Shown: one piece after another, positions 1 through 64,000 of the stretch
Layout: each line of letters begins with the position of its first letter
Position numbering within the stretch: the first letter of the stretch is position 1
Source of the DNA: Endomicrobiia bacterium
Lineage (GTDB): Bacteria; Elusimicrobiota; Endomicrobiia; DTEH01
DNA length: 64,000 bases
Reading direction: 5' to 3'
Assembly (NCBI GenBank): GCA_039630545.1
Contig: JBCNUU010000005.1
Span: 71,474 to 135,473 of the forward strand
The notes under the pieces: model-generated
Told to the model about the DNA's origin: nothing
Database searches by the model: none
What the model saw: the letters and a program-made list of their open reading frames with translations, nothing else
Position numbers and translations under genes: made by a program

Positions 1-730
1 CAATAATTTTACCATATTTATCTCTAATTGGGATAGGTTTTCCTTCCGGAGTTCCTGCTCCTACTGTATAAACTATAATATTGTTTTCTTTTAACTCTTT
101 AATTAATTCCTTAGAATAAGAGTCATGATCTTCTCCATCAGTAAACATAACTAGTACTTTGGTTGATTTAGAAATTTCTTTTAATACTCTTAAAGCTTCC
201 TGTAAAGCTAACCCTATTTTGGTGCCAGGATAAGGTACAATATCGGTGTCGATGATTTCTAAAAGGTCCTTGGCTGCTTGTAGGTCATTTGTTATAGGGC
301 AGTGATAGAACGCAGTACCTGCAAAAGTTATGATGCCTACTCTATTTGTTTCTATTTTTTCTAAAAGCAACCTTGCTGTTCTTTTAACAAACTCAAGACG
401 GTTAGGAGACACATCTTCCGTAAGCATACTCTTTGAGACGTCTATTATAAAAATAATATCTACACCGTAAGTTTTAATTTCTTGAGGTTTCACTCCCCAT
501 TGGGGTCCACTTAATGAAATGAAGAATAAAACAAAGATTAAAAATACAATAAAAAGATTTATTTTTTGAACTTTGAATGTCCCTTCAAAAATAATTTTAT
601 TAATAAGATTTAAAGAAATTATGCTGTTTAATGTTTTGTAATATCTTCTATAAATTAAAATTAAAAAAATAAACAGCAAAGGCAGACATATAATTCCGGT
701 ATATAACCAAAAATTATTTTGAAAATTCAT
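1..730 (-). CDS. VWA-domain protein, BatB-like (3' end runs off the window)
   Basis: Translated by hand from ATG at 730: MNFQNNFWLY...SGPQWG...DIIFIIDVSKSMLTEDVSPNRL...MFTDGEDHD...GAGTPEG. MIDAS DxSxS motif; directly downstream of a BatA-like gene. Not in the ORF track. Confidence 0.85.
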   Translation of the reverse strand, partial: MNFQNNFWLYTGIICLPLLFIFLILIYRRYYKTLNSIISLNLINKIIFEGTFKVQKINLFIVFLIFVLFFISLSGPQWGVKPQEIKTYGVDIIFIIDVSKSMLTEDVSPNRLEFVKRTARLLLEKIETNRVGIITFAGTAFYHCPITNDLQAAKDLLEIIDTDIVPYPGTKIGLALQEALRVLKEISKSTKVLVMFTDGEDHDSYSKELIKELKENNIIVYTVGAGTPEGKPIPIRDKYGKII

Positions 731-738
731 ATATGAAA

Positions 739-1731
739 TCAAGGAATTCTAAGAAATACTACCTTTTCTAAAACAAATTTTAATACAAAACACAAAAAAG
801 CACAAAATAAGAAAAACTGATGAAGGTACTTATATTCTTTATACTCTAGAGTTTTTATTTCTGTTTTTTCTAACTTATCAATTTCTCTAAAAGCTTGAAA
901 CATTTTTTCTTTAGATGTGACATGAAAATATTTGCCACCTGTAATTTCTGCAATTTGGATTAAAGTTGGTTCATCTAAGTCCTGAGGATAGTAAACTTCT
1001 CTTTTTCCCCAAAAAGGATCTTCTACAATATATAGGGACTTACCAGTTGCTTTACCGCATCCTATTGTGTAGATCTTTATATCCATGGATTGAGCAGCTT
1101 TTGCTGCTGTTATTGGGTCTACTTGTCCGATGTTGTGTCTTCCATCAGTTAAAAGGATCACAAGCTTTGATTTACTTTCATGTTTCATTCTACTTATAGC
1201 TGTAATTATAGCATCACCTATGGCAGTACCATCCAGCTTTATCATTCCAATTTTTGAATTGTCTAATACTCTTAAAACAGCGTCCATATCCGTGGTTAAA
1301 GGACAGGTTAAAATAGGAATTCCACTAAAAACCACAACTCCTATTCTATCTTTGTTTCTTAGTTTTACAAATTCCTTTGCTGCTAAAACAGCTACTTCAA
1401 ACCTATTTTTGGGATAGAAATCTAAAGCTAACATACTGGTTGAGGTATCTAAACATAGCATGATGTCAACTACTTGTTTCGTTTCTTCTTTTGAAATTAT
1501 TCCCTTTTTAGGACCACTTGCAGCAAAAATTAGCATACTTAAACATACTACATAAAGTATGTTTAAAATTCGTGTTAGATTAATTTTTGTTTTATTATTT
1601 GATAAAACTTTATTTAATATATCAACATTTGTAAATTTTATTCTTAAGACATTTTTCTTGTTTTCCAGAAACCACCATACAAACGGCAAACCAGCCAGTA
1701 AAATTAATAGAAACGGTCTTTCAAAATTCAT
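739..1731 (-). CDS. VWA-domain protein, BatA-like
   Basis: N-terminal BatA membrane segment, DTSTSM MIDAS motif, GTAIGDAI, LLTDG, C-terminal TM. Confidence 0.88.
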   Translation of the reverse strand: MNFERPFLLILLAGLPFVWWFLENKKNVLRIKFTNVDILNKVLSNNKTKINLTRILNILYVVCLSMLIFAASGPKKGIISKEETKQVVDIMLCLDTSTSMLALDFYPKNRFEVAVLAAKEFVKLRNKDRIGVVVFSGIPILTCPLTTDMDAVLRVLDNSKIGMIKLDGTAIGDAIITAISRMKHESKSKLVILLTDGRHNIGQVDPITAAKAAQSMDIKIYTIGCGKATGKSLYIVEDPFWGKREVYYPQDLDEPTLIQIAEITGGKYFHVTSKEKMFQAFREIDKLEKTEIKTLEYKEYKYLHQFFLFCAFLCFVLKFVLEKVVFLRIP

Positions 1732-1734
1732 AAA

Positions 1735-2643
1735 TTAAACTATAAGCTCCTTCGACATTTCAAAATCTTTTAAAATCTGTTCCTTTTCAGGAACATGTTT
1801 TGCGAATTTTGCAAGATCAGCATTTTCTAAGAAAGATTTTAATTTTACATTATAGTTTTTTTCAGCTTTCTTTTTTAAAACTAAAAAGAGCTCTTCTGTA
1901 GTAAGTTCCAGCGCATTTACTTTGTACTTTTCTCCAACATACCATCTTACTATTTCTGTTAGTTCAAAATAAAACTCCTTTATAAGATTTTGATTTATGT
2001 AATTTTTATTCCATAACTCATCTAATTTTTTTAACGCCTGTTCTTTAATATCTACAAAATAATTGGTAGTTTGCATGTTAACAACTTGTTTTTTGTTATA
2101 TCTATAAAGAAAATATAAGGTTGCCAAAACTATTGATATGAGTACTAAAATTGCCCATAGATAATTTCTTATCCAGATTTGTTTCTTAATATCTATTATT
2201 TCACCATCAAATTTTTTGTTTTTGGGTTTAGGATAAGGTAAAACTTCTATTTCCAAAGATGGCAGAGTTATTATTTTTTCTTCGTTATTGGATGTCTCTA
2301 CACAGCTTATTTCTAACTCATTAAGCTTTAATTTACCAAGTTCTACAGGTATAAGATAAAATACAAATTTATGCTTAATTTTGTTACTTAAAAATTTTTT
2401 TGTTTTTTTACTTTCCTTTTTATAAAGTATAAAATTTTCTTTACCAGTGGTGTCTTTTATAACTTCATAAATATCAAAACTCTTAATTTGAAAATTTTCT
2501 GGATAAAGCAAGACTATGTTGTACTCAAAAAAATCTCCTAAAAAAACTTTCTTCTTGTTTAAAAATGTTTGAGATTTAATTTGAGTAAATCCACAAGGTA
2601 CCAATAATAAAAAGAGTAAACTCAAACACACTATATTTTTCAT
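1735..2643 (-). CDS. BatD-like / bat-cluster membrane-anchored protein
   Basis: Signal peptide, beta-rich domain, single TM, then ALELTTEE...ADLAKFAK tail typical of the gene between DUF58 and batA. Confidence 0.7.
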   Translation of the reverse strand: MKNIVCLSLLFLLLVPCGFTQIKSQTFLNKKKVFLGDFFEYNIVLLYPENFQIKSFDIYEVIKDTTGKENFILYKKESKKTKKFLSNKIKHKFVFYLIPVELGKLKLNELEISCVETSNNEEKIITLPSLEIEVLPYPKPKNKKFDGEIIDIKKQIWIRNYLWAILVLISIVLATLYFLYRYNKKQVVNMQTTNYFVDIKEQALKKLDELWNKNYINQNLIKEFYFELTEIVRWYVGEKYKVNALELTTEELFLVLKKKAEKNYNVKLKSFLENADLAKFAKHVPEKEQILKDFEMSKELIV

Positions 2644-2679
2644 CTTATGGCAAAAGAAAGGAAAAAAATCGAAAGGTTC

Positions 2680-3555
2680 CTATTTTATTCTTTTTTCTCT
2701 AATATAAAAAAATTTTAACAAAGAATCAATATATGAAGTATCAGTGGATATTTCTATTAGATCAACTTTATATTTTTTAGCTATATCTCTCAAGTAAACA
2801 TCTGAGTTTTCTATTTCCCGTTGATATAGTTTTAATAAATCCTTCGTGAGATAAAAGGAATAACTCTCACCGGCTTCTATATCTTCCATATCAAAAATTC
2901 CTGCAACAGGTATTTTTTTTTCTAAGGGATCTGCTATTTTTATCAATATAAGATCGTGTTTTTTAGAAATCACTTTTATTGATTGTTCATATCCTTTATC
3001 TTTAAAGTCAGAAAACAAAAATGCTATACATTTTTTCTTTTGTGCTCTGTAAAAGAATTGTAAAGCAGAGTTTAGGTTTGTTTGTCTATTTTGGGGTTTA
3101 TAATAAAGAATTTCTCTTATAATTCTTAGGATATGAGATAAAGATTTTTTAGCAGGGATATAAAGTTCTGGTTTATTTGTAAAAATAATTGCACCTACTT
3201 TGTCATTATTTTTCAAAGCAGATAAAGCAAATATACATGCAATCTCAGCTACTATTTCTGCTTTTGTTTTGAGGTAGGAGCCAAATTGTTGAGATGCGCT
3301 CATATCTATAAGTAACATAATAGTTAATTCTCTTTCTTCTATAAATTTTTTAATAAAAAGACGACCATACCTTGCTGTTACATTCCAGTCAATGCTTCTT
3401 ATGTCGTCTCCAGGAACATATTCTCTTACTTCTTCAAACTCCATTCCACGACCTTTGAATACACTTGAATATTGGCCTGCAAACAGTTCATTTACTATTT
3501 TGTTTGTTTTAAACTCAATTTTTCGTATTTGTTTTAAAATTTCTACAGGAATCAT
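2680..3555 (-). CDS. DUF58 domain protein (MoxR-associated, VWA-like)
   Basis: GRGMEFEEVREYVPGDDIRSIDWNVTAR, DMSAS, SDF motifs. Confidence 0.92.
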   Translation of the reverse strand: MIPVEILKQIRKIEFKTNKIVNELFAGQYSSVFKGRGMEFEEVREYVPGDDIRSIDWNVTARYGRLFIKKFIEERELTIMLLIDMSASQQFGSYLKTKAEIVAEIACIFALSALKNNDKVGAIIFTNKPELYIPAKKSLSHILRIIREILYYKPQNRQTNLNSALQFFYRAQKKKCIAFLFSDFKDKGYEQSIKVISKKHDLILIKIADPLEKKIPVAGIFDMEDIEAGESYSFYLTKDLLKLYQREIENSDVYLRDIAKKYKVDLIEISTDTSYIDSLLKFFYIREKRIK

Positions 3556-3560
3556 ATTTT

Positions 3561-4037
3561 TTAAGATTTTAGCTTTTTTACTAAACTAGCAATCATTTTT
3601 CCGTAGGCTTTGCATTGTTTTTCAACTCTCAAATCGGGTTTGCCAATGCTTACAGGTCCGTAGTGGTCACCTTTTGATGTCCCTTTTACTATCATTCCGT
3701 GAATTAACATTGCTTGTATTATTGACATAATAGTAGTTTCGTTTCCCCCTCCAACATTAGCAGAAGAAGAAAATGCACCACCCACTTTGCCTTCAAGCGA
3801 ACCATGAAAAGCTACAGAATCATCCAATAGCTTTTTGATTTGATATGCAGGTAGTCCATAATAAGTTGGAGAACCAATAATTATCCCATCATATTCAAGT
3901 AGTTCTTTTGCATCTGTATCTTCAACATTTTTTACTACAACATCAATTTTTTCTTCTTTTACACCCTCTGCTATAAGTTCTGCCATTTTTTTAGTATTGC
4001 CTGTTTCAGAATAATAGATAATCAAAATTTTAGCCAT
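3561..4037 (-). CDS. Flavodoxin-fold NAD(P)H:quinone oxidoreductase (WrbA-like)
   Basis: YYSETGNTKKMAE, GSPTYYG, GGNETT motifs. Confidence 0.85.
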   Translation of the reverse strand: MAKILIIYYSETGNTKKMAELIAEGVKEEKIDVVVKNVEDTDAKELLEYDGIIIGSPTYYGLPAYQIKKLLDDSVAFHGSLEGKVGGAFSSSANVGGGNETTIMSIIQAMLIHGMIVKGTSKGDHYGPVSIGKPDLRVEKQCKAYGKMIASLVKKLKS

Positions 4038-4128
4038 ATATTTTTTACCCCCTGATGAAATTTACCAAAAGAATATAATTTTTAGAAAAGTTTATCAATA
4101 TTTAGTGGTAGTTATTGTAAGGATCTTT

Positions 4129-5724
4129 TTACCACACTTTAGTTAGATAATAAATTTCAGATTTTCCACTATATAAAATTTGTTCAGTTTCTTTTGGAAT
4201 TATTTTAAGTAAAACTTTTACACCTTCATTGTGTAAATCATAAGCATAAACAGTTATGCTACCATCTACCTCAGATGAAAAGCCTTGCCAATAGTTTGCT
4301 TGTATAGCATATCTTGTGGTTTCATACAAAAGTTCATATTTTTGTTCAATGGGATAAATCACATATAATGAATATTTATATCCAAGATTTTGTGGTGTTT
4401 TAAATAAAACATAAATAGTTGTTGAGTTTACTATTTGATATGATAAAAGATTATCTTGCTGTGTAGCATTAAAACTACTGAAAGGAACTTCATAACAATA
4501 ATTTGTGGTTCCATTTGAAAGATTTAGTTCTGTAAATCTGAATTTTCTTTGATAATTATTTAGGTCATAACCCATTGACATAAAAGATACGGTTCTGTCA
4601 CCGGTTGAAATAATATGAAGTTTTTCTCCACCATAAAGAAATGGCTGTGCTTCTGCACTTAAAAAAGACGATATTTGAATTTCATAATTAGTTTCCTGGT
4701 TGCATTTTATTGAAGTTATTTTTATGCCTGAAAAATTATAAGCGAGCTCTTCAAATTTCTTTATCATAAATATAACATCTCGGTTACTATCGAGTAATAC
4801 ATAGCCATCTACAAAAGATTGGGGTATCTCTGTGACCACAGGACTTAATTCTCCTGGAGAAGATATCTTTCTATATTTCCAGCCTGAGTTTCCCATAGTA
4901 GAATAGTTATAAAGAATATTCCCGAATTTATCTACCCAGAAAGCTTTGCCTTCTTCAGTGTTAATAACATGTTCACTTTCTGCAGTAATTACTCGCCAGC
5001 TCATGTCAGAAGTTTTGAGTTTAATTAATCTTTCAGAAGTGTCTACAAAATAATAATTGCCGTAATCATCGTATCTTATTGGTTGTGGTGAGTAGTCGGT
5101 GGGAAGAATTTTTCCTGTCCATGCAGCTCCATCTTTAATCCTTACTAGATACTTAGGAATAAAACCAGGATATGTTGGAAGTTTTTGATATTCGGTGGTT
5201 GTTACAGTTTGGGTGCTACCATTAACTATTTGGGTTGATTTTTTTATTATCCATATGCCATTTATTTCTAAACCAACAGATAGATACTCTGTTCCCATTT
5301 TTACAATATAGTTGACATTTACATCAAAAATATTTCCATTTTCATCAGTGATGTTTACTTCTTCTATCTCTCCATTTTCTTTTATTTTAAAAATAACTTT
5401 TTGTTCTGTATTTTGTGGCTGGTAATAAATTGATTTTGCTTTTTTAAGTACAGGGTTAATTGTGGAGTTAGATCTTGCTGATACAAATATATACCTTGCT
5501 TGAGATAGGTCAAATTTACTTATTTTGCCTGAGTAATACACTTGTGGTTTTTCATCTTTTGTTTTTGAGATTTTGCCTTCTTCCTGTCCTTTCTCCAATG
5601 TTTTTCTTATAAATCCTTTTGTTCCAAAGCCAAACTGGAAACTATAGTTTTTTGAAATAAAAAATAAATTTAATAATATTGTTAAACAAAAAAATTTTAC
5701 AAAAAAAATGTTAGATTTTTTCAT
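4129..5724 (-). CDS. Uncharacterised secreted beta-rich protein (531 aa)
   Basis: Long ORF with AAGGAGG RBS, signal peptide, beta-strand-rich Tyr/Ser/Thr composition. Confidence 0.75.
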   Translation of the reverse strand: MKKSNIFFVKFFCLTILLNLFFISKNYSFQFGFGTKGFIRKTLEKGQEEGKISKTKDEKPQVYYSGKISKFDLSQARYIFVSARSNSTINPVLKKAKSIYYQPQNTEQKVIFKIKENGEIEEVNITDENGNIFDVNVNYIVKMGTEYLSVGLEINGIWIIKKSTQIVNGSTQTVTTTEYQKLPTYPGFIPKYLVRIKDGAAWTGKILPTDYSPQPIRYDDYGNYYFVDTSERLIKLKTSDMSWRVITAESEHVINTEEGKAFWVDKFGNILYNYSTMGNSGWKYRKISSPGELSPVVTEIPQSFVDGYVLLDSNRDVIFMIKKFEELAYNFSGIKITSIKCNQETNYEIQISSFLSAEAQPFLYGGEKLHIISTGDRTVSFMSMGYDLNNYQRKFRFTELNLSNGTTNYCYEVPFSSFNATQQDNLLSYQIVNSTTIYVLFKTPQNLGYKYSLYVIYPIEQKYELLYETTRYAIQANYWQGFSSEVDGSITVYAYDLHNEGVKVLLKIIPKETEQILYSGKSEIYYLTKVW

Positions 5725-5748
5725 AAAATCCTCCTTTTTACATCCTTT

Positions 5749-6177
5749 TTACAGTTTAAAAATCCATGTTAATTTTGTGTTTAGAACCAGACCCCAATCA
5801 GTAAATACCTCATTGCCTTTAAGAGAACACATAAAAATACCCATATCTATTCCTAAATGTAAACCTTTAAATAATTTTTTATCTAAACCACTAAAAATCC
5901 CGGCTGCGTATCCCCATTCAAGTAAATTTGAGTTAATATAATTAGATTCTAATCCCAGATATAGTCCAAAATCCTGTTTTATTATTTTTAGTTGTTTTAT
6001 AAATGGATAAAATCTTATTCCAAATGTCGTAAAATCTTTATCAAATAAGGATTGTATTTCAAACCTGCTAACTCTTATATGCACACCTGTATCTGCAGTA
6101 TATCCTATTCCTAAATCTATTGCCTGAAGAGTAGCCGTGAAACAGATAATAAATATAAAAGATAGAGATTTTTTCAT
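5749..6177 (-). CDS. Small outer-membrane beta-barrel protein (about 8 strands), hypothetical
   Basis: AAGGAGGAG RBS, signal peptide ending LQA, alternating amphipathic strands, C-terminal LTWIFKL. Confidence 0.65.
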   Translation of the reverse strand: MKKSLSFIFIICFTATLQAIDLGIGYTADTGVHIRVSRFEIQSLFDKDFTTFGIRFYPFIKQLKIIKQDFGLYLGLESNYINSNLLEWGYAAGIFSGLDKKLFKGLHLGIDMGIFMCSLKGNEVFTDWGLVLNTKLTWIFKL

Positions 6178-6220
6178 AAACTCCTCCTTAGGTTTTAAAC
6201 TTTTCCTTTAGTCTTCCTTT

Positions 6221-6258
6221 AATTAAATACGAAAAAATTATTAATTAGGTTACAAAAA
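6221..6258 (-). promoter_or_regulatory. ECF-sigma-type promoter TGTAAC-N17-CGTA
   Basis: Minus strand TTTTTGTAAC (core 6249-6254), 17-nt spacer, CGTATTTAATT (core 6228-6231); near-identical copy at 26148-26185. Confidence 0.65.
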
Positions 6259-6270
6259 GCATACAAATTG

Positions 6271-7488
6271 TTAAGATTTTTTGTAAATTAAATTTTTATT
6301 TTTAAGGTGGTTTATCAGATTAAGATATTTTATGTTAATTGAAATTTCTAAATTTTGAAATTTTGTAGATGGAAGCGGAGTAAATATATGAGGATGAATA
6401 TAAACTTTATATCTGTTTGTAAGTTCCTCTATTACTTTAATTGTTTGTTGTATGTCTGTATCTTCCTCGTAAGGCAAACCAAATATGAAGTCAAGATTTA
6501 CTTTGAAATTTGCTTTTGTTAAAAGTTCAACGGCTTTGTATACATCAGAAATAGTGTGTTGCCTGTTAGTTAAATTTAGAATTCTATCAGAGCCAGACTG
6601 GACACCAACTATTACATTGTCGTTGTCCGCATATTTTTTGAGAAGCTCCACAGTATCTTGTGTAATGTGCTCTGGTCTTAGTTCTGATGGAAAAGTACCT
6701 AAAAATAGTTTTCCTTTTGGTTTTATTATCTTTGAAACATTCTTGAAAAGTTCTTCAAGTTTGGTTAAGTTTAAGTTTTTGCCGTTTTGTGAACCGTATA
6801 AGAATAAGCTTGGTGTAATAAATCTTGTGTCATAGAGTCCTTTTGATGCCATTATTTCTACTGACTCACAGATATTTTGTATATCTCTGTGTCTAAGTTT
6901 TGTACCAAAAATTTGGGATGTCTGACAAAATGCGCAGTTGTAAGGACATCCGCGGGTTATTTCAATCGGACCGTAGCGGTTAAAATAATAAGGTACTGCA
7001 GGATATTTGTTTAAGTCAACATCGTAAAGTTTAATTTGTGTTTTTATAAATTCTTTATCTCTTATGTATGCAAGATTGTTTATGTTAAAGTACTCTTCTG
7101 ATCGTATTATTTTTTTAACCAGTTCTGGAAAAACATTTTCAGCCTCATGTAATACAGCAATGTCAAATCCTAAATTAATAGCTGTTTCAAAACTACCAGT
7201 TGGATGAGGTCCTCCACAGATCAAAGTTATTTTTTTATCTTTTTTAATTTTTTCTACTAAAGATTTTATACTTAAAAACTGAATTGTTGTAAAGGAGATT
7301 CCTATTATGAGTTTGTTATAGATTTTTGATTTCTCTTCAACTGTAGAAAAGATTTCTTCTTCTGTGTAAGCAAGTTTTATATCTACTAAATCTAATAATT
7401 CCTGTGATGATTGTAAACTGCAAAGAAGAGAGTTTATACTGTATCTATTTTGTTTATTGTAAAAAAATATAAGCAAGTTTTCTTTCAT
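6271..7488 (-). CDS. B12-binding domain / radical SAM protein (TIGR04013-like)
   Basis: GGPHPTG in B12-binding region, EITRGCPYNCAFC (CxxxCxxC), FPSELRPE, GVQSGS, DFIFGLP. Confidence 0.85.
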   Translation of the reverse strand: MKENLLIFFYNKQNRYSINSLLCSLQSSQELLDLVDIKLAYTEEEIFSTVEEKSKIYNKLIIGISFTTIQFLSIKSLVEKIKKDKKITLICGGPHPTGSFETAINLGFDIAVLHEAENVFPELVKKIIRSEEYFNINNLAYIRDKEFIKTQIKLYDVDLNKYPAVPYYFNRYGPIEITRGCPYNCAFCQTSQIFGTKLRHRDIQNICESVEIMASKGLYDTRFITPSLFLYGSQNGKNLNLTKLEELFKNVSKIIKPKGKLFLGTFPSELRPEHITQDTVELLKKYADNDNVIVGVQSGSDRILNLTNRQHTISDVYKAVELLTKANFKVNLDFIFGLPYEEDTDIQQTIKVIEELTNRYKVYIHPHIFTPLPSTKFQNLEISINIKYLNLINHLKNKNLIYKKS

Positions 7489-8486
7489 ATGTAAGTATAG
7501 TACTGAGTAGGTGTAAGTTCTTTGAATTGGTGTGTTTTAGCTACTATGTGTTTTCTTATATCTAAACACATATGACATTTGGAAATGTAACCCTCAGATA
7601 AAGGTTGATAGTGGTATTGTTTTGCAATATAATAGAGTTCTTCTAAACTCTTTGTTAATGCCTGGATTATTGGTTTCTCTTTTAGGTTAACATTCAGTGG
7701 GTCATGAGTTTCAAATAAGTTGTTTAAAGAAATTCCTGCACAGAAACTTGGAATATAGTTGCCATAGTTGTCTATGTGTACATGATATGGATTAATGAAT
7801 TCTTCAGCACAGTTCGTATTAAAAAAATACTCTTTAGGATATTTTTTAAATAAATTAGTAAGTTTATATGTTGCTCTTCCCATAGGTAGAAGTTCCATAT
7901 ATGTTAACATTTTATATCCAAATTTTTTGATAAATTCTTCAAATTTTAGAGTTGCAAATATATTAGATTTTGCTATTGCGTCATAAAAAATTTCTTGATA
8001 TAGTATAACGCCGCTATGACCAAAAATTTCTAAGGCAGATTCCAGAGCAACTTTTATATTTCTGAATTTTACAAACTCTAAAACAAATGGGTTTATACTT
8101 AAAAGAATCCCATCTAATCCATAGGATCTAAGCTTAGAAAGTTTTTCAATTGAAGTTTTTTTATCTTTTGCCCAAAAGCAATTGGTTTCAACTAACACAG
8201 GAGAGATTTTGTGCTCTTTTGCAATTTTAACTAAATCAACTAAGAGCTCAAAGTTTAAAAAAGGTTCTCCTCCTGAGAAGTGAATTCCTGCGTTGAATGT
8301 AATATAGGAGGATTTTGGAAGCCACTTTGAAAGTTGTTCTATAATAAATATAGCTTTTTTCTTATCTAAAAAATCTGCCGACCATTTAGCAGAAGAGGCA
8401 TAAACGCAATGTCTACAATTAGCACAGCAACGATAAGTAAGAAATATTCCGCAGGATACAGGTTTTGGTAAAGTAAGTTTTTCCAT
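7485..8486 (-). CDS. Radical SAM protein
   Basis: TYRCCANCRHC, FSGGEPF, ETNCFWA, C-terminal Cys (C..FC..KCHMC). Confidence 0.85.
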   Translation of the reverse strand: MEKLTLPKPVSCGIFLTYRCCANCRHCVYASSAKWSADFLDKKKAIFIIEQLSKWLPKSSYITFNAGIHFSGGEPFLNFELLVDLVKIAKEHKISPVLVETNCFWAKDKKTSIEKLSKLRSYGLDGILLSINPFVLEFVKFRNIKVALESALEIFGHSGVILYQEIFYDAIAKSNIFATLKFEEFIKKFGYKMLTYMELLPMGRATYKLTNLFKKYPKEYFFNTNCAEEFINPYHVHIDNYGNYIPSFCAGISLNNLFETHDPLNVNLKEKPIIQALTKSLEELYYIAKQYHYQPLSEGYISKCHMCLDIRKHIVAKTHQFKELTPTQYYTYI

Positions 8487-8495
8487 TCTAACAAA

Positions 8496-8524
8496 ATTAT
8501 ATAATTTAATCTTTTAAAAGTCAA
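8496..8524 (-). promoter_or_regulatory. Sigma70 promoter TTGACT-N17-TATAAT
   Basis: Minus strand TTGACT at 8519-8524 and TATAAT at 8496-8501, 9 nt before the ATG at 8486. Confidence 0.75.
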
Positions 8525-8576
8525 TCCAGATAATCCAGATATTGAATTTAATGAGGTATTTTTATAAGTTTTTGTT

Positions 8577-9461
8577 ATGAAGTATGATTGTTGTTGTATA
8601 GGTAGAACCTGTGTTGACTATATAGCATTGGTTGAAAAATATCCTGAAAAAGATACGAAAATTCCTCTTTTAAACTACAAAATCTGCATAGGTGGTCAGG
8701 CCGCTAATGCATCTTTAGTTTTAGCTAAACTTGGACTTAAAACCCTTCTTGTTAGTCCATTAGGAAAGGATAGTTTAGGAGAGTTTGTTAAAAAGTCGTT
8801 GAAGAACATTAAAAATTTACATACTGTATTTATCCCATCCAACAACACACCATGTGCCTTTATCTGGACAGAAAAGAAAACATCTAAAAGAACAATTGTT
8901 TATGAAAAAATAGAAAGAGGCATGGTCTACATGTTAAATATTATTGAAAAATCAATTAAAAACTCAAAATATCTTCTTTTTGATCATCAAAGCTGTAAGG
9001 ATTTGTATCAAAATTCTAATTTATTTTATAAATATAGAGTTAAAATTATGATGGATGCAGAAAGAAAAGATAAGTATATGTTTAAAATGTTGCCGTATAT
9101 AAATTACTTTGTATGTAGCAAAGAACTCGCGGATTCGTTGGGTTTAGAAGTAAAGCAACTATTAAAAGAGTTTATCAAAAAAGGGCCAGAAATAGTTTGT
9201 TGCACTTTAGGTAAAGATGGCGCAGTAGCTATGGTAAAAGGAGAAAATAAAATTTATTATGAAAAAGGATATAAGGTTAATTCTATAGATACTACAGGAG
9301 CTGGTGATGTTTTTCATGCAGGGTTTCTTTATGGAGTTGCAAAAGGTTGGAAAATTTCACAAATTCTTAAATTTTCTAATAAGCTTGCCGCCTTTTCTAC
9401 AAAAACTATTGGAGGAAGTAGTTTTTTGGAGATTTATGGAAATTCACTGGTTAACTTTTAA
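8577..9461 (+). CDS. PfkB-family carbohydrate kinase
   Basis: GGQAANAS and DTTGAGDVFHAG signatures. Confidence 0.92.
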   Translation: MKYDCCCIGRTCVDYIALVEKYPEKDTKIPLLNYKICIGGQAANASLVLAKLGLKTLLVSPLGKDSLGEFVKKSLKNIKNLHTVFIPSNNTPCAFIWTEKKTSKRTIVYEKIERGMVYMLNIIEKSIKNSKYLLFDHQSCKDLYQNSNLFYKYRVKIMMDAERKDKYMFKMLPYINYFVCSKELADSLGLEVKQLLKEFIKKGPEIVCCTLGKDGAVAMVKGENKIYYEKGYKVNSIDTTGAGDVFHAGFLYGVAKGWKISQILKFSNKLAAFSTKTIGGSSFLEIYGNSLVNF

Positions 9462-9559
9462 AAAAATACAACCCAGAATCCAAAATTAAAGTATTACTTT
9501 TAATTTATTTTTCAAAAATACTTTACTTTAATTTTATTTCTAAAATATACGAAAAATCG

Positions 9560-10849
9560 TTATTTTCTGATTATTGGCAATAATGTTGAACCATCGGGAA
9601 TTATATAGCAGAGGTTTATAGTGTCTTTAAGGTATTTTTTAGCTTTTTGTATTGCTAAATTGATATTTTTTGCATAAATAAATTTTAATTTTTCTACTAT
9701 TTTTTTATTTAACGAAGATATAAGGATACATTTATAATTATTAAGAATTTTTGCTGTAAGATAGGCTCTATGAACTTCTACTTCTATTTCGTTTTGCTTT
9801 AAAGATAGAATTTCATCTATGTCTTTTGTTAAAAGTGTATCAGCAAATATTTTTTGACCAATTCCTTCCTGACAGTTTGCTACTAATATAATTACTCCTT
9901 CCGGTTTTGTCACGATAGAGGCACAAGTTAAGCTTTTTTGTGCTTGGTAGAGGTTTATGTCTCGTGGATAACCTCCACAACTTACTATGGTTAGATCTGA
10001 AAGTTTTTTTATTTTTACTGCTGAAGTTGCTTCAAGTATTTCTATACCTTTCTTGAATACCTTTTCTAAGTTTCCACTTAATATTTTAATTAAATTTTTT
10101 TCTGAATCTTTTATGAAATTAATACAAAATATTTTGGTTTTTTGTTTTAAAAGTTGATAAGTCTCCATTATATCTTGATAAATTTTATTATTTTTTAAGT
10201 TCCCCATATATGAGGCACTATCCACGACGAAGGAGTGGTTATATGTAATAGAATCTCTTCCAGCAACTCCAGGAAGTAAACTTTTAGCACCTCCAGAAAA
10301 CCCGGCAAAAGCATGAGTATCTATTGTTCCTGTAAGAATCACTAATTGTGCGTTAATTACATATTTGTTAAGATAAATTTTATTTCCCAGAGAAGTTTCT
10401 CCTAAAAATGTAAGAAATTTTTTGTTGTCACAGTCGTGGTTTATAAATTCAAATTTTTTTACTAACTCTTCTCCATACAGTCGTATATTTTCTTCAGTAG
10501 TGTGTGGTCTATGAGTACCTGTGGCTATGAGGAATTTTATATTTTTATGATATTTGTGAGGAATGTAGTTAATGAGTGCTTTTAAGACTTCTTTATAATA
10601 GGGCATTACTCTTGTGATGTCTGGAATCACTATAGTTATAAGTTCAGGCTTAAGTTTGTTTAAGATGCTAATTAAAGGAGGAGTTTCTATTGGAGCATTG
10701 AGTGAGTTTTTTATAGCTGTAGAGATATCTCTGATGATTCTACTTTTATTTTTTCTTTCTTGTTGTAAAATTTTTATATTTTTTGTGGGAATCTCAGATA
10801 ACCTTAAGTCTATATTTTCAAAACCATATTTTAATAGAATATTCTTCAT
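9560..10849 (-). CDS. larA: LarA-family nickel-pincer racemase/epimerase
   Basis: PDITR, ATGTHR, HAFAGFSGGAK, PRDINLYQAQK motifs. Confidence 0.85.
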   Translation of the reverse strand: MKNILLKYGFENIDLRLSEIPTKNIKILQQERKNKSRIIRDISTAIKNSLNAPIETPPLISILNKLKPELITIVIPDITRVMPYYKEVLKALINYIPHKYHKNIKFLIATGTHRPHTTEENIRLYGEELVKKFEFINHDCDNKKFLTFLGETSLGNKIYLNKYVINAQLVILTGTIDTHAFAGFSGGAKSLLPGVAGRDSITYNHSFVVDSASYMGNLKNNKIYQDIMETYQLLKQKTKIFCINFIKDSEKNLIKILSGNLEKVFKKGIEILEATSAVKIKKLSDLTIVSCGGYPRDINLYQAQKSLTCASIVTKPEGVIILVANCQEGIGQKIFADTLLTKDIDEILSLKQNEIEVEVHRAYLTAKILNNYKCILISSLNKKIVEKLKFIYAKNINLAIQKAKKYLKDTINLCYIIPDGSTLLPIIRK

Positions 10850-10862
10850 TTTCCATACAAAC

Positions 10863-10934
10863 TGCCCCTAGGAGGAATTGAACCTCCATACTCCCGTCCG
10901 GAGCGGGATGCTTTATCCGTTAAGCTATAGGGGC
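10863..10934 (-). tRNA. tRNA-Arg(CCG), CCA not encoded
   Basis: GCCCCTA/TAGGGGC acceptor stem, anticodon arm TCCCG-CTCCGGA-CGGGA, T-loop GTTCAATTC. Confidence 0.95.
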
Positions 10935-10938
10935 TTTT

Positions 10939-13557
10939 TTATTGTGTAAGAATGTTTAAAATTGTGTGGATAGATATAGGTTTTTCTTCTATAATACTTC
11001 CTCCCCCTTGCACAAAATCATCTCTACCGGCTAGTCTAATGTTTAGATTCTTAGATATCTTTTCGGCAAACTTTTGTGAGGTTAGTCCTTGTTGGATTAG
11101 TGTTGGAGTTGTTCTTATTACTATTGAAATTTTTTCTTTTTGTGTTGAATACAAAACTACTAAGTAAGGTTCTTTTTCATATTTTCTAATTATTTCGTCT
11201 GAAAGTGTCCTTAATTGTCTAAGTTCTATATCTGGTATGTGTTTTATGTAAAATTTTATTCCATTCAGTTCCTGTGAAATTTCCTGTGAGTGTTGAGATG
11301 TTAAGTTTAATTTTATGTTTTCAATTTCTTTTTGCAACTTTTTATTTTCCTGAATTAATTTTTCAATTTTAAATTTTATTTCTTCCAGATTTGTAGTGCC
11401 TAACATATATCCTATCTCAGATAAGATTTTTGAAAGATTGTCAATATAATAAGAAACTTTTTCTCCACAAATAGCTTCAATTCTTCTTATGTTAGTCCCT
11501 ACGGAGGTTTCAGACAGTATTTTAAAAATTCCTATCTCTCCTGTGTTAGAACAATGTGTTCCACCACAAAGTTCTATACTATAGGGAGGTTTTATAATTC
11601 TATCATTTTCTATTTTACCTCCTATTGCTATTACACGAACTTGCTGTTGATATTTTTCTTCAAAAAGAGCAGTTGCTCCTAATTTTTTTGCTTTTTCAAG
11701 GTCAGTATGAATTACCTCTACCGGAAGACATTCAAGTATTTTTTGGTTTACAATTTTTTCAATCTGAGAAATTTCATCGCTGGACAATGCTTTCCAGTGA
11801 ATAAAATCAAACCTGAAGTAATTATCTGCTACTAAAGATCCGGATTGTGTTGCATGTTCTCCTAGTATTTCCTTTAGCGCTTTATGTAATAGGTGAGTAG
11901 CTGTGTGATGCCTCATTATATTTTTTCTTTTTTGTATGTTTACTTTAAGTATAAAATCAGAGTTAGTTTCTATTTCCTGGTAAAGATAAGCAATATGGAC
12001 CGTTCTGTTTTCTATTTTTTTTGTATCTTTTACTTCTGCTACAATTTTATTATCTAAAGTTTCTATAGTTCCACTATCACCTATTTGACCTCCCGACTCA
12101 CCATAAAATGTTGTAATATCAAAGATTAATTCTACCTCTTCATTTTTTGATGCTTTATTTATAACTTTTGTGTCTTTAATTATACCTAAAAGTTTAGCCT
12201 TAGTTGAGAATTCTTCATATCCTATGAATTTTGTCTGCGGGAATAAGAGATATATATCTTTATTTACTACTTTTACTCCTTTCCAGCTTGCTTTTGAAAT
12301 ATCCTTTGATTTTTTTTGAATTTCTAAAAATTCTTTTTCATTATAAGAAAGATTTTTTTCTTTTAATATCTCATCAATCAATTCTTTTGGAAAACCATAT
12401 GTATCGTATAATTTAAACACTACATCTGCAGGGATTATATCTTTATATTTTTTTGTTAATTCATCTATGAGCTTTATCCCTTCGTCTAGTGTTTCTAAAA
12501 ATTTTTCTTCTTCAGATTTGATAATAACAGATACTTTCTCTCTATGTAATTCTATTTCAGGATATACACTCCTCATTATCTCTACGACTTTTGGGACAAG
12601 TTTGTATAAAATTGGTTTATTATAGTTTAACAATTTTACATACCTTAAAGCACGGCGAATTATTTTCCTTATCACATATCCTCTGGATTCATTAGAGGGT
12701 AAAATTCCTTCGGATATAGCAAATGTTGCTGCTCTTATGTGGTCAGATATAGCATTAATGTAAATGTCAAAATTCTCTGAATTTGAAGATATGTATTTTT
12801 TAAATTCTTCTTTTATTGGCATGAAAAGATCGGTCTCAAATACACTTTTTAAGTTATTTACTACCATGCATAATCGTTCAAGTCCCATGCCTGTATCAAT
12901 ATTTTTTTGTTTTAAAGGAACAAGTTTGCCGTCTTTTTGTAGATCAAATTGAGTAAACACTAGATTCCAGACCTCTAAAAATCTATCACAGCCACACTGT
13001 GGTCCACAATCAGGTTTTTTACATCCAAATTCATCTCCCAAATCATAAAGAATCTCAGAACATGGACCACAGGGACCACTGTCTCCCATTTTCCAGAAGT
13101 TAGTTTCTTCTGAAAGTTTATATATTTTACTTGTAGGTAAAATTTTTGACCAAATTTCATATGCTTCATCATCATCTTTATATACAGTAATATATAAGCG
13201 AGTTCTATCTAAATTTACAACATTGCATATAAACTCCCATGCCCAATGAATTGCTTCTTTTTTAAAATAATCACCAAAAGAAAAATTCCCGAGCATTTCA
13301 AAAAATGTAAGATGTCTTATTGTATGTCCAACTTTTTCTATGTCAGATGTTCTTAGACATTTCTGTATAGAGCAAGCACGTTTTAGCCCTGTCTTTTTAG
13401 CCAGAAAATAATCTTTAAACTGGACCATCCCTGCAGAAGTAAAAAGAAGAGTTGGATCTGAAGAAGGGATAAGGGAATCGGAGTTAAAAACTATATGATT
13501 TAAAGATCCAAAGTATTCAATAAATTTTTTTCTTATTTCTGTTGAAGTTATCTTCAT
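10939..13557 (-). CDS. alaS: Alanine--tRNA ligase
   Basis: DPTLLFTSAGMVQFK, HLTFFEMLGNFSFGDYFK, HTATHLL, ELCGGTH; start moved to ATG 13557 (ATGA overlap with upstream stop). Confidence 0.97.
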   Translation of the reverse strand: MKITSTEIRKKFIEYFGSLNHIVFNSDSLIPSSDPTLLFTSAGMVQFKDYFLAKKTGLKRACSIQKCLRTSDIEKVGHTIRHLTFFEMLGNFSFGDYFKKEAIHWAWEFICNVVNLDRTRLYITVYKDDDEAYEIWSKILPTSKIYKLSEETNFWKMGDSGPCGPCSEILYDLGDEFGCKKPDCGPQCGCDRFLEVWNLVFTQFDLQKDGKLVPLKQKNIDTGMGLERLCMVVNNLKSVFETDLFMPIKEEFKKYISSNSENFDIYINAISDHIRAATFAISEGILPSNESRGYVIRKIIRRALRYVKLLNYNKPILYKLVPKVVEIMRSVYPEIELHREKVSVIIKSEEEKFLETLDEGIKLIDELTKKYKDIIPADVVFKLYDTYGFPKELIDEILKEKNLSYNEKEFLEIQKKSKDISKASWKGVKVVNKDIYLLFPQTKFIGYEEFSTKAKLLGIIKDTKVINKASKNEEVELIFDITTFYGESGGQIGDSGTIETLDNKIVAEVKDTKKIENRTVHIAYLYQEIETNSDFILKVNIQKRKNIMRHHTATHLLHKALKEILGEHATQSGSLVADNYFRFDFIHWKALSSDEISQIEKIVNQKILECLPVEVIHTDLEKAKKLGATALFEEKYQQQVRVIAIGGKIENDRIIKPPYSIELCGGTHCSNTGEIGIFKILSETSVGTNIRRIEAICGEKVSYYIDNLSKILSEIGYMLGTTNLEEIKFKIEKLIQENKKLQKEIENIKLNLTSQHSQEISQELNGIKFYIKHIPDIELRQLRTLSDEIIRKYEKEPYLVVLYSTQKEKISIVIRTTPTLIQQGLTSQKFAEKISKNLNIRLAGRDDFVQGGGSIIEEKPISIHTILNILTQ

Positions 13558-14747
13558 TTTAAATAAGTTATAATTATAAATATAGATATTATTAAACTGG
13601 CCCATGGAAGCAAAGTATTTACTAGCCACTGACCAGTAACTAAAGGTTTTTTAGGCACATAAATTACATCTCCAGGTTGTAATTTTTTGTTATACTTTAA
13701 TTCCCCTTTAAATAGTTTTTTTCCATTTATGTCAATCACTTCTCTGGAACCATCAGGGTTTTCTCTAAAAATTCTTATGGTTGTCAGATTTGCGATATCT
13801 GTTGGACCACCAGCTAAACTCAGAGCTTTTAATAAATCTAAATCATCCTGCCATTCAAAATTTCTAGGATTTATCACAGAGCCTATTACTGAGATGGATT
13901 TTAGTTGTTTTGGAACCTCTATTATATCTGCTGGTTCTAACAATACATCTTTTGATGTATCCATCATAATTTCTTCAAAATTTACCAGTATAGTTTTTTG
14001 TTTTCCTTTCTTTATTCTATGAATTCTTATATTTTTTGTTCCAGCATCAGGAGTAAATCCACCTGCACAAGAAATTATTTCCAGTAATTTTAATCCATCA
14101 TAATATTGATAACCTCCGGGATTTCTTACTTCTCCTATAATAAAAACTTGCTTTTTAGCAAAATATCTTATTGCAATACTTACTTTTGGTTTTGAAATAT
14201 ATACCGAAAGGTTTTTTTCTAAAAGGTTCTGTAATTCTTTTATAGTTAAACCTTCAACTTTTAGTTTTCCAATTAAAGGAAAAGATATTTTACCATCTGG
14301 TAATACAATTACTTCAGTAGATAACTCCTCTGTTGGAAATACACTAATATATAAAATATCGCCAGTAGAAATTCTATATTTCTCATCTTCAATAATCTTT
14401 TTGAATTCTTTTTTTTCTTCATCGATGTTAGGATTTTTTAACAAAGCTTCTGCTGTTGAGGTGGATAATGAAGTTGTCGTTTTTGAAGATTTCTCTTTTT
14501 CCAGTTGAAGTTTTAAAGTTTCAATTTCCTTTGTTAATTTTGAAAGATCTAAATTTGTAGTTTTATACTTTTGATATATTCTGTCCAGAATATATAATTT
14601 GTCATTTGTGGTAAGATCTTTTCTTTGAGATGCTATTTTATAATAATAGTTTAAATCAGATTCTAAATCTTTTTGAGTATAATTTTTAGAATAGGAGATG
14701 CTTGCTATTATTACACTGAATATTAATATTATAAACAAATCTTTCAT
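13554..14747 (-). CDS. Polysaccharide export protein, Wza-like (Poly_export plus 2 SLBB)
   Basis: YRISTGDILYISV..VLPDGKISFPLIG, GEVRNPG, LQPGDVIYVP; C-terminal hydrophobic helix. Confidence 0.85.
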   Translation of the reverse strand: MKDLFIILIFSVIIASISYSKNYTQKDLESDLNYYYKIASQRKDLTTNDKLYILDRIYQKYKTTNLDLSKLTKEIETLKLQLEKEKSSKTTTSLSTSTAEALLKNPNIDEEKKEFKKIIEDEKYRISTGDILYISVFPTEELSTEVIVLPDGKISFPLIGKLKVEGLTIKELQNLLEKNLSVYISKPKVSIAIRYFAKKQVFIIGEVRNPGGYQYYDGLKLLEIISCAGGFTPDAGTKNIRIHRIKKGKQKTILVNFEEIMMDTSKDVLLEPADIIEVPKQLKSISVIGSVINPRNFEWQDDLDLLKALSLAGGPTDIANLTTIRIFRENPDGSREVIDINGKKLFKGELKYNKKLQPGDVIYVPKKPLVTGQWLVNTLLPWASLIISIFIIITYLK

Positions 14748-14770
14748 ATATTTCTATTTATATAATTAAA

Positions 14771-15541
14771 TTAAAATTTTTCAACTTTGTTTTTAAAAGT
14801 TCTATAGATTTCATATAAAATAATTCCACAACTAACACTTACATTTAATGACTGCATTTTTGAAGAATGTTCAATAGTTATTATTCCATCACACTCGTTT
14901 AAGATGTTTTTTCTTATACCTTTTTCTTCGTTACCAAAAACTATACCTATATTATTTAACTTTGATATTTCTGATATTTCTGTGAGATTTGTCTGTGAAA
15001 AACTACTTTCTTTAGGTACGGTTGCATATATCCAGAAATTTATTTTTTTTAGTTCTACTATAGCGTGATGGATATTTTTTACTTTTACTATATCTAAGTT
15101 ATATATCCCTCCTTTAGATACTTCAATTACTGATTGTGTGATTGGCACTTGATTCCATTGTTGAATAAAAATACCATCCACATCAAATGCAGAAGATGTT
15201 CTAATTATTGCTCCAAAATTTTGTGGGTCTTTTATTTCGTCAAGTAATACCACGAGATTTTTTTCTTTTTTCTTTGTTTTGTTTATAAATTCATCTATAG
15301 TTAAATACTTCACAGGTGAGGTAATTAAAAGAACTCCACTGTATCCTTGATTAAAAATGTCTAGGATTTTTTGTTTTGGAACAGACAAAAAAGATACTTT
15401 TTTATTTTTAGCAATTTCAATTATTTCTTTTATATCCGAACCACTAGCATTATTTGCTATATAAAGTTTAGAAACATATTGAGGTGAATTTTTTATTATT
15501 TCTTTTATTAGTTTTTTTGATGTTAAAAAATTTTCTGCCAT
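14771..15541 (-). CDS. rlmB: 23S rRNA Gm2251 methyltransferase (TrmH/SpoU family)
   Basis: DPQNFGAIIRT, GNEEKG, SLNVSVS; follows cysS. Confidence 0.85.
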   Translation of the reverse strand: MAENFLTSKKLIKEIIKNSPQYVSKLYIANNASGSDIKEIIEIAKNKKVSFLSVPKQKILDIFNQGYSGVLLITSPVKYLTIDEFINKTKKKEKNLVVLLDEIKDPQNFGAIIRTSSAFDVDGIFIQQWNQVPITQSVIEVSKGGIYNLDIVKVKNIHHAIVELKKINFWIYATVPKESSFSQTNLTEISEISKLNNIGIVFGNEEKGIRKNILNECDGIITIEHSSKMQSLNVSVSCGIILYEIYRTFKNKVEKF

Positions 15542-15543
15542 AT

Positions 15544-16935
15544 TTATTGCTTAGGCCTAACCTTAGGGCCATAATGAGTGTCTTCAACTATATACCCTAA
15601 AGATAGAATTTTTTGTCTTATCTGATCTGCTTTTTGGTACTCTTTGTGTTTTCTTGCAATTTCTCTTTCTAAAAGTAACTCTTTTATCTGCTGAGGTATT
15701 TCTATTTGTGTTGGAATTTCTATTCCTAGGATGTTCAACATACCTAAAAATTTTTCATATAAGTATTGAAAATCTGTTTTATTTTTAGAGTCTAAACTAA
15801 ATATTAGTGATACCAACTTGTGAACTGCAGCTAAAGCTGCCGGTGTGTTGAGATTTTCTTCCATAGCCTTTTCAAATTCTTTTATGATTTCTTCTGTCTG
15901 TGATTTAACTAAATTGTTAACTGAATCTGTCTCATAAGATAAGTTTTTTATTTTTAGTTCTAATTCTTCAGAGGCATTAGTAAATTTTTGAATAACACTT
16001 TTATATTGTGGAAGCTCATTTAATGAAAAATCAACAGGTTTTTGATAATGTTGAGAAATTAAAAATAATCTTATTACATTAGGAGGAAAAAGTAAAAATA
16101 GATCTTTGAGTGCGAATATATTTTTTAATGATTTAGACATCTTCTGTTTATTTACTGTGACAAAACCATTGTGTAACCAATAGTTTACAAAAGTTTTTCC
16201 AGTAAGAGTTTCAGACTGAGCAATTTCATTTTCATGATGTGGAAAAATAAGATCCTGTCCTCCTCCATGAATGTCTAAAGTTTCACCCAGATATTTCATA
16301 CTCATTACAGAACATTCTATATGCCATCCAGGTCTTCCCTTCCCCCAAGGCGAGTCCCATGATGGTTCATTTTTGTCTTTTTGAAACTTCCACAATACAA
16401 AATCTAAAGGAGAAAGTTTTGTTTCATCTATTTCTATTCTCATACCAGCTACAAGTTCGTTTAGGTTTCTTTTTGAGAGTTTTCCATAATCTTTAAATTT
16501 TTGTACATTGAAGTAAACTCCAGTGGTGGTTATATAGGCTACATCTTTTTTTATAAGTTTATCTATAGCTAAAATAATATCCTCTATATGTTCAGAAACT
16601 TTTGGATAAAAATCGGCTGGAATTATGTTTAGTTTTTTTTCTACTTCAAAATATGAAGAAATATAATATTCTGTTAAATCTTTAATTGATTGATTTGTTT
16701 GCTTTGATTTTTCTATTATTTTGTCATCAATGTCAGTAAAATTCTGAATAGATTTTATGCTATAACCTTTGTATTTTAAATATCTTTTCACTACATCAAA
16801 AAATACATAGCATCTGGCATGACCAAGGTGTGTATCGTCATATGGAGTTATTCCGCACACATATATCTTTACTATTTTATCTTGTTGTGGTTTAAATAAT
16901 TCTAATTGTTGAGAGAGAGTATTGTATATTTTCAT
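15544..16935 (-). CDS. cysS: Cysteine--tRNA ligase
   Basis: [30 protein letters not shown]. Confidence 0.98.
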
Positions 16936-17393
16936 TTTTTAACAAGAACTACACTATAACATTGTATATAATTTTTAAAACATTTAATTTCTTCTGTTGT
17001 TTTTGCCTTTATATTTATTTTTTCTGCCAGAAAAATTTTTTTTAAAGAAGATAAAATTTTTTCTTTATGTTTTGAGATATTTGGTTTGTCACATATTAAG
17101 ACTATATCTATGTTTGATATTTTCATCTTTTTTGCCTTTAGAAATCTTAACACTTTTTTTGCAATTTCTATGCTAGAAATATTTTTATATCGAGGTATAT
17201 TTGGAAAAATTTCTCCTATATCTTTTTCTCCTGCTGCAGAAAGTAAAGCATCACATATAGAATGAAGTACTACATCACCATCTGAATGGCCCTCAAGCCC
17301 AAAGTTTTCTTCTATTTGTATACCTCCTAAAAAAAGTTTCCTTTTTTTAACTATTTTGTGAGAATCGTACCCTAATCCCACTATATAGTTCAT
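16932..17393 (-). CDS. ispF: 2-C-methyl-D-erythritol 2,4-cyclodiphosphate synthase
   Basis: GLGYDSH, GHSDGDVVLH, KAKTTE. Confidence 0.95.
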   Translation of the reverse strand: MNYIVGLGYDSHKIVKKRKLFLGGIQIEENFGLEGHSDGDVVLHSICDALLSAAGEKDIGEIFPNIPRYKNISSIEIAKKVLRFLKAKKMKISNIDIVLICDKPNISKHKEKILSSLKKIFLAEKINIKAKTTEEIKCFKNYIQCYSVVLVKK

Positions 17394-18085
17394 CTTTTTA
17401 AATAAGATAAAAGTTTAGTTAATTCTATATCTTGCTTAGTAGTTATTTTTATATTCGTTTTTTCTCCAGGTATTACTTTAATTTTATATCCCTCCAGTTC
17501 TGCTAGTTGTGAGTCATCTGTAATTTTTACTTTTTTTGTCCACTTGTATAAGATTTTTTTTGAATAAATATGATCAAACACTTCTTTTCTAAATACTTGA
17601 GGCGTCTGAACTAATACCAAATGTTCTCTTTTTAAAGTTTTAATAACAAATTTTGAATTTATAGATTTAATAGTATCCACAACAGGTACAACAGGAACTA
17701 CACAATCATAAAATTTTATTTCTTTTAAACATTTGTTAATTAAATCAGTACTTACAAAAGGTCTGGCAACATCGTGTATCAAAACAAATTTTACATCTTT
17801 GTCAATATATTTTGTAGCATTAAATACTGAGTCATATCTTTCTTTCCCACCAAAGACAATTTTTATGTCTTCTGTTTTCTTTAGAGAGACTATGTTATTT
17901 ACTTTTTTAAGATCATTTTTGTCTATTACCAGTATAATTTGAGAAAAACATTTTAACTTATAAAATTTCTCTAACACATATTCTAATAATGGCTTATTTT
18001 CAATTTTTAAAAATTGTTTTTTTGTTGAAAATTGAAATCTTTTGCTTTTTCCTGCAGCAAGTAAAATAGCTGAAATTTTCTCCAT
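17390..18085 (-). CDS. ispD: 2-C-methyl-D-erythritol 4-phosphate cytidylyltransferase
   Basis: LAAGKSKR, LIHDVARP, VQTPQVF, NIKITT. Confidence 0.95.
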   Translation of the reverse strand: MEKISAILLAAGKSKRFQFSTKKQFLKIENKPLLEYVLEKFYKLKCFSQIILVIDKNDLKKVNNIVSLKKTEDIKIVFGGKERYDSVFNATKYIDKDVKFVLIHDVARPFVSTDLINKCLKEIKFYDCVVPVVPVVDTIKSINSKFVIKTLKREHLVLVQTPQVFRKEVFDHIYSKKILYKWTKKVKITDDSQLAELEGYKIKVIPGEKTNIKITTKQDIELTKLLSYLKR

Positions 18086-18090
18086 AAAAA

Positions 18091-19059
18091 TTATAATGGT
18101 TTAGTAAAAATAATTCTGCCCGAAGGAGTTTGAAGTGTTGAGGTTACAATCACATCTATTTTTTTGTTTATAAATTTTCTTCCATCTTCTATTACTACCA
18201 TTGTCCCATCATCTAAATATCCCACTCCTTGATTATAATCTTTGCCTTCTTTGATTACATGTATTGAAAAACTTTCTCCTGGCAGAAATACAGGTTTAAG
18301 AGCGTTTGATAGTTCATTTATATTCAATACAGTTATGTTTTCTAACGAAGCGATTCTGTTAAGGTTATAATCAACGGTTAAAATTTTAGCTCCAATCTCC
18401 TTTGCTAATTTTATAAGTTTAGCATCAGTTTCTTTTATATTTGGATAATCAATTTCTATTATGCTTATAGCATTTTCTTCTTTGAGTTTATTTAACATTT
18501 CCAGGCCTCTTTTTGCTCTTATACGTTTGTTGTGTTCTTGTGAATCAGCTAAAAGATGAAGTTCATGAAGGACAAATCTTGGAATTAAAAGTGGCGTATC
18601 TAAAAATTTAGTAGCTACTATATCTACTATTCTGCCATCAATAATCATAGATGTGTCTAATAAAACGAGGTTGTGTCTTGTTGATTTTGACTTTTTTATT
18701 ATATCTTTATCTAATAAATCAATTTCAGATTTTTTCTGTATTGCTATCATTAAGCCTAAATATGCAAAGCCAATTCTTATAAGCCATAAAAATTTTCTAA
18801 AAATATCCGACACAGCAGGTTCTTCTAAAAGAAATACTAAATAATCTATCAACTGTGCTGTTATAAGACCTAAAACTATTCCTATTATGGCAATTATTAA
18901 AGTGTCTAGTTTTATTTTAGAAATAATGAATTCTAATATAAAAACAACAACTCCAAATATAACTCCCACCAGTATACCGTATATATTTTTTTGTATCAAA
19001 AATCCTATAATACCGCTTAAAAATACAACTACTGCTCTTAAAATCCAAAACAATTTCAT
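18091..19059 (-). CDS. Membrane PIN/TRAM domain protein (YacL family)
   Basis: N-terminal TMs, LDTSMIIDGRI, GKDYNQGVGYLDDGTMVV, LQTPSGRIIF; canonical position before ispD. Confidence 0.93.
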   Translation of the reverse strand: MKLFWILRAVVVFLSGIIGFLIQKNIYGILVGVIFGVVVFILEFIISKIKLDTLIIAIIGIVLGLITAQLIDYLVFLLEEPAVSDIFRKFLWLIRIGFAYLGLMIAIQKKSEIDLLDKDIIKKSKSTRHNLVLLDTSMIIDGRIVDIVATKFLDTPLLIPRFVLHELHLLADSQEHNKRIRAKRGLEMLNKLKEENAISIIEIDYPNIKETDAKLIKLAKEIGAKILTVDYNLNRIASLENITVLNINELSNALKPVFLPGESFSIHVIKEGKDYNQGVGYLDDGTMVVIEDGRKFINKKIDVIVTSTLQTPSGRIIFTKPL

Positions 19060-19069
19060 AAATTCCTCC

Positions 19070-19771
19070 TCAGTTATGTGTTAATTTTATATCTGCTAAA
19101 TTTTTAACTAGAAAATCTGGATGGACAGTTTTTAGCTTTTTAAGTGAATAGGTATGAGCCACACCTATTGTTATAAATCCAGCAGCTTTTGCTGCATTTA
19201 TTCCATTTATTGAGTCTTCTATTACATATATTTGTTCATTTTTTATTTTTTTATTTAATTTTTTTTCCAGTTTATTTTTTGCTACTATATACGGTTCTGG
19301 CGAAGGTTTTCCATTTTTAACATCTTCTGCAGAGACTATTATACTGAACATTTTTTGAATTTTAAGTTTTTTTAAGATGTACAAAATTTCTTGCTTTAAA
19401 GCTCCAGATACAATACAAAGTTGTATGTTATAGAGTTTTTTGATATTATTTATAAACTTTAGTGTGTCCGGGAAGAATTCAAAACCATTAGTTTTAAGTT
19501 GTTTCATTAAGATTCTGTTTTTTTGTTTTATTAGCTTTTTTATCTGTGCTTTAGAAATTTCTTTATTTTGTTTTATTAAAAAAACTTTTTTAAAACAGCC
19601 TTTATCGTCATATGCTAAGTACTCTTTTAGGTATTCTTTTTTTGAAACATTTATATTAAAATTTTTTAATACTTGGTTAAAAGCTCTGAAATGCAACCAT
19701 TCTGTATTAGCTATTACACCATCAAAATCGAAAAATATTGCTTTACAATTTTCAAAAGGTATTCTTTTCAT
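19070..19771 (-). CDS. HAD-family phosphatase
   Basis: FDFDGVIANT, GKPSPEPY, IEDSING. Confidence 0.9.
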   Translation of the reverse strand: MKRIPFENCKAIFFDFDGVIANTEWLHFRAFNQVLKNFNINVSKKEYLKEYLAYDDKGCFKKVFLIKQNKEISKAQIKKLIKQKNRILMKQLKTNGFEFFPDTLKFINNIKKLYNIQLCIVSGALKQEILYILKKLKIQKMFSIIVSAEDVKNGKPSPEPYIVAKNKLEKKLNKKIKNEQIYVIEDSINGINAAKAAGFITIGVAHTYSLKKLKTVHPDFLVKNLADIKLTHN

Positions 19772-19861
19772 AAATTATTTATTTACAAGATGTTGAGAAT
19801 TAATTCAATATTTTATAAAAAACAACCTTGTTAGATTTTAAAAAATAGGAGGAAAAAATTA

Positions 19862-21178
19862 ATGGATAAAAAAGAAATTTTAGAAATAGTAAAGGCAAAA
19901 AATATAAAATTTATAGAGATGTGGTTTACTGATATTTTAGGAAGAATAAAGACTTTTACAATTACAGTAAATGAACTTCCAGAAGCCCTGGATACAGGGA
20001 TGGGTTTTGATGGGTCTTCTGTTGAGGGGTTTGCTAGAATATATGAGTCAGATCTAGTTGCGAAACCAGACCCTGACAGCTTCAAAATTTTGCCATATAA
20101 AGAACACACAGCTAAAATGGTGTGTGATATATATACTCCGGAAGGAATTCCTTATGAGGGAGATCCCAGATATTGTCTTAAAAAAAATTTAGAGGAACTT
20201 AAAAATTTTGGTTTTGATGAGTATTTTGTTGGTCCGGAGTTAGAATATTTTTATTTTAAATCAAATAAATACCCTGAATTAATAGATACAGCTGGTTATT
20301 TTGATTCTATGCCAGGTGAAGATGCTGGAGATGTTTTAAGAACAAAAACTATAGAATATTTAGAGGCAATGGGTATTCAAGCTGAATATGCTCACCATGA
20401 GGTTGCTCCAAGTCAACATGAGATAGATCTCAGATATGATTCAGCTTTAAAAATGGCAGATAAGGTTATAGCTTATAAAGTAGTAGTAAAAGAAGTAGCT
20501 AGACAAAATGGTCTGTATGCTACTTTTATGCCTAAACCAATTACTGGAGTAAATGGTTCTGGGATGCATGTTCATCAAAGTCTTTTTAAAAATGGTAAAA
20601 ATATGTTTTTTTCTGAAAAAGATAAGTATCATTTATCAGATATTGCTAAATACTTTATTGCTGGAATTCTTAAGCATTGTAGAGAAATTTGTATAGTTAC
20701 AAATCAATGGGTGAATTCATATAAGAGGTTAGTTCCAGGATATGAAGCACCTGTTTATATATGTTGGGCTAACAAAAACAGGTCTGCTCTTATAAGAGTT
20801 CCAGAATATAAACCTGGAAAAGAAAAGGCAACTAGAATAGAAGTAAGATTTCCAGATCCAGCTTGTAATCCTTATTTAGCATTTGCTGTAATGTTAAGGG
20901 CTGGACTTGAAGGAATAAAAAATAAATATCCTTTGCAGGAGCCACTTGAAGTTTCTGCTTATGAAATGGAAGAAATAGAAAGAAAAGCAAGGAAAATTGA
21001 AGAATTACCCGGTTCGTTGATAGAGGCAATAGAAATTGCAGAAGATTCAAAGCTATTAAAAGATACACTTGGGGATCATATATTTTATAAGTTCTTAGAA
21101 AACAAAAAAATTGAATGGGATAATTATAGAACTAAAGTCACGGATTATGAAATTACACGGTATTTTCATCTTTTATAA
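19862..21178 (+). CDS. glnA: Glutamine synthetase type I
   Basis: FDGSSVEGF, HHEVAPSQHE, ATFMPKP, NGSGMH, NRSALIRVP; AGGAGG RBS. Confidence 0.96.
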   Translation: MDKKEILEIVKAKNIKFIEMWFTDILGRIKTFTITVNELPEALDTGMGFDGSSVEGFARIYESDLVAKPDPDSFKILPYKEHTAKMVCDIYTPEGIPYEGDPRYCLKKNLEELKNFGFDEYFVGPELEYFYFKSNKYPELIDTAGYFDSMPGEDAGDVLRTKTIEYLEAMGIQAEYAHHEVAPSQHEIDLRYDSALKMADKVIAYKVVVKEVARQNGLYATFMPKPITGVNGSGMHVHQSLFKNGKNMFFSEKDKYHLSDIAKYFIAGILKHCREICIVTNQWVNSYKRLVPGYEAPVYICWANKNRSALIRVPEYKPGKEKATRIEVRFPDPACNPYLAFAVMLRAGLEGIKNKYPLQEPLEVSAYEMEEIERKARKIEELPGSLIEAIEIAEDSKLLKDTLGDHIFYKFLENKKIEWDNYRTKVTDYEITRYFHLL

Positions 21179-21181
21179 TTT

Positions 21182-22021
21182 ATGAACGATTATTCTCCAA
21201 AAATTCTTTCCAATAAACTTATATGCAGGTACGATAGTATTGAGATTTATGAAATTACTATATTTGCTCCTCTTATTGCAAGACACTACAAACCAGGTCA
21301 GTTTGTAATTTTAATGATAAATGAAAAATCAGAAAGAATTCCTCTTACAATAGTTAAGATAAAAGATGATTTTATAACTCTTATATATCAAGTTATAGGC
21401 TATACCACAAAACTTTTAAGTCAACTTAAAGAAGGAGATACACTTTATCATATCGTAGGACCTTTGGGAACACCTACAGAGATAAAGCTATACGGTAAAG
21501 TAATAATTGTAGCTGGAGGTGTAGGTGCTGCAGAGGCTTATCCTGTTACTTTAGCTTTTAAAAAAGAAAAAAATTTTGTTAGTGTAATTGTTGGAGCTAA
21601 AAATAAATCTCTTATTATTTTAGAAGATGATTTTAAAAAAATAGCTGACGAATTTTATGTTACCACTGATGACGGAAGTTATGGAGAAAAAGGGTTTGTA
21701 ACTGATGTTTTAATAAAAGTTTTAGAAAGTAAAAAAGATATAAATTTAGTCTACGCTGTAGGCCCTGTAATAATGATGCAGAAAGTATCTGAGATTACAA
21801 AGAAATACAATGTAAAGACCTTAGTATCTCTTAATACTATAATGGTAGACGGAACAGGAATGTGTGGTTCATGCAGGATTACTTGTGAAAATAAAATAAA
21901 ATATGTGTGTTTTGATGGACCAGAATTTGATGCGCACAGCATAGACTGGGATGAGATTTTGTCAAGAAATAATGCTTATTTAGAAAAAGAAAAAGAAATT
22001 TTAAGACTACAGTCACTATAA
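21182..22021 (+). CDS. Sulfide/dihydroorotate dehydrogenase-like FAD/NAD-binding electron transfer subunit (NfnA/SudB type)
   Basis: PGQFV, ERIPLT, GPLG, AGGVG, MVDGTGMCGSCR..CFDGPEF. Confidence 0.9.
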   Translation: MNDYSPKILSNKLICRYDSIEIYEITIFAPLIARHYKPGQFVILMINEKSERIPLTIVKIKDDFITLIYQVIGYTTKLLSQLKEGDTLYHIVGPLGTPTEIKLYGKVIIVAGGVGAAEAYPVTLAFKKEKNFVSVIVGAKNKSLIILEDDFKKIADEFYVTTDDGSYGEKGFVTDVLIKVLESKKDINLVYAVGPVIMMQKVSEITKKYNVKTLVSLNTIMVDGTGMCGSCRITCENKIKYVCFDGPEFDAHSIDWDEILSRNNAYLEKEKEILRLQSL

Positions 22022-22738
22022 GTTTTCAAGTTCTTCTGTTTTAATTTCTAATCCTTCTTTTAGAATTCTTCCTTCAAAGATAGGTATTCTATTGTGGATA
22101 GATAGTTTTTTTTCTCCGAATAAATAAAGAGTTTTTTTTACTAATGGTAATTCATATTTTATACCCTGCTGTCTTATTTTGTTAAAGTCATATTCTTCAA
22201 TTTTAAATCTACAGTAAGTCAACACAGGACCCCTGTCTAAATCTTCTGTGACTATATGAATCATTACTCCGTGTTCTTTATGTTGTTCTTTGATTATTTT
22301 TTCTATAACTTCCTGCCAGGTTCCTTTTGGTCCCCATGGTAATGCTGGGTGTAAGTTGATAAAATTAAATTTCTTACATAAAAATTCACTTAGAATTAAC
22401 ATATAACCGGCAAGTAATATTATTTCTACATTAAAATCTTTTATTAATTCATACACCTTATAGTCGAATTCTTCCCTCCATTTTTCAATGTTATTAAGTT
22501 TTAGCTCTGGTTTAAATTTTAAAGAAGATAAAGAAAATAAGGGTATATTGTAAGAATTAATAGTAGTAATAAATCTATCTGAATTTTCAGCTTCTCCTGG
22601 TTCGCGGTTAATAAATACAAATTTTATTTCTAAAGGAAGTTTATTAGATTTTATATCTTCATAAATATAATTGAAAATTTTAAGAGAAGTCGTTCCTCTA
22701 GAAGTTGCAAACCATCCGATAGGTAGTTTTGTGTTCAT
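22016..22738 (-). CDS. purN: Phosphoribosylglycinamide formyltransferase (atypical N-terminus)
   Basis: LAGYM, INLHPALP, LDRGP; follows purD-purM. Confidence 0.82.
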   Translation of the reverse strand: MNTKLPIGWFATSRGTTSLKIFNYIYEDIKSNKLPLEIKFVFINREPGEAENSDRFITTINSYNIPLFSLSSLKFKPELKLNNIEKWREEFDYKVYELIKDFNVEIILLAGYMLILSEFLCKKFNFINLHPALPWGPKGTWQEVIEKIIKEQHKEHGVMIHIVTEDLDRGPVLTYCRFKIEEYDFNKIRQQGIKYELPLVKKTLYLFGEKKLSIHNRIPIFEGRILKEGLEIKTEELENL

Positions 22739-22754
22739 AGATGTTAAAATTTTG

Positions 22755-23723
22755 CTAATCTATTCCTATTATTTTTACAGCAGAAATTTTTGATTCAACT
22801 ATTTCTCCTATTACCACAGCATCTTTTGAAAAAAAGTCTAAAACTTTTTTGCATATTTTATTGTCTACTATTATAGCCATTCCTATCCCCATATTAAAAG
22901 TCCTGTACATTTCTTTGTCTTGAATATTTCCTTTTTGTTGTATTAAATTGAAAATTTTGTATGGTTGCCAGCTTTGTTTAAATATAACAGCTTTACAATT
23001 TTTAGGTAAAACCCTTCTTATATTGTCATAAAAGCCTCCTCCAGTGATATTTACTATAGCTTTTATTTCTTTGTTTGGGTTAAATTTTTTTAAAAGCTTT
23101 TCTATATATTCTACATAAATTTTTGTTGGAATAAGTAGCTCATTTGCAAGCTTTATTAGTTCCTTTTCTGTGAATATTTTTCTTATCAGAGAATATCCAT
23201 TCGAATGAATCCCAGAGGAATATAAACCAATTATTTTATCTTTTGGTTTTATAAATTTTCCAGTTATTATTTTATCATTTTCAACTATACCACAAGCAAA
23301 TCCTGCTAAGTCATATTCATGAGGTTTGTATATTCCGGGCATTTCCGCCGTTTCTCCTCCAAGAAGTTCACAGTTTCCAAGTTTGCATCCTTTTATAATA
23401 CCGGATACTATTTCTTTTAGAGTTTTAATATCTATTTTGCCACAGGCTATATAGTCTAAAAAAAACAAAGGTTTGGCTCCTGATGTGATAATATCGTTCA
23501 CATTCATGGCTACAAGGTCAATTCCGACAGTATCATGTTTTTGTATAAGCTGGGCTATTTTTATTTTTGTCCCTACACCGTCAGTTGTAGCAACAAGACT
23601 TCTGTTTTTATCTATCTTATAAAAACCACTAAAAAAACCAATTTTAGGATATTTTGTTTTTAACCATTCTACAAATCTATTAGCTTTATCTATATCTACT
23701 CCTGCTTTTCTATATGTGATCAT
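22755..23723 (-). CDS. purM: AIR synthase
   Basis: YRKAGVDI, TDGVGTK, GGETAEMP, HSNGYSL, TFNMGIG. Confidence 0.96.
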   Translation of the reverse strand: MITYRKAGVDIDKANRFVEWLKTKYPKIGFFSGFYKIDKNRSLVATTDGVGTKIKIAQLIQKHDTVGIDLVAMNVNDIITSGAKPLFFLDYIACGKIDIKTLKEIVSGIIKGCKLGNCELLGGETAEMPGIYKPHEYDLAGFACGIVENDKIITGKFIKPKDKIIGLYSSGIHSNGYSLIRKIFTEKELIKLANELLIPTKIYVEYIEKLLKKFNPNKEIKAIVNITGGGFYDNIRRVLPKNCKAVIFKQSWQPYKIFNLIQQKGNIQDKEMYRTFNMGIGMAIIVDNKICKKVLDFFSKDAVVIGEIVESKISAVKIIGID

Positions 23724-25023
23724 AAATTAGTCCTTTTTTACCTATGTCTGTTCTGTAATATTTATTTTCAAAATAAATTTTTTCTGTAGCTTTATATGAA
23801 AGATCTATAGCTTCTTTTAAAGAGTTACCAATCCCCACAACATTTAAAACTCTGCCTCCTGAAGTGATAAATTTGTTATCTACCTTTTTAGTGCCTGCAT
23901 GAAAAATTATTACATTGGGTAATTTCTCTGCTTCCTCCAGTCCTGAAATTTCTTTTGAGGTTTCATATTCTGCTGGATATCCTTTAGATGCTAAAACTAC
24001 ACAACAAGCATATTTTTTTTCAAATTCTAAGTTTACTTTTGACAGTTTTTTTTCGATCGTAAAAATTATTATCTCTAGAAGATCATTTTTTAGAAGAGGT
24101 AAAATTACCTGTGTTTCGGGATCACCAAACCGGCAGTTGAATTCTAATACATATGGTTGAGGTTCTTTAGAATTAACATTTTCTATCATTAGTCCAAAAT
24201 ATATCACTCCACAGTATCCTAAATTTGAGTCTTTTATTCCGTAAAGAAAATTTTTCATTATTTGGTTATAAATTTTTTCCTCTAATTGTTTAGAGACAAA
24301 AGGCACAGGTGAATAAGCTCCCATTCCTCCTGTATTAGGTCCTTTATCACCATCATAGATTTGTTTGTGATCTTGAGAGTGTGTAAGTGGTAGTATCGTT
24401 TCTCCATCACAAAAAGCTATTACAGAGATTTCAATTCCTTTTAACTTTTTTTCTATTACTACTTTTTCTCCTGCAGCATCAAAAATTTTTTTAACCATCA
24501 TTTGATATACTGCATTTTCTGCTTCTTCTAATGTGTTACAAACAACAGCACCTTTCCCAGCAGCCAAGCCATCGGCTTTTATTACTACTCCTTCATATTT
24601 TTTAAACATCTCTCTAATATAGCTTCTGGCTTCTGTATAGTTTTCAGCCGTTACAAACTCAGCAGTAGGGATATTGTATTTTTTCATAAAGTTCTTCGCA
24701 AAAATTTTACTTCCTTCAAGTAGTGCCTGAGTTTTTGATGGTGAGAAAACAGGGATTTGATAAGAAGATAAAAAGTCCTTTATACCATCTACTAAAGGTT
24801 GTTCTGGGCCAACTACTACTACATCAATTTTGTTTTGTTTTATAAAATCATATATTTTTGAAAATTCATTTAATTTTATTGAAGAATCAACAGTTGCATA
24901 TTTAGAAATCCCACCATTTCCTGGTATACAGTATAAAGATTTATAACTCTTAGATTGAGCAATTTTCCACACAATGGCATTTTCTCTTCCTCCAGAACCT
25001 AATACTAAGACATTCATATTCAT
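23710..25023 (-). CDS. purD: Phosphoribosylamine--glycine ligase
   Basis: GSGGRE, GPEQPL, KADGLAAGKG, QDHK, NTGGMG, EFNCRFGDPE; start taken at ATG 25023 (25017 also possible). Confidence 0.96.
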   Translation of the reverse strand: MNMNVLVLGSGGRENAIVWKIAQSKSYKSLYCIPGNGGISKYATVDSSIKLNEFSKIYDFIKQNKIDVVVVGPEQPLVDGIKDFLSSYQIPVFSPSKTQALLEGSKIFAKNFMKKYNIPTAEFVTAENYTEARSYIREMFKKYEGVVIKADGLAAGKGAVVCNTLEEAENAVYQMMVKKIFDAAGEKVVIEKKLKGIEISVIAFCDGETILPLTHSQDHKQIYDGDKGPNTGGMGAYSPVPFVSKQLEEKIYNQIMKNFLYGIKDSNLGYCGVIYFGLMIENVNSKEPQPYVLEFNCRFGDPETQVILPLLKNDLLEIIIFTIEKKLSKVNLEFEKKYACCVVLASKGYPAEYETSKEISGLEEAEKLPNVIIFHAGTKKVDNKFITSGGRVLNVVGIGNSLKEAIDLSYKATEKIYFENKYYRTDIGKKGLIYDHI

Positions 25024-25139
25024 GAAGGTTTTATTAAAAATCAAATAAATTTTTTTAAGATTTTAAAATATATAAAATATATTTAGAAGTCAATAATCAA
25101 AAAGATAAGAAAATTTTAATTTTTTCCAAAAAACCTGAT

Positions 25140-25730
25140 AGTAGAAGAGATTATAAAATTGTGAAAGTTTTATGATTATTTTGTCTATAATTTTTTTGTA
25201 TTTTATGTCAGGAAATATTTTGTCATATTTTATATTTTTCAATTAAATAATGAAAGTGAGTTTCTAATATTCTATTGAAAACTTTCTTTGTATATATGAA
25301 GCATTTGGTTCAAAAATTTTTTTATTTTTTCATTTGTTGTTATTATGGTTAAAGATACATTTATCTTTTCTGAAAAATTTTTTAAAAGTTTTATTTCTTC
25401 TAATATTAAGTCAGATTTTGTGAAAATGAGGATATTATATAAAAAGTATGATTAAGTAAAAAGTCAAAAATTTTTTGTGAGAGTTTAAATTCTTTTTCTA
25501 CAGGTTAATGATAAGGATTGCAAGAAGTTTCAATATACATTGCTTCTTCAGGATAAAAATTTATATACTTGGAAAAATTTTTTAATTAAGATATCAACAG
25601 CAATTTGTTTTATTTTTGATAAACTATTACCTTTGCTGTATTTTTCTGCTTGAAAATAGCAATATTTACATTGATGATAACTTCCTATATAAGGATTTTA
25701 GAATAGAGATAAATCTTCTATATTTTGGCA
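25140..25730 (-). pseudogene. Degraded radical SAM gene of the SplB-like/Rv2578c (COG1533) type
   Basis: Collinear fragments in shifting frames: *NPYIGSYHQCKYCYF, IETSCNPYH*PVEKEFKLSQKI, ILIFTKSDLILEEIKLL, VSLTIITTNEKI, IFEPNAS; in-frame stops at 25698-25700 and 25505-25507. Confidence 0.75.
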
Positions 25731-26075
25731 TCAATCTTTAGAAATAAGAAGGGCTTTTATAAAGTTTAATTTTTTCTTTATATGAAAAGTTTTATGTTTT
25801 TTTCGCAATAGGTTATATGTTTTAAGAATTTTAGAAGAAAAAAAATTACCCATACCCCCACCCAGTGACAAAGTAAATACTAACCAAAACTTATTTTCGG
25901 AATAAGCAAGAATATCAGCAAATACAAGACCTGTAAGCATCCAGCATATAAATCCTATTATTCCACTATACCATGATTTTATTTTTACATAAGAGTAAAA
26001 ATTTTCAATATTTGATACAAAATTTATTAAAAATCCAGCTAAAAAAATACTTAAAATATCAATAAATTTAATCAT
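25731..26075 (-). CDS. Small hypothetical membrane protein (about 3 TMs, basic tail)
   Basis: GAGGTG RBS, hydrophobic segments, SLGGGMGNF motif. Confidence 0.65.
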   Translation of the reverse strand: MIKFIDILSIFLAGFLINFVSNIENFYSYVKIKSWYSGIIGFICWMLTGLVFADILAYSENKFWLVFTLSLGGGMGNFFSSKILKTYNLLRKKHKTFHIKKKLNFIKALLISKD

Positions 26076-26147
26076 TTTCTCACCTCTTATTTAATAAAAA
26101 GCCAAAAATTTCATTGGATTTTTTTGCAGATGTTCTGCTTATCCGTA

Positions 26148-26185
26148 AATTAAAGACGAGAAAGTATATAAGGAAGTTACAAAAA
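26148..26185 (-). promoter_or_regulatory. ECF-sigma-type promoter TGTAAC-N17-CGTC
   Basis: Minus strand TTTTTGTAAC (core 26176-26181), 17-nt spacer, CGTCTTTAATT (core 26155-26158); matches the 6221-6258 copy. Confidence 0.65.
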
Positions 26186-26233
26186 TTTTATATTGAAAAA
26201 TCAGTAAAAAACAGGAAAATTGAGATTATATAA

Positions 26234-26902
26234 TTATCTAAAATTGACTTTAAAATCAAGGGTTTTTAATATAATTTCTAATTCTTTAGATTTTTCTCTT
26301 ATATCGTCCTCAAAATTAATATAAATTGGGTCGCCGTATACTATATAGGACTTAGAAATAAATGGTAAAGGTATTATATATCTGTCCCAATTTTTTAGTT
26401 GAATTTTTGGAGTTACAAAAACTCTTACAGGAACCACAGGACATGAGGTTTTTTGAGCTAAAAATATAACTCCCGGCTTTACTTTAAAAGCAGGTCCATG
26501 AGGACCATCTACTGTAATTGCACAGCTTTTGCCATTTTTAATTTTTTCTATTATCGCCAGGGTGCCTGAAGATGCCCCTTTTTTTCCATATGAACCTCTT
26601 ACAATTTCATATCCAAATTTAGAAAGTATTTTGGTTTGTAATTCACCATCCCTGGAAAGGCTTGTCATTATAACTATATTGTGATACTTGTGAGCAAAAA
26701 CTAACAAAAATTGTTCTCCGTGAAAGAAAGCATAAATTTTATTCTTTAATGTTTTGATTTTGTTGTAGTTAATTCTTTCAATTATTACCAAACGAGATAT
26801 GATTTGAATTATAAACCAGGCAATATGAGGTAAAATTTTTTCTTCTATAAATTTTATTATAAAATTATTTCTCAAATATGAAAAAAATTTCTTAATTCCC
26901 AT
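26234..26902 (-). CDS. DUF374 / lysophospholipid acyltransferase-family protein
   Basis: FFHGEQ, SLSRDGE, VRGS, TVDGPHGP, WDRYIIPLPF. Confidence 0.88.
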   Translation of the reverse strand: MGIKKFFSYLRNNFIIKFIEEKILPHIAWFIIQIISRLVIIERINYNKIKTLKNKIYAFFHGEQFLLVFAHKYHNIVIMTSLSRDGELQTKILSKFGYEIVRGSYGKKGASSGTLAIIEKIKNGKSCAITVDGPHGPAFKVKPGVIFLAQKTSCPVVPVRVFVTPKIQLKNWDRYIIPLPFISKSYIVYGDPIYINFEDDIREKSKELEIILKTLDFKVNFR

Positions 26903-26906
26903 TACA

Positions 26907-27449
26907 TTACTTTTTTTTATACCACAGGATATAGTTTATAGATGTATATTCAGGAAAGAGTTTTTGTTGAGAGTAATAAACATCAATTTTTTCTGAGGAT
27001 AAAAGTTTTGTAATGTCTTCGTAGAGGCTTTGTGGCGCTAAAAAAATCGTACCCATTTCTAAATCTTCATTTTGTTCCTTGAGAAGTTTATAGATAAATA
27101 TTACTGAAGAATTTAAGTATTCCTGCACAAGACCGTAAGCAATTAGTTTTTTAATTTCATCTGTAGTTGAAGATAAGAAATCGTTTATTTTATTGCCTAA
27201 AGTTACAACAATAAAAGTTATTTCTTTTGCATTTTTGGGAATAGAAAAATTATTTATTATATAAGCTATTTTTTCATTCTTTATGTCATATGTTTCAAAC
27301 ACTGCGGAAGGAATAATAAGTTCTGAGATCTCTTTATCAACAATTGTAATAAGAGTGTCTATTTCAGGAGTGATTGTCAAGTTATGTTCTTTTAGATAAC
27401 TATGTAGTTCTTTTATTCTATAATTTACTTTAAATTTTTTTATTTTCAT
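26907..27449 (-). CDS. Hypothetical protein, weakly resembling a stand-alone MetH reactivation domain
   Basis: FIVVTLG and LLSSEKIDV..LFPEYTS recall the B12 methionine synthase activation-domain family; ATGA-coupled to secF. Confidence 0.45.
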   Translation of the reverse strand: MKIKKFKVNYRIKELHSYLKEHNLTITPEIDTLITIVDKEISELIIPSAVFETYDIKNEKIAYIINNFSIPKNAKEITFIVVTLGNKINDFLSSTTDEIKKLIAYGLVQEYLNSSVIFIYKLLKEQNEDLEMGTIFLAPQSLYEDITKLLSSEKIDVYYSQQKLFPEYTSINYILWYKKK

Positions 27450-28327
27450 TTTTGAGTAATAAGATTATATTCTAATACTAAAGCAGAGGCTATAAATATA
27501 GAAGAGTAAGTTCCAACAATTACTCCAAAAAGTAATGTCAAAGCAAAATCTTTTATTATACGGTTGCCTAAAATAAATAAAGAAATAACAGCCATTAATG
27601 TTGTCCCTGAAGTTAATAGTGTTCTTGTAAGTGTCTGGTTGATACTAATGTCTATGATTTTAATTAAAGATTCTTTTTTTAGAAGTTTTATGTTTTCTCT
27701 TATTCTGTCAAAAATAACAATAGTGTCATTTATAGAATATCCTGCTAATGTTAAAAGTGCTGCTATTATTGTTAAATTAATTTCTTTACCTAAAAGAGTA
27801 AGAAAACCCACAGTTAAAAAGACATCATGTACTAAAGCAATTACTCCTGAAATTCCCCATATGGAAGAACCAAATCTTATAGCTACATAAACTATTATTC
27901 CTGCTAAAGAGAAAATAATTGCTAAAAATGCTTTTCTGGTTAGATGTTTTCCAATGGTAGGGCCCACGAATTCTCTTCTTATTATTTCATAACTTAAATT
28001 GTTGTTTTTGAAGATTTCTTCTATTTGTTGAGAAACTTCTTCCTGTGTGGATTTTACTTTTATTAAAAATTCTTTGTATTCTTTTGTATGAGTAATAACA
28101 TTCTGGATTTCAACTGTCGGAACTTTATTTTCAGAAAGTAGATTTCTTAATTGTAAAATTTCAACTGTAGGGGTGTTGAATTTGACATGAATAATAGTTC
28201 CGCCGGTAAAGTCCAATCCAAGGTTTAAACCTCTGTTAATAATTAAAATGCCTACTGTAAATAATGCAAAAATCAAAGATAATAACATAAAAAATTTTCT
28301 TTTGTTCATCAATTCTATTTCTTTCAT
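27446..28327 (-). CDS. secF: Protein translocase subunit SecF
   Basis: GLDFTGG, VGPTIG, HDV, GYSINDTIVIFDRIRE, GTYSSIFIA; start at ATG 28327 after AAAGGAGAG. Confidence 0.96.
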   Translation of the reverse strand: MKEIELMNKRKFFMLLSLIFALFTVGILIINRGLNLGLDFTGGTIIHVKFNTPTVEILQLRNLLSENKVPTVEIQNVITHTKEYKEFLIKVKSTQEEVSQQIEEIFKNNNLSYEIIRREFVGPTIGKHLTRKAFLAIIFSLAGIIVYVAIRFGSSIWGISGVIALVHDVFLTVGFLTLLGKEINLTIIAALLTLAGYSINDTIVIFDRIRENIKLLKKESLIKIIDISINQTLTRTLLTSGTTLMAVISLFILGNRIIKDFALTLLFGVIVGTYSSIFIASALVLEYNLITQK

Positions 28328-28352
28328 ATTTTGAAATAACTCTCCTTTAATC

Positions 28353-29780
28353 TTAAAATAAAATTTTATAATCAAAAGTTCTTATTGATAAAAGATAATC
28401 ATATATTAATTTAGTCATAAATACAGCTGTAAAAATATTCACTATCAGACCTATAAACATCGTTATCCCAAACCCTTTAATAGGACCTGTGCCGAATCCA
28501 AATAAAAATACTGTAGTAATTAGAGTTGTAAGATTTGAGTCTATGATGGTTTGTAGTGCTCTTTGATATCCTAAATCTATAGCAACTCTAATGGTTTTTC
28601 CGTTTTTTATTTCTTCTTTAATTCTTTCTAAAATTAAAATATTGGCATCTACTCCTACACCTATAAGCAATACAATTCCTGCCAATCCTGGAAAACTTAA
28701 AGTTGCTCTGAAAGCAGCTAACAAGGATAATACAAGGAAGATATTTGTTATTAGTGCTATGGTAGCTATAATACCTGAGATTTTATAATATACTATCATA
28801 AATATCAACACAATGATACTTCCTACAATCAAAGCATTTCTTCCAGATACCACAGAATCCCTTCCTAATGTAGGACCTACAGTTCTTTCTTCAATTATTC
28901 TTACAGGAGCAGGCAAGGCTCCTGCTCGTAAAACTGTGGCTATAAATTTTGCTTCATCTAAACTGAAATCTCCCTCTATTATTGCTTTTCCGTCGGGAAT
29001 TTTGGATCTTATAATAGGTGCAGATTGAACTACGCCATCCAGTACTATTGCTAGATGTTTTTCTATATTAAGTTCTGTAACTTTAGCAAAAATTTTGGCT
29101 CCTTCTGAATTGAATTCTAAAGAGACATAAGGTAGCCCCATCTCTCCTGCTCCAAGTTCCACTCTTGCATCTGTAAGATACGCACCTGTAAGTTCTGGTA
29201 TTTCTTTCGCAAGATAAACTTCATCTTCTCTTCCTGGAAGTAAAACATAACCTGTAGGTACTAAAGATAAAATTTGTGGATTGTTTAAAATATCCTTTTG
29301 TTGTTTAATACCTAACTCTTTAATTTTTTCTGTTATCTTTCTATAAGGTTCATCTAAATTAATTAATCTAAACTCTAACAGAGCAGTTTTTCCTATTAGT
29401 TCTTTAGCTATCTGTGGATCTTTAAGACCTGGAAGCTGAACAGAAATCCATTGTTCTCCTTGTTTTGAGATAATAGCTTCTGATACTCCGTATTGGTCAA
29501 CTCTATTTCTTATAATTTCTATTGCTCTATCTAAAGCGTCACTTAGCTGTGTGTCTTTAGGAATTTTTTCTTTATCTATTTCTAATATCAAAAATACCCC
29601 ACCTTTTAAATCCAGTCCAAGATTTAAAATTTTTTTTAAAATAGGATCTCGAGAAGTTTCTTTTTCTTGTCTATCTTTAGCAGAAAATAAAAAATACCAC
29701 TGTAAGGTAGGAAAAATAAAATACAATCCTAAAGCAATTACTACTAAAAGCACAATAAATCTAATTTGTAAATTTTTCAT
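28353..29780 (-). CDS. secD: Protein translocase subunit SecD
   Basis: LGLDLKGG, RNRVDQYGVSE, LRAGALPAP, VDANILILERIKEE, GTGPIKGF. Confidence 0.97.
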   Translation of the reverse strand: MKNLQIRFIVLLVVIALGLYFIFPTLQWYFLFSAKDRQEKETSRDPILKKILNLGLDLKGGVFLILEIDKEKIPKDTQLSDALDRAIEIIRNRVDQYGVSEAIISKQGEQWISVQLPGLKDPQIAKELIGKTALLEFRLINLDEPYRKITEKIKELGIKQQKDILNNPQILSLVPTGYVLLPGREDEVYLAKEIPELTGAYLTDARVELGAGEMGLPYVSLEFNSEGAKIFAKVTELNIEKHLAIVLDGVVQSAPIIRSKIPDGKAIIEGDFSLDEAKFIATVLRAGALPAPVRIIEERTVGPTLGRDSVVSGRNALIVGSIIVLIFMIVYYKISGIIATIALITNIFLVLSLLAAFRATLSFPGLAGIVLLIGVGVDANILILERIKEEIKNGKTIRVAIDLGYQRALQTIIDSNLTTLITTVFLFGFGTGPIKGFGITMFIGLIVNIFTAVFMTKLIYDYLLSIRTFDYKILF

Positions 29781-29795
29781 ATCCTATTCTCCTTT

Positions 29796-30467
29796 TTATA
29801 TTACTTTTTGGCCATTAATTACCATTTCAAATTTACATCCAAGATAATTTGCTGCTCTTCTACACATAATTAGACGAGAAAGAAAAATTTCAAAATACTC
29901 AATAATACTTGATAATTTAGTGTCTATATCTAAATTCAAAGTAATAATCTTTTTATCCGCTAAAACTTCAAGAAAACTTCTTTCTACTGCATAGTTAACT
30001 CTATCATGAATATCCAAAGCAACCATTTTGGGATTTCTTACTCTATTTTTGTTAACATCGGATTTGTCAGCTAAAATCAAAGCAGCTGCTACAGGATTTA
30101 TTGGCTCACCGATTTCTTCTTCATGATTGCCGATAGCTGATATAATGATAGATATCTCTTCAGCTGACATATTCATATTGTCCAAAATTTCCATGGCAAG
30201 TAAAGCTGAGGATTGACCATGGTCTTTTCTATTTATTACATTTCCAATATCATGTAAATAGCCTGCTATTGAAGCTAATTCACAGATTCTGTGAGGATAA
30301 CCTAAATACCTTAAAATATTTCCAGCTAATTCACTTACAATTGATGTGTGTCTGAATCCATGTTCAGTGTAACCTATAATACCTAAATATTCATTAGCAG
30401 CAGAAATAAATGCCTTTACAACAGGATTTTCTTTAATATCTTGAAGAGTTAATTGTTTTGTGACCAT
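29796..30467 (-). CDS. HD-domain phosphohydrolase
   Basis: GYTEHGFRH, YLHDIG, IGNHEE, LILADKSD. Confidence 0.88.
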   Translation of the reverse strand: MVTKQLTLQDIKENPVVKAFISAANEYLGIIGYTEHGFRHTSIVSELAGNILRYLGYPHRICELASIAGYLHDIGNVINRKDHGQSSALLAMEILDNMNMSAEEISIIISAIGNHEEEIGEPINPVAAALILADKSDVNKNRVRNPKMVALDIHDRVNYAVERSFLEVLADKKIITLNLDIDTKLSSIIEYFEIFLSRLIMCRRAANYLGCKFEMVINGQKVI

Positions 30468-30472
30468 AATTA

Positions 30473-30814
30473 TTAAGACATAATTGATTTTGCTTTATCT
30501 TCAGAGATTACTTGTGATATTGCAGATTTTAAGACATTAATTTTTACATTTTCTGCAACTTTTAGCTCGACTACTTCATCTTTTATATTAGAGATTACTC
30601 CATAAATCCCACTTGATAAAATAACATTATCTCCTTTTTTTAGACTCTCCAACATTTTTTTGTGTTGTTTTATTTTTTTTTGTTCTGGTAGAATCAACAA
30701 AAAATAAAATATAAAAAAAATCACAAAAATGGGTAAAAGACTTACTAGCCCTCCTGTTGGTTGAGTTTGTGATGTTTCTTTCGCACATTGCTGAGCAAAA
30801 AGTAAAATATTCAT
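30473..30814 (-). CDS. yajC: Preprotein translocase subunit YajC
   Basis: IFYFLLILPEQKK, LKKGDNVILSSGIYG. Confidence 0.93.
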   Translation of the reverse strand: MNILLFAQQCAKETSQTQPTGGLVSLLPIFVIFFIFYFLLILPEQKKIKQHKKMLESLKKGDNVILSSGIYGVISNIKDEVVELKVAENVKINVLKSAISQVISEDKAKSIMS

Positions 30815-30891
30815 TGTTTTTATTTTTCCTCCTGAGTTGAGAAAAATTTTATTTTATTATATAAGATAATAAAATAATTATCAATAGTATA

Positions 30892-31578
30892 ATGAAAAAA
30901 TTTCCCAATATTCAACTAATTTTGATTATTTTTGTGCTCATTTTGTTATTATGTGTTTTTTCTAAAAAATTTTTAGTTTCTTATTCATCAGATATAAAAG
31001 ATGTACATACAGTAATAAGAACAAGACGAAGTATAAGAAAGTTTAAACAAAAAGAGATAGATATTAATCTTCTTATCCAGATTGTTAAAGATGGAGGATT
31101 AGCTCCTTCTGGAGGAAATATCCAGCCCTGGGAGTTTATTATCGTAAATGAAAGACATAAAAGAAAATTTATTTTTGAAAATATATACTGGTTATCTCAG
31201 GCAGGGAAACCAGAAGAAAATCAACAGCCTGTGGCTTATATTGTTGTTTTGGGTAATCCTAAAATGAGTAAAAACTATATGTATGATTGTGCTGCAGCTT
31301 GTCAGAATATGCTTTTGTCTGCGTGGGGTTATGGAATCGGAAGCTGTTGGATTGGTTCTATGAATAAAGAAAACATATACAAAATTTTAAAAATTCCTAA
31401 AGTATTAGAAATTGTAGCGATAATAGCTCTGGGGTACCCAGATGAAGTTCCTTGTTTTAAATATGTCAAAAAAGATAACAAAAACTATCTGCCTTATAGA
31501 GAAAAGAATGTTCTTTTCGTGCCTAAATATCAAATTGATAATATTTTACATCTCAATGAATATAGATTAATTAAGTAA
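30892..31578 (+). CDS. Nitroreductase-family protein with N-terminal hydrophobic anchor
   Basis: RRSIRKF, APSGGNIQPW, GIGSCWIG, ALGYP. Confidence 0.9.
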   Translation: MKKFPNIQLILIIFVLILLLCVFSKKFLVSYSSDIKDVHTVIRTRRSIRKFKQKEIDINLLIQIVKDGGLAPSGGNIQPWEFIIVNERHKRKFIFENIYWLSQAGKPEENQQPVAYIVVLGNPKMSKNYMYDCAAACQNMLLSAWGYGIGSCWIGSMNKENIYKILKIPKVLEIVAIIALGYPDEVPCFKYVKKDNKNYLPYREKNVLFVPKYQIDNILHLNEYRLIK

Positions 31579-31693
31579 AGGTTTTAGATTTTGGTTTTAT
31601 CTATAATTAAATTGGTAATTTGTTTAAATTAGAAAATAAAATTGTTCTATTTAAAATTGTCTTTGTTAAAATTCCTGTCTATTTAAATTAATT

Positions 31694-32308
31694 TCATAAA
31701 ATTTTATTTAATTTGTCTTTTTCAATAAGGTCTATAGAAATACCTCCAGAGATAATTATTTTTAAAGCTTCTTCTATACTTAAATCTATCAGTTTTATTT
31801 CATCTTTTGACAGAAAAATCAAATACCCAGTGGTAGGATTAGGTGTAGATGGAACAAATACCCCTACTTTATCTTCGGTTTTAAGAGTAATTATTCCTAT
31901 AGTGTAGCATCCCTTTCTTGGATATTCAACTATAACTACCTGGTTATTTTTTGTTTCTTTTTGTTCTGTAAAAAAATATATAAGTTTTTTTGCTGAAGTA
32001 TAAATATCTTTTATAATAGGAATTTTATAAAAATATTTTTCTAAATTTTTCAATATGCTTTTGCCTATTACGGTGTTTGCCAAAAAACCTATTAAGTATA
32101 TTATTATCAAAGATATAATTAAACTTGACAAAAATAACAAAAATTTATTTTCTGGAATTTTAAACGCATAGAATAAAGTAATAATAAATGGTGTAGAAAT
32201 ATTTGAAATTAATTTCAAAAACAACCATACAATATATAAAGTAATCCAGAGAGGAATAAGTAAAATTAAACCAGTTAAAAAATATTTTCTAATGATATCT
32301 TTATTCAT
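31694..32308 (-). CDS. DUF502 membrane protein
   Basis: FLTGL..LIP, IPIIKDIY, VEYPRKG, FVPSTPNPTTG, IISGG. Confidence 0.92.
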   Translation of the reverse strand: MNKDIIRKYFLTGLILLIPLWITLYIVWLFLKLISNISTPFIITLFYAFKIPENKFLLFLSSLIISLIIIYLIGFLANTVIGKSILKNLEKYFYKIPIIKDIYTSAKKLIYFFTEQKETKNNQVVIVEYPRKGCYTIGIITLKTEDKVGVFVPSTPNPTTGYLIFLSKDEIKLIDLSIEEALKIIISGGISIDLIEKDKLNKIL

Positions 32309-32767
32309 TTATTTGAAGATGTATCTTATCCCTATAGCAGGAGCAATACTTACTCTTGTATGAGGAACCAGGTTTATTGTTGGTGCAAGTTTGACAAATA
32401 TGTTAAAAGGGATATCAGCAAAAATATACTCCAGCCCTAATATAAATCTAATAGCTAAATGTAAATCTTCACTGTAATTTATAGCTCTTAGTCCTAAACC
32501 ATAAAATATAGGGAAGGAACCACTCAATTCTTTAGAAGTAATTTTTGTATAATCATATTTCAATACATCCCAGCTTAAGTATAAATAATTATCAGCTGTG
32601 TTAAAATTCAAAGCTATATCATGAGCCAGTGTTTTTTTCTGTTGAATTTTTAACGATAAACCTGTAGGTTCACCTAAAACTACTCCTAAAGAAAATTCAG
32701 CCCAGGTTAAAGAATTTAAAAATAAATAAATAAAAAATCCGATAATAAGTTTGTGAAAATTTTTCAT
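32309..32767 (-). CDS. Small outer-membrane beta-barrel protein, hypothetical
   Basis: Signal peptide, LGVVLGEPTGLSLK start, amphipathic strands, C-terminal GIRYIF. Confidence 0.75.
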   Translation of the reverse strand: MKNFHKLIIGFFIYLFLNSLTWAEFSLGVVLGEPTGLSLKIQQKKTLAHDIALNFNTADNYLYLSWDVLKYDYTKITSKELSGSFPIFYGLGLRAINYSEDLHLAIRFILGLEYIFADIPFNIFVKLAPTINLVPHTRVSIAPAIGIRYIFK

Positions 32768-32821
32768 ATTTCCTGCCTCCTTTGGTTTTTTTAAAAATAT
32801 TTTACTAAATTTTTAATAAAT

Positions 32822-33556
32822 TCATTCGCCGAATTCAATACGTGTTATTAAAAACTCAGGTAACTGTAGTTGTAACATTTTTTGTTGAGTGATTTGGAAG
32901 TTATATTTTAGCCTTTTAAATTGCAAAGTATAATTTTTTGTATCGAATATTACATAACAAGCACGATTGTCTAAATCTCTGGGTTGGCCCACTGAGCCTA
33001 CATTTACTATATATTTTTTATGTTTTTCTAATTTGAATAAAAAATTATCTTTAGGATAATAAATTTTTCTTTTATCTTTTGCAGTTGAAGAATAAATAAG
33101 CGGAATATGTGTGTGACCACAAAAACAAATTTTTTGTTTCATATTTTTTATGTTTGCTTCTAAAGAAACGGTATCCAGTAAATACTCATATGTAGGATTT
33201 AAAGGAGAACCATGAACAAATAATAATTCATCCTTAATTAAATATTCAGGAAGACTTTTTAAATATTCTAAGTTATTTTTTGTGATAAGTGTTTTGTTTA
33301 TTAAAATTGCTTGCTTTGCGTTTTCATTAAACCAACTAAGTTCTGTTTTGCCTATAATAGCGAAGTCATGGTTGCCAGCTATTGAAATTATATTTTTGTT
33401 TTTTATTGTCTCTATACATTCTTCAGGATTAGGACCGTATCCTGTAATATCTCCACAACAAATTATTTCTTCAACCTTATAATTTTTAATATCTTCAATC
33501 ACAACAGATAAAGCTTCATAGTTGGAATGGATATCAGATATAATCGCAATCATCAT
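32822..33556 (-). CDS. Calcineurin-like metallophosphoesterase
   Basis: SDIHSN, GDITGYG, GNHD, HGSP, GHTH, NVGSVGQPRD. Confidence 0.92.
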   Translation of the reverse strand: MMIAIISDIHSNYEALSVVIEDIKNYKVEEIICCGDITGYGPNPEECIETIKNKNIISIAGNHDFAIIGKTELSWFNENAKQAILINKTLITKNNLEYLKSLPEYLIKDELLFVHGSPLNPTYEYLLDTVSLEANIKNMKQKICFCGHTHIPLIYSSTAKDKRKIYYPKDNFLFKLEKHKKYIVNVGSVGQPRDLDNRACYVIFDTKNYTLQFKRLKYNFQITQQKMLQLQLPEFLITRIEFGE

Positions 33557-35283
33557 TGATAGTTTATCTTTTGATAATTTATTAAAGAAAAGTAAAAACC
33601 TTTTAATTTAATTAATTCTTCATGAGTACCTTCTTCCACTATTCTGCCGTTTGAGATCACATATATATAATCAAAATCAACTACTAAATTTAATCTGTGA
33701 GTAATAAGGATAACAGTTTTTAGAGAAAAAACATTTTTCATAGCAGAAAAAACTATTGATTCCGATTCAGCATCAAGTGCAGAAGTTGGCTCATCAAATA
33801 TAAAAATTTCAGGATTTTTAAGTAACGCTCTAGCTATTGCTATTCTTTGTCTTTCTCCTCCACTTAATGAATACCCCCTCTCGCCAACTATTGTATTGAA
33901 TTTTTCAGGAAGAGTATTTATGAAATCATATATATATGCCATCTTTGTTGCTTCAATTACATCCTTTTCTTCAACGTTTTCGTTCCCATAGGTTAAATTA
34001 TACCATATTGTGTTATTAAATAAAAAAGTATCTTGGGTTACTACTCCAAACAGTTTCCTTACAGATGCTAAAGAAAACTCTTTTAGATTAATTCCATCTA
34101 TTAAAATTTCTCCTTCTTTTACATCGTAAAATCTTAATAGTAAATTTAATATTGTACTTTTTCCTGCTCCGGAAGGACCTACTATAGCAATTTTTTTCCC
34201 TTTAGAAATTTTCATATTTATTCCTTTAAGAATATATTCATCACTGTCTTTATATGAGAAACTTACATCTCTAAGTAAAATTTCTGAAGTAAATTTGGCA
34301 TCTTTAGGAAAAGATACTTCAGTCACAGAAGATTGTTGGTTAAATATCTCAAGAATCCTTTCTGTAGCAGAAATTCCTTGTTGAAGAATAGGATTTATTT
34401 CAGAAATTCTTTTTAAAGGCTGATAAAAAGACAACACTGTAGCTAAAAAAGCAAAGAAACTTCCTGGTGTCCATTTGTTTTGGATTACATCATAGCCTCC
34501 AAGAAGTATTACGATACTTACACCTATCGCCCCTATCAGTTCCATCACCGGTGAGGACAAAAATTCTACTTTTGAAAATTTTTTTGTTGCTATGTAGACT
34601 TTATCATTAAAATTTTTAAAATTTTTAAATTCTTTTTGTTGCTGGTTAAAAACCTGTGTTAAAAAGATTGCAGAAATGCTTTCTTGTAAATTATTATAAA
34701 GGTTAGCAATTTCTTGTTGAGATTTTCTAGAGTAGTAACGAAGTTTTTTTGTAAAAATATGTACTGGAAACAACGCTAAAGGTAATACAATCAGACTTAA
34801 TATAGCATACTTTATAGAGATATAAAATAATACAAAAATTAATCCTAACATAGTTATAGAATCAGTAATCAAAACTGCTGGAGATTTACTTAACATAAAA
34901 AAAATATTATTTAAATCATTAGTTAGTCTAGATATGGTATGTCCAGTTGTGGATTTAGTGATAAAATAATCAATGGATATGTTTTGAAGATGTTTATATA
35001 AATCTTCTCTTAAATTTTTGGTAACATTATTTGCTACCCATGTATTTAGATAATTTTTTAAATAAGTAAATATCCCAATAAATAGATAAATTACAGGAAT
35101 TATTACAACTAGAATATATAAATTATTTAAATTTTTTTCAAAAAAAATTTTGTCAACAACTGGTTTTATTAACCATCTACTAGCTGATGTTAATAAAGCA
35201 ACAAAAAGCATACATACTATTGAGATAATTACTCTGTTAATATATGGTTTTAAATATTTGAATAGAAATTTAAGCCTGCTCAT
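33553..35283 (-). CDS. msbA: Lipid A export ABC transporter MsbA-like
   Basis: TMD plus NBD, GPSGAGKST, LSGGERQR; follows lpxB. Confidence 0.85.
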   Translation of the reverse strand: MSRLKFLFKYLKPYINRVIISIVCMLFVALLTSASRWLIKPVVDKIFFEKNLNNLYILVVIIPVIYLFIGIFTYLKNYLNTWVANNVTKNLREDLYKHLQNISIDYFITKSTTGHTISRLTNDLNNIFFMLSKSPAVLITDSITMLGLIFVLFYISIKYAILSLIVLPLALFPVHIFTKKLRYYSRKSQQEIANLYNNLQESISAIFLTQVFNQQQKEFKNFKNFNDKVYIATKKFSKVEFLSSPVMELIGAIGVSIVILLGGYDVIQNKWTPGSFFAFLATVLSFYQPLKRISEINPILQQGISATERILEIFNQQSSVTEVSFPKDAKFTSEILLRDVSFSYKDSDEYILKGINMKISKGKKIAIVGPSGAGKSTILNLLLRFYDVKEGEILIDGINLKEFSLASVRKLFGVVTQDTFLFNNTIWYNLTYGNENVEEKDVIEATKMAYIYDFINTLPEKFNTIVGERGYSLSGGERQRIAIARALLKNPEIFIFDEPTSALDAESESIVFSAMKNVFSLKTVILITHRLNLVVDFDYIYVISNGRIVEEGTHEELIKLKGFYFSLINYQKINYQ

Positions 35284-36389
35284 ATATTTTGTAATATTTT
35301 CTGTGCAATAGAAAATGACACATTTTTGTTTTGCGATAGCAAAGATTTCACTGTTGAGTATTCATCTAAAATTTTTTTTAGAGAAAATTCATCTTTTAAA
35401 AATTTCTCTATATAGTTTATTACTTTAGGTGGATCTATATTGTTTTGAATGAATTCAGGAATTACTTCTTTTTTTAATATAATGTTAGGAATAGATATAA
35501 ATTTTATATACACCATTTTTTTTATAAGTAAATACATAAAATACGGAAGCTTATAAATCACTATAGTAGGAATATCATAAAATATATTTTCTAAAACAGT
35601 AGTACCACTTACTGAAATTGCTAGCCAAATTTTGCTCCTTAGATAATCTTTATTATCAAAGCAGATTTCTAAGTTTTTTTTAAAAGAGGATTTTTTTATT
35701 ATTTTTTTATATAAATTTTCATATTTTTTAAAACCGAATATTACAAATTTTATAGATGGCAAATTGTAGTTTGTTAAAAAATAATCAACTATTTTTAACA
35801 TAACAGGTAAATTCCACTTTATTACTTGTTTCCTGCTACCTGGAAAGATACCAATCAATTGTTTGTCTTTATTGCTAGGTTGAAGTTGTAAAGTGTCAAC
35901 AATTGGATGGCCTAAATAATAATTTTTTATGTTAAATTTCTCGTAAATTTCTTTTTCAAAAGGATAAATGTTTATTACGAAGTCTACATATTTTTTTATT
36001 TTCTTTAATCTATATTTTCTAGTAGCCCATACTTGAGGTGTTATGTAGTAGATTACTTTCAGTTTTAATTTTTTAGCACATTTAGCAACTCTTATATTAA
36101 ATCCGTAATAGTCAAGCAACACTACTGCTGTAATTTTTTCAATTTTTATAATTTTTTTTAATTTATTTAGAAGAAAAAAAAATTTAAAAAATTGTAAGAA
36201 AGGAGAAAAAAAACCATGTGCATCATAATCTACTAAATTTTCTATAAAAAAATCACAATTAATTTTAGATTCCTCACCTGCTAAGACATAAGTTTTTGTT
36301 TCTTTAGATAGCTGTTTGATATTTTTTAATAATAAAGATAGATATTTATCTGCTGACCTATCACCGCAACAAAATAAAATTTTTTTCAT
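35280..36389 (-). CDS. lpxB: Lipid-A-disaccharide synthase
   Basis: GDRSAD, DYYGFN, YYITPQVWA, GHP, FPGSR, SGTTVLE, PEFIQ. Confidence 0.92.
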   Translation of the reverse strand: MKKILFCCGDRSADKYLSLLLKNIKQLSKETKTYVLAGEESKINCDFFIENLVDYDAHGFFSPFLQFFKFFFLLNKLKKIIKIEKITAVVLLDYYGFNIRVAKCAKKLKLKVIYYITPQVWATRKYRLKKIKKYVDFVINIYPFEKEIYEKFNIKNYYLGHPIVDTLQLQPSNKDKQLIGIFPGSRKQVIKWNLPVMLKIVDYFLTNYNLPSIKFVIFGFKKYENLYKKIIKKSSFKKNLEICFDNKDYLRSKIWLAISVSGTTVLENIFYDIPTIVIYKLPYFMYLLIKKMVYIKFISIPNIILKKEVIPEFIQNNIDPPKVINYIEKFLKDEFSLKKILDEYSTVKSLLSQNKNVSFSIAQKILQNI

Positions 36390-37331
36390 TCATTGAAATT
36401 TTAAGTTATTTAATATCTCTAAAGCTACTTCTAAAGCATTTCTTCCATGTTCTCCTGAAACTAAAGGTTTTTTGTTTTCTAATATTGAAGAAACAAAATG
36501 CTCTAATTCAAGTTTTAATGGTTCGGTTTTTGTAGCTTTTATTCGGTTTATTTCAATATTATTTAAAGAGTTACTGAGATTTGTTTTTTTGTATATTTTT
36601 GCCTGTTGTTTGACAAAATCTAAAGAGATATAACTTTCTTTTTGGAATATATGCATTTTTCTATATTTTGTTGGTGCCACTCTTGAGGTTGTTAAATCAC
36701 ATATACAACCATTTTCAAACTCTAGCCTTGCTTTTACTATATCTTCTTTATCAGTAAAAACTTTTCCTCCAAAAGATTCCACTCTTTTTAATTTTGAGCC
36801 GCCCATATAAGATAAAATTATATCAATATCATGAATCATAAGGTCTAATACGACACCTATGTCAGCTACTCTAGGATCAAAAGTATTAAGTCTTATAGTT
36901 TCTATAAATTTTGGTTCATTTACATATTCTTTTATTTGTTGAACAATTGGGTTGAATCTCTCTATATGCCCTACTTGCAGAATTAAATTTTTCTGCTGCG
37001 AAATTTTTATAAGTTCTTCTGCTTCTTGAAGGTTAGTTGTGATTGGTTTTTCTACTAATACATGTTTACCATGAAGAAGAAATTCTTTTGAAATTTGGTA
37101 GTGAAGATGAGTAGGTGTGACTACACTTATGGCATCTACTTTGTCTAAAATTTCTTGGTAATCAGTTGTAACTTCTAAGTATGGATAAGCATGTTTAATT
37201 TTTTTTAATTTTTCTTTATCAATATCCACTACCGCAACCAGATTTACTGCTGGTATTGATGAGTAAATTCTTACATGATGTTGTCCTAAATTTCCACAGC
37301 CAATTACTCCGACATTTATTCTATTTTTCAT
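36390..37331 (-). CDS. Gfo/Idh/MocA oxidoreductase, GnnA-like
   Basis: GCGNLG, VEKP, VGHIERFNP, VVLDLMIHDID; position inside the lipid A operon. Confidence 0.85.
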   Translation of the reverse strand: MKNRINVGVIGCGNLGQHHVRIYSSIPAVNLVAVVDIDKEKLKKIKHAYPYLEVTTDYQEILDKVDAISVVTPTHLHYQISKEFLLHGKHVLVEKPITTNLQEAEELIKISQQKNLILQVGHIERFNPIVQQIKEYVNEPKFIETIRLNTFDPRVADIGVVLDLMIHDIDIILSYMGGSKLKRVESFGGKVFTDKEDIVKARLEFENGCICDLTTSRVAPTKYRKMHIFQKESYISLDFVKQQAKIYKKTNLSNSLNNIEINRIKATKTEPLKLELEHFVSSILENKKPLVSGEHGRNALEVALEILNNLKFQ

Positions 37332-38140
37332 ATTCCATACAGCTTAATTTTTAACTTTTTTGATTTTTCAATAACTTCTTGTTTGTTCAAAATTAAGGTT
37401 TTTTTGCTTTCTACAGCAATTGCAGAAACTTTTGCACGATTAGCTATTTTTATGGTTCTAGGACCTATTACAGGTAAATCAAACCTCATATCTTGCTGAG
37501 GTCTTGCGACTTTTATCACATAACAGTTTTTACCAGCAATCTTATATCCCCTTAAAATACAGTTATCAGTACCTTCGGCCGCTTCCAGTGCTATTACAAT
37601 TTTATTTTTTACTACTGTAGTTAAACCTACATCCAACGCTGACAGTTGTTTTGCTATGTCGTAACCAAATTTTATATTTTCTAAATCAAACTCAGTTAAC
37701 TCTAAATTATTTATACTTCCAGAAGGTGCAAATTCACTTTCTAAAAATTTATTTAAAGGTTCAATAGTTATATTTTCTTTTTGAAATTCTTCAACTAAAG
37801 CATGAAAAATGTTTAATGCTTTATAAGTGGGAAGTTTGTTAAACATATTTTTGGTGCGAAGATCCATGTTTAGAAAATTATTTTTTTTTAAAAGTAATAA
37901 ATGTGGTATATAACCTAAAAACACTATATTTTTTACTGAGTTATTTTTAAAATAATCTATGATTTTTTGTAATTCCCAATTTTTTAATATAAAAAAATTA
38001 TCTGTATACTTTCTTATATTTTTTGGGAAAAAATTTTTAAAGGAAACAACAAATAAATTATAATTTTTATAAGTTTTTTGAATAAATACTTCTGGTAACA
38101 ATCCATAACCACAAATAAGTCCTATGTTTGTTTTTTCCAT
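37328..38140 (-). CDS. lpxI: UDP-2,3-diacylglucosamine diphosphatase LpxI
   Basis: GLICGYGLLP, DVG, ALEAAEGTD, QDMRFDLPVIG. Confidence 0.92.
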   Translation of the reverse strand: MEKTNIGLICGYGLLPEVFIQKTYKNYNLFVVSFKNFFPKNIRKYTDNFFILKNWELQKIIDYFKNNSVKNIVFLGYIPHLLLLKKNNFLNMDLRTKNMFNKLPTYKALNIFHALVEEFQKENITIEPLNKFLESEFAPSGSINNLELTEFDLENIKFGYDIAKQLSALDVGLTTVVKNKIVIALEAAEGTDNCILRGYKIAGKNCYVIKVARPQQDMRFDLPVIGPRTIKIANRAKVSAIAVESKKTLILNKQEVIEKSKKLKIKLYGI

Positions 38141-38154
38141 ATTTTTAAAATTTC

Positions 38155-39465
38155 TTATTTTTTTCTGGGGATTCTACAAATGCCTCGTTTTGATTCTTTT
38201 ACGAATTCAATCATATATTTTACTTCTTCAGAGATTGAGTTATTTTCTGCTTCAAATTTTTTTATTGCTTCAGATAAGGGAAGTTTTGATCTAAACAGTT
38301 TTTTGTATGCTATTTTTATTTCTTTTATTTTTTCTTTACTGAAACCTTTTCTTCTTAAACCAATTACATTTACTCCCCACAATTCTGCTCTGTCACCTAC
38401 TACCATTACAAATGGAGGAACATCTTTAGAAACCATCGCTCCTCCACCTAGCATTGCAAGTTTTCCTACTTTTACAAACTGATGAATGGCAACTAATCCT
38501 CCTATGTTTACACCATCTTCTACAGTTACATGTCCTGCAAGTGTTCCACAGTTTGCTATTGTTACATCATTACCAACTTTACAATCATGTGCTATATGGG
38601 AATAAGCCATAAGATAACAGTTATTTCCTACAGAAGTAAGTTTGGTGTTTGTGCCTCTATGAATAGTAACAAATTCTCTAATTACACAGTTTTCTCCTAC
38701 TATTACGCAGGTGTCTTCCCCTTTATATTTTACATCTTGAGGCAAAGTTCCTATACATACACTGTCAAAAATTTTTGTATTTTTTTTAATGGTGCAGTAT
38801 TCTAAATTACAATAACTTCCTATTTGAACATTTTCTTCTAAAACTACATTGGGACCAATTACTGTATATGGACCAATTTTAACAGTTGGGTGAATTTTAG
38901 CAGTTGGATGAATTATTACTGTAAAATGAACATTTCCAGAAGGGAGTAATTTTGTGTCTTGAGGTTGATCTACTTTGTCTACTAAAATAAACATAAACTC
39001 AGCTTCAGCTACGACATTTCTATTTACGAAAGCAACTCCCCTTACTTTTCCTACTTTTTCTTTAGCCTTAAGTACTTCTACATGTAACTCCAGAATATCT
39101 CCTGGACGAACGGGTTTTCTAAATTTTGTTTTTTCTATAGACATAAAATATGCAAATTTTCCTCTTAAATCCGGCCTGAATAAATAAAGAACACATGCTG
39201 TTTGTGCCATAGCTTCTACTACTAATACACCTGGCATAATTGGGTTCCCAGGAAAATGTCCTCTAAAAAAATCTTCGTTTCCTGTGACATTTTTATAACC
39301 TATCGCTGACTTTTCTTTTTCTACAATTTCTACCTTGTCTATTAAAAGAAAAGGTTCCCTGTGAGGGATAACACTTTTTATTTCTTCTTTTTCTAATATT
39401 ACCTTTTCAAATTTTTCTTCTCTGACTGCAGTTGTAGTAAAGTTTTCTTGGATTTTTTCATTCAT
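38155..39465 (-). CDS. Bifunctional FabZ-LpxA fusion (3-hydroxyacyl-ACP dehydratase plus UDP-GlcNAc acyltransferase)
   Basis: N-half [33 protein letters not shown]-half hexapeptide repeats, [37 protein letters not shown]. Confidence 0.93.
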
Positions 39466-40300
39466 ATATTATCCTCCTCTTTTTTAAATATTCACAAAAT
39501 TTAAGATTTGCATAATGTCCAGGATTTATAATTTCAAATTTCCCTTTAAAATATACTTTAAGAAAAGACAAATCACCTAAAAAATCCAATATTTTATGAC
39601 GCAAACATTCATTTTTTTTATAAGTAAGAATTTCAGGATTAATAACTCTATCGCTGTCAACAACTATTACATTATCTAACGAACCCCCAAGTCCTTTTTT
39701 TGATGAAAGTATATTTTTTATATCATCAAACAAGCAAAAAGTTTTTGCTGGAGCTATATTTTTTATATAATTAGAAGAAGTAAATATAAATTTAGAGATT
39801 TTATCATTCAGATATTTTGATTTTTCTGTTTTTAGAGAACATACTATTTCAAATTTTCTTGACGGTGATATTTTGTAAAGAGAATTATTGATTTTAAATG
39901 TTGAAGATTTAACAATTTGAATAATTTTGATTTTGGAGTTTGTTCTTTTAAGACCTGCTTCCAAGATTTTTTTTACAAATAATTTAGCACTTCCATCTAA
40001 TATAGGAATTTCTCTTCCTTTAATTACATGAATTTCCACGTCATTTATGAATAGACCATAAAGTGTAGATAATAAATGTTCTACGGTGGAAATTTTAAAA
40101 GAAAAAGTTCCTATTGTAGTACAAAGATTAGTATCTTTTATGTTTTCTAAAGATAAATTTATTTTTTTATCACTTATAAAAAAATAAATACCACTACCAG
40201 GAAATTCCGATGGGGTAATTTTTATTTTTGAAGGTTCTCCAGTATGAATACCTATACCTTCAAATTCAACAGGTTTTTTGAGAGTAAAATAATATTTCAT
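39458..40300 (-). CDS. lpxC: UDP-3-O-acyl-GlcNAc deacetylase
   Basis: GIGIHTG, TVEHLLS, EIPILDGSA, GGSLDN, RHKILDFLGDL, PGH. Confidence 0.93.
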   Translation of the reverse strand: MKYYFTLKKPVEFEGIGIHTGEPSKIKITPSEFPGSGIYFFISDKKINLSLENIKDTNLCTTIGTFSFKISTVEHLLSTLYGLFINDVEIHVIKGREIPILDGSAKLFVKKILEAGLKRTNSKIKIIQIVKSSTFKINNSLYKISPSRKFEIVCSLKTEKSKYLNDKISKFIFTSSNYIKNIAPAKTFCLFDDIKNILSSKKGLGGSLDNVIVVDSDRVINPEILTYKKNECLRHKILDFLGDLSFLKVYFKGKFEIINPGHYANLKFCEYLKKRRIIYE

Positions 40301-40980
40301 TCTTCTTTTAGTTTTTTAATATAATCAAGCACTTTTTGTGTTATGTCAATCTGTGGTTCACCGTAAAGAATTCCGGATTTTTCTATTACAAGGTTAAGTT
40401 TTTCCTGTTGAGATATTTTTTGAATAATTTTATACAACTCCGTATATATTTCAACCTCATATTTATATTTTTTTTCTTCAACATCTTTTTCTATTTTTTC
40501 TTTTTCATTTTTTATTTTTTCTTTTTTTTCATTTATTGAAAGGTCAATCTGGTCTAAATTTTTCTGTTTTTTTGTTATTTCTTCTTTTATCTGTTGAATT
40601 TTAGTTAACTTTTCATCTGAGATAGAACTAAAAGTAGAAAATTGCAATGGCTGTAAAGCAGAAGTTGAAATTTGTAATTCTTGTTCTATTTGCTTTAGTT
40701 GATGTTTAAGTTGGTCTATTTCTGTATTAAGATTCAGTTTTTGTCTTAAAAGTTCTTCTAGTTCTTTTTCTGTAGGTGTTAGTTCTGAGAGTTTATTTTG
40801 TTTAAATAATTCAATTTCTTGTTGGGCTTTTTGAGCTTTGGGAAATTCTGAAATTACTTTGTTTATATCTACCACTCCTACTCTTAATACTGATGCATCA
40901 TTTGTTTGAAGTTCTATTTCCCAACTTTTGTTAAAACCAAAAAACAGACAAATAAATAATAATATTTTTTTTATCTTCAT
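40297..40980 (-). CDS. skp: OmpH/Skp periplasmic chaperone (extended coiled coil)
   Basis: VGVVDINKV start, long coiled coil, LNLVIEK..ILYG..DITQKVL end; follows bamA. Confidence 0.82.
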   Translation of the reverse strand: MKIKKILLFICLFFGFNKSWEIELQTNDASVLRVGVVDINKVISEFPKAQKAQQEIELFKQNKLSELTPTEKELEELLRQKLNLNTEIDQLKHQLKQIEQELQISTSALQPLQFSTFSSISDEKLTKIQQIKEEITKKQKNLDQIDLSINEKKEKIKNEKEKIEKDVEEKKYKYEVEIYTELYKIIQKISQQEKLNLVIEKSGILYGEPQIDITQKVLDYIKKLKEE

Positions 40981-40983
40981 TTT

Positions 40984-43248
40984 TTAAAATATCTGACCTA
41001 AAGTAAACCAAAATTGAAGTGGATCTTTGCCTTTTTGAGGGTTTAATGCCCATGACCAGTCTAACCTGATAGGAAAAACAGGTGTAGTAAATCTTATACC
41101 AATTCCTATAGAATGTTTTAATTTGTTATCCCATATTCCTTCGTCTTCCCATTTTTGTGTAGCACCTATATTAAGATCAATTTCTTCAAGTTCATTCCAC
41201 GCTCCACCAACATCATAAAACAAAGCTCCTTGTAATACGGTTCTGTTGTTCTCCTGCACTATTGGAAATTTATATTCCAAATTAAAAACACCCATAAACC
41301 TTCCACCATTTTCTGGTGCAAGTGTTCTATAACCATATCCTCTTACTGTCTCTGCTCCACCAACATAGAACTTTTCATATTTTACATTGTCTAAATTGAA
41401 GTTATCTATGCCTTCTATATAACCCAGAGTTAAATTAAAAGATAAAACAAATTTCCAGAAAGTTGGAATAAACAAAGAAGAGCGAAAAATTGGTTTATAG
41501 AATTTCACATCTCCGGATAATGGTCCCCAACCAGCTATTTGTATTAAAAGAGACTGTCTTGTTCCTTTTGCAGGATCAAATATATTGTCTCTTGTATCAT
41601 ATATAACTTGTGAAGCAAAGCTTGAAGTTAATTTTTTACCTTCTGGTATTTCTTGTGGAAATTTACTATCAAATATGATAACATTTTCATAAGAATAAGA
41701 AAATAAAAGAGCAAAAGTATCAGATATTCTTGGTCCTATTTTAAACTCCAAACCTTGTCTTTCTTCTTTGTAAGCATTTATCTCCTGTGCGTATTCTCTT
41801 AAACGAGTTAGATCATATAAAGATATTCCAAAAGACATTGGTTTTTTTAAAAACCATGGTTCTGTCCAGGAAATTTCGTAGTTTTTTCTTCTTTCTCCGA
41901 ACTCCCATAATAGATTTAATCTCTGAGCTCTTCCAAATAAGTTAAGATGTGATACTTGAAGATTACCAACTAATTTATCAACAGTAGAATATCCAGCACC
42001 CGCTGATAACATTCCTGGTCTTCCCTCTGTTATTGTCAGGACTAAGTCTACACTATTTAATGTGCTGCCTGGTTGAAGGTCTATTTTAATATCATCTATA
42101 AAACCTAAATTGTAAATTTTTTCTATACTTCTTCTAAGTTTTTTACTGTTAAAAATATCCCCTTCTTTTAATATAATTTCTCGTTTTATAACCTCCTCTT
42201 TAGTAGACGAAAGACCTTCTATCCATATTTTATCTACATAGAATTGTTCTCCCTCTTCAATTTTAAATTTCAAAGTAATAGACAAATTAGAGGGATTTTT
42301 AATAATTTCTGGTGTAACAGTTATTTTTAAAAAACCTTTCTCTCCATATAACTCTGAAATACTCTGGATGGAGTTATCCAGTGCTGATTGGTTATAGTAG
42401 TCATTTGTTTTAATTTTTATTACTTTTAAAATTTGTTTATCAGTGTAAACCTTGTTGCCTTCAAAGAAAATTTTATTTATTTTGTATTTAGCACCTTCAT
42501 ATATAGTTAAAGTAATATTAACTTTTTGTTGCTCTTCATTAAACACTATAGTAGTGGTAGATATGTTTATATCGTAAAACCCAAGGTCTTTATAATGTTG
42601 TTGAATCTTTTTAATATCTTCATTTAGTTTAGATTCCTTAAAAGGTTTTTTCTTTTTAGTTTCCATTAAAGATAAAATTTTTCTTTTAGATACATGTTTG
42701 TTGCCAATAAGTTCTACTTTTTCTACGGTTACTTTTTTGCCTTCATTAATGAGAAAAATAATAGTCATTTGATTTAAGTCTATATTTATAATTTCTTCTG
42801 TTTTTATAGTTGTATACGCAAACCCTTTTTCATCATAAAGTTGTAAAATTTTGTCTTTACTTTCCTGGAGTTTTGAGTCAATAAAATAAGATTTTTCTTT
42901 TAAAGGTATTTCTTCTTTAATTTTTCCAGTTGAAATTTTTGTGTTTCCTCTTATTTCTATTTTTTTAATATAAGGTCTTTCATAAAATTTAAAGGTGAGT
43001 TTTTTAGTAGAGGTATCAAAGTTTACTTCTACATTATCAAAATATTCCGTTGCAAGAAGTTCTTTTACATCCTCTGATATGTTTTCTGTTGAAAAAAAAC
43101 TTCCTTTTTTTGTTTTTATTTTTGTTTTTATTTCTGATTCTTTGACATTTTTTAGTCCAATGAATTCAACTTCTAAAATTTTCTGCGAAGATAATAAGAT
43201 TCTAACTCCTAATAGTAAAAAAATTATTATAAAAAACTTTTTCTTCAT
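40984..43248 (-). CDS. bamA: Outer membrane protein assembly factor BamA
   Basis: POTRA repeats, NLFGRAQ, GGAETVRGY, C-terminal FTLGQIF. Confidence 0.96.
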   Translation of the reverse strand: MKKKFFIIIFLLLGVRILLSSQKILEVEFIGLKNVKESEIKTKIKTKKGSFFSTENISEDVKELLATEYFDNVEVNFDTSTKKLTFKFYERPYIKKIEIRGNTKISTGKIKEEIPLKEKSYFIDSKLQESKDKILQLYDEKGFAYTTIKTEEIINIDLNQMTIIFLINEGKKVTVEKVELIGNKHVSKRKILSLMETKKKKPFKESKLNEDIKKIQQHYKDLGFYDINISTTTIVFNEEQQKVNITLTIYEGAKYKINKIFFEGNKVYTDKQILKVIKIKTNDYYNQSALDNSIQSISELYGEKGFLKITVTPEIIKNPSNLSITLKFKIEEGEQFYVDKIWIEGLSSTKEEVIKREIILKEGDIFNSKKLRRSIEKIYNLGFIDDIKIDLQPGSTLNSVDLVLTITEGRPGMLSAGAGYSTVDKLVGNLQVSHLNLFGRAQRLNLLWEFGERRKNYEISWTEPWFLKKPMSFGISLYDLTRLREYAQEINAYKEERQGLEFKIGPRISDTFALLFSYSYENVIIFDSKFPQEIPEGKKLTSSFASQVIYDTRDNIFDPAKGTRQSLLIQIAGWGPLSGDVKFYKPIFRSSLFIPTFWKFVLSFNLTLGYIEGIDNFNLDNVKYEKFYVGGAETVRGYGYRTLAPENGGRFMGVFNLEYKFPIVQENNRTVLQGALFYDVGGAWNELEEIDLNIGATQKWEDEGIWDNKLKHSIGIGIRFTTPVFPIRLDWSWALNPQKGKDPLQFWFTLGQIF

Positions 43249-43358
43249 TGTTTTTTAAATTTTTTATTTTAAAAAATTAAACTTTTACCAATATACAAAA
43301 TTTTTAGAAAAAAATAAATATGAAAGAAGAAGATTAGAAAGGGCTTATAATTTTTTTC

Positions 43359-43431
43359 TGGGCGCGGAGGGATTCGAACCCCCGACCAACGGATTATGAG
43401 TCCGCCGCTCTGCCAGCTGAGCTACGCGCCC
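43359..43431 (-). tRNA. tRNA with CAT anticodon, probably tRNA-Ile2 (lysidine); elongator Met not excluded
   Basis: GGGCGCG/CGCGCCC acceptor stem, anticodon arm GCGGA-CTCATAA-TCCGT, GTTCGAATC; paired 1:72 so not initiator; CCA not encoded. Confidence 0.9.
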
Positions 43432-43513
43432 TTTTTCCTTTTTGAGGAAAAAATTAAATAAAATATTTTAAAAAAAATCAATAATTATAAAAAAAAGTTT
43501 TTAAAATTTATTT

Positions 43514-44920
43514 TTATTCTTTAGTTCTAATTGTTTTTTTCCACTCTATGTTATTGCCTAAAAATGAAATCAAAAATCCATAAGTATAAGGTAAGGTGCC
43601 AAGAGCTGCAGCGATGGGCATTAATAAAAAAGTAAGATACTCTAAAATAAATTTATATTTTTTCTCACCATTTTCGATAATATAAATTTTTTTCACAGTA
43701 TAGTTAAAATAATATATTAAAAAACCCATGTAGCTTATATTCATTATAAAAAGCAATATCCTTGTGTAGGAAGGTAAAAATTCAAAAAAATGTGATAAGC
43801 CAGATAAAGAAAGAATTAGCATTCCAACTGTTGTAATTGCTAAAATTTGTGCTGCAAACCAAGGAAGAATTCCATAAAATATTAACATAAGAGAGATGAG
43901 AAATCTTTTTTTAATGAAAGTTTTCTTAAGCAACATTTCTTTAAGAACCTGAATATATCCAGAAGCCCATCTTGTTCTCTGATGAAAAAATGCTTTATAA
44001 GTAGGAGGTGTTTGTTCTGTTGTAATATATGGCATAAATTCTGGCCAGGTATCTGTTTCTACAAATAGTCTGCAGCCTAATTCTAAATCTTCAGAAAGAG
44101 CATTTTTGTTAAACCCTCTTACTTTGTATAGTAAATGTGGTTCAATAAAGAAATTAGTCCCACCAATGAAGGGTAAATATACTAGTAAAGCTGGTAGATA
44201 CCACTCATGAGTAATTGCCTGGGCTATAGCGTAGATTTTGTTAAAGACTCCTAAATGAGCATAATTTCTTACCTGAACCACAGGACCCTGCAAAAGAAGG
44301 TGTGTATCAGGTTTTTTTGTTAAATATTTGTAAGCTACATAAAGCAATACATCTTTTTCAGGAGCAGCATCAGCATCATAAAAACCTACAATATCTGTAA
44401 AGTTTGGTATAAAATTAAGTCCCCAATTCAAAGCTCTTGGTTTTGTTGAGTTTGTTGGAGTAGATAATATTTTGCCTTTATATTCACCATCATATCCAAT
44501 TGGTATTGAAACATAGCTGATTATTTCTCTTTTGTAAAGATCATTGTAATATTTTTGTTTGAGTTGTACAATAAAATGAGTAGTTTGGTCAAATGGTTTT
44601 GTAAGAAGTTCTTTGTCATCCAAAATTATAATTATATTTAATTTTTCTTTAGGATAATTCAATGATATAAATCGGTCAATTGTAGTTCCAATTATTTCTT
44701 GTTCATCTTTAGCAGGTATTATAATAGTTATATGTGGTAAAGCTTTGTTAAGGATACTGGCTAAATTTTTTAATTTGTCTAGGGTAAGATTAAATTTTTT
44801 TTTCTGCCGGAAGTAATATAGATACGAGAATATACCATATACTATAACTTGAAAAAAGAAAAAAATTATTATTCCATTAGCTACAAGCAAAATTTTTACG
44901 AATATATTTACCAAATCCAT
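43514..44920 (-). CDS. GT2 membrane glycosyltransferase (cellulose-synthase-like motifs)
   Basis: TKPRALN, YDAD, SEDLELG, QRTRW (QxxRW), N- and C-terminal TMs. Confidence 0.9.
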   Translation of the reverse strand: MDLVNIFVKILLVANGIIIFFFFQVIVYGIFSYLYYFRQKKKFNLTLDKLKNLASILNKALPHITIIIPAKDEQEIIGTTIDRFISLNYPKEKLNIIIILDDKELLTKPFDQTTHFIVQLKQKYYNDLYKREIISYVSIPIGYDGEYKGKILSTPTNSTKPRALNWGLNFIPNFTDIVGFYDADAAPEKDVLLYVAYKYLTKKPDTHLLLQGPVVQVRNYAHLGVFNKIYAIAQAITHEWYLPALLVYLPFIGGTNFFIEPHLLYKVRGFNKNALSEDLELGCRLFVETDTWPEFMPYITTEQTPPTYKAFFHQRTRWASGYIQVLKEMLLKKTFIKKRFLISLMLIFYGILPWFAAQILAITTVGMLILSLSGLSHFFEFLPSYTRILLFIMNISYMGFLIYYFNYTVKKIYIIENGEKKYKFILEYLTFLLMPIAAALGTLPYTYGFLISFLGNNIEWKKTIRTKE

Positions 44921-44932
44921 AAAAACAATAAA

Positions 44933-45296
44933 TGGAGGTGGCGGGAATCGAACCCGCGTCCAGAAAGCGAAATAACTCTGCTCTACAAGTTTAGTCTATT
45001 TTTTGGATAAATAGACAAACCTGGTATGTAGTTTTTCGGTATTAACCGGCATACCAACCAGTTAATACCTAGTTTCCATTGAGTTTCTTCCACATAGCTG
45101 GAAACTACTATGTGGAAAAAGCCTGTATCCTTCATCCCGCAAATACAGGCATTTTTGCGGGATATAGCTGCTTAATTATGCAGCGTATGCATAAGTGTTT
45201 GCACTTATATTTAGCCGATTTTTATAGTGGCCCTTCGGCTAACCACTACTTGCGCAGAAGTTATTTCTTGCTTTCTGTCGAGCCCAAATCACCCCC
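44933..45296 (-). ncRNA. ssrA: tmRNA, tag peptide (A)ANTYAYAA
   Basis: 5' GGGGGTGA..GGCTCGAC, 3' GACGCGGGTTCGATTCCCGCCACCTCCA; G3.U wobble in acceptor stem; P2 complementarity; tag ORF 45202-45176 after ATAAGT. Confidence 0.96.
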
Positions 45297-45762
45297 CCTT
45301 TTTTCTTAATTTTTTAAAAAACTTTTTTAATAAATTTTGTGATTTTTCTTTGCAAAGTCCTGTATAAGTTTCTACTTGGTGATTTAATTTTTTATTATTT
45401 ACAATATTTAAAACACTTTTGCAACATCCAGATTTAGGATCTTCTGTTGCATAAAATAATTTTTTTATTCTTGCATAAACTATAGCACCAGCACACATAG
45501 CACACGGTTCTAAAGTAACATAAAGTTCACACTCATTTAATCTATAGTTATCTAATATTTTAGATGCCTTTTTTATAGCTAAAATTTCAGCATGTGCAGT
45601 TGGATCTCTTAAACTGATGTTTAGGTTATGCGCTCTGGAAATTATTTTGTTGTTTAAAACTATTACAGCGCCAACCGGAACTTCATTTTTTTTATAGGCT
45701 TTTTTTGCTTCTTTAAGAGCTTCTAACATAAAGACTTTTTGTAGTTTGGTGTAATTACTCAT
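45289..45762 (-). CDS. tadA: tRNA adenosine(34) deaminase
   Basis: EVPVGAV, PTAHAEI, YVTLEPCAMCAGAI, DPKSG, FFKKLR; stop TGA overlaps ssrA. Confidence 0.95.
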   Translation of the reverse strand: MSNYTKLQKVFMLEALKEAKKAYKKNEVPVGAVIVLNNKIISRAHNLNISLRDPTAHAEILAIKKASKILDNYRLNECELYVTLEPCAMCAGAIVYARIKKLFYATEDPKSGCCKSVLNIVNNKKLNHQVETYTGLCKEKSQNLLKKFFKKLRKKGG

Positions 45763-46420
45763 AGAATATTTTTCCATCTTTTAAACTAATTACTTTATCA
45801 CCATACTTGATTAAGGAAAGGTTATGAGTAGCTATTACGAAAGAAATATTATATAAATTTCTAAGTTCTTTTATTAGGGATATTACAATTTTTGCATTTT
45901 CTTGATCTAGATTGCCTGTAGGTTCATCTGCTATTACTAACTTAGGTCTGTTTGCTAAAGCCCTTGCTAAAGAAGCTCTTTGTTGTTCTCCTCCAGAAAT
46001 TTCGTATGGATATCTGTTTAATATATGTTCTATACCTAAGATCTTTATACACTCTTTTATATACTCATCTAATTCTAAAATAATTTTTTTATTTTTTGCC
46101 CAAATAGGCAAAAGTATGTTTTCTTTTATAGTTAAATTTTCAATCAAATAATGGTACTGAAACATAAATCCTATATTGTAAAGCCTTATTTTTTCCAGAT
46201 TGTTGTGATTTTGCTCAGACAGTTTTAAAATTACTTCTCCTTTTGTAGGTTTGTCCATAAGTCCTATTATATGCAACAAAGTAGACTTTCCTACTCCGGA
46301 TGGTCCACAAACAAATAGTATAGTATTTTTAAGAATACTTAAAGATACATCTTCTAATACCCAGTGAGTAGAGTCTTTGTATTTCTTATAAATATTTTTT
46401 AATATAACTAATTCATCCAT
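45755..46420 (-). CDS. lolD: Lipoprotein-releasing ABC ATPase LolD-like
   Basis: GPSGVGKST, SGGEQQR, ADEPTGNLD; follows lolC/E. Confidence 0.85.
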   Translation of the reverse strand: MDELVILKNIYKKYKDSTHWVLEDVSLSILKNTILFVCGPSGVGKSTLLHIIGLMDKPTKGEVILKLSEQNHNNLEKIRLYNIGFMFQYHYLIENLTIKENILLPIWAKNKKIILELDEYIKECIKILGIEHILNRYPYEISGGEQQRASLARALANRPKLVIADEPTGNLDQENAKIVISLIKELRNLYNISFVIATHNLSLIKYGDKVISLKDGKIFYE

Positions 46421-47624
46421 ATCTTATAATTTCCACAGGATCGAACTGTGAAATTTTATATGCAGGATAAATTGATGCTAAAATACCTACTACTATAGCT
46501 ATAAATAAGGTTAAAATAATATCAGGAATTGAAAAATATACAGGGATTTTATCTATGTAGTAAACTTCTTTAGGAAGTTTTACGAATTGATATTGTTTTA
46601 TTAAAATTCCTAAAATAAATCCTAGTATACATCCTAGAAAAATTCCTGACAGGTTTATTATCATTCCCTGCGTAAAGAATATCTTTTTTATGTCTTTTTT
46701 GTCTATCCCGATAGCCATAAGTATTCCTATGTCTTTACTTTTTTGTATTCCTTTAAGCAATAAATTGTTCATGATTATAAAACATGCAACAACAATAACT
46801 AAACTTACTATGATTATCATCATAATTTTTTCAAGTTTTAACGCTGTAAATAAATTATAATTCATTTCAATCCAAGAAATTACTTTATAGAAAGGACCAA
46901 AATCTTTTCTTAAGAGTTCAGTTATTTCTTCTAAATTATTTTCGTGTTTTATTTTTATACCAACTCCAATTACTCCATTAAATTGATTTGTGGTTTCATC
47001 ATAGAATATTTCTTTTGCTTTATTGTAATCTATTAAGCATAAGTTGTTATCGTACTCAAAAATACCAGAACTCAAAATACCTTTTACTATAAATTTTTCT
47101 GTTAAAGGAAGTATTCCAAAAGGAGTTTTAATCTGTGTCGGTAATATCATTACTATTTCATCACCACTTTGTGCCTGAAGATTTTTGGCTAACTCTTTGC
47201 CTAGAATTATATAATTTTTTTCTAATAAAAAAGGATCTGTTTCTAATTTTATTATTTTTTCTAAGTTTACTATGCGTTTTTCATTTTCATAATCTATACC
47301 TTTTACTACACTGCTTATTACTTTGTCATTTAACTTTAAAATTGCCTGACTATAAATGAAAGGAGAAAAATTTTGAATGTATTTGTTAGCTTTTAAAAAC
47401 TCTATTGGAATGTTAATTTTAGAGGTAACTATAATATGTGGATAAAGAGAAGTTAATCTGTTTTTAATTTCTCTGTGAAAACCACTCATAACAGAAAGTG
47501 TCACGATTAAAGTACATACTCCTATGGCTATCCCACTTATAGAGATAAATAAAGATAAATAAGAGAAAAATTTGTCTTTTTGAGGCTTTAAATATCTAAG
47601 TGCAAGAAAAACAACAAATTTCAT
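46413..47624 (-). CDS. lolC: Lipoprotein-releasing ABC permease LolC/E
   Basis: GIAIGV..LSVMSGF, LFTALKLEK, EVYYID, SIYPA. Confidence 0.9.
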   Translation of the reverse strand: MKFVVFLALRYLKPQKDKFFSYLSLFISISGIAIGVCTLIVTLSVMSGFHREIKNRLTSLYPHIIVTSKINIPIEFLKANKYIQNFSPFIYSQAILKLNDKVISSVVKGIDYENEKRIVNLEKIIKLETDPFLLEKNYIILGKELAKNLQAQSGDEIVMILPTQIKTPFGILPLTEKFIVKGILSSGIFEYDNNLCLIDYNKAKEIFYDETTNQFNGVIGVGIKIKHENNLEEITELLRKDFGPFYKVISWIEMNYNLFTALKLEKIMMIIIVSLVIVVACFIIMNNLLLKGIQKSKDIGILMAIGIDKKDIKKIFFTQGMIINLSGIFLGCILGFILGILIKQYQFVKLPKEVYYIDKIPVYFSIPDIILTLFIAIVVGILASIYPAYKISQFDPVEIIRYG

Positions 47625-49129
47625 TTTATAGATCTAAGTAGTGGAAATAAAATTACTTCTCTTATAGAATCAGTGTTTGTTAAAATCATACACAACCTAT
47701 CGATACCTATTCCTAATCCTCCTGTAGGAGGCATACCATATTCCAAAGCAGTAATGAATTCTAAATTTAAGGCCATTTTTTCTTCTTCTGTAGTTTGTTG
47801 TAAAAATCTTTCGTATTGTTCAATGGGATCGTTAAGCTCACTGTAAGCATTTGCTATTTCTTTTGTTGCTACATAAAACTCAAATCTTTCTGTCATATTT
47901 TTATTGTAAAAACTATATTTTGCTAATGGAGATAATTCTTTTGGATAATCTACTACGAATGTTGGTTGAATGAGGTTAGATTGAATATATTTTTCAAATA
48001 CGTTATCTACTAAGGTTTTTTTGGGTTTTTTAATTTTTTTGCCATCAGGCAAAGATTCGTATATTTCTATTCCTAATTTTTCATAAGTTTCGTCAGAAAT
48101 TTTGTCTTCTATAAAATCTTTTAGAGGTATTTTTACATATCTATCAAAAAGATCCTCAAGAGAAAATTTTTGAAAATTATTAATTTGGATTACATATCTG
48201 TTATCCCCATCGCAATACTCTAGTTTGTCTTTACAATCTACTGCCTCACAGCATTTTAAAAAAATTTCTTTTGTCAATTCCATCATATCGTTGTAATCTG
48301 CGTATGCTTGATATATTTCTACCATTGTAAATTCTGGATTATGGTATCTATCTATACCTTCGTTTCTGAAAGACTTACCTAACTCATATATTTTTTCCAT
48401 TCCACCAACTATTAACATTTTTAAGTATAACTCAGGAGCAATTCTTAAATAAAATTCTTCTCCTAAAGCATTATGATATGTTTTAAATGGACGAGCAACA
48501 GCTCCACCTGGAAGATGTTGAATAATAGGAGTTTCTACTTCTAAGAATCCCTTTTCGTTTAAAATTTTTCTTATAGTATTTATTATTTTACTTCTTTTTA
48601 TAAAAATCTCTTTTACATTTAAATTTGTTATTATGTCTAGATATCTTTGTCTATACCTGGTTTCATGATCTTTGAGTCCATGCCATTTTTCTGGAAGAGG
48701 TCTTAGAGATTTACAAAGAAGAACAAAGTCTGTTACATTTATAGTAAGTTCTCCAGTTTTAGTTTTAAATATGTTTCCTTCTACTCCTATTATATCCCCT
48801 ATATCTATAAGTTCAACAAAAAACTCAAATTTTTCTTTTAATACATCTTTTCGTAAATATATTTGAATTTTTCCCGTAAAATCCTGAATAGTACAAAATA
48901 TACTTTTACCCATTTCCCTTCTTAAAATTATTCTACCTTTAGTTATTACAGATTTTTCTTCTACAACTTCTCCAATAGAAATATTTTTAAACTGATTTAT
49001 TAGTTCTAATATGTCGGAGGTATATTTAAAATGATTTGGGTAAGGATTTATTCCTTTTTCTAAAATTTTTTTAAGTTTTTCTTTTCTTATTTCTACTATT
49101 TGTTGTATGGGTTGAACTTTTTCATTCAT
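47621..49129 (-). CDS. lysS: Lysine--tRNA ligase (class II)
   Basis: PLPEKWHGL, RYRQRYLD, LRIAPELYLK, RNEG, YGMPPTGGLGIGIDR; start at MNEK. Confidence 0.97.
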   Translation of the reverse strand: MNEKVQPIQQIVEIRKEKLKKILEKGINPYPNHFKYTSDILELINQFKNISIGEVVEEKSVITKGRIILRREMGKSIFCTIQDFTGKIQIYLRKDVLKEKFEFFVELIDIGDIIGVEGNIFKTKTGELTINVTDFVLLCKSLRPLPEKWHGLKDHETRYRQRYLDIITNLNVKEIFIKRSKIINTIRKILNEKGFLEVETPIIQHLPGGAVARPFKTYHNALGEEFYLRIAPELYLKMLIVGGMEKIYELGKSFRNEGIDRYHNPEFTMVEIYQAYADYNDMMELTKEIFLKCCEAVDCKDKLEYCDGDNRYVIQINNFQKFSLEDLFDRYVKIPLKDFIEDKISDETYEKLGIEIYESLPDGKKIKKPKKTLVDNVFEKYIQSNLIQPTFVVDYPKELSPLAKYSFYNKNMTERFEFYVATKEIANAYSELNDPIEQYERFLQQTTEEEKMALNLEFITALEYGMPPTGGLGIGIDRLCMILTNTDSIREVILFPLLRSIK

Positions 49130-49134
49130 AGTTT

Positions 49135-50403
<1,269 letters not shown>

Positions 50404-50421
50404 TTAGTTTTTTTCTCCTCT

Positions 50422-51603
50422 TTATATTTTTTTTGCGTATTTTTGTAATTCTTCAGCCATATCTGTTTTTTCCCAGGTGAAGTCTTTATCTTCTCTTCCA
50501 AAATGTCCATAAACTGAGGTTTTTTTATATATTGGTCTTAAAAGTTTTAGATGTTCTATTATTCCTTTAGGAGATAAAGGAAAAATTTTTCTTATTAATT
50601 TTTCTAATTTGTCATCGGAAATTTTGCCGGTTCCAAAAGTGTTTACCATTAATGAAACCGGTTCTGTTAAACCTATACAGTAAGAAAGTTGAATCAAACA
50701 TTCCTCCGCTAAACCTGCTGCAACTATATTTTTTGCGATATATCTTGCCATATAAGAAGCTGATCTGTCTACTTTGGTTGGATCTTTCCCTGAAAAAGCA
50801 CCTCCTCCATGAACTACCCATCCACCATAAGTGTCTACTATTATTTTTCTTCCAGTCATTCCAGTATCTGATTGAGGACCACCTATTACAAATTTGCCTG
50901 TTCCATTTATTGTAATTTTTGTTTTTTTATCATAAAATTCTCCCAAAACAGGTATTATTACTTTTTTTATTATTTCTTCTTTTGCGTCTTCCCTCATATA
51001 TTTTTTATCTTTTGTAAGAACTTCCTCAGTATGTTGAGCTGCAATTACTACATAGTCAACTCTTACTGGCTTACCATCACGATATTCAACAGTTACTTGA
51101 GACTTCCCATCAGGACCAAGAAATGGCAAGATTTTCTTTTTTCTTACTTCTGCTAACTTCATTACTAATCTATGAGCTAAAATTATAGGAAGTGGCATAT
51201 ACTCTTTAGTTTGAATTGTAGCATATCCAAACATTGAACCTTGATCCCCAGCACCTATTTCTTTGCCTAAATTTACACCTTGTGCTATATCCGGAGATTG
51301 TGAGTGAATAGCATTAAGTATAGATATTGTTTTATAATCAAAACCATACGCAGGCGAGGTATATCCTATCTCTTTTACTATATCGCGTACTAATTTATGA
51401 ATATCAACATAACCTTTTGTTGTAATTTCTCCACCTACTATCACCAGACCCATACTTACAAATGTTTCACATGCTACCCGTGAGTTAAGATCTTGTTTTA
51501 AACACTCATCAAGCACAGCATCTGAAATTTGATCGCAAACTTTGTCTGGATGACCTTCTGCAACTGATTCAGATGTAAAAAACATGTTTTTAGGATAATT
51601 CAT
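50422..51603 (-). CDS. metK: S-adenosylmethionine synthetase
   Basis: [34 protein letters not shown]; start at ATG 51603 after AAAGGAGG. Confidence 0.97.
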
Positions 51604-51625
51604 CTTGTATTTTTTTTTCCTCCTT

Positions 51626-52657
51626 TCATGAATTGATGTTAATAATAGTACCATCAAACATAGTGATACTATCTACTACAACAGCATTGGAAGCGATTAT
51701 ACAGGAGTTTAAATTCACATTTGATTTAACTGTGACATTATCCCAAAGAATAGAATCATATATTTTTACACAGTTGCCTAAGTTACAGTTGTTTCCTATA
51801 ATTGTGTAACTACCTATAATACAATTATCTCCAATTTTTACATTATCTCCTATTAAACATGGAGGATGAATTTTTATATTTTTAGGCAAAAATGTGTTTT
51901 TGCCAACCCATACTTTATCTATAATTTGTTTTGCTGGTATTTTGATTTTTAATTTTCCATCTAGACAGTCGTGTTGTGCTTTTTTATATTCTATTAAATT
52001 TCCCACATCACACCAATATTCTTTAGTTACATATCCATATATGGGTAGTCCTGATTTTACAAGTTTTGGTAAAAGTTGACTTCCGAAATCATAGAATCTG
52101 TTTTTAGGGATATATTTAAAAATTTTTGGTTCAAAGACATAAATCCCTGTATTTACTAAATTTGTAAATATTTCATTCAGAGATGGTTTCTCATAAAAAT
52201 TAATGATTTTACTTTCACTATTAATTTCTACTACTCCATATTCAAGTTTAATATCCACTGGTTTTAAAACAACTGTGGCTATAGATTTTTTTTGTCTGTG
52301 AAATTCTATAACTTTTTTAAAATTAATATCGCTTATACCATCAGCTGAAACAACTAAAAATGTGCTATCAAAAAACTTTTCTTTTAGTTTTACTCCTCCA
52401 GCAGTGCCTAATAATTTTTTCTCATATGAATATTTAATTTTTATTTTCCATTTATTTCCATCAGAAAGATAAGAGGTGATAAGTTCTGGATAGTAATGAA
52501 GATTAACTATAACTTCTTTTATAGAATATTTTTTCAAACTGTTCATTAAATGTCCTATAGCAGGAATGTTTACAATAGGAACCAGAGGTTTTGGTAGATA
52601 ATAAGTAAGAGGTCTTAATCTTGTTCCTAAACCAGCTGCCATTATGAAAGCTTTCAT
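51626..52657 (-). CDS. NDP-sugar pyrophosphorylase (mannose-1-phosphate guanylyltransferase-like)
   Basis: [30 protein letters not shown]-terminal left-handed beta-helix. Confidence 0.9.
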
Positions 52658-54037
52658 TTAGTATGCACCTTTTTTACTTAAAATAGCAAATAGAGTTTTA
52701 ATCATTATTTCTAAATCTAATCCTAAAGACCAATTTTCAATATAATATAGATCTAAATCTACCATTTCTTCAAATCCTAAATCTGCTCTACCTCTAATTT
52801 GCCACAGTCCAGTAATTCCCGGTAGTATCATGAGTCTTCTTTTAACATAATGGTCATAAAAAGAAACTTCTTCTATAATTTGTGGTCTCGGTCCTACTAT
52901 ACTCATATCTCCTTTTAATACATTAAAAAATTGTGGTATTTCATCAATACTATATTTTCTTAAAAATTTTCCTATTCTGGTTGTTCTTGGATCATTTTTT
53001 ATTTTAAAAACTTTAGCTCCTCTTTCACTAATTTTTAATAAATCCCACCACATTTTGTGAGCATCTTTAACCATTGTTCTAAATTTAATACAATTGAATA
53101 TCTTACCATTGATTCCAACCCTTTTATGAATATATAATGCGGGACCTGGTGAATCTAATTTAATTATAAAAATTATAAAAACCAAAGGTATAAAAAGAAC
53201 ACTTAATATAAAAATTGAAAAAAGAATATCTATTGTTCGTTTTACAAAAAAATTAAATCCTGTAAGAGATAATGGAGTTAAAGAAATTACAGGAATTCCT
53301 AACGATGAATCAATTAGGATCTCCGAAAGCCTTATAGGTAGTGTTACAAGAATTTTTATAGGAATTTCTTGTGATATAATTTCTGGTAGTATTTGTTGAA
53401 AAATCTCCGAGTTAAAGATGTCATAACTTACTATAATCTCTGATATTTTTCTTAAAGAAAGAAAATTAAGAATGTCTTCTTTTGTTTTAAAATTTGTAAG
53501 AAAAAATTTTTTGATAGATTTATCTTTTTTTAAAATTTTAACAATTTTTAACTTTTTGTCTTGTGAGCATATAATTCCAACTCTTGGTTTGCCAAATATA
53601 TATTTTGAGTATCTTTTGTAAAAATAATTAATTAAAAAATGCCAGGTAGTCAAAAAAATAAAATTTACAACAACCGTTAGAAATAAAAACACTCTTGAAT
53701 ATTCATAACTTCTATAAAAAAAACTAACCGCAAACAACAGGATTATAAGCACAAAAGAATTTTTAAAATTATTAATAATTTCATCATAAAAATTTAGAAT
53801 CTGATTTTTGTAAAAACCACTGGACACATAACTTATTAAACATACACATAAAAAAAATGGAACAAAATTATAATAAATGTTTAAAGGAGGAATACCTTTT
53901 ATAGGAGGGATAATTTTTGTAAAAATTGGATTATAAAAGCGAATATAATATGTCAAAAAAAATGAACCTGAAGATACAATTAAATCTCCAATTAACTTTG
54001 TTAATATATAGAAATTCCACAAATTCTTTTTTGACAT
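52658..54037 (-). CDS. Polyprenyl-phosphate sugar phosphotransferase (WcaJ/WbaP-like initiating transferase)
   Basis: N-terminal TMs, KFRTM, DPR, SIDEIPQ, GDMSIVGPRP, PGITGLWQ, DLYYI. Confidence 0.92.
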   Translation of the reverse strand: MSKKNLWNFYILTKLIGDLIVSSGSFFLTYYIRFYNPIFTKIIPPIKGIPPLNIYYNFVPFFLCVCLISYVSSGFYKNQILNFYDEIINNFKNSFVLIILLFAVSFFYRSYEYSRVFLFLTVVVNFIFLTTWHFLINYFYKRYSKYIFGKPRVGIICSQDKKLKIVKILKKDKSIKKFFLTNFKTKEDILNFLSLRKISEIIVSYDIFNSEIFQQILPEIISQEIPIKILVTLPIRLSEILIDSSLGIPVISLTPLSLTGFNFFVKRTIDILFSIFILSVLFIPLVFIIFIIKLDSPGPALYIHKRVGINGKIFNCIKFRTMVKDAHKMWWDLLKISERGAKVFKIKNDPRTTRIGKFLRKYSIDEIPQFFNVLKGDMSIVGPRPQIIEEVSFYDHYVKRRLMILPGITGLWQIRGRADLGFEEMVDLDLYYIENWSLGLDLEIMIKTLFAILSKKGAY

Positions 54038-54118
54038 AGGTTTTCCTGTTTTTGTTATGTTAGAGGTCAAGTATTACTTATAAAATTTTTTATTTATGTT
54101 TTCAATATTATACATTTG

Positions 54119-54496
54119 TTAAATATAATATTTTTGGAGAAGATTGAGCTGGAAAGCATCTTTTATGTGTTCTGGATTACTTCCATCTGTAAATGAAATA
54201 ATATCAAATCTAAATTCTTTAAAGTTTTTGCTATTGAGTTTTAAATACCACATAGCTGACAGAATAATTTTTCTTTGTTTATTTATATTTACAGTTTCTT
54301 GTGGTGTTCCAAAAAAAGAGTTTTTTCTATATCTTACTTCTACAAAAACAAGACAATCATTTTTTTTATCATAGGCAATTATATCTATCTCTCCGTGTTT
54401 TGTTTTGAAATTTTTTTCAAGAATTTTATATTTTAAAGATTTTAAATATTTTATAGCAACTTTTTCATAAAAACTTCCTAAAGATACTTTGTTCAT
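54119..54496 (-). CDS. yraN: YraN-family endonuclease-like protein
   Basis: GEIDII, FVEVRYR, RFDII; follows rnhB. Confidence 0.9.
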   Translation of the reverse strand: MNKVSLGSFYEKVAIKYLKSLKYKILEKNFKTKHGEIDIIAYDKKNDCLVFVEVRYRKNSFFGTPQETVNINKQRKIILSAMWYLKLNSKNFKEFRFDIISFTDGSNPEHIKDAFQLNLLQKYYI

Positions 54497-55101
54497 TGCT
54501 TTGTAAATTTATATGCATAATATCTATGTAACTCACAACATCCTATTTCTAATATAGATTTTATATGATCTTTTGTTGGATAACCTTTATTTTTATTAAA
54601 ATTATATTCTGGAACTATATTGTGATATTTATGCATTATAATGTCTCTTATAACTTTAGCTACAATAGAAGCAGCAGCTACTGAGGCACTTTTGAGGTCA
54701 GCTTTTATCAATGCATATTGAGGTATTTTTATATAAGGGTTTCTATATCCATCTACTATTACCAGATCAGGCTTAATCAACAGATTATCTACAGCATTTT
54801 TTATTACTAAATAGTTTGCTTTTTGAAGTCCTATTTTGTTTATTGTTTCTACAGGCAAGATGCTTAAAGATATATCTAAAGCTGATAAAATAATCTTTTT
54901 AAACAAGAGGATTCTTTTTTTTGAAGTAGCAGTTTTTGAATCTTTTAGATTTTCTATAGATGAGTTTCCATTAAGAATTACAGCACACGCAACTATTGGT
55001 CCACTTAAACAACCTCTTCCTGCTTCGTCTACTCCTGCTAATATCTTTATATTAAATTTTTCTTTTAAACTATAGTCAAAACTGAATAATTTATTAGACA
55101 C
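54493..55101 (-). CDS. rnhB: Ribonuclease HII
   Basis: [32 protein letters not shown] start. Confidence 0.95.
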
Positions 55102-55432
55102 TTTCTACTTTTGCTTCTTTACCTATTTTTCCCCTTAAATAATATAACTTCGCTTTTCTTACATTACCTTTTTTAACAACTGAGATAGATTCAATACTTG
55201 GAGAATACAAAGGAAAAATTCTTTCTACTCCTACTCCATAAGAAATTTTTCTTAAGGTAAAAGTTGAGTTTATCCCTCTTCCTCTTTTTGCTATGACAAT
55301 CCCTTCAAAAGTTTGTTTTTTTTCAACACCTTCTTCTATAAATTTAAAAGTCACTTTTATAGTATCTCCTACTTTAAATTCAGGAATTTTTTTATTAGGA
55401 TCTATAGAAATCATATCTAAATCTACTTTCAT
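55094..55432 (-). CDS. rplS: 50S ribosomal protein L19
   Basis: [31 protein letters not shown]. Confidence 0.97.
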
Positions 55433-56181
55433 AAGTTTGATACTCCTTTTTCTTCTTTTATTACTTCATTTAATAATTTTTTTTCTAAACTATTAAGCTT
55501 TATATTATCTAAAAGTTCTCTGCGTTTTCTATAAGTGTTTCTTATTGCTTCTTTTAATCTGTAAAGTTGTATTTTTTTGTGGTCTCCAGAAAGCAAAATA
55601 TCTGGAACCTTCATATTCATGTAAGAATAGGGCCTTGTATACTGGGGATAATCTAAAAATTTACTAATAAAACTTTCTTTATAAAGGGATTCCTTTTCTT
55701 TTATTACTCCCTTTACATATCTGCATACAGCATCAATTAAAACTATAGCAGCAGGTTCACCTCCGGTAAGAATATAGTTGCCTATAGAAATTTCATCGTC
55801 TACAAATCTCATTACTCTTTCATCAACTCCTTCATATCTTCCGCACAAAATTATTAACCATTTTTTTTTATAAAGTTCGAATGCTATTTTTTGATTTAAA
55901 ATTTTTCCTTGAGGAGATAGATATATTACATAAGGTTTTGTCTTTTTTGATTCTTTTTTTATTTTTCTTATAGCCCTAACAATTGGTTCAACTTTAAGTA
56001 CCATTCCTGCTCCGCCACCATAGGGTCTGTCATCTACAGTTCTATGTTTATCATATGCAAAATCTCGCAAGTTCCATAAGTTAAGAATAATTTTTTTTTC
56101 CTTTATCCCTTTGGATATTACACCGTATAACTTTATTGTTTCCAACATCTGAGGAAATAATGTTATTACATCTATCCTCAT
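55429..56181 (-). CDS. trmD: tRNA m1G37 methyltransferase
   Basis: [38 protein letters not shown]. Confidence 0.97.
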
Positions 56182-56711
56182 GTATCTTTTATATAACTTT
56201 CTAATGCTCCATCTAAAGAATCTACAAAGATAATCCTGTTTTGAACATCTACTTGTAAAACGACTTCCTTTATAAAAGGAATAATAATTTCCTTGTTTTT
56301 ATAAGACATAACTGAAAGCACATTATAGTTGTCTTTTATTTTTATTATGTCAACTACTCTGCCTATGGTTAAATTCTTCTCTTTTAATATGACTTCAGAA
56401 TTTACTATGTCTTTTTTAAAGAAAATATATTCAGGCAGGTATTCAAAATTTTTTATAATAAAAGATCCTCTTAATAACAAACTTTCTTGTAAAGAGTTTA
56501 TTTCTTTCAGTTTAAGAACATAAAATTTTTTTTCTTTTTTATATTTATATAAACTAAGATACTCTACTTGATACGGTCCATAAATATTTTGTGCTTTTTC
56601 AAAGAACAAAATATCCTGATTTTTACAGGTATGGTTTGTGATAAAAAATTTTACAATTATTTCTCCTTTTAATCCTTTAGTTCTTAGAACTTTTCCAATA
56701 CAAACTTCCAC
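56178..56711 (-). CDS. rimM: Ribosome maturation factor RimM
   Basis: IGKV..GLKGE, IIPFIKEVV; position between KH protein and trmD. Confidence 0.85.
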   Translation of the reverse strand: MEVCIGKVLRTKGLKGEIIVKFFITNHTCKNQDILFFEKAQNIYGPYQVEYLSLYKYKKEKKFYVLKLKEINSLQESLLLRGSFIIKNFEYLPEYIFFKKDIVNSEVILKEKNLTIGRVVDIIKIKDNYNVLSVMSYKNKEIIIPFIKEVVLQVDVQNRIIFVDSLDGALESYIKDT

Positions 56712-56728
56712 TTTAAAAATAACTAAAG

Positions 56729-56962
56729 CTATTTTTCTATTACTTCTATAACTACTCGTTTATTTAATTTAGCTGCAGAACATCCTACAATAGTTCTTAT
56801 TGCTCTTATAATTCTTCCTTGTTTTCCTATCACTTTTCCTCGGTCAGTTTCTGCTACTTTTAGTTCTAATATTACAGATTGTTCACCACCTATTTCTTTT
56901 ACCTCCACTTTATCAGGATAATCTACCAGCGCTTTTACGATTGTAGCAAGAAGTTCTTTCAT
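56729..56962 (-). CDS. khpA: KH-domain RNA-binding protein KhpA
   Basis: LVDYPD, GKVIGKQGR; follows rpsP. Confidence 0.93.
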   Translation of the reverse strand: MKELLATIVKALVDYPDKVEVKEIGGEQSVILELKVAETDRGKVIGKQGRIIRAIRTIVGCSAAKLNKRVVIEVIEK

Positions 56963-57004
56963 ATTTGTATTTTACCTCCCTTTCACAAAATTCTCTATAG
57001 ACCT

Positions 57005-57283
57005 TCATTTAGAAGATAATGTGGAAATGATTTCTGCTTTGATTTTCGCATCTTTTTGAACTTTTTTTATCAGATATTCTACTGTGTCAGAAGGTGATGC
57101 TCCACATTTTATCCATTGTTGATATTTTACAGTGTCTATTTCGACTTTCTTTTTTATAGGATCATATACACCAATCACCTCTACAGGTTTTCCTTTTACT
57201 GATTCTTTTCTTTCAATTACGCAAATTCTAAAAATTGGTCTGTTCTTTTTGCCAACTCTTTGAAGCCTAATTCGTAAAGCCAT
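57005..57283 (-). CDS. rpsP: 30S ribosomal protein S16
   Basis: MALRIRLQRVGKK, GVYDP, GASPSDTV. Confidence 0.95.
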   Translation of the reverse strand: MALRIRLQRVGKKNRPIFRICVIERKESVKGKPVEVIGVYDPIKKKVEIDTVKYQQWIKCGASPSDTVEYLIKKVQKDAKIKAEIISTLSSK

Positions 57284-57369
57284 TACTGCCTCCTTTTTAA
57301 AAATAAGTAATTTTATTTTTACAAGTTTAAAAATTAAAAGTCAACATATTTGAAAAAATTTTATAAAAA

Positions 57370-57942
57370 TTAGATAAATCTATTAAAACTTACAATTTCT
57401 TTAATATCTTTACGCATGTCAGATTTTGCATGTTTTCTTATCACATCGTTACTTTTATGTGCAGTATCTGGATAACCCATACATACAAGAAGAGGAACTT
57501 TATACTTATTTGGAATTTTTAAAACTTTTTTTACTCCTTTTTCAGAAAACCATCCTACATAACAAGTTCCCAATCCTAGTTCTGTTGCTTGTAGGACCAA
57601 ATGTTCAGTAGCAATTCCTATGTCTATTAAATAAAATTTTGTATTTCTTACTAGAGAACCAACTTTTGATAAAAATCCAGCTTTATCTGCTATAACCACA
57701 ATAATTACAGGTGCTTGAGAAATAAATTTACTTAATTTATAAATACCAGATGTTGCAGCTTCAGTTAATTTTTGTTTTAATGAAATATCATCAACCACTA
57801 TAAATTTCCAGGGTTGAGCATTACAGGCAGATGGTGCAAGTCGTGCAGCTTCTATACATTTTATAATTTTTTCCTCCTCTACAGGCAAAGGTAAAAATTT
57901 TCTACAACTGTATCTTTGTTTTAGTAACTCCATAAATTCCAT
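57370..57942 (-). CDS. Nitroreductase-family protein
   Basis: RYSCRKF, APSACNAQPW, GLGTCYVG, MGYP. Confidence 0.92.
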   Translation of the reverse strand: MEFMELLKQRYSCRKFLPLPVEEEKIIKCIEAARLAPSACNAQPWKFIVVDDISLKQKLTEAATSGIYKLSKFISQAPVIIVVIADKAGFLSKVGSLVRNTKFYLIDIGIATEHLVLQATELGLGTCYVGWFSEKGVKKVLKIPNKYKVPLLVCMGYPDTAHKSNDVIRKHAKSDMRKDIKEIVSFNRFI

Positions 57943-57943
57943 A

Positions 57944-59260
57944 TTATTTCTTCTCCCATCTTAATAAATTTTGAACTTTAGATAAACTGCTTCCATCTTT
58001 TATTTCTTTCCTTATTCTATTTTCTTTTTCTAATACATCCATAGCACGATTTGCTGTTTCAATAAGTTTTTCTTTAGGAATTACCACTACTCCATCTTCG
58101 TCAGCTACGACCCAATCGCCAGGAAAAATTTTTGTTCCCGAAATTGTAACTGGTACATTTATTTCACCAAAACCTTTTGGTTCACCTGCCTGTGGTGAAA
58201 TTAATCTGGCAAATGCTGGAAATTTGAGTTTTTTAATTTCAGAAATATCTCTTATTGCTCCCCAAATTATAACTCCTGAAAGCTTTTTTTCTATTGCTGA
58301 ATAAGTTGCAAGTTCTCCCCATACAGCGGGTCCAACTCCTCCTGCATCTATTACAATGACATCACCTTCTTTAGCTAAATCGATCGCTTCTACTGGTTTT
58401 GACCAATCCCCTGGATAAGTTCTTACTGTAATTGCAGGACCTGCCAATTTTGCCTTTTCTGTAATAGGTTTTAGTTCATCTAAACATTTTGCACGATGGA
58501 GTGCATCTGATATGTTAGCAACAGATACTTTATAAAGAATTTTTCTTATCTCATTAATTTCAGAAACCCTCTTATATAAGTTTGTTTTAATTTTGGTTTT
58601 TGTAGCGATAGCTTTTTTTATTTGAATAGTAGCTTTTCTTGCGTCTTGGGATTTTATTATAGCACCTCCTACCACGATTATATCAGCTCCAGCCTCCAGT
58701 GCATCTTTAACATTTTCTGAATTTATTCCACCAGCTATAGAAACAGGCACATTACATATTTTTTTAACTTCTCTTATTATGTCAAAATTTATTTCACCTT
58801 TCATTTGTTGATCTATTGGAATGTGAAGACCAATATAATTTGGTTTAAATTTTAAAATCTCTTTTATTCTTTTGAGTAAATCTTTTACTTCTATCATATC
58901 CACCATAATTTCACATCCATAATTGCTGGCTGCATCTATTGCCTCTTTTATAGTTTCATCGTTTGCAACTCCTAAAATCCCAACAATATGGGCCCCTGCT
59001 TTTGCTGCCATTTCTACTTCTGTTCTTCCTACATCCATAGTTTTCATATCCGCTAAAATTTTGATAGTTGGTGGTAGAAGTTTTTTTATTTCTGTAATTG
59101 CTTTTATTCCTTCTGATTTTATGAGGGGTGTTCCTATTTCAATTATGTCAACTCCTGTATCTTTTATTTCCTGAACAATTTTTGTTGCTCTGTGTAAGTC
59201 AACAAAATCTAAAGCAACCTGCAAAAGTGGAAAAGGAAATTTTGAGTCTGTTTTTTTCAT
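57944..59260 (-). CDS. 3-hexulose-6-phosphate synthase fused to an RraA/HMG-aldolase-like domain
   Basis: LQVALD, EIGTPLIKSEG, ADMKTMD, AGGI; C-half ANISDAL, VIDAGG, WGELAT, GAIRD, PGDWVVADEDGVV. Confidence 0.9.
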   Translation of the reverse strand: MKKTDSKFPFPLLQVALDFVDLHRATKIVQEIKDTGVDIIEIGTPLIKSEGIKAITEIKKLLPPTIKILADMKTMDVGRTEVEMAAKAGAHIVGILGVANDETIKEAIDAASNYGCEIMVDMIEVKDLLKRIKEILKFKPNYIGLHIPIDQQMKGEINFDIIREVKKICNVPVSIAGGINSENVKDALEAGADIIVVGGAIIKSQDARKATIQIKKAIATKTKIKTNLYKRVSEINEIRKILYKVSVANISDALHRAKCLDELKPITEKAKLAGPAITVRTYPGDWSKPVEAIDLAKEGDVIVIDAGGVGPAVWGELATYSAIEKKLSGVIIWGAIRDISEIKKLKFPAFARLISPQAGEPKGFGEINVPVTISGTKIFPGDWVVADEDGVVVIPKEKLIETANRAMDVLEKENRIRKEIKDGSSLSKVQNLLRWEKK

Positions 59261-59269
59261 ATTTTGATT

Positions 59270-60322
59270 TTAAAAAAACTTCATACTTTTTATTTGGTTA
59301 CAAATTTCAAAAACTTTTTTTGTAATTTCTTCTGTAGAGTTTCCTAGCCCACACTGTGGAGTTATTATTAAATTTTTAATTAATGCTTCTTTATTGATAG
59401 ATTTGTTTGACAAAGATTCTATAAAATTTTTAAGTTTATTTACAACAGTTTCTGTTGACTCTGTGAAAATTTTTTCTGTGTTTGGGATAATTCCCCATGC
59501 AATAGTTTTATTTTTTTCTATAAATTTTTTAATATCATCAGAATATAATAAGAAATTTTCAAAAAAATCGTATGCATCAAATGAAATTATATCTAAATTA
59601 TCCAAAGAAGTTAATAATGACCAATCAGTATTAGCACAACAATGTATCCCTGCTTTTAATTCTATATCAGGGAAAATTTGTTTTGTTAGTTGTTTGGTTT
59701 CTTCTATTACAACAGCAAGACATGTTTGTATCTCTTCTTTTGAAAGTCCACTGAATGCAGAACCATACGCTGCAAGATAGGGTTCATCATAAAACAAAAA
59801 AACTCTTTTTAATTTTGTATACTCAACTTTATCTAAAACATATTTTATTTGCCATACTGATTTCATTGTTAAATGTTTTATAATTGTTTCCCTTATCTGA
59901 TCATCATAGAAAATTGCTTTTTTGGTGTTATCTTTAATTGATAATCCAAAAGTAATAGGTCCTATTGTTTGAAATTTAATATTTTGTGGTAGTTTTTCAA
60001 AACTACCTAGATACTTTACAAATTCATAAATTCCTAAAGAAAAATCAGAGGAGATTTCAAAATAATTAAAATCATTGTTTATTATTTTTTCATAGTAGTT
60101 TTCTAATTGTGAATAAAAATTTTCTTTATTCAGGTAAATATTTTTATTATTTTCATCTATTATTACTCCAGGGAAGTTTTGAGAATACTGAAAATGCATT
60201 TGCTCTTTAAAACTCCTTTTTGGAAATTGCGGCCAACAAGGAATAGATACATGGCTAAAAATTAATTCTAAAAACCATGGTGGCTGTGAATTTGGCAGAC
60301 TTCCTATAAGTGTAGTTTCCAT
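59270..60322 (-). CDS. Core (catalytic-domain-only) methionine synthase, MesB-like
   Basis: IGSLP, WPQFP, GPIT, DEP, GIHCC, AWGIIP, TPQCGLG Zn-ligand pattern; no folate-binding N-half. Confidence 0.78.
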   Translation of the reverse strand: METTLIGSLPNSQPPWFLELIFSHVSIPCWPQFPKRSFKEQMHFQYSQNFPGVIIDENNKNIYLNKENFYSQLENYYEKIINNDFNYFEISSDFSLGIYEFVKYLGSFEKLPQNIKFQTIGPITFGLSIKDNTKKAIFYDDQIRETIIKHLTMKSVWQIKYVLDKVEYTKLKRVFLFYDEPYLAAYGSAFSGLSKEEIQTCLAVVIEETKQLTKQIFPDIELKAGIHCCANTDWSLLTSLDNLDIISFDAYDFFENFLLYSDDIKKFIEKNKTIAWGIIPNTEKIFTESTETVVNKLKNFIESLSNKSINKEALIKNLIITPQCGLGNSTEEITKKVFEICNQIKSMKFF

Positions 60323-60656
60323 ATTAGGATTTATTTATAATGTTGTGTTATCTTTATTTTATATTGTTTATTTTTGCAAGTTTGGATTTTATATGATTGT
60401 ATCATTTTATTTTTTTCTTCATAAAGCATTGAGTCTTCTCATCAAAGATATTAAAAAGTAAAATTGTTTTTCTCATTTTATTGTAAAGGTTTACAAGAAT
60501 TAAGCAGTATTAAATAAAATGAAAGTAACCACTGCTACTAATATAGTAGCTTCATATTTTAATAACTAAAAAATTTAAAGTTACATCTCAACCTTTGTTT
60601 AAATTTTTTACAACATTTTGTTTTTCAATATACATGCTAAAAATTTTGTTGTTTTA

Positions 60657-60685
60657 TTGAAAAAAATGTATTAAGTTTATATCAT
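60657..60685 (+). promoter_or_regulatory. Putative sigma70 promoter TTGAAA-N17-TATCAT for truB
   Basis: -35 at 60657-60662, -10 at 60680-60685, 8 nt before the ATG; AT-rich background lowers certainty. Confidence 0.45.
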
Positions 60686-60693
60686 AATAAATT

Positions 60694-61356
60694 ATGATAA
60701 ACTTTAAAGAAGGTATCTATAATATATACAAACCAAAAGGTATTACAACTTACAAGATTATAGAAACTATAAAAAAATTTCTCCCAAAAAAAACAAAAGT
60801 TGGTCACGGAGGTACTCTGGATCCTCTTGCAGAAGGTGTTGTAGTGGTTGCTATTGGAAGAAATTATACAAAACAGCTTCACAACATCTTAAAAAATTCT
60901 AAGAAAGAATATATAGCTGAGATTTTTTTAGACAAAATCTCAGACACATATGATTTATCAGGTAAAGTTGAAGAAATTACACCTAAAGAAATTCCTACAC
61001 TTGAAAAGATAAAAGAGGTCTTAAAGATTTTTATTGGTGAGATAGAACAGATACCACCAATATATTCTGCTATAAAAATAAAAGGCAAACGACTTTGTGA
61101 TATTGTTCGCAAAGGTAAAATTTCTTATGAAGAGGCAAAAAAATTTTTGAAACCCAAAAAAGTAGTAATTTATAACATAAAACTTCTTGAATACAACTAT
61201 CCAAAGTTGGTGATAGAAGTTGTATGCAGTTCAGGGACTTATATAAGGTCTTTAGCGAAAGATATTGGTGAGAAGCTTGGTTGTGGTGGAGTGGTTGGGA
61301 ATTTAATCAGAACAAAAGTTGATAAATTTTCAATAGAAAATGCTATAAAAATTTAA
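60694..61356 (+). CDS. truB: tRNA pseudouridine(55) synthase (short form, no PUA domain)
   Basis: KPKG, KVGHGGTLDPLAEG, QIPPIYSAIK, CSSGTYIRSLAKDIG. Confidence 0.95.
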   Translation: MINFKEGIYNIYKPKGITTYKIIETIKKFLPKKTKVGHGGTLDPLAEGVVVVAIGRNYTKQLHNILKNSKKEYIAEIFLDKISDTYDLSGKVEEITPKEIPTLEKIKEVLKIFIGEIEQIPPIYSAIKIKGKRLCDIVRKGKISYEEAKKFLKPKKVVIYNIKLLEYNYPKLVIEVVCSSGTYIRSLAKDIGEKLGCGGVVGNLIRTKVDKFSIENAIKI

Positions 61357-61610
61357 AATAAACATTTTTGTTGATTAAATCCAACTTTTTCTTGGTCTAT
61401 TTTAACAGAAAACATACACCTTAATCTACTCTAAGGTAAGAAAATAATTAGTTTTAATTTTTTTCTCTCTTAATAATTACTTCATTTTTTCCTTACTTTC
61501 TTTCTAATTAAGGAGAGCAATCCTGTGCCAGAAACTCGTTCGGATATTCATCCCATCGCAGAGGTAGATCTCTGAGGCAGGTTTCTTTGTTTTCTTTTAT
61601 TTGGGATTAA

Positions 61611-64000
61611 TTATGGTGGAGGTCCTATTGTAGGGTTTTCTTTTGCTTTAAATTCTACAGGAATTGTTTGAATGTCAGTTGTGGATGTTGCAAGTGGTGT
61701 CATTATTCTAAACCAGAATTTGCGCTGGTCTATTGTTTCTTCGTCTTCGTTTATACCTGGTTTGGTGTCATCAAAAGGAATTACTCTTATACCTTTAGAG
61801 TCCTCTGGCTGGTTAGATGAAGCAGGCGGATGATATTTTATGTTTTCAGAAGCCCATGTGGTTGTGCTTGTAATCACATCATCTGTTTCAGAATAGGCAG
61901 TTCCATAGTCAGTTGTGGCTGGTCTTAAGTGATAAAATACACCTTCCAGCACAAACCTATCATACCATACAGATGAAGAATCATCTATTGTCCAGATAGT
62001 TCCATAGGTATTTCTCATAGATGGGGTATCTATTCTTACTCCATAATCTTCATAGACATTACCTGTATTTTCTATTACTAAACCATATGTGGCAATTGAA
62101 GATGTGTTTGTTTGGAGCCAATCAAAATTATATGTTGTGGACCAGGAAAGTTCCTGGTAGCCCTTTACATCAATTCCTACAATCACCCACTGTGCCCAGG
62201 AGGTGGCTGCATTTGATATATCAGACCAGTTGTTTGGATTTTCATCTCTTGTCCAGATACGGATATAATAAGTTACCCCGGGTAAAAGTCCGGTGAGTCG
62301 TCTTCTTTGATATGCATAAGGTGAAGTGTTTGTGCTCCATTCAATTTCAAACTTGTTCTGGAAATCGCTCCAGCTTCCTGTTGTCCAGAAATCAGCCGCA
62401 GTGGTTACAAAGGTTGAGTATCTTATTCTATATCTTCCACCAACTATGTTTCCTATCCAGCCATCATCGCCTGGTGCTATCCAGGTTAAGCTTATCTGAC
62501 CCTCAACTGGACCTGTTAAAGCAGAAAGTGTGGTAATAGCTTCTGGTTTGATGATGTCACCCCAGCAGATAGAATCAAAATAAATATTTCCTGTGTAGCT
62601 TGTACTTCCGTTCCAGGTTACCTGGACTCCTACTCTCTGATATGGTGTGGAGGTGCTTGTGGGTGTCCATCTTATAGTTGTCCAGCTGCCGGGAATGAGT
62701 GTTACATCACCAGAATCACTCCAGTTCCAGGCGTTATCCTGTATGAAAATTTTAGCTGTATACCCTGTAGGACCTCCAGATGGCATAAGCACTCTTACAG
62801 ATACAGGTGTGTTGGCAGGAGGCGTTCTTGGTTGACTTTCTATATATACAACACCTTTTCTGTTACTTTCACTATTATAAAAATTGCAATTTCCTCTTAG
62901 TGAATAAGCGCCTGTAAAATAATAATCATTAGAAGATGATACCTGAGTTATAGCTTGATCAGTAGGCCAATTACCATTTACCCATCCCTGAACTGTGTTT
63001 TCAAAATCATATTGTATCCAGGTTGCAGCATCTATATATATGTAGCCAGACCAAGAAGTTGAAGGTGATTGGTCTTCAATATGAACTCCAAACCTTCTAT
63101 ATGAAACATTACTACTTGTTGGTGTATAAGAAACTTCTACCCACTGACCTGGTTGTAATGTTACCCAAGAACCAGAAATATATTCATTCGCATTTGAAGT
63201 TTCTATATAGATTCTTGCTCTATAATCTGTAGGACCTCCGGATGGAATATACACATATAACTTCGTAGGACAATAGTCAAATAAATAATTTTCAGGTAAA
63301 TTGTCTCGTTTTATAAAAACATAAGCATTGTAAGAACTACTATTAAAGTTTGCTGTGCATTTAAGAGAATTAAATCCGTGATAAGAATAATCTGAAGAAT
63401 GTGTTTGGTCAGTAATGCCACTCCACCAGGTACCCCATCCATCATCCTCAGCATTGGACCAGTTATGAGTTGTTCCTTCAAAATCATAACGAATATACAA
63501 ATAGTGGTAACTTGGTGGTGGCGGTGGTAGCTGTGCCCAAGCAGTGGCTGCGTTTGATATAGAAGACCAGTTTGGTATCTCATCAGCGGTCCAGATTCTA
63601 ATATAATAAGTAACACCTGCTCTTAATCCTGTAAGCAACCTTGCCTGTGATGCTGAGGGTGATGTGTTTGTTGTCCATTCTATCTCATATTTGTTCTGGA
63701 AGTCAGTCCATGTTCCTGTTGTCCAGAAATCAGCTGCGTCTGTTATAAAAGTGGAATACCTTATTCTGTATTTGCCACCAGTAATGCCTCCTGTGTCCCC
63801 ATCATCACCTGGTGCTATCCAGGTTAAGCTTATCTCACCTTCATTTGTTCCTGTTAAAGCAGAAAGTGTAGTAATAGCAGCAGGTGGGGTGGTATCCAAT
63901 ATGCAAGCTAATGACATATAATAACATTGATGAGGATTGACACCTCTTGAGAGGTTATCTTCTATAAGTTGCTTGCTTCCTATCCAGCTTGAAGAATATA
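61611..64000 (-). CDS. Large secreted/surface protein with FN3-like repeats and two CBM-like modules (5' end outside the window)
   Basis: Frame stays open from 63917 to the window end (YSSSWIGSKQ...); two LTWIAPGDDG..YRIRY..LTGL..GVTYYIRIW repeats; two YDFE..W modules. Confidence 0.85.
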   Translation of the reverse strand, partial: YSSSWIGSKQLIEDNLSRGVNPHQCYYMSLACILDTTPPAAITTLSALTGTNEGEISLTWIAPGDDGDTGGITGGKYRIRYSTFITDAADFWTTGTWTDFQNKYEIEWTTNTSPSASQARLLTGLRAGVTYYIRIWTADEIPNWSSISNAATAWAQLPPPPPSYHYLYIRYDFEGTTHNWSNAEDDGWGTWWSGITDQTHSSDYSYHGFNSLKCTANFNSSSYNAYVFIKRDNLPENYLFDYCPTKLYVYIPSGGPTDYRARIYIETSNANEYISGSWVTLQPGQWVEVSYTPTSSNVSYRRFGVHIEDQSPSTSWSGYIYIDAATWIQYDFENTVQGWVNGNWPTDQAITQVSSSNDYYFTGAYSLRGNCNFYNSESNRKGVVYIESQPRTPPANTPVSVRVLMPSGGPTGYTAKIFIQDNAWNWSDSGDVTLIPGSWTTIRWTPTSTSTPYQRVGVQVTWNGSTSYTGNIYFDSICWGDIIKPEAITTLSALTGPVEGQISLTWIAPGDDGWIGNIVGGRYRIRYSTFVTTAADFWTTGSWSDFQNKFEIEWSTNTSPYAYQRRRLTGLLPGVTYYIRIWTRDENPNNWSDISNAATSWAQWVIVGIDVKGYQELSWSTTYNFDWLQTNTSSIATYGLVIENTGNVYEDYGVRIDTPSMRNTYGTIWTIDDSSSVWYDRFVLEGVFYHLRPATTDYGTAYSETDDVITSTTTWASENIKYHPPASSNQPEDSKGIRVIPFDDTKPGINEDEETIDQRKFWFRIMTPLATSTTDIQTIPVEFKAKENPTIGPPP
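62190..62540 (-). repeat. Intragenic FN3-like repeat, copy 2
   Basis: Aligns with 63531-63878; 28-bp identical block at 62470-62497 and 63808-63835. Confidence 0.9.
63531..63878 (-). repeat. Intragenic FN3-like repeat, copy 1
   Basis: AITTLSALTG...SNAATAWAQ matches AITTLSALTG...SNAATSWAQ of copy 2. Confidence 0.9.

Follow-up and report, generated by a model that had tools for sequence, protein, structure and literature searches.

Overlap of the tadA stop codon with the tmRNA gene in an Endomicrobiia bacterium and its probable origin in gene packing

The tadA gene of an Endomicrobiia bacterium ends inside ssrA, the gene for tmRNA, on a stretch of 64,000 nucleotides (assembly GCA_039630545.1, contig JBCNUU010000005.1), which is referred to as the window. 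This arrangement raises the question of whether maturation of tmRNA deprives the tadA mRNA of its stop codon and, if so, whether this event serves a purpose. An earlier note on this DNA proposed that it is part of a feedback loop that links trans-translation to A34-to-I editing. The overlap itself is real: the two genes lie on the same strand and share 8 nt, and the nearly universal UGA of tmRNA serves as the stop codon of tadA. The origin and the consequences of this overlap are examined below by inspection of the junction and its surroundings, by comparison with relatives and with other t(m)RNA genes, and by comparison with known systems.

Structure and surroundings of the tadA-ssrA junction

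The ssrA gene (364 nt) is assigned by ARAGORN to 44933..45296 of the minus strand, and is matched by the Rfam model RF00023 at 44930..45296. This match scores 176.9 bits against a gathering score of 47, covers model positions 1-374 and is not truncated. The 5' end of ssrA, 45296, is identical in both predictions. The gene has GGGGGTGA at its 5' terminus and CACCTCCA at its 3' terminus; CCA is not encoded and the discriminator base is A. A tRNA-Ala-like stem with G3.U is formed by the acceptor strand GGGGGTG and 3' CACCTCC, just as the earlier note had read it off the sequence, and the T-arm, GGGUUCGAUUCCC, fits the RF00023 consensus. A slipped register of the acceptor stem, in which two extra G are included, is rejected; it gives only five pairs, followed by a G-A mismatch. 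The tag frame (45176..45202, minus strand; gene positions 95-121 according to ARAGORN) encodes ANTYAYAA, which ends in hydrophobic residues and is followed by a stop codon. An identical tag is encoded in 11 of the 20 loci of relatives for which ARAGORN makes a call. Of the 63 loci examined, 55 have TGA at tmRNA nt 6-8, as does the Rfam consensus.

The tadA gene (45289..45777, minus strand) is identified from the list of open reading frames and from NCBIfam and Pfam matches. It encodes a protein of 162 aa that ends with ...KKLRKKGG, and an alternative ATG is present at residue 6. The protein matches the TadA equivalog model NF008113 at residues 13-159 with 167.2 bits, above the cut-off of 150, and the Pfam family MafB19-deam at residues 15-158 (1e-44). 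It contains the peptides DPTAHAEI and EPCAMCAG, in which the H-A-E and P-C-x-x-C motifs are presumably the zinc-binding catalytic motifs of the deaminase. The gene for tRNA-Arg(acg), which we take to be the substrate of TadA, is detected by ARAGORN in the same genome (C56:90382-90455).

The sequence, the list of open reading frames, ARAGORN and Rfam agree that tadA and ssrA share 8 nt on the minus strand (45289..45296). Because the final codons of tadA, AAG GGG GGG TGA, span 45300..45289 and the 5' end of ssrA is 45296, the TGA stop codon (45291..45289) corresponds to tmRNA nt 6-8. The shared tmRNA nt 1-8 consist of this TGA and, ahead of it, the final five of the six glycine-codon bases. The earlier note, which placed the stop codon inside the mature tmRNA with zero intergenic space, thus described the junction correctly throughout. 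Since the stop codon lies within the mature tmRNA, any full-length tadA mRNA must contain the start of ssrA. The arrangement, in which a Pfam-positive open reading frame is located upstream of a t(m)RNA gene on the same strand and stops inside the mature RNA, is that of the overlap class of Hudson et al. (2014). RNase P is predicted from the mature 5' end to cut between 45297 and 45296 (minus strand), 5 nt ahead of the tadA stop codon. On a co-transcript, this cut would leave a tadA mRNA that ends with ...AAG G and has no stop codon, and the structural logic of the claim that maturation strips tadA of its stop codon holds to this extent. Recoding of TGA is rejected; TGA ends 255 of the 1013 open reading frames of at least 200 aa in this genome, and is an ordinary stop codon.

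A run of seven G is located at the junction (45292..45298, minus strand), and the genome is a metagenome-assembled one of 82 contigs. An apparent overlap might be produced at such a site by a homopolymer assembly error or by a miscalled 5' end of tmRNA, but several observations render this explanation extremely unlikely. The G run is reproduced without any difference or gap in the Logan contigs of three runs, which represent DNA from two samples of one study and are the only runs listed for 44700-46500; this agreement is not independent, because these runs may be the source of the DNA of the window. If the run consisted of 6 or 8 G, the reading frame would continue to a stop codon at nt 36 or 58 of tmRNA, likewise within ssrA. 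The 5' end of ssrA is concordant between the two programs, and an equal overlap of 8 nt is present in the sister species (G003), in which TadA has a different tail, RNQRG. An artefact is already largely refuted by these results, and an error in the seven-G run, which the earlier note had admitted as a possible ground against its own claim, does not account for the overlap.

The junction is part of a co-directional array that extends from 54070 to 37328 (more than 16 kb), with overlaps or tiny spacers and almost no gaps. All genes named here are on the minus strand. A lolC/E-like permease gene (46413..47624; Pfam FtsX and MacB_PCD) overlaps a lolD-like ABC ATPase gene (45755..46420; Pfam ABC_tran, 1.3e-28) by 8 nt, and the latter overlaps the start of tadA by 23 nt. 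On the other side of ssrA are a family-2 glycosyltransferase gene (43514..44920; from the list of open reading frames, Pfam Glyco_trans_2_3, 6.6e-18), tRNA-Met (43359..43431) and bamA (40984..43248). The ssrA gene is hemmed in on both sides, because tadA overlaps its 5' end and the ATG of the glycosyltransferase gene is only 12 nt past its 3' end.

Transcription signals were sought in the region 44700-47800. On the minus strand, a consensus scan gives no sigma-70-like site scoring at least 9/12 from 45296 to 46453, and no terminator-like site is found on this strand in the whole region. The promoter scan of this region gives 23 sites, as compared with 17.5 expected, with a consensus of the E. 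coli type that may not suit this phylum. Because of this choice of consensus, an internal ssrA promoter may still lie within tadA. No positionally consistent promoter is found within 120 nt upstream of ssrA in the 63 loci, those with spacers of 100-300 nt included. A match to TGGACT-18-TACAAT or TAAAAT is present in seven loci of one family (f4), in which it tracks the tadA coding frame, and may merely reflect protein conservation. The genome (1.60 Mb, 29.4% G+C, 43 t(m)RNA genes according to ARAGORN) encodes rnpA (80 bits), SmpB (174 bits) and ClpP. It also contains a full-length RNase P RNA candidate (52 bits, E 6e-15), which scores below the Rfam gathering score of 100.

Distribution of the overlap among relatives and at other t(m)RNA genes

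tmRNA is detected in 40 of the 41 genomes that comprise the genome of the window (G000) and 40 relatives, and in all 30 loci listed, tadA is the gene just upstream of ssrA, with the same orientation. In an even sample of the phylum (151 genomes, with counts that cover the genomes in which both genes are located), the gene directly in front of ssrA is tadA in 56 of 58 genomes of the class, as against 4 of the 62 genomes of other classes. In the exceptions, G018 and G143, tadA and ssrA are on separate contigs, although the flanks have room for the neighbouring gene. With 33 further junctions, the loci examined total 63, of which 59 are from the class. The 5' ends of tmRNA of the relatives are those given by Infernal. 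ARAGORN agrees with them in 20 of the first 30 loci, and Infernal coordinates are used for all relatives because ARAGORN makes no call in the other 10.

Across the 59 loci of the class, the median distance between the tadA stop codon and tmRNA +1 is 27 nt, and 33 loci have a distance of 30 nt or less. The genes overlap in 8 loci, are separated by 0-15 nt in 15, by 16-30 nt in 10 and by 31-100 nt in 9, and are more than 100 nt apart in 17. The overlap is 8 nt and ends on the tmRNA TGA in five loci (G000, G003, G019, G099 and G106), and amounts to 37 nt in G110, 108 nt in G011 and 126 nt in G151. The last of these is not a firm overlap, because its tmRNA match is weak (71 bits) and probably rearranged; seven overlaps are counted without it.

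The relationship of these loci was analysed with a maximum-likelihood tree of tadA and ssrA DNA, which was built from family f1, genera g6 and g14 and G019, 29 loci in all, and omits the other 30 of the 59. G000 and G003 are sisters with a support of 100/100. G106 is the sister of G117, whose spacer is 2 nt, and G110 adjoins a clade whose spacers are 6-10 nt long. G099 is weakly placed, yet falls outside the G106 clade. G019 belongs to another family, as does G011, which is off the tree. The overlap thus appears, as judged from these sequences, to have arisen independently in about six lineages. In the genus of the window, it is shared only with the sister species G003; the tadA genes of 6 of the 7 other species have their own stop codon 3-218 nt upstream of ssrA. 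In the relative G004, tadA has its own TAA 7 nt upstream. A tadA stop codon upstream of ssrA in relatives had been named in the earlier note as evidence that would tell against its proposal, and this is largely what is observed, both in these six species and in 51 of the 59 class loci. Of the 51 loci in which tadA has its own stop codon, 17 have a spacer that is in frame with the tmRNA TGA, which is the third given by chance.

Overlaps of this kind are also found at other t(m)RNA genes of the same genome. For 15 of the 43 t(m)RNA genes, a same-strand open reading frame of at least 100 aa ends either 15 nt or less before the 5' end or inside it. A gene for a GAF-HD protein (359 aa) ends inside tRNA-Ala(CGC) with an overlap of 11 nt by the ARAGORN start (10 nt from the first G), and a gene of the inositol-monophosphatase family (264 aa) ends inside tRNA-Pro(TGG) with an overlap of 10 nt. 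Both genes stop on TAG at tRNA nt 8-10. The Pfam-backed overlaps of protein genes with t(m)RNA genes thus number 3 of 43 (about 7%). An open reading frame of 112 aa that ends in tRNA-Leu(TAG) is not counted as a fourth, since it has no Pfam match.

The surroundings of tadA in other phyla were examined with 80 background loci. These loci are from many phyla and include no close kin; they were picked by similarity to the TadA of the window, and the set is biased for this reason. tmRNA is not found downstream of tadA in any of the 80 loci. A same-strand tRNA gene is located right after tadA in 24 of them, with spacers of 3-140 nt: tRNA-Ser(CGA) in 20, tRNA-Ser(GGA) in 2, tRNA-Ser(GCT) in 1 and tRNA-Arg(CCT) in 1. 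Extension of the reading frame gives apparent overlaps, unchecked individually, at 3 of these 24 junctions. A tRNA gene is located right before tadA in 8 of the 80 loci, and is tRNA-Arg(ACG) in 5. The arrangement tRNA-Arg(ACG)-tadA-tRNA-Ser(CGA) is seen across phyla. Because tRNA genes flank it in this way, tadA is often embedded among RNase P substrates. In the class studied here, ssrA occupies the position next to tadA that is taken elsewhere by a tRNA gene. A literature search gave nothing on linkage of tadA with either ssrA or tRNA-Ser.

Comparison with known systems

An overlap of smpB with ssrA is described for Carsonella ruddii by Hudson, Lau and Williams 2014 (PMC4131195). According to these authors, tmRNA maturation should yield a non-stop smpB mRNA, which they term an 'interesting feedback situation', and the overlap is present in half of the Carsonella strains only. 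They propose overlaps between coding sequences and t(m)RNA genes as a source of high-frequency non-stop mRNA. Their Table 4 gives 250 upstream same-orientation overlaps for 115,660 valid t(m)RNA genes of 2031 bacterial genomes (about 0.2%), and most overlaps are traced to few evolutionary events among close relatives. tadA is not mentioned in PMC4131195. The overlap of tadA with ssrA is another instance of this published type, and its non-stop logic is sound but already in print.

The likeness to Carsonella is that an upstream same-strand coding sequence enters ssrA in part of the clade only, and under strong packing. The likeness to the survey is that a valid t(m)RNA gene is overlapped by a Pfam-positive coding sequence upstream of it. 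The overlap rate is about 0.2% in the survey, which counts annotated coding sequences, as against about 7% (3/43) here, where raw open reading frames are counted. In contrast to Carsonella, the overlapping gene is tadA and not smpB, and for this reason its product is not part of trans-translation. The tadA stop codon is the conserved UGA at tmRNA nt 6-8, unlike that of the Carsonella case as described. Carsonella is an insect endosymbiont with a 160-kb genome, whereas the bacterium studied here is uncultured, has a genome of 1.6 Mb and is found in runs labelled hot springs metagenome.

A single cut by RNase P generates both the 5' end of leuU and the 3' end of the secG mRNA in E. coli, and the half-life of the secG mRNA after this cut is less than 30 s, according to Mohanty and Kushner (PMC2241853). 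The putative tadA-ssrA co-transcript would resemble this system in that an mRNA and a downstream RNA gene would be separated by a single RNase P cut. It would differ in that secG retains its stop codon and 14 nt, whereas the predicted cut falls ahead of the stop codon of tadA. The non-stop load at the tadA-ssrA junction would probably be limited, because the secG mRNA decays rapidly once it is cut. Human mitochondria are the classic case in which the 3' ends of mRNAs are determined by excision of tRNAs and non-stop mRNAs arise in this way (PMC9674279). The stop codons at these ends are incomplete; U or UA is extended to UAA by polyadenylation, and rescue factors resolve the non-stop complexes. 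In contrast, the end predicted for the tadA mRNA could not be completed to a stop codon by added A. This route is rejected, since ...AAG G would be extended to GAA or AAA.

Genuine regulation through a non-stop mRNA that is made by processing is known from the textbook case of arfA, which encodes a back-up ribosome rescue factor and whose cleavage hairpin is conserved. The arfA mRNA is reportedly made non-stop by RNase III cleavage and its product tagged by tmRNA, a result that is said to be due to Garza-Sanchez et al. in 2011. The logic of this loop is obvious because ArfA is itself a back-up rescue factor. The overlap of tadA differs in that it is not conserved and that TadA is not known to have a part in ribosome rescue; an arrangement that removes the stop codon is present in 8 of the 59 class loci, and is not conserved in orthologues as in the arfA type.

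Origin and consequences of the overlap

The overlap is probably a near-neutral by-product of extreme packing at a tadA-ssrA junction that is found throughout the class. According to this explanation, full-length tadA mRNAs would necessarily extend into ssrA. Ribosomes that translate such an mRNA before processing would stop normally at UGA and produce TadA of 162 aa. This translation would precede synthesis of the 3' strand of the acceptor stem, which would be made about 360 nt later. Transcripts that reach the 3' end of ssrA would fold the tRNA-like domain and would be cut by RNase P at 45297/45296. The tadA mRNA that is left by this cut, ending with ...AAG G, may decay rapidly, by analogy with E. 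coli secG-leuU. Ribosomes left on it would be rescued by tmRNA-SmpB, and TadA(1-160) carrying AANTYAYAA would be released for proteolysis. The net result would be a small and tolerated drop in the yield of TadA, without a dedicated regulatory circuit. Co-transcription, the cleavage site, an mRNA without a stop codon and a tagged TadA are all predictions from the arrangement of the genes. The overlap has been retained since G000 and G003 shared an ancestor and has arisen repeatedly; both points speak against packing, in that they could be read as signs of selection.

Such selection would be implied by the proposal of the earlier note, in which tmRNA maturation makes the tadA mRNA non-stop and thereby tunes TadA, and with it inosine-34 in tRNA-Arg, to trans-translation, while terminating ribosomes also compete with folding of the acceptor stem. 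The geometry is as described, the rescue and processing machinery is encoded, tadA and ssrA are linked throughout the class, about six lineages have acquired the overlap, which two sister species retain, and a true non-stop regulatory circuit exists for arfA, as mentioned in PMC4131195. Nevertheless, a feedback device is very unlikely. The overlap is sporadic, being absent from 51 of the 59 class loci and from 6 of the 7 other species of the genus, and the frame shows no bias to the tmRNA TGA (17/51). It is not specific to tadA and ssrA, as similar overlaps are present at two unrelated gene-to-tRNA junctions of this genome and, apparently, at 3 of the 24 tadA-to-tRNA junctions of other phyla. 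A literature search found no functional link of TadA with trans-translation or ribosome rescue, which is weak evidence. Moreover, one non-stop mRNA per matured tmRNA would be a light load, since a tmRNA is presumably reused many times. Because the overlap is sporadic, without frame preference and not specific to this pair of genes, and because TadA has no known tie to rescue, the claim of a feedback loop is not supported.

Packing may also be without any non-stop effect, if nearly all tmRNA comes from a hidden promoter in tadA or lolD, and if tadA read-through ends or decays in ssrA before the tRNA-like domain is reached, such that the UGA is kept and no RNase P substrate is formed. tmRNA is normally far more abundant than the mRNA of a tRNA-modification enzyme, which favours a separate promoter. 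A+T-rich coding sequence, as in this genome of 29.4% G+C, supplies many weak -10-like hexamers, and the acceptor stem requires a 3' end that is transcribed about 360 nt later. However, the scans described above give neither a site of at least 9/12 from 45296 to 46453 on the minus strand, nor, for the 63 loci, a promoter at a consistent position in the 120 nt ahead of ssrA, nor a terminator-like site on the minus strand, and the secG-leuU co-transcript of E. coli is efficiently cut by RNase P according to PMC2241853. This alternative is considered rather unlikely. It is more doubtful still that tmRNA of the class lacks a promoter of its own and is released from a long mRNA, behind tadA, by RNase P 'punctuation', with mRNA 3' ends routinely set by tRNA excision. 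If so, the cut would take away the stop codon in several lineages and give mitochondria-like ends, trans-translation would be structurally needed to clear built-in non-stop mRNAs, that of tmRNA itself included, and the output of TadA would be limited by the ratio of translation before and after processing.

These results leave knowledge of TadA and of trans-translation unchanged, and their meaning lies in the organization of the genome. The tadA and ssrA genes have been adjacent over the whole history of the class, and their junction is a marker for the class as a whole. Should the co-transcript be real, this junction would be the second natural case, after Carsonella smpB, in which production of tmRNA destroys the stop codon of the preceding gene. 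Overlaps of protein genes with t(m)RNA genes are about 30 times as frequent in this 1.6-Mb genome as in the average of the 2014 survey, with methods that differ between the two counts. The use of the conserved UGA at tmRNA nt 6-8 and of UAG at tRNA nt 8-10 suggests that these triplets serve as accidental back-stops for genes that run into RNA genes, and in compact bacterial genomes, mRNA ends generated by RNase P may be common.

Aberrant tadA-ssrA junctions in relatives

The tadA frame is not closed ahead of ssrA in two of the relatives. It has no stop codon ahead of ssrA at L031, the locus of relative G011, and at L044, that of relative G110, and is off the TGA frame at both. It therefore extends into the tmRNA gene, by 108 nt in G011 and by 37 nt in G110. 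The G110 junction possibly contains a sequencing error, because T and G homopolymers are present there. The tadA-tmRNA locus of a third relative, G151, which has a small genome (L058, C108:362-1618), is aberrant in another way. Its tmRNA scores a weak 71 bits and does not begin with the usual GGGGG, and the tadA frame lacks the conserved C-terminus and continues into the apparent tmRNA tag frame (...GIAMPMAAA*). This locus may represent either a deletion that fused tadA with ssrA or an assembly fault.

Protein genes ending at tRNA genes, and the RNase P RNA candidate

Two further protein genes of the window's own genome, both located outside the window, end within tRNA genes. The stop codon of the gene for a 359-aa GAF-HD protein (C1:250473-251617) lies inside tRNA-Ala(CGC), and that of the gene for a 264-aa inositol-monophosphatase-family protein (C45:3706-4568) lies inside tRNA-Pro(TGG). 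The stop codon is TAG at tRNA nt 8-10 in both cases. Genome-wide, a same-strand ORF of at least 100 aa ends either inside the 5' end or at most 15 nt before it at 15 of the 43 tRNA and tmRNA genes. Within the window, the 5' end of tRNA-Arg(CCG) (10863-10934, reverse strand) is located 4 nt past the stop codon of a same-strand 896-aa ORF.

The sole RNase P RNA candidate of this genome (L144, C1:61347-61774) matches the class A model from end to end, but with a score of 52 bits, below the gathering score of 100, and may represent a divergent RNase P RNA that is rich in A+T.

tRNA genes around tadA in other phyla

Among 80 tadA loci of many phyla (L064-L143), which were picked by TadA similarity and hence are not an unbiased sample, 24 carry a same-strand tRNA gene 3-140 nt downstream of tadA. 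This gene encodes tRNA-Ser at most of these loci (CGA at 20, GGA at two and GCT at one), and otherwise tRNA-Arg(CCT). Three of the 24 apparently overlap tadA by frame extension. At five of the 80 loci, tRNA-Arg(ACG), a substrate of TadA itself, is encoded 23-58 nt upstream of tadA on the same strand. Literature searches on tadA flanked by tRNA genes found nothing published.

Downstream side of ssrA

In the window (44920-44933, reverse strand), 12 nt separate the tmRNA 3' end from the ATG (44920) of the glycosyltransferase gene, and this gap contains no Shine-Dalgarno-like sequence. If this gene and ssrA are co-transcribed, tmRNA 3' processing would produce a nearly leaderless glycosyltransferase mRNA.
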